A DNA stretch of 24,626 nt from Takakia lepidozioides (GCA_030704615.1 JAKLZA010000242.1:1-24626), one strand, 5' to 3'; shown: positions 1 through 24,626, counted from the first letter of the stretch. Numbers and translations: made by a program. Notes: generated from the sequence alone by a model not told the origin.

Positions 1-74
1 TGGGAGTCAGGCGCGCGCATCAAAGCGAGTAACTATGACTTGAAGGGGAGTTTACCGAATTGAGGTGCGCGACA
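1..74 (+). mobile_element. 3' end of an LTR of the same family as element 1, in opposite orientation (truncated by window start)
   Basis: 1-74 is the reverse complement of 136-209 with 2 substitutions; ends in ...GCGCGACA (CA terminus). Confidence 0.9.
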
Positions 75-135
75 GTTTTTGGACGTTCCAGATCATGTAA
101 TGCGGCGAAGATATGTCGTCAGTAACAAGTCCGCT

Positions 136-859
136 TGTCGCACACCTCAGTTCGGTAAACTCCCCTTCAAGTCATAGTTACTCGCTTTGATGCGCGCGCC
201 TGACTCCCAACCTGGCCGCCGGGCCAACTTGGAGTTTCGGCTGCTCACCGGGACATAACGGTCCCCTTCCGCTTCCCTCTAAACCCTCCACCTATTTGGG
301 ACTAGGAGAATTCCCTTTGGTAGATGGCAGTCCGGAACAGCTCCCCACTCTTTGGTCGCTTTCCGGCTCGCTCGCTTACTCACTAGTTTTTGGTCACCAA
401 CGGGCTTGCACCGTTCTCGGGGTTACTACTCCCTATATATACTTCTGTAGCTGTCCGCGGGGGTTTCATAACCAGCCATGCCATTTTATGGCGAACCACC
501 ACGAAAACCCTCGACTCCCGGTGGTGAGTCGCGGTGAGTCTTGGCCCACTCACCGCGGCCCCAATGGACCGTGATGAGTCCCAAGACTCCCCACGACTCC
601 CACCTCGAGGTCTCCACCCCATGGTGAGTCCTATGCCACCCCCACTAAGTCCCACTAAGCTACCACCACCCCTTGTGGAGCCACCTCCACCGCAACCCGG
701 TGTGCGGGGCTCCACCTAGTGAGCGCCTCCGCCTCCTTGAGTGCCTTGGGCACTCAAGGGTGCTTCAGCCCCCCATACCTATCGCTGCCGCTGCCCCCAC
801 CACAGGGGCAGCCCCTCATGTGTCCCGACCCCCTGCCCTCAAGGCAAAGGGCCGCGACA
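136..859 (-). repeat. 3' LTR of element 1 (724 bp)
   Basis: Direct repeat of 6383-7105; the only difference I saw is a C5/C4 homopolymer indel; 6-bp terminal inverted repeat TGTCGC/GCGACA. Confidence 0.93.
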
Positions 860-871
860 CACACCCCTACC
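860..871 (-). promoter_or_regulatory. Polypurine-tract-like sequence (GGTAGGGGTGTG) abutting the 3' LTR
   Basis: G-rich tract immediately 5' of the TG start of the 3' LTR on the minus strand; imperfectly purine. Confidence 0.6.
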
Positions 872-1765
872 AACAGGGAGTCGATGTCCTCATCGACTTG
901 TCCATTTTGTAGAAACGAACATCCAAGTTGTGGCGTCCCACATCAAGGAGTTTGTTTCCGTACCATGGCGTCCCATGGCAAAGAACCAAACCCCACACTT
1001 GACTCCACTCTCCACTAGCTAGTTCGGCCGACTTCCTCCAAGTCCCGGCCAAGGGTGGAGCCTCTCCAGCTCCTCCCAGTGCACTCTTCTTGGCCTACTT
1101 CAAGGCCAAGGAACGATCCTCCCCGAGGATCGAATCGCCTTACTGCAACAACATTGCTTGCGATCGCTCATGATGCCGCTTTTGGCATCACCTTGAGCAA
1201 GGGTTCACCTGGAACCCTCTTTGACTAGGAAGATAACCTTGAACCAACCGTGCGCCCCAATCACTACAATTGGGTCCGCCTTGGAATGCTGGCCTGAGGT
1301 ACGGGAACACGCCGAAGCCGCACTACGACTTCGTCCCGAGGCTACACGATTATAGTACGTGAACGGAAGCACGTAGCTTCCGCGTTAGCCCGCACTACAA
1401 GGCAACCCCCTCGGTAGCGCAGTTATAGTACGCGCACGCGCCAGGTGCGCACTAGCACTTGAACTCCCAAATAAGGCGCAAGTTTCCTTGCCCCTTGGAT
1501 GGGAGTCACCCGATTTCGGCACTGCGCAAACACACGATTAACCCAATTTACCTCTCCCACTTTTGTAAGCTAGCATGCATTCTACACACCAGCCAACCAC
1601 ACCATGCATCACCATTCCAAACACAATAGGACGCACAATATTTGGAACCCATTTCCTTTATCACAAATTTTTGTACAATACAAGTTTTTGCAATCGGATT
1701 CCTGAGCTAGCTAAACCGGGCTAAGCATGCATTTCCTCCCCCACGCTCCAAGGTTGATGTCCCCA

Positions 1766-4700
1766 TCAACGCTTCTTCCGCTTTTGAGGTCGCCCTTCGA
1801 ACGCTGCAACTGCCTCGGATGCGTTTCCCATTTCTGAGGCACGCACCCAAGATGCCTCCACAAGATGATAGCCCTTCCATTTGACGAGATACTCCGTTTC
1901 TCGGTTCTTGAACCTCCTCGACTTAAGTATTGCCTCCACCTCGTACTCGGGTTCATTTTCATGATCCAACAGCATAGGTGGCGGACGCAACACTTGCTGC
2001 CGATTCGGACGTGCTTCATCTTTGAAGTAAGGCTTCAAAAGGGAGACATGGAATACTGGGTGCACCTTGCTGTTTGCTGGCAGCTCCAATTCATACACAT
2101 CCTCATTCATAACCCTCCGAATGCGAAAGGGACCCGCATACGGAGGTACGAACTTCGGACTCATTTCCGGAGGTAGTCGAAAATTCTTGATGTTCAACCA
2201 GACCTCTGTGCCTGCCTCAAACTTCACTTCCCTCCGCTTCCGATTCGCCTGCCTTTCATACCGTTTCCTAGCTTTGGCAATGTTGTACTTTGCGAGCTTC
2301 AACAAACGCTCGCGTTCTTCCAGTACCGCCGCTACTGCCGGTTCCTCAACGTCCTGGGCGGCCCAACTTGTCGGCACCAGAGGTGCTTTTCCATAGACCA
2401 ACACAAAAGGGGAAACTCCCGTCGCGGAGTGTTCTGTGTTATTATAACAGAACTCTGCCGCGTCTAAGTGTTCCATCCAGTCTGATTGGTCTGCCGACAC
2501 GTAATTCCGCAAGAATTGCTTCACTACGGAATTCACTCTTTCCGTTTGGCCGTCCGTCGTAGGTCGGAAGGCGGTGCTCATCTTCAGCCTCGTCCCCATC
2601 TTCTTCCAAAGTGCTCTCCAGAATTTACTCGTAAACTTTGGGTCGCGGTCCGAGACAATATCCTTCGGGACTCCATGATGCTTTAAGACGTGGGCGAAGT
2701 AAAGTCGCCCTGTCTCCTGCGCAGTTGCCGTCTCCTTGGTGGGGATGAAATGGGCCATTTTACTGAACCTATCTACCACCACCATGATTGCATCGAATCC
2801 TTTTGACAGCGGCATAGCAGTCATGAAATCCATCGAGACGCTTTCCCAAGTCCCCTCTGGAATCGGCAAGGGTTGTAACAGCCCCGCTTGCTTTTTATAC
2901 TCGCTCCGGTTTTGTTGGCATGTGGTGCATGTCTTGACATACTCCTCTGCCTCCTCCCTCAGTTTGGGCCAGAAATACTCTTTCTTCAAGAGTGCCGCAG
3001 TGCGCTTGGCTCCACCGTGGCCCGCAAGCGGGCTATCATGGCATTCTCTCAAGAGACTATCCCTGATCCCTCCCTTTGGCACATAGAGACGTTTTTGCTT
3101 ATACCGGAGCAGTCCGTTTTGCAAGTGGAACTGCGATTTAACCCCCATTCTCAAGTTCTGCATCACGCACTTTGCCAGCTCATCCTTCCGGCAAGCCTTC
3201 CGGATCTTCCTTTGGAGCGCCGTCTCGCCCTTGTACACCAACAAGAGCTGCTGCTTTCTACTTAAAGCATCGGCCACCACATTGTCCCGTCCCGGTTTGT
3301 ACTGGATATCCACGTCGAACACTGCCAAAGTATCTTGCCACCTAAGTTGTTTTGGGGACAACTTGGGCTGCGTGGCAAAATACTTCACCGTGACATTGTC
3401 CGTGAACACCTTCACTGGGTTGGAACCAACATAGTGGCGCCAGAGTTCAAGGCAATGTACCACCGCCTTCATCTCTTTTTCGTGCGTCGGCCACCGTCGC
3501 TCCACTTCATTCAGTTTCTTACTTTCGTAAGCCACTGGACGTCCATCTTGCATAAGTACACCCCCAATTGCGAAGTCCGATGCATCTGTATGAATCTCAA
3601 ACGGACGATCGAACTCCGGGATTTTCAAGACTGGAGCTTCCGTCATCCGCTGCTTCAATTCAGCAAAAGCTTGGCCACAAAATGTGTTCCATACCCAGAC
3701 TTTGGATTTACACAGAAGGTCCGACAGCGGCCCCGCGATCTTGGCGAAATTTCTCACATACTTCCGGTAATAGGAGGCGAGTCCTAGGAAGGATCGCACT
3801 CCCGGGACCGAAGTCGGAGGCTCCCAGTCCAAGATCGCCCTCACCTTTCTGTCATCCATTTTGATCCCATCCTGTGTAATCACGTGCCCCAAGAACTCCA
3901 CTTTTGTGACCCCGAATTCGCACTTTGAAGCTTTGGCATACAGCTTCCCTTCTCGCAATTTTTGGAACACCCTTTTGAGGTGCTCCAGGTGCTCCTCCTT
4001 TGTTTTCGAGTACACCAAGATGTCGTCGATGTACACGATCACAAAGTCATCCAACCACTCCTGGAAAAGGCTGTTCATCAGCGTGCTAAATGTCGCTGGT
4101 GCATTGGTGAGCCCAAAAGGCATCACCAAGAACTCATATGAACCATACCTTGTCCTGCACGCGGTCTTCTCCTCATCTCCTTCCGCCACCCGAATTTGGT
4201 GATAGCCGGAGCGCAAGTCGATCCGGCTGAAATACTTCGCTCCTGCCAACCGATCGAAGAGGTCGTCGATCCTTGGCAAAGGGTACCGGTTTTTGATAGT
4301 CACCTTATTCAGAGCCCTGTAATCGACACACATCCGCAGCGTCCCATCCTTCTTGTCTGCAAATAGCACCGGGGCTCCGTAAGGTGACTTACTCGGCCGG
4401 ATGTACCCCTTTGACATTAGATCTTTGAGCTGAGTCTTCAGCTCGACCAACTCTTTGTGGCTCAACCGGTAGGGCGCCTTGGCAGGCGGTTCCGATCCCG
4501 GTATCACCTCAATTTTGTGGTCAACTCCTCTTCGCGGTGGCAAGCCGCTTGGTAAATCCTCCGGCATCACATCCTGGTATTTCTCCAAAATCCCCTTGAT
4601 CCAATCTGGGCTCGGCTCCCCATCGCCTTCTCCTTTCACTTCTCTAATGTAAAGCAAAAACTGGGACTCGTGTGTCTCCTCCACGGCCCACTCCTTTGCT

Positions 4701-6154
4701 GATAGAAGGTTTATTCGCCCTCCCACGGATTTGGGCGTTTCCGACACTCGTAAAACCTCGCCACCATTCCCACATGGCAGCGTGACTACTCTCTTGCGGC
4801 CATCTATGACCGCTCCGGATTTGCTCAAAAAGGTCATTCCCAAAATGAGATCCACTCCATCGATCTCGCAGATAGTGAAGTTCTCACGTCCCTCCCAACT
4901 CCCCAGTTGAAGAGGAACATCAAACGCCAACCTTGTCGCCAACTGAGGTTCTCCTTTGGCAGAGCGCACCTCAATAGAGGCCCCCACGTCACTTGTCGGG
5001 AGTCCCAACTTTCGCGCCGCCGCCGGCGTCATGAAGGAGTGCGACGCTCCTGTGTCCACCAACAACGACACATTAGTTCCGGATATTATCCCATCCACGA
5101 ACAATAACTGACTCCCTTTTCGTAAGGCGCCAGTTTCCTGATACAACTCACAAGAAAATTTGCCTACCTTGCAAGTCCTGGCGACCACCGCTTCCACCAA
5201 GCGACTGATGGTATCTTCCGACAGCTCCGTGGTCGCCCGAGTCATGTTCAATTGCCGGGGCTTCGTGCACTTCTTGGCCATGTGCCCGGGCTCCCCGCAA
5301 TTGAAACACACTCCATCAAAGGTCGCCTTCTGTCCGCCATAAGTCGCTCCACCCGCTTTTCCTTTCGAAGCACCGGGTGCCGCCTTGACGTGTGAAGGAC
5401 CTCCCTTCGATTTCCACGTGCCATTTTCGCCGCGTGGCCTATCCCACTTCTTTTCCGGTCGGGAGGAGTCACCTTCCCGCCGGGTCTTCTTGTGGTTCAG
5501 CTCCGTACGGCCTTGTCTCTCACCCCTAGGGACATCCGAGAAACATTCAGCTCTCTCAATTGCCTCGTTCAAAGTCTTGGGTGGCTTCTCCTCCAACTTC
5601 CGCCTAGCCCATGGGGCCAGTCCCGCCACAAAGTTGAAGACCATTTCTGGTTCTGCCATGTCCGCGACTTCGAGCAACAGCACATTGAAAGCCTGGACAT
5701 ACCCCCGAATGTCATCTGTTTGCTTCAAATTCCTCATCTTGTCCCGGGCAAGCCAGGATGCGTTGAGGGGCACAAACTGTCTCTTCATCAATTCCTTGAA
5801 CTCACTCCAGTTCAAGGTTTCCGGGCTTGGGCCTCGGTCGTGAAGGCGTTTCTGCCACCATTGTTGAGCATAGCCCCTCAAATAGGTGGGAGCCACTTCC
5901 ACCCGATCCTCGTCACTCAACTTGGCCGCCCGGAAGTACTGCTCTAGCTCCAGGAGCCAGGTGTTGAGTGCCTTCCGGTTTCGAACGCCCTCGAAGGTGC
6001 CGGGTTCCTTAGGCTTCACCTTAAACTTTGCCTTGGTGGAAGTGGCATTAGCCGCCTTCAACACGTCTTTCAACGTCCCGCCAAACTGCGCCAACAACCC
6101 TTCCCAAAAGGCTGCCGGCATGGGAGGCATCTCTTGGTTTGTCGGAGCTCTCAA
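1766..6154 (-). CDS. Gag-Pol polyprotein (Gag, CCHC knuckle, aspartic protease, RT, RNase H, integrase, class I chromodomain)
   Basis: [14 protein letters not shown]; [10 protein letters not shown]; YIDD; TDASD/HEKE/TDN/DALSR; [12 protein letters not shown]; SMDF/SDRD/GQTE; GPF motif; [21 protein letters not shown]. The true start is probably the ATG at 6327 via a 1-nt frameshift. Confidence 0.97.
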
Positions 6155-6368
6155 AGATTCCTCGGGCTCCGACTCCTCGGATTCCTCCCGCTCCTGAGCG
6201 GCCTCGTTTTCGGAAACATTAATCGCTTCCTCAAACGGCCGCCTCGTGACACGTCGCCCCCATCGGGCTCACCGGGATCATCATCTTTTGGGCCGTTCCG
6301 CTTTCGCTTCGGCTTGCCCGACCCCATGATGAGGCCAATCCCAAGGACGATCGCGTACTGAACTCTAA

Positions 6369-6380
6369 GCTCTGATACCA
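6369..6380 (-). promoter_or_regulatory. Primer-binding site complementary to tRNA-iMet
   Basis: Minus strand TGGTATCAGAGC, 2 nt after the 5' LTR CA end. Confidence 0.95.
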
Positions 6381-6382
6381 AG

Positions 6383-7105
6383 TGTCGCACACCTCAGTTC
6401 GGTAAACTCCCCTTCAAGTCATAGTTACTCGCTTTGATGCGCGCGCCTGACTCCCAACCTGGCCGCCGGGCCAACTTGGAGTTTCGGCTGCTCACCGGGA
6501 CATAACGGTCCCCTTCCGCTTCCCTCTAAACCCTCCACCTATTTGGGACTAGGAGAATTCCCTTTGGTAGATGGCAGTCCGGAACAGCTCCCCACTCTTT
6601 GGTCGCTTTCCGGCTCGCTCGCTTACTCACTAGTTTTTGGTCACCAACGGGCTTGCACCGTTCTCGGGGTTACTACTCCCTATATATACTTCTGTAGCTG
6701 TCCGCGGGGGTTTCATAACCAGCCATGCCATTTTATGGCGAACCACCACGAAAACCCTCGACTCCCGGTGGTGAGTCGCGGTGAGTCTTGGCCCACTCAC
6801 CGCGGCCCCAATGGACCGTGATGAGTCCCAAGACTCCCCACGACTCCCACCTCGAGGTCTCCACCCCATGGTGAGTCCTATGCCACCCCACTAAGTCCCA
6901 CTAAGCTACCACCACCCCTTGTGGAGCCACCTCCACCGCAACCCGGTGTGCGGGGCTCCACCTAGTGAGCGCCTCCGCCTCCTTGAGTGCCTTGGGCACT
7001 CAAGGGTGCTTCAGCCCCCCATACCTATCGCTGCCGCTGCCCCCACCACAGGGGCAGCCCCTCATGTGTCCCGACCCCCTGCCCTCAAGGCAAAGGGCCG
7101 CGACA
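6383..7105 (-). repeat. 5' LTR of element 1 (723 bp)
   Basis: Near-identical to 136-859; adjacent to the PBS. Confidence 0.93.
6681..6688 (-). promoter_or_regulatory. Putative TATA box of the element 1 LTR (copy at 434-441)
   Basis: TATATATA is the only strong TA run in a GC-rich LTR, ~300 nt before the LTR 3' end. Confidence 0.55.
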
Positions 7106-7183
7106 CCATACCTATCGCTGCCGCTGCCCCCACCACAGGGGCAGCCCCTCATGTGTCCCGACCCCCTGCCCGGGGCCGCGACA
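7106..7183 (-). repeat. Extra 78-bp variant copy of the LTR 5' end
   Basis: 7106-7171 repeats 7019-7084, then GGGGCCGCGACA; it lacks 9 bp present in the full LTR. Confidence 0.85.
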
Positions 7184-7335
7184 TCAATACTTGGTTCCAT
7201 CGATTGGCTCAATCTACTGTTTTGATTGGTATTAATTTGTTTATGCTCTTCGTTCGGCTGCTGTTTTTGGATTGATATATCGATGGATGTTTGAGATTAT
7301 CTATCTTTGTCTGACTTTGGATTTTGCTTGAACAG

Positions 7336-8650
7336 TGGGATGACGATGGTTGATCCATTCGGCATTGAACAGTTTGTATTCCCAACACTTTTTGCTTATA
7401 TCTGTGATCATCCGGAGGGTTGTAAGGTAACATTTTCACTCATTAATTATAGTCTTCAACTATCTAAAAACAAGTCACATGCACCAGACAGCCTATAGGG
7501 AGTGTTTTGACTACTTTTTTGTTGAGTGATACATGAATGCTTTGTGGTTAATACAGATTACAGGGACTTTTGACACAAACAAATGCCAGAGGCCATGTAG
7601 CTTATGTTTATGTGTCAAGGAGAACATGAGTGACACGATGCTACCAATTATGTACCCGACAGAATCAACAATGAAGTCACTTGTTGAAACGACGAATGAG
7701 AACAGTGAAACCTTGAAGCAATATTCTGTACATTCGGTTGAGGTATGTAAGTCTTTAAATGTGGCTGTCACCTTCCTTGACGGGTTTCTGGTTGGCTGGC
7801 TATTATGTAACTAATGACAGTGTTTATCTTGCAGTGTGCACTTTGGGGTTTCAGCGGAGGTAGGACAAAGATTGGAAATCCTTACAAATGCATTCATGTT
7901 GATATTATGCACCAATCAGATCTGGGGGTTTTTAAGACTCTAGTCGACATTCTCCGGATGTTGGCAGAGGTGGGTGTGGCCCATAATCAAACTTTACCAG
8001 AGTTGGATCATCGCCTTTTGGTTATTCGAAGGACTGCTCGTTATCAATCCTTTCGGATACCTGGAACAGACAAGGGTGGCTACTTTAGATCCAATGCTAA
8101 TTTTGCAGCCTTTGAACATCGAGCTATAATGCAGGTTATTGTTCTGTGTATGGTGGGTTTGTATGCTGACACGCATATTTCAGCCATTGTCAAGTTTCTT
8201 GAGTGGTATCAGTTGGCCTGTCATAAATGCGAGTATTCAGAGGCTTCATTGGCAGAGATGGAAGCCCTCCTGCGTGTGACAATCTCATCCTTCAAGAACA
8301 ACCTAGTAGAATATCAAAAATCCTCTTTCAACTTGGTCAAAATCCATGCTATGACGCATTTCAGCGACTCAATTAGACGTTCAGGTTCACCTTTCGAGTA
8401 CAACACAAACATGTATGAGCACATGCACATCAACTTGATGAAAGCTGCCTATCGAACCAGCAATCGACGCGATTTTACTGGTCAGATTTTGAAGCACAAC
8501 TCACGCTTGCAAGCCTATCGTCGAAAGGCCGGAGAGTTGGAGGCATTTGAAACAACTACCGAGAAAGTCACAGCTTTAGATCAGGCAGTCCATGTTATGC
8601 CGAATTTTTTGGAAGCAAACCATTTCTTCGTCAACAAGTACAAGTTTTAG
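7336..8650 (+). CDS. Plavaka-type (CMC/CACTA-related) DDE transposase, 5'-incomplete; exons 7336-7426, 7557-7742, 7835-8650
   Basis: Spliced protein GMTMVDPFG..FPTLFAYICDHPEGCK|ITGT..RPCSLC...SVE|CALW..VDIMHQSDLGVFK..ELDHR..FNLVKIHAMTHF..YNTNMYEHMHI..KAAYRTSNRRD. It has the CxxC, MH and Hx3H signatures. GT-AG introns 7427-7556 and 7743-7834 are both phase 0, with a CTAAT branch point at 7811. Confidence 0.85.
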
Positions 8651-8656
8651 TTGCTT

Positions 8657-8830
8657 TCCTATGAGTTGCTTTCCTTCTCCTAAAGTTGTTTCCATTTCTA
8701 CAGGTTTGCCTCCTTCCTATGTGTGTGTTTCCATGCCAAAATCTCCTATGAGTTGCTTTCCTTCTCCTAAAGCTGTTTCCATTTCTACAGGTTTGCCTCC
8801 TTCCTATGTGTGTGTTTCCATGCCAAAATC
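8657..8830 (+). repeat. 87-bp tandem duplication (2 copies) just after the transposase stop
   Basis: 8657-8743 vs 8744-8830, one mismatch. Confidence 0.92.
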
Positions 8831-10311
8831 CTAAGAAAATTGATTATAGGCCTTTGAGATGAATGGAAAAGACAGTTTCTATGCCAATTACAGTTCTTCT
8901 TTCGTCTTGAATTGCATTCCTCACCAATCTGGAGCTGCTTTCTTTGGGAACAGGAGAGGACGATTGCGATGTAGACAGCGTGCATAGTGACATGAGCGCG
9001 GAAGTATCGCAGAAGTTGCTGCTCTTCTCAGGGAACGATTACCACTAACGATTACGTTAGCCTTATGTATCTTAGATCCCCCTATTTGATGACTTGTATT
9101 CTGCAGCAACATTGGGTAAATGCTATGTCAGGTATGCCATGCCTTGTGTTTGTGTGGGGAGATTGTCAAAGAGAGGGGGTATGCAAAAAAAAAAAAAAGG
9201 CCCAGTCCTAAAGATTATTGCCAATTTATGTTCTCTTTGTTTATGGTTGTACCCAATTACACACCCTGTCACCTAAATGAGATTGAAGAGTCATGTTACA
9301 AGCTAGCGGCTGCATTGGTGTCTAACTCTGCAAGGGCATAAGATATAAGGCCTTACCACTGGGGTGGGTTCAGGATTGCTTACTCTATCCATCTGCATTT
9401 GCTGCCAACATGGTGGTGATTGCCAGTGTGGCTCCCAACCTGGTGCAAGGGCAGGAGAGTGTGATGGCCATATTTCAGACTCTATAACACGTCAATCATA
9501 GATCAGGTGCGTATTGCACAAAAGGAAAGCAATTCTGAAGTGTATGTTTACAAGCACAATGATATGGCCCACCTGCACTTGATGTTGTAAGTCTACCCTT
9601 CTTCTCGGCACAATGTTTATGCTTGCTTGTCTCTGGTTTGCATCAGTCAGAAGTCTGACCTACTTTTTAATATTAAGAAACATATACTGGGGCATGGATT
9701 ATGTTGTCTGTCTTATGATACACAAACAAAGTGAGTAATTTTGTGGTGTTGTTAAAAGACAGGTCCAACTGCTGCAAGCAGGAGCGTAAGGTGGTGGTCA
9801 CAGACAGGTGTGTTGCAAGGCTCTCTCTCTTTCCCTTTCTCTTTACCTCTTGCTCACTTCCTTGTTCTGCTACCAGTTGTGTCATTGAGGCCTGGTATTA
9901 TGTGATTCACACAGACAATAGCATTGCGGTAGCCACAAGTTCGTAAGCTGGGCCTACCATCATTATCAGAGCTGGCCAAACTACGAAGTCCTCCCCAGAC
10001 AAGGCCCTTGGAAAGGGAGGCTGTTGAAATGATGGGTCCGGAGGCCCTCCTTGTGGTATGTGAGGGATTTGCTATTCTATCAACTATCAGCCATCAGTCA
10101 TCAGCCATCAGTGTGACGTGGATGCGGAATCGGCGGCCACGTGGCAATATAATATTTTTTCTTGGGCTGCCCGTAATTGTATGCTTGGATTTGCGAGAAA
10201 CAATAATGAAAAATGACATGGGATTGTACTGACACACCACCTTTGGCTGCCGAAGGTGGAGGCTGAGCGGGAGAACATAAAGATAAAAATGAAATAAATG
10301 AATGTCGAAGG

Positions 10312-10350
10312 AAAAAAAAAAAAAAAAACACAACAACAACAACAACAACA
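10312..10350 (+). repeat. Poly-A plus (CAA)n microsatellite
   Basis: Direct reading. Confidence 0.9.
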
Positions 10351-10567
10351 TGAGATATGGACTTCTAACGTTGAAGAATTCTGCACAAACGTGGAAGAAT
10401 TCTACATGTTTTTTAGCCATTTAATCTCTAGCTTGGATTATCGTATCCTACGGAAATATCCAGGGATGCCGGTGAAAAATATATATATTTGTTGGACCTA
10501 AGTTGAACAAAGGTGGCTCTTCTGTCCTTGTATAAGACACTTTTCGCTTTTTGGAATGTGATCAATT

Positions 10568-10987
10568 TCAAACTCTAATTGTTTTTTTTCGGGCAGGTTC
10601 GTTGGGCAGATTGAAATGTTCTTGTTCACCTTTGTTGACCTTCGTCACTGATGGAATTGCGTTGGTAACTGACAGAATAGGAGCTCTCTGGTATGTGATA
10701 GAGCCCCTCAGAAGTAAAGACGAGAAGGGCCAAAGTGAAAAGAGAAATTTGAAATTTGAAGAAGTATGCATACTGGCAGGTGTGGTTCCTTTTAGAGTAG
10801 GGCTGGTAAACTCTATGACACCTCTTATTTTGACAGTAAAGGGAGGTAGGCTCAGACATTCGGCAAGCATTGAATAGTTGACTGGTCTTGTGCTGTATTT
10901 TAAGCTTACCGTCCTATTGCATGTATTTGAGTTTAGATCAAAAATAGCATTTGCTGGAGACAAATCTCCATCCCTCAATTGGAACAA
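10568..10987 (-). other. Unassigned 139-aa ORF
   Basis: Open frame without recognisable motifs; the complementary frame is also largely open, so the strand is uncertain. Confidence 0.2.
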
Positions 10988-11308
10988 GAGGAGGTGTTTA
11001 GATTTTCTTGCATTTCACCTTTGAAGTGATTTTCTTCATTGTTATCGCTACAGCTCACTATATTGTGCTTAAGTCGACAGCAAGCAGGGGGGCTGCTATT
11101 TCATGAGCGGCATGAGCATGAGCGGAAAAAAAAAAAGCATGAGCAGACCATTGTGAGTCCACGGAAATAGGGTTAGGAGGCACGGAAATAGGGTCATGTG
11201 AAGTTGGAATGTGGCACCAGTGGACTTGAAATGCAACATTTTATTGCAAATTTTGTGGCAAGCCACGTCTATACAAGTGTGTTCTAACTGTCATAGCCGG
11301 AATGGGCA

Positions 11309-14300
11309 CTACTTTCCTACACCCTCCGAGGAGCTTGCCCCACCTTCTTCCTCATCCCCCTCATCCCCCTCATCCTCCGAGCTCTGTGATGCATCAGTTC
11401 CACTATGCCTCTCAAAAATCCCGTCCTCTCCTTGGGGGACTGTCCACCTCACCTCCTGGGAATCTTCTGCGTCTTCTCCCCCACTTTCCTCAGCAAAATC
11501 CAAGACAAATCTACGAGCCCGACGGGCTCTAATAGCTGCTGCCTCCTCCCTCATCTTCATTTTCTTGAGGCTTGCCTCGTCTAAAATCTGCTGTACACGA
11601 CTAGGTTCGGAACACCTCCTAATGGACACCGAAGCAAGCCGGGCAGCATAAGTAGGAAGGATGTACTCCCTTTCTGGACTAGGCATGAAATCCCCCCTGG
11701 CAAAAAAATGCACGTTCCTCCTGCCCATGAACTCCGGTGTAGACGTCCCTCCGGCAGTACTTGGCATCCTACAGTAAGAACAAATCCACTTCAAGAATGT
11801 CAATACCAGCACAACCAGAAAGGGTTTTCAATGAAATAAGAGAGCGGAGGGAGGTGCCTCACGAAATCTGGAGGCAACTTACAATGCCACCACTCACTCG
11901 TAAACCGGGGGCTCCTCGGCCTCGATCCCAACTTCCTCCCCCTGCTCCTTCTCGGATTTTTCCTCATCCTCCGAGGATGCCTCTTCCTCTTTCGGCAGAC
12001 GTTCAGCCGCTGCAAGTTCCGAGTTGTGGAGGGCAGTATCTGGCTCGAAGGCGAACACATGCCTGTCGGACAACGTCCCTGCCCACATTGAAGCACCTGA
12101 GGAACAAAGCGGGCGGTTAATAGCTTGCGGCATGCAATTGCAATCGGGCCAGGGGACAAACTGAGCACGTGAAGGCTTACCCGTGCCGCATGTGAGGTCC
12201 AGAATCCGCCCTTGGACATCCGAGCACGTCTCCATGAGGGTTTGGATGAAAGCAGGGCTCCGGGTCCGGCTGTACCGCCACGGTTTGCCTGTCTTTGTGT
12301 CCTTCGGCATACTGGAGTGGGGCACATAGTTGTAGAGGACATCGTAGGTTACAGGGTCCACAGCGGCATCAACAAGATGACCGTCGTTGCAGAATTTGAA
12401 CGTAGACTCTCTCTTCACAAAGCAATATGCCTCAAACACCAATGTCTGCACATCCAACAAAGAAGGGATCAACTCCAGGGTCTACTTAACATACACCACA
12501 ATATGAAGTGAATGCAATAGATTGATAACTTACACTTTGGCCCTCTGTTTGCAACCCCTGTGTACTGATGCAGAACCATTTTATGAGGAGGACCGGGGTG
12601 ACACTTTTTGGTGTCCACCTTGCCACCGCATTCTCTGTGGTCTTCCCTCTCGTGGCAAGGACAACCACACATCCACCGTCATCCAGAAGCATCCCCGCCA
12701 GCCCAAACCCGGCTTTCCAGTAGTCCTCAGTAAACCTGTTCCAGGTGGGCACACCATCCAGGCCCTCCAGCAGCTCCCCATCTGGAATGTCGAGGAGAAT
12801 CATGTCGCAAGCTCTCTCCACCTCAACCCCCCCCCGAGTGCTCTTGCAATCCGTGCTCACAGCCGTGAAGAGTTCCATCATGGCTTCAAAACCAGGGGTG
12901 TCTTTAGGCTCTGTACCGCCAGCCCTCTTCTTGGCTTTCCCCTTCTGCTCCGCCAGAGACTTGCTGTGTGCCACCTTCTTTGCCCTGGCAGCGAGAGCGT
13001 CAAGGAAGCTCTCATTGACGCATTGGATGATGGTTGGAGGTTCTAGCTTTGGCCTGTGCGTAAACGTCACCGCCGAATACCGTCGTGTAGGCTCACCCTC
13101 AAATGCCAACTTCTTGGCAGAGCCAGTCCCACTCCGAACTGACTTGGGAACCCGGACGACCGGTGACTGGGTAGGAGCAACAGCAGTCGCATGACCTTGA
13201 ACAAAGTCGTCGTCCGAGTCACTCTCTTGGGTCCCCTCCTGCGCCTCCTCCGATGCCCCGATGGTTTTCTTCTTTTTGGGTGTTACTGCACTCACCTGTT
13301 TCCTTGTCCTTTTCCTTTGGCCTTTACTCTTCTCATGCAATTTCTCATGAATTCCTGCCTGAGCAAGCTCTGCCGCTTTCCTGGAGTTCGCAAGCGCTTT
13401 TGCCTCTTTTGCACCCAACGGAGGCAACGGAGCCCGGTTTCGTCGGAATTCAGCATCCAGCTTCAATTGAAACTCGGATGGGTCGAGCGAGCCGGACGGA
13501 AGGTCCACATACCAAGGGCAATCACGCAAATGTTCCAGATGCGACTCCTTCACAATATCGTCAGTGTACATGGAGTCAGCCCCAGGGTTCCTCCATGCCA
13601 GGAAGAATGGTGGCTCGAAAGACAGATGACCTTTCTCCAAAAGGGAGAACTTGCAGTACCTGCATTCATGAAAAACACAATGAGGTCCCTGAAATGCATA
13701 TTCGGCACCATTTTCCCAGGTTGGGGCGGATGTGAGTGGGCCTAGAAATGGAAAAATGGCACCGAATTTCGGTTTTCGGTGACTGCCACCTAGGGACTTA
13801 GCCATCTTGGGAGCCCTGAACTGGAAATTCGGCGCCATTTTTCCCGGTTTGGCCCGAAGATGGCTAAGTCCCAGAACCGCAATAGGGCCTAGAACTGGAA
13901 AAATGGCGCCGAATTTCCAGTTCAGGGCCAGCCACCCTAGGGACTTAGCCCGAAAATGGCTAAGTCTTTGAACGGCAATAGGGCCTAGAACTGGAAAAAT
14001 GGCGAAGAATTTCCAGTTCAGGGCCAGCCACCCTAGGGACTTAGCCCGAAAATGGCTACGTCCCTGAACGGCAATAGGGCCTAGAACTGGAAAATGGCGC
14101 CGAATTTCCACTTCAGGGCCAGCCACCCTAGGGACTTAGCCTGAAAATGGCTAAGTCCCTGAACGGCAATAGGGCCCGGAACTGGAAAATGGCGCCGAAT
14201 TTCCAGTTCAGGGCCAGCCAGTCTAGGGACTTAGCCCGAAAATGGCTAAGTCCCTAAACGGCAATAGGGCCTAGAACTGGAAAATGGCGCCGAATTTCCA

Positions 14301-14977
14301 GTTCCGGGCCAGCCAGTCTAGGGACTTAGCCCGAAAATGGCCAAGTCCCTGAACGGCAATAGGGCCTAGAACTGGAAAATGGCGCCGAATTTCCAGTTCA
14401 GGGCCAGCCAGTCTAGGGACTTAGCCATTTTCGGAGCCCTGACTGGAAATTCGGCGCCTTTTCCCTAACACCACATGAGGCCTCTAACATCCTGAAATGC
14501 AAGGACTTGAAATAAAGGCAGCGCGTATGTACCTGTACAGAAGGCGCATTGCTGCTTTGTCCGCGTTCGGCTGGTCGGTGAACTCGTGGCTCCGGCGAGC
14601 ATCTGCTATCTCCCGAAAGAATAGGTTGGTTTTGTAGAGCAGAAAGTACCTCGTCACATAATCGCGTAGGCTCTCTGCTGCAAAAGATATCTCCATCTTG
14701 AACTGATGTGCTTGTGTGTCCAACTGCTCTTGCGCATTCGTCGTCACCTGTGGAGATTCTCCATCAGATCGCTTTCCTGAAAAAATACAATGAATCCACC
14801 CCCTACTAGAGTAGAAGCCCCAAACGAAGCGTGGGGAAGTACCTGAAACCACCATGTCATGCGGTTCATCCACATGTTGAATGTGGGGTCAGAGAGTTTG
14901 TCCGGTTTGGGGAAGCTCCACATGTCCCTGGTACTTTGGGAACCATTCCAGATTTGGAGTCACCGGGTCTGTCCAAC
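11309..14977 (-). CDS. Multi-exon gene for a beta-class (permuted) DNA N4C/N6A methyltransferase-like protein, interrupted 5' by element 2; exons 14977-14843, 14747-14533, 13659-12534, 12445-12181, 12096-11898, 11768-11309
   Basis: Five GT-AG introns with compatible phases (0,2,0,1,2) give 2400 nt (800 codons). Motif order: IV (CDMILLDIPDG), V/VI (WNRF..YW..LLDDGGCVVVL), X (RSPAFIQTLMETCS), I (RILDLTCGTG|ASMWAG), II (RHVFAFEPD). One TGA lies near the insertion site (~14960). Confidence 0.8.
13738..14465. repeat. 95/96-bp tandem array (~6-7 units) with internal hairpins, inside intron 13660-14532
   Basis: Unit starts (GGGCC) at 13885, 13981, 14077, 14172, 14267, 14362; inverted sub-units near 13815-13845 and 14438-14465. 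Confidence 0.93.
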
Positions 14978-16056
14978 TGTAGTGTGAATGCAGGGGAGTG
15001 AACATTACATATGTTTACCATTACGACCTGCATCACTATGACGGGAGTGCCCGTCATCCCAACTGCAGAAAGGATGTATCCCTTCATGTAGGTAATTTCA
15101 TGAGCGCACTGAGCTTATGCTTTGCCAGGAGAAAATGGCTAAGTCATGACGGTACACATTTTCATCCATGCGATGAACGTTTTCATCACTGGTTCTTGAC
15201 CTAAAAGATCGCGGGTTGAGAAAAACGAAGAGGAAGATGACGGATGGCTCGTAGCGGCTGTTGCAAGCAGTGGTGTCGGCAGGGCAGCCTGTGTTAGGAG
15301 GTTGTACCTGCGCGGTGGGATCTTGCTTGGCTTAGGAAGTGGCATTAAGACGCCTCTGCTTGGTATTCTGTGTAGAAAGAAGCGGTGCCGCCTCTCTCGT
15401 AGTGATGATCAATTCCAAGAGATAGAAGCATGTAAGGAAAGCGGCGCACCACCACTGCCGCCAGTGCCTTGAAGATGATAGTTATGGGCAGATGAGCAAG
15501 CAAGGAAAAGGCCAGCTGCTGAAAGCACAGGGAAGAGAGTCTGGGCACAATCAATGGGGGGAGGTAAAGCATGTGGAGTGCTGGCTGTATGGTATCTCAG
15601 GTTCTTTGTCATCAAGCTTCTAGCTGCTTTGTGTCTCCTTGTTATAGGACCAGGCCAATTCGTGAGGAAGAATTGCATAGCGTAATCTGGTTGTCAGGCC
15701 CCGGGATGGTCCAAGTGAAGAAGGGGAGCCATCATGGCGTCATAAGGTCTGGAATCAAGACAAAGAGTAAGGGTTGAAGTGGCTGCTGACGGGCGATGGC
15801 AAGGTGCCACCTTGACAGGCAGACCCGCCGCTTCACTAGTGGATAAAAACAGATAAGTCTATGAACAGTGGCCCTTTTTTGGTGAACTTAGAAATTGCTT
15901 TGGTAGATTTAGGACTGCCATCTTGGCAGAAGAGAAAAGGTGGAGACATGTGACAAGAAAAAGTTTTTGAAATGGGAATGGAGACTCTGGACTTCAGACC
16001 AGAACGTGGAAAGGATGGATGCACCTGATGTTGTGATGACAGTGAGAGAAATAAGT

Positions 16057-16124
<68 letters not shown>

Positions 16125-17207
16125 CATGTTCGTCACTGAATTCAGAATGGTCACTATTGTCTTCATTCTTGCATTCTGATTCAGTGTCATAAACCTGGAC
16201 ACCATGCTGCCGTGTGTAGTGATAACCTGGAACCAATGTAGATCTGGCTTGTTTGTTTGGAGAGATCAATGATGGTTAGCCGGAGCTGCAAAAAACATGG
16301 AAAGGATAAGGTGATTTCAGTATGGGATCAGGATCTGAACAACTGCGTTCCACAGTTGAAGGGAAAAGAGGGATGTTGGGGTATTTGAGTTGAAGTCTGA
16401 CAAAAGAGATGAGAGCTGTTTGAGCGATGGGTCATTGGAAAAGGGGACAAGAGAGAGAGAAAGAGAGAGAGACTGATGGATGGGATGGTTGTGTCTCGAG
16501 AGACCAAGGATGACTTCAAGGCTGGCTGCACTGGATGCCTAGCAGAGTGTGCATTTACATTACATGACAGATCTGCTGCTGTGAAATAGTGGGGAACCTG
16601 GGGACATAGACAGAGATAGAGAAACAGACAAAAGGGGAAAAGAAAGAGAGAGAGTGAAAAATGGGATTTGGGTAAGGAGAGAGCTGCAATTCAAAAGGGC
16701 TGTTGGGGGGTTGGCCAATTTGGGGAGATGAGATGAAGAAAACCTGAAACCTGAAGGAAACCAGTGCCCCTGCAGACCATGAAGATCTGAGCTGCCTCCT
16801 CCTAAATCTGTGTCACCACTACAAAAAGGGGATTTCCGACCTGTCACTGCTCAAGTGGGCTTCACATAAAGGATCGTGTTTACCGCTGCCATTGGGCTGA
16901 TTTGCATCACTGAACACATAGCACCAGCATAGCTGGTGCTGTACCTGCAGGTAGGGGATGTTGTGTAAAAGGAAGAACCAAGAGTGAACAACAAATTGAC
17001 TCCCCATCCATGTCTTCTCTTCCGCTGCGGCGTGGATGAGGATTGCTTGAACTCTGATCACGAAGGAGCTGAGGGAAACCCACAGCCAAGTGACGACAGT
17101 TGGACAGATTAGAAGAACGTTTCTTTCCTTTTGCTCCGCTTAGAATGGAGGGGAGCACAATTAGAATTATACAGAAGGGGATTCACGCCCCTTCTTTTCA
17201 CACTACA
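14978..17207 (+). repeat. 5' LTR of element 2 (~2230 bp)
   Basis: Starts TGTAGTGTGAA and ends TTCACACTACA (11-bp perfect terminal inverted repeat). The first ~1420 bp are repeated at 23195-24626; the 3' boundary is inferred from the inverted repeat only. Confidence 0.85.
16060..16124 (+). repeat. (GA)n microsatellite within the LTR (shorter copy at ~24282-24327)
   Basis: Direct reading. Confidence 0.92.
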
Positions 17208-17268
17208 CAACCACCCAGCATATTCGTAAGCGCCAAACACCACAAAAAGGAGTTGTTGCCACCACAAT

Positions 17269-19980
17269 TTGGTTAAGAATGTATCACCTTTTCTGTTGCA
17301 TCCACACAGGATGTGGCTAGACGATGGAGCTTCTCCAATGTCATCGTGGGCTTCAGGGCGCGAGAGTAGTGCTTCCCCACCTCCACCAGAAAGTCGGCAC
17401 CAAGGGCGGGATCAGCTATGGCCACGTACGTTACCAATGGACACCATTAAACAGGAGAGTAGACAAAGGGTTCAAACATACTTCGATAGGTTGAACCGGT
17501 TATTTATAAGAAGTGGGGCGTCTGATTTGGAACAGAGGCGTAGATTTGCAGCAGGTTTGAGACCAGAAATAGCAAGAGTAATGCTGGACAGGCGCTTCCT
17601 TGATGTAGAGGAAGCACTTGACACAGCCATTGAGATTGAAAGGGGCCTGGGAAAGTTAGGGGAAATACCTCTAGAGCCATTGGAAGGAGATGATACAGAT
17701 GAGTCAGTTGTGTTTGTTAACCCTCTGGACAGAAGACTTGATCAGCTGAACACTACCCTACAGAAGTACTTTGATAGGGGACCAGTCATAGGAGAAAGCT
17801 CGGGATCTAGAACACCACCTCGTGTTCGCCTTTGTAATGTTTGTCACAAAGAAGGTCACATAGCTGCATATTGTCCTGAAGGAAGAACCCCAGCTAAGTG
17901 TGACAAATGTCACCGGTTCGGGCATTCCACAGAAATGTGTGGTGTAAGATGCAACTTTTGCAAGCTACTCGGGCATACGAAGAGTGAGTGCAGTAGAAAT
18001 CTTGACCAAACTATGATGGGAACTCCGGGAACTAACTTTGTAGATGTGTTCTATGATGATGAGGATGATGTACTCGCAGAGATGACAGATCTGATGTCAC
18101 AAAATAGTATCAATGAAGTCAGACTTCCAAGGACACGCATACCTATCCAGAGTCCGATTGTTGAACCTACAGGGTCACCAGAAAGGAATAGTGAGAGCAG
18201 TGAACAGCCAAGCAAGACAAAGAGTGAAATCTACCCAAAGAACAATTTCAAGAATGCTATAGAAGGAGGTACGAAATCCAGAATCTTGAACCACTTCTAC
18301 AAAGGGAGAATATCGTTGTCGCCCATGGACCTGATCATGACTGTGCCCGGAGAGCTAGACAAATTGAAAGGGCTGGTCAAAGTGGTGGAAAGAGCAATGG
18401 TCCAACAAAGGGAGACAACTCACAGTGTAGAAGTTGTGAAGGATGTACCAAGGCCTTTGTACTCAGCACACGCTGAGCCCACGATCTCGTATGCTTATAC
18501 TGGTAAGGTAAAAGCGCTTCATGTAATGATTACAATGGGAGATTACCAAGTATTAGGCCAGATTAACACTGGTGCCATGCTTTCTGTAATATCAGCTAGT
18601 ACAGTCAGGGATCTTGGTTTGATGGGATCTGTCATTACTAGTAAGGATGTGAATTACAGAGTAGCCTCAGGTGCTCTTGAGACTGCAATGGGCAGACTTG
18701 AGGACATCAAGGTCAAAGTAGGAGAACTGACCAATCGTTTGTCCTTTATGGTGGTGAACACGGATACATATCACATGCTGCTGGGATTAGACTTTCTCAA
18801 AAAGTTTGGCGCTGTAGTGGACACCGAAGCTGAAACAATTTGCGTACGCTATGGGCCAGGAAAGGATTTTGCTCACTTCCCTTTGCACACCATCAATTAT
18901 AATGAGCCTGCAGTTACCAAAACAGCCTACCATAGAGGGGTCGAGAGTAGAATGAGATATGCAAGCAGTACGTCAGCAGGTAATGTCTTAACCCTGACGT
19001 CAGATGAACAGTACCTAGGCTTGTGGGAGAAGAAAAGAAAACCTGAGGAAGAATATGAGGACACGGAGGAAGCATCCTCAGGTTCTGACACCTCTAAATC
19101 TGATAAAGATGAGGAGATGGGAGGCTCTGAGGAGAGTAAGGAGGTAGAAACAGCACTGAGGGATGTTGAGGAAATAATAGACGATGTCAACCTAGGGGAG
19201 GACTTGTTCGAGGACCAAGGGATGTCTGAACTCCTCCAGGAAGAGACCCATAAGAGCATGGCTGCTGCCATAATACAAGAAGCTTACCAGAAAGCTTGGA
19301 ATGGTGAACTAGGGAACAACAACCTAGAAATAGAGGATGACTTCCATGATTGGAATCAGGTTGTCACACAAGAGGAAGGACAGAGAATGGCTAACTTTGT
19401 AAGCCAGGTGGAGGGAATGAATTGGGAACCCAGTCAAGAGGAAGAAATGGAGAGTCGTTGGAGAAGTCTGAAATCCAGACTGCACATCAACCCAGAACTG
19501 GCCCCAAAACATAGGATAGAGCTGGAGCAAGAGCTGAAAGCAAACCAGGAATGCTTTGCTCTTAGCAAGGTTGACTTGGGATACTGCAGAGAGGTGGAAC
19601 ACACAATTGACACACAAGGTTTTCCCCCTTGCAGAAGTCGTCCCAGCCGCCTATCAGAATGGGAGGAAGACGAGGTCCAAGGACAAATTGAGACTTTGAT
19701 CTCACAAGGCAAGATGAGAGAGAGTAGTTCAGAATGGTCGTGTCCAGTTACCCTTCCACCAAAAAAGGATGGATCCAAGCGGTTTTGTGGTGATTTTAGG
19801 CCAGTAAACCGTTTAACCAGAAGGGACTCTTACCCTATGCCATTAATTCAGGATGTTTTAAACCAGTTGGGGAAAGCCAAGTGTTTCTGCGCTGGATTTA
19901 CAATCTGGTTTTTGGCAGATCAAAATGGACGACCGAGACATAGGCAAAACAGCAGTGATCACAAAGAAGGGATTGTATGA
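17269..19980 (+). pseudogene. Gag (3 CCHC knuckles), protease (NTG), acidic spacer and N-terminal RT of element 2
   Basis: CNVCHKEGHIAAYC, CDKCHRFGHSTEMC, CNFCKLLGHTKSEC; GQINTGA..LLGLDFL; SEWSCPV..KKDGSKRFCGDFR..DSYPMP; frameshift at ~19886 before ALDLQSGFWQI. Confidence 0.9.
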
Positions 19981-20865
19981 ATGGCTAGTCATGCCATTCG
20001 GGCTAAAAAATGCCACTGCTACCTTTCAGAGAACGATGAATAGGGTGCTCAAGGAAGAAATCAAAGATTGCGCTAAAGTTTTTGTAGATGACGTCAATAT
20101 CCATAGCAAGGACTGGGGAGATCACGTGGGACATATAAAGAGAGTATTGAGCAAGGTTAGAAAGGCCAATCTTAGGCTCAATCCGGACAAGTGTTACTTT
20201 GCCAACTTACAGTTGGTATTCCTTGGGCATGTGATCTCTGAAGAGGGAACGTGGCCTGATCCAGATAAGATAGCTGCTATTGAAAGGTTTCCCTTGCCAA
20301 AAAACCACACTGCTCTCAAAAGCTACTTAGGCATGACAGGGTACTATAGGCCCTATGTCAAAGGATATGCTGGAGTGGCAGTACCGTTGTTCACTCTAAC
20401 CAAGAAGGATGTGAAGTTTATCTGGAGTGCAGAGGCACAAAACGCCTTTTCTGCCTTACAGGTGAAGTTGGTAACTGCTCCCATCCTGGCAAGACCAGAT
20501 TTCTCAAGACCGTTCGTCTTGGATGTTGATTGGTCCATCAAAGGAGTAGGGGCAGTCTTGTCACAAAAGGAGTATAAAAAGGAGAGGGTCATTGCATACG
20601 CCAGTAAGGTACTAACTGATGCTCAGCGCAAATATCACCCTATGGAAGGTGAATGCTATGCCCTGGTATGGGGAGTATTACACTTTCGGCAGTACCTGTA
20701 TGGAACCCCTTTTGTAATCAGGACTGATCACAAACCACTGGAGTGGTTGGCAACGGTAAGTGACGCATATGGACGCAGGGGTAGATGGATCATGATGTTA
20801 CAAGATTTTGAGTTTAAAACAGAGCAGGTGCTAGGCATGCTAACGTAGATGCACTAAGCAGGTAT
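19888..20865 (+). pseudogene. RT and RNase H of element 2
   Basis: MPFGLKNATATFQR, FVDD, FLGH, LDVDWS, EGECYA, RTDHKPL; frameshift at ~20818 before RAGARHANVDALSR. Confidence 0.92.
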
Positions 20866-20946
20866 CCAGTGGGACCAACAGAGGAAACCGAGGAAATCGA
20901 GGTATACTCTACTTCTCTGTACAGTCAGAAAAGAGAAGGGAGAAAG

Positions 20947-21264
20947 AGGGATGGAGCCTATCTTCTTAAGCTAGCTTGGGATAGGGGTGCCATCAATGCT
21001 TCGTTATTTCAATTTAAGGAGGGTAAGGAGGAGTTGAGAGAAGAAGCTCATAGGCAAGTAGGGTATAGCAGTGAAAAAGGGGAGATGATTTGCAAAAGAG
21101 AAGAGTACTATGCATGTGTATGGGGCCTTTGGCACTACAAGAAAATACTGTTGGGAAGTCATTTTTCTTTGGAAACAGATCTAGATCCATATTGGTGGCT
21201 GTACTCAGAGCACCACATAGGCATAGACTTACTTGGTGACTTTTCATTTGAGTTCGTTCCGGGC
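20947..21264 (+). other. Second, degenerate Ty3-type RNase H-like domain
   Basis: Colinear similarity to the element's own RNase H: YLLKLAWD/FVLDVDWS, EEYYACVWGLWHYKKILLGSHFSLETD/GECYALVWGVLHFRQYLYGTPFVIRTD, LGDFSFEF/LQDFEFK. Confidence 0.75.
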
Positions 21265-21849
21265 ATGGTAAGATCTTCCACAGGTAGAATGTTGACCAAG
21301 GATCATGGCATATTAAAGGGAGAACTGAAACCAGGCATAATGCCAGATGGAGAAGGAAAGAGGGTGACTTTTGCTGCACAGACTTTTGCTACAAAAAAAA
21401 CAAGGAAAGGGTATTGATCAATCAAGCTCTGTCAATCTGGTAAGGGAGGGTTTTTGGAAGGATAAGGGTGCAGGAGGGATAGAGGCTACTGCAATCAGCA
21501 ACAAGGAAAGGGAGCATCTGATGCCCTCTTGTCCCACCATCCATGTGATTACCCGAGGATCTCGTGCTCGTGATAAGGAGCTAAGCGAGGTACATCCAGC
21601 CTGTGAACTTGTGGAAGAGAGGTCGAACAATGAAAAGGGAAGCTTGCAAGAGACACCATTCCTTCAACACTTGACAAGCACTCCAACAACAAGAAGAACG
21701 CGGGTGACTTCCTCATCAGAATGCCCAGCCAAGGAAAACATGGGGGGTGAGTGTTCCACCAAGACGTTTTGTTCTTCAGACAGTGATGGAAAGATGGGGG
21801 AAAAGCTCTCTCATCAGCTCTGACCATCATACAGCAGCTGTTAAAGAGG

Positions 21850-23140
21850 AAAGGCAACCTGATGTGTTTGATGATGTGGAAGTCATGCACCTCTTATGTT
21901 TTGGAGAAGTCAATGACTACCTGACAAAAGAGGAGAGCACGAGAGCCAAGAGGCGGGCAAGGCAGTACTCCTATCTCAAAGGTGAGGTCTACTTTGATGG
22001 AAGGGTAGTTCCACCAAGAACTGACAGAGGGGCAATAATCACTGAAGTACATGAAGCCACTGGCCACTTTGGAGTCAGAAGAACTCAAGAGGAGATCTGC
22101 CGACGTTATTTCTGGCATGATAGAACAAAAACTCATCAGGCAAGTACTCAAGGGCTGTGGTAAATGTCAGATGGCCAAACAGAACGGAGTGTTGCGCTCA
22201 GGTAGCTCAAACTTCACAGCATTCCAGTAGTAGATCTGTTTTTCAGAGTTGCAATTGACACGGCAGGACCATTACCTATAACCAGCAGGGGCAATCAGTA
22301 CTTTCTGGTGGCAATCGATCACTTCTCAAAATGGATAGAAGCTGCACCAGTGGCAGATCATATAGCAGCCCTTGCTGCCCGCTTTCTTGAGAAAGAAGTA
22401 ATTGACAGGTATAGCTGCCCACATACGTTGCTCACTGACAATGGCACAGAGTGGGGAGGTGAGTTTGAAGATACATGCCACGAATACGGTATAAAGAGGG
22501 AGCATAGCGCCCCCTACTGGCCTCAATGTAACGGTATGGTGGAAAGGGTCATTAAGTCCTCTCAAACAGAGCATCACCACCCTAGGAGTTGGAAACGACA
22601 CTGAGTGGGATCAGAATCTCTATAAGGCCCTGTTTGGTTACAGAATGGGTGTCCATGCTTCCACTGGATTCTCACCTTTTCAGGTACTTACTGGTAGAAT
22701 TCCAAGGCTGGGAATTGACAACAGGTTGCATTTTCTTACAACACACCAGTAAATAAATTCTGATGGATCTGTAGCAGAGGTCACACTTATGATGCAGCAG
22801 AAAATCCAGCTTCTCACAGAGATGAAGGCAAAGCTGCGAAAAAATGTGAAGAAAGGGCAGCGTCAGCAGGCAAGGATTATGAAAGGAGGCATCAAAATGG
22901 GCATACCTACTGCAAGTTGATGGAAAACAGCAAGGTTATGATGTTGAGGCCTGGAAAGAGATCTTCCATGACATCTCCATGGGAGGCCTTATGACTTTTT
23001 TGGGGTAACAAAGATGCAGGAAACACCACAAGGACAGGGGAAGCTGCACGCAGATGCAGGCTAAGAGATGGGGCAAACAAGGAATGGATAAGAAGTAGGA
23101 GGGACTTGAAACCCTTCATACCACCAGTGTGTGATCAGCC
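21850..23140 (+). pseudogene. Integrase of element 2 (frameshifted)
   Basis: HEATGHFG...CGKC zinc finger; VAIDTAGP, IDHFSKW, LTDNGTEW, PQCNGMVER. Confidence 0.9.
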
Positions 23141-23172
23141 AGTGAAGGTGGTCAGTGAGGACCCTCACACTT

Positions 23173-23183
23173 AAAAAGGGAGA
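23173..23183 (+). promoter_or_regulatory. Polypurine tract of element 2
   Basis: AAAAAGGGAGA ending 11 nt before the 3' LTR start, preceded by a GTGAGG-AC-CCTCAC hairpin. Confidence 0.7.
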
Positions 23184-23194
23184 CACACTACATA

Positions 23195-24279
23195 TGTAGT
23201 GTGAATGCAGGGGAGTGAACATTACATATGTTTACCATTACGACCTGCATCACTATGACGGGAGTGCCCGTCATCCCAACTGCAGAAAGGATGTATCCCT
23301 TCATGTAGGTAATTTCATGAGCGCACTGAGCTTATGCTTTGCCAGGAGAAAATGGCTAAGTCATGACGGTACACATTTTCATCCATGCGATGAACGTTTT
23401 CATCACTGGTTCTTGACCTAAAAGATCGCGGGTTGAGAAAAACGAAGAGGAAGATGACGGATGGCTCGTAGCGGCTGTTGCAAGCAGTGGGTGTCGGCAG
23501 GGCAGCCTGTGTTAGAGGTTGTACCTGCGCGGTGGGATCTTGCTTGGCTTAGGAAGTGGCATTAAGACGCCTCTGCTTGGTATTCTGTGTAGAAAGAAGC
23601 GGTGCCGCCTCTCTCGTAGTGATGATCAATTCCAAGAGATAGAAGCATGTAAGGAAAGCGGCGCACCACCACTGCCGCCCAGTGCCTTGAAGATGATAGT
23701 TATGGGCAGATGAGCAAGCAAGGAAAAGGCCAGCTGCTGAAAGCACAGGGAAAAGAGAGTCTGGCACAATCAATGGGGGGAGGTAAAGCATGTGGAGTGC
23801 TGGCTGTATGGTATCTCAGGTTCTCTGTCATCAAGCTTCTAGCTGCCTTTGTGTCTCCTGTTATAGGACCAGGCCAATTCGTGAGGAAGAATTGCATAGC
23901 GTAATCTGGTTGTCAGGCCCCGGGACCCGGATGGTCAAGTGAAGAAGGGGAGCCATCATGGCGTCATAAGGTCTGGAATCAAGACAAAGAGTAAGGGTTG
24001 AAGTGGCTGCTGACGGGCGATGGCAAGGTGCCACCTTGACATGCAGACCCGCCGCTTCACTAGTGGATAAAAACAGATAAGTCTATGAACAGTGGCCCTT
24101 TTTTGGTGAACTTAGAAATTGCTTTGGTAGATTTAGGACTGCCATCCTGGCAGAAGAGAAAAGGTGGAGACATGTGACAAGAAAAGTTTTTGAAAATGGG
24201 AATGGAGACTCTGGACTTCAGACCAGAACGTGAAAGGATGGATGCACCTGATGTTGTGATGACAGTGAGAGAAATAAGT

Positions 24280-24327
<48 letters not shown>

Positions 24328-24626
24328 CATGTTCGTCACTGAATTCAGAATGGTCACTATTGTCTTCATTCTTGCATTCTGATTCAGTGTCATAAAACTG
24401 GACACCATGCTGCCGTGTGTAGTGATAACCTGGAACCAATGTAGATCTGGCTTTGTTTTGTTTTTTGGAGAGATCAATGAAATGGTTTAGCCGGAGCTGC
24501 AAAAAAACAATGGAAAGGTAAGTACAAAAGGTGATTTTCAGTCTGGGTCAAGGATCTGAAAGAGACTGCTTTTCCCTCGAGTTGAAGGGAAAGAGGGATG
24601 GTGGGGGGTATTTGATTGGAAGTCTG
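23195..24626 (+). repeat. 3' LTR of element 2 (partial)
   Basis: Direct repeat of 14978 to ~16398; differences are mostly 1-nt indels. Confidence 0.93.

Follow-up and report, generated by a model that had tools for sequence, protein, structure and literature searches.

The window considered here, a stretch of 24,626 nucleotides from Takakia lepidozioides, carries the remains of a transposase gene next to those of a DNA methylase-like gene. This raises the question whether the two once moved as a single Plavaka transposon with a methylase as cargo, as proposed in the original prediction, or whether they only happen to lie side by side. On balance, we lean towards two dead DNA-transposon gene relics, placed tail to tail and both recently struck by Ty3-type LTR retrotransposons, whose adjacency reflects two abutting elements or a lineage-specific capture rather than a conserved unit of Plavaka and methylase. 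The features on which the argument draws are, in order of coordinate:

136-7183, minus strand: Ty3/chromovirus LTR retrotransposon 1, with LTRs at 136-860 and 6383-7183

7336-8650, plus strand: 3' part of a probable Plavaka/CMC-type DDE transposase gene, exons 7336-7426, 7557-7742 and 7835-8650

8651-11308, no strand: non-coding spacer between the two stops, 41-44% GC

11309-13739, minus strand: methylase-like gene, exons 4-8, at ~13739-12534, 12445-12181, 12096-11898 and 11768-11309

13738-14465, no strand: intronic tandem array between exons 3 and 4, with 8 copies (six at 95-bp spacing) of an imperfect ~43 nt palindrome centred on GGCGCC

14777-14959, minus strand: methylase-like gene, downstream half of exon 3, which by tblastn is 45% identical to L001 1853-1975 and 39% identical to L022 2638-2808

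14978-17270, plus strand: 5' LTR copy of retrotransposon 2, splitting exon 3, with its right junction at about 17270-17284

17285-17437, minus strand: upstream half of exon 3 (39% identity to L001 1694-1846, 51% to L022 2491-2631 and 36% to L003 8017-8166)

The LTR elements on either side are confirmed, and both are young. The two LTRs of retrotransposon 1 show no difference over 724 aligned bases, the right one containing a tandem duplication of 77 bp, and this element is very young. A tRNA-Met-type primer binding site adjoins 6383, and the polyprotein of 1462 aa contains gag, protease, RT, RNase H, integrase and a chromodomain; a target site duplication was looked for in this element and none was found. 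The LTRs of retrotransposon 2, one starting at 14978 and the other running from 23195 to the window end, form a direct repeat of ~98-99% identity, and a polypurine tract precedes 23195. Neither a target site duplication nor a primer binding site was recognised in the block of retrotransposon 2. It had been predicted that each of the two genes is cut off at its 5' side by a younger LTR element. The youth of the LTRs holds, but the positions do not: the left LTR ends at 7183 and not at 7336, and the methylase-like gene is split at 14978, with exon 3 resuming at 17285-17437.

The first relic is the C-terminal part of a transposase gene. Its 5' side is truncated by LTR element 1, the window lacks the gene's N-terminal two-thirds, and 7184-7335 is the remnant of an intron, ending in AG. 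What is left is spliced as predicted, three exons joined by phase-consistent introns that are all GT-AG, and the natural stop at 8648-8650 follows an ending, NKYKF, that is the same in the homologue L009. At about 8581/8582 there is an in-frame internal deletion of ~200 codons, and the segment is present in L009, L011 and P0037. Because both the 5' part and these ~200 internal codons are lost, the gene is unable to encode an active enzyme. The Plavaka-type identity has moderate evidence from a single profile match: one exon matches the Pfam family Plavaka (PF18759) at 20.2 bits (E 3.9e-4, 36 residues, profile positions 200-235 of 325), which is below the cut-off of 26.3 bits, and a spurious match with a similar E-value was seen on an ORF of the spacer. 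No Pfam match was obtained for the remaining transposase exons. The homologues (P0036-P0039, L008, L009, L011-L014) are 46-74% identical to the window transposase, and all those fetched are 3' fragments.

The second relic lies on the opposite strand. From 13739 to 11309 its splice sites are all GT-AG and the frame is maintained, and the gene is collinear with L001, L002, L003, L022, L023 and L024. The two halves of exon 3 are contiguous in the intact homologues L001 and L022, while here a block of ~2.3 kb, from 14978 to about 17270-17284, separates them. The GC content of the upstream half (54%) matches the rest of the gene and differs from the retrotransposon. Beyond 17446, the gene is replaced by gag-pol of retrotransposon 2 (from ~17447), and exons 1-2 are absent. 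We read this relic, 11309-14959 plus 17285-17437, as exons 3-8 of a member of an intron-bearing eukaryotic family. The region in which it sits is otherwise wholly transposon-derived.

That the second gene has a beta-class methyltransferase fold, as predicted, is borne out by sensitive profile comparison. The spliced family alignment matches a profile of 8 PF01555 methylases with an hhalign probability of 97.5% (E 6e-12, 201 columns, YhdJ 33-254); against YhdJ alone the probability is 85%, and for the C-terminal half by itself 84%. The fold domain occupies exons 5-7, i.e., the C-terminal ~230 residues, and at the profile level its motif order is that of the beta class, with IV before I (permuted, IV-VIII before X-I-III). 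This is strong profile evidence for a PF01555-type N6/N4 amino-methyltransferase fold. The Pfam search proposed with the original prediction was less decisive, as the Plavaka match stayed below its cut-off and the methylase pieces of the window had no match at all. The best family member (P0008) reaches E 7.6e-6 against PF01555, scoring 26.5 vs a gathering score of 26.7, and matches PHROG DNA methyltransferases at E 1.8e-7.

The family to which this gene belongs is unannotated. It is absent from annotated proteomes, and a search of all 1.84 billion representative proteins gave only 11 fragments, of at most 203 aa. One cluster of the family comprises 24 members that are at least 90% identical. 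In ERZ25073694, a plant-like assembly, three copies on three contigs have 5.4-8.9 kb in common at 87-91% nucleotide identity and share the same right end. These elements (L002, L006, L007) are bounded by terminal inverted repeats of ~55 nt, which score 53-57 vs a shuffle maximum of 38, and the methylase-like gene lies inside the repeats together with a different, unclassified DDE-like transposase that bears a SWIM domain. The methylase-like family is thereby shown to be mobile, a multi-copy transposon accessory gene in the ERZ25073694 relatives. The idea of a transposon-borne accessory factor gains support from these elements, but the transposase there is a different one: this adjacent family (71 clusters) has no match in Pfam or NCBIfam, and its profile finds nothing in the window. 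The related contigs contain a PPR gene, and the lineage looks plant-like.

We now turn to the possibility of a composite Plavaka element, which would have co-mobilised the transposase and the methylase-like gene, the accessory protein marking, shielding or regulating the element. In its favour, the two genes are neighbours that converge, their stops separated by 2658 bp, close to the ~2.7 kb predicted, in one old block that is older than both LTR insertions, and the methylase-like family rides another DNA transposon elsewhere. If the LTR insertions are set aside, both genes retain uninterrupted reading frames and canonical splice sites in their 3' exons, so the two may have formed one recently active unit.

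There is also precedent. The giant Plavaka elements of the red alga Bostrychia moritziana carry the accessory genes PAG1-3, among them PAG2, a PF01555 methylase, and PAG3, which is ParB-like, as well as tandem inverted repeats, and these last two genes move between Plavaka and Mutator elements (bioRxiv 10.1101/2025.02.11.637652). Because red-algal Plavaka and Mutator elements carry PF01555 methylase and ParB-like genes by tandem inverted-repeat arrays, the prior for a meaningful pairing in the window is raised, and the palindrome array in the intron of the window gene points the same way. The likeness may extend to several features: a CACTA/Plavaka-group DNA transposon associated with a PF01555-type methylase gene, a possible ParB-like accessory protein adjoining tandem inverted-repeat arrays, accessory genes that occur in Mutator-type elements too, and copies that are mostly degenerate and overlain by younger LTR elements. 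However, PAG2 is recognised by Pfam and has a SET domain, whereas the pieces of the window gene have no Pfam match, the exons of the family contain neither a SET domain nor any other Pfam domain, and the family's motif IV is non-canonical. In the family of the window the methylase-like domain follows a possible ParB-like exon, while a 2OG oxygenase takes this place in the red-algal counterpart. This N-terminal exon, found in relatives but not in the window, has a conserved FFVxDGNHRxxAW motif; the ParB/Srx fold is suggested only by DGNHR, with no match in Pfam, PADLOC, NCBIfam or PDB sequences, and the AlphaFold model of the exon has a pLDDT of 39. Further, the red-algal genes are located within Plavaka elements, while in the window the genes are only adjacent and no termini were found. 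The lineages also differ, red-algal there and plant-like here, and the PAG genes were compared by description.

Against a composite element stands, above all, the lack of linkage in related loci. A Plavaka-like transposase was found in the fetched flanks of none of the 8 methylase-like loci, 5 of which extend 4.8-10 kb on the side matching the window's transposase, and a methylase-like gene was found at none of the 7 related transposase loci, one of which (L011) extends 6 kb downstream of the transposase. Genomes other than that of the window supplied all 15 loci, with protein identities of 35-74%, and cargo may be associated differently in them; the test they provide is thus indirect. Unlinked homologues, which had been named beforehand as evidence against a single mobile unit, are thus the case at every related locus fetched from other genomes, and co-travel of the two genes as one Plavaka unit is not supported there. 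The statement in the original prediction that an N6A-methylase clade of seedless plants has been noted near Plavaka elements could not be traced to Iyer et al. 2016 (PMC4738411); the actual precedent is the red-algal one.

The sequence between the genes adds to this. The GC content is 41-44% in the transposase and the spacer vs 53.5% in the methylase-like gene, a shift of 10 points at the 3' end of the latter, at about 11.3 kb. In the related element the gene points outward, and the terminus is only ~500 bp beyond its stop. The GC step and the position of this terminus suggest a possible element boundary between the genes. The spacer (8651-11308) showed no identifiable terminus; it has no credible ORF or Pfam domain (the sole match is a spurious, low-complexity one to Nup153) and no nucleotide similarity to the fetched loci. 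It does contain an 87-bp tandem duplication (8657-8830) and a 14-bp CATCAG-type tandem (10079-10112), the latter being a lead only as to Plavaka termini. Fungal Plavaka elements end in TGT..ACA or CATCA..TGATG and have target site duplications of 2-3 bp (PMC12730594); such termini were not identified in the window, where there is one copy and the motifs are too short to call. Termini enclosing both genes are not seen because the LTR elements replace both outer sides. Taken with the linkage data, we regard a composite Plavaka element as unlikely, though it is the best of the alternatives.

Another alternative concerns the protein, which could be a catalytically active DNA amino-methyltransferase, unusual in its motif IV, that modifies bases of the element's DNA. 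The entire PF01555 fold is retained, including the region of motifs X and I, and conservation across 20-30% identity suggests selection. Motif I, the SAM-binding motif with the canonical form FxGxG, reads LDLTCGTG at about 12200 and aligns to LDPFAGSF, keeping the Asp and a Gly while Phe is replaced by Thr/Ser, and the family appears to retain the SAM-loop region (LDLTxGTG, preceded by PWRGxREKSxAF). Collinearity with bacterial and phage beta-class methylases such as YhdJ covers the whole domain: the motif IV strand, V-VIII, 'vK...f.F', W, motif X and motif I. However, DPPY of these enzymes is aligned to DIPDG in the window (at about 12800), to DLPEG in L001, to DCQEN in L002, L006 and L007 and to DYPNG in L003, and HPxxKP is changed to REKS. 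The leading Asp is present in all members and the Pro in 4 of the 6 aligned, but the catalytic motif (D/N/S)PP(Y/F/W) is lacking in all aligned members, the family pattern being D-x-P/Q-D/E/N-G/N. In known amino-methylases the aromatic residue of this motif touches the flipped target base, and every member has Asp, Glu or Asn in its place. The family further differs from the bacterial and phage enzymes in its introns, its long N-terminal extensions of unknown domains and its eukaryotic transposon setting. Inactive transposon-borne methylase domains also have precedent: DIRS1 encodes a methyltransferase fold whose catalytic residues have degenerated and for which a role in binding has been proposed, although it is of a PCIF1-like clade and not of the permuted beta class, and in another transposon class (PMC4738411). 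An active enzyme is in our view improbable.

Less probable still is an ordinary or domesticated host gene, disrupted by an LTR insertion and next to the transposase relic by chance: the multi-exon structure and intron positions are conserved across distant members, L003 is near a host-type gene (ATP11) and the flanks of L022-L024 lack a transposase, but annotated proteomes hold only short fragments of the family, the gene is multi-copy at 87-91% identity inside terminal inverted repeats in ERZ25073694, and the window copy sits amid otherwise wholly transposon-derived DNA.

Two other systems connect methylation or DNA modification with transposons. Fungal Plavaka and KDZ elements with TET/JBP dioxygenase genes (Iyer et al. 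2014; Kojima 2025, PMC12730594) likewise combine a cut-and-paste transposon with a DNA-modification-type gene, but their cargo is a 2OG dioxygenase and the window gene has a methylase fold. A Tet-like fragment (PF20515) is found beside the methylase-carrying element L002, but outside its terminal inverted repeat. N4CMT of bdelloid rotifers is likewise a PF01555-type methylase in a eukaryote, derived from bacteria and acting on transposons; however, this enzyme is active, belongs to the host and is fused to a chromodomain, and it silences transposons rather than being carried by one (PMC8885841).

Plavaka elements with a PF01555 methylase are thus already described in red algae (bioRxiv 10.1101/2025.02.11.637652), while the family found here is unannotated. 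Returning to two relics brought together by the abutment of separate elements, or at most by a lineage-specific capture, we suggest from the motifs that the product of the second gene would be an accessory factor of a transposon, binding DNA and possibly SAM, and would probably not act as an adenine or cytosine amino-methylase of the conventional kind. The tandem palindrome arrays in or beside its own gene may be what it recognises.

The window is eukaryotic and consists mostly of transposon sequence, with retrotransposons of plant type; it does not resemble human DNA. The subject of the finding is the older DNA between two of these retrotransposons, and the features are as follows.

136–7183, - strand: retrotransposon 1, a Ty3/chromovirus LTR element (LTRs 136–860 and 6383–7183)
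7336–7426, 7557–7742 and 7835–8650, + strand: transposase exons, canonical GT-AG introns, phase consistent
11768–11309, - strand: methylase-like exon 8, GT-AG, frame kept
12096–11898, - strand: methylase-like exon 7, GT-AG, frame kept
12445–12181, - strand: methylase-like exon 6, GT-AG, frame kept
about 13739–12534, - strand: methylase-like exons 4 and 5, GT-AG, frame kept
13738–14465: tandem array in the intron between exons 3 and 4, 8 copies, six at 95-bp spacing
14978 onwards: retrotransposon 2; 3' LTR copy from 23195, with a polypurine tract ahead of it

The LTR pair of retrotransposon 1 shows complete identity over 724 aligned bases, except that 77 bp are tandemly duplicated in the right LTR, and the element has an intact 1462-aa polyprotein and a primer binding site of tRNA-Met type. 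No target site duplication was found for it (CCGCT vs TCAAT), although the LTRs are identical. At the left edge of the window (1–209), an inverted 74–77-nt copy of its LTR start suggests a further copy of the same family in the opposite orientation. The LTR copies of retrotransposon 2 are about 98–99% identical, with gag-protease-RT-RNase H ORFs between them; they differ in the length of an (AG)n microsatellite, with 33 units (16059–16124) vs 23 (24282–24327). No target site duplication and no primer binding site could be recognised at the right junction of its LTR block (14978 to about 17270); 18 extra bases separate one half of methylase-like exon 3 from the LTR start (window 14960–17446); and the exon half at 17285–17437 has the LTR copy on one side and the start of gag (ATG at about 17436) on the other. 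Given these features, retrotransposon 2 is probably not a simple insertion, or it represents two insertions that have recombined.

The methylase-like gene had been proposed to be cut at 14977 by this LTR. The LTR does disrupt the gene, but exon 3 resumes on the other side. In two related loci from other genomes exon 3 is unbroken (L001, 1694–1846, then 1853–1975; L022, 2491–2631, then 2638–2808), while in the window its halves at 17285–17437 and 14777–14959 flank the 5' LTR copy. The GC content of the upstream half is gene-like, 54%, and that of the retrotransposon is 46–48%. As the exon is contiguous in the relatives, the gene is split at 14978, not ended, and is lost only past 17446, where gag begins. 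Exons 1 and 2 are missing from the window; exon 1 of the relatives has a conserved FFVxDGNHRxxAW motif. Like the transposase, the gene is a relic in the window. Exons 4–8 still have open frames and intact splice sites, and this, together with the young LTR insertions, suggests a recent disruption.

The multi-exon gene is conserved in the homologue contigs, and it is collinear in L001, L002, L003, L006, L007, L022, L023 and L024. The position of the intron following '...TxxTG' is common to the window gene and distant family members. A word-indexed protein search (546-aa ORF, residues 150–546; proteins of 300–955 aa) found nothing. When 1.84 billion representative proteins were scanned with HMMER, using the 192-aa ORF at 11894–12472 as query, only 11 were found, all of at most 203 aa and all from metagenome or read assemblies, and there is no annotated full-length protein of the family among these representatives. 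A metagenome scan with alignment A3 gave zero matches.

P0008, a homologous protein without the '...TxxTG' intron, matches PF01555 N6_N4_Mtase (E 7.6e-6, 26.5 bits vs a cut-off of 26.7) as well as several PHROG DNA methyltransferase families (best 1.8e-7). An hhalign comparison of the C-terminal-half alignment of the family with E. coli YhdJ gave a probability of 84%. The N-terminal half alone was insignificant (1.2%), although its register was right, and no methylase came up when the C-terminal half (alignment A1) was used for a sequence-profile search of the PDB. Exons 5–7 of five members were then spliced by script, aligned and compared with a profile of eight PF01555 enzymes (YhdJ and seven phage methylases; three Pfam-checked). 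This gave a probability of 97.5% and an E-value of 6e-12 over 201 columns, corresponding to YhdJ 33–254; against YhdJ alone the probability was 85%. The aligned span covers about the entire PF01555 domain, with the motifs in beta-class order, so the claim of a methylase fold stands.

Motif X/I is conserved (PWRGxREKSxAFxQxLIExCS...VLDLTxGTG). The catalytic tetrapeptide of motif IV is not retained. At the DPPY position of YhdJ the window has DIPD(G), L001 DLPE(G), L002, L006 and L007 DCQE(N), and L003 DYPN(G). Every member has the Asp, and four of the six in the alignment have the Pro; in place of the aromatic residue there is invariably an acidic or amide one.

A check of both genes against Pfam had been proposed. 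The transposase does match Plavaka, though below threshold, but for the methylase-like gene no window piece matched N6_N4_Mtase or any other Pfam family. The PF18759 match is confined to the first transposase exon (E 3.9e-4, 20.2 bits vs a cut-off of 26.3, profile positions 200–235). In the spacer, a 139-aa ORF (10571–10987, - strand) has a sub-threshold Pfam match to Nup153 (E 4.4e-4), most likely a low-complexity artefact. As this clearly spurious match is equally weak, we hold the Plavaka identity of the transposase relic with moderate confidence. The read-through ...FPTLFAYICDHPEGCK / ...CQRPCSLCLCVKENM... / ...HVDIMHQSDLG... presumably fits the fungal Plavaka pattern 'ADYPE ... CPxC ... 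H.D.MH', which we take as a lead. Plavaka elements have been reported from red algae, chlorophytes, streptophyte algae and moss (PMC13519894).

The 278-aa last exon has only a few homologues, all fragments, with P0036–P0039 at 46–74% identity, and a metagenome scan with the transposase ORF found four JGI metagenome loci. Compared with the transposase loci L009 and L011 and the protein P0037, the window copy still ends in the natural C-terminus, ...NHFFVNKYKF*, and about 200 codons between 'TALDQ' and 'AVHVMPNF' are missing. The 5' part is absent; retrotransposon 1 ends at 7183, and 7184–7335 is an intron remnant. The copy is dead. A perfect-to-99% tandem duplication of 87 bp (8657–8830) begins 7 bp past the stop codon; the 12-mer AGTTGCTTTCCT recurs three times and has an inverted copy at 9522–9535.

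The mobility of the methylase-like gene is clear in the assembly ERZ25073694, which looks plant-like because of an intron-less 1026-aa PPR gene in the locus L004. The gene is multi-copy here, and one cluster groups 24 sequences that are at least 90% identical. L002, L006 and L007 have 5.4–8.9 kb in common at 87–91% identity, and all three stop being similar at the same right end, about 500 bp beyond the stop of the methylase-like gene. The left and right ends of the element form an imperfect TIR of about 55 nt, rich in GGAGCCTG, with an alignment score of 53–57 vs a maximum of 38 among 200 shuffles. The elements in L002 and L006 also contain a large transposase-like gene (L002 12118–20202; L006 1–2381), in which a SWIM-like CxC...CxH finger and a Mutator-kind segment '...FMADSAMANWNAV...CLLHW' ('D...CxxH') can be seen by eye. 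Its family (P0040–P0110, up to 740 aa) is highly abundant in this assembly, with 71 clusters, of which some hold dozens of sequences; Pfam and NCBIfam give no match for it, and its profile matches nothing in the window. From the multiple copies, the TIRs and the partner transposase it follows that, in at least one genome, the methylase-like gene is cargo of a transposon other than Plavaka.

L002 also contains a fragment of a Tet-like 2OG-Fe(II) oxygenase (304–750, PF20515, E 4.5e-26). It stops exactly where the left TIR begins and lies outside the methylase-carrying element; perhaps it is a piece of another transposon that this element entered.

The original prediction joined the two window genes into one Plavaka unit. 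The idea of transposon cargo is borne out in ERZ25073694, but the pairing with Plavaka is not. Linkage was tested on the relatives' loci, using pieces from the window and L009 as transposase probes. None of the eight methylase-like loci contained a Plavaka-like transposase, although five of them have 4.8–10 kb of flank on the transposase side and the distance in the window is only 2.7 kb; nor was the methylase-like gene found at any of the seven transposase loci. In L011, the 6 kb beyond the last transposase exon contain no ORF above 151 aa. In the window, GC is 41–44% from the transposase through the spacer and jumps to 53.5% exactly at the 3' end of the methylase-like gene (about 11000–11300). 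The spacer (8651–11308) contains no genes, has no similarity to any fetched locus and has only minor repeats, i.e., the 87-bp duplication and a 14-bp CATCAG-type tandem (10079–10112). This tandem recalls the ends of PlavakaB and is far too short to call (PMC12730594). The terminal-repeat motif of the related element has no match in the window. From the unlinked loci, the other transposon in ERZ25073694, the GC step and the spacer as a whole, two separate elements that abut are the likelier reading of the gene pair. A lineage-specific capture of the methylase-like gene by a Plavaka element may have occurred instead, and a Plavaka-borne unit in the window is unproven. The original prediction is confirmed in part as an observation and supported in part as an interpretation.

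The seedless-plant N6A-MTase clade near Plavaka, which the original prediction had mentioned, is absent from Iyer et al. 2016 (PMC4738411). In fungi, TET/JBP genes are carried by Plavaka and KDZ elements (PMC12730594). The nearest described system to the window family is the giant Plavaka of Bostrychia and other red algae, where the accessory gene PAG2 encodes a PF01555+SET methylase, PAG3 is a ParB-like/2OG-oxygenase protein with tandem inverted repeats on the flanks, and the PAG genes also occur in Mutator elements (bioRxiv 10.1101/2025.02.11.637652). In contrast to PAG2, the window family lacks a SET domain and a Pfam-detectable methylase, its motif IV is altered, it has introns, and its setting is plant-like.

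Tandem arrays lie within or near the methylase-like gene in several loci. The unit of the window array is an imperfect palindrome of about 43 nt with the centre GGCGCC. L006 also has a tandem array near the gene, and the others are as follows.

L002, 4205–5392: units of about 350 bp with a perfect 16-nt palindrome, GCCTCGGATCCGAGGC
L007, 4104–4967: tandem array
L003, 6704–6823: tandem array
L001, 4795–4937: tandem array

The putatively ParB-like exon 1 had no match in Pfam, PHROGs, PADLOC, NCBIfam or PDB sequences, and its AlphaFold2 model, with a pLDDT of 39, is unusable. Beside the observed fold, non-canonical motif IV, conserved gene structure and mobility of a relative within TIRs, we infer a mechanism in which the protein would be a DNA-transposon accessory factor that retains the methylase scaffold; SAM binding may be kept, and conventional amino-methyl transfer would be lost. 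From the arrays and the DGNHR exon it can be speculated that the protein binds the DNA of its own element sequence-specifically, as in the role proposed for red-algal PAG3. In its widest form, which we regard as improbable, at least two superfamilies of DNA transposons in the green lineage would carry a dedicated self-recognition protein, with a ParB-like N-terminal domain on the palindrome arrays of the element fused to a methylase-derived, SAM-sensing, non-methylating module. Such a protein would be the streptophyte counterpart of the PAG cassette and would mark the element or protect it from silencing; the copy in the window would then be a decayed one that was borne by Plavaka.

For red algae, the combination of Plavaka and a DNA methylase is in the literature already, so this is not a question that the window opens. 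The novelty lies in a gene family unrecognised by domain libraries, with a complete beta-class methylase fold, conserved introns and a conserved motif IV that looks non-catalytic. It is clearly mobilised in one plant-like genome, by a transposase family that is likewise unannotated. Few transposons bring along chromatin or DNA-modification factors of their own, and those that do reveal how host silencing is escaped or manipulated. If the protein does bind the palindrome arrays of its own element, the plant lineage would have, besides VANDAL/VANC, a second and independent example of a transposon that recognises itself, and such cassettes would move between transposon superfamilies also outside red algae.
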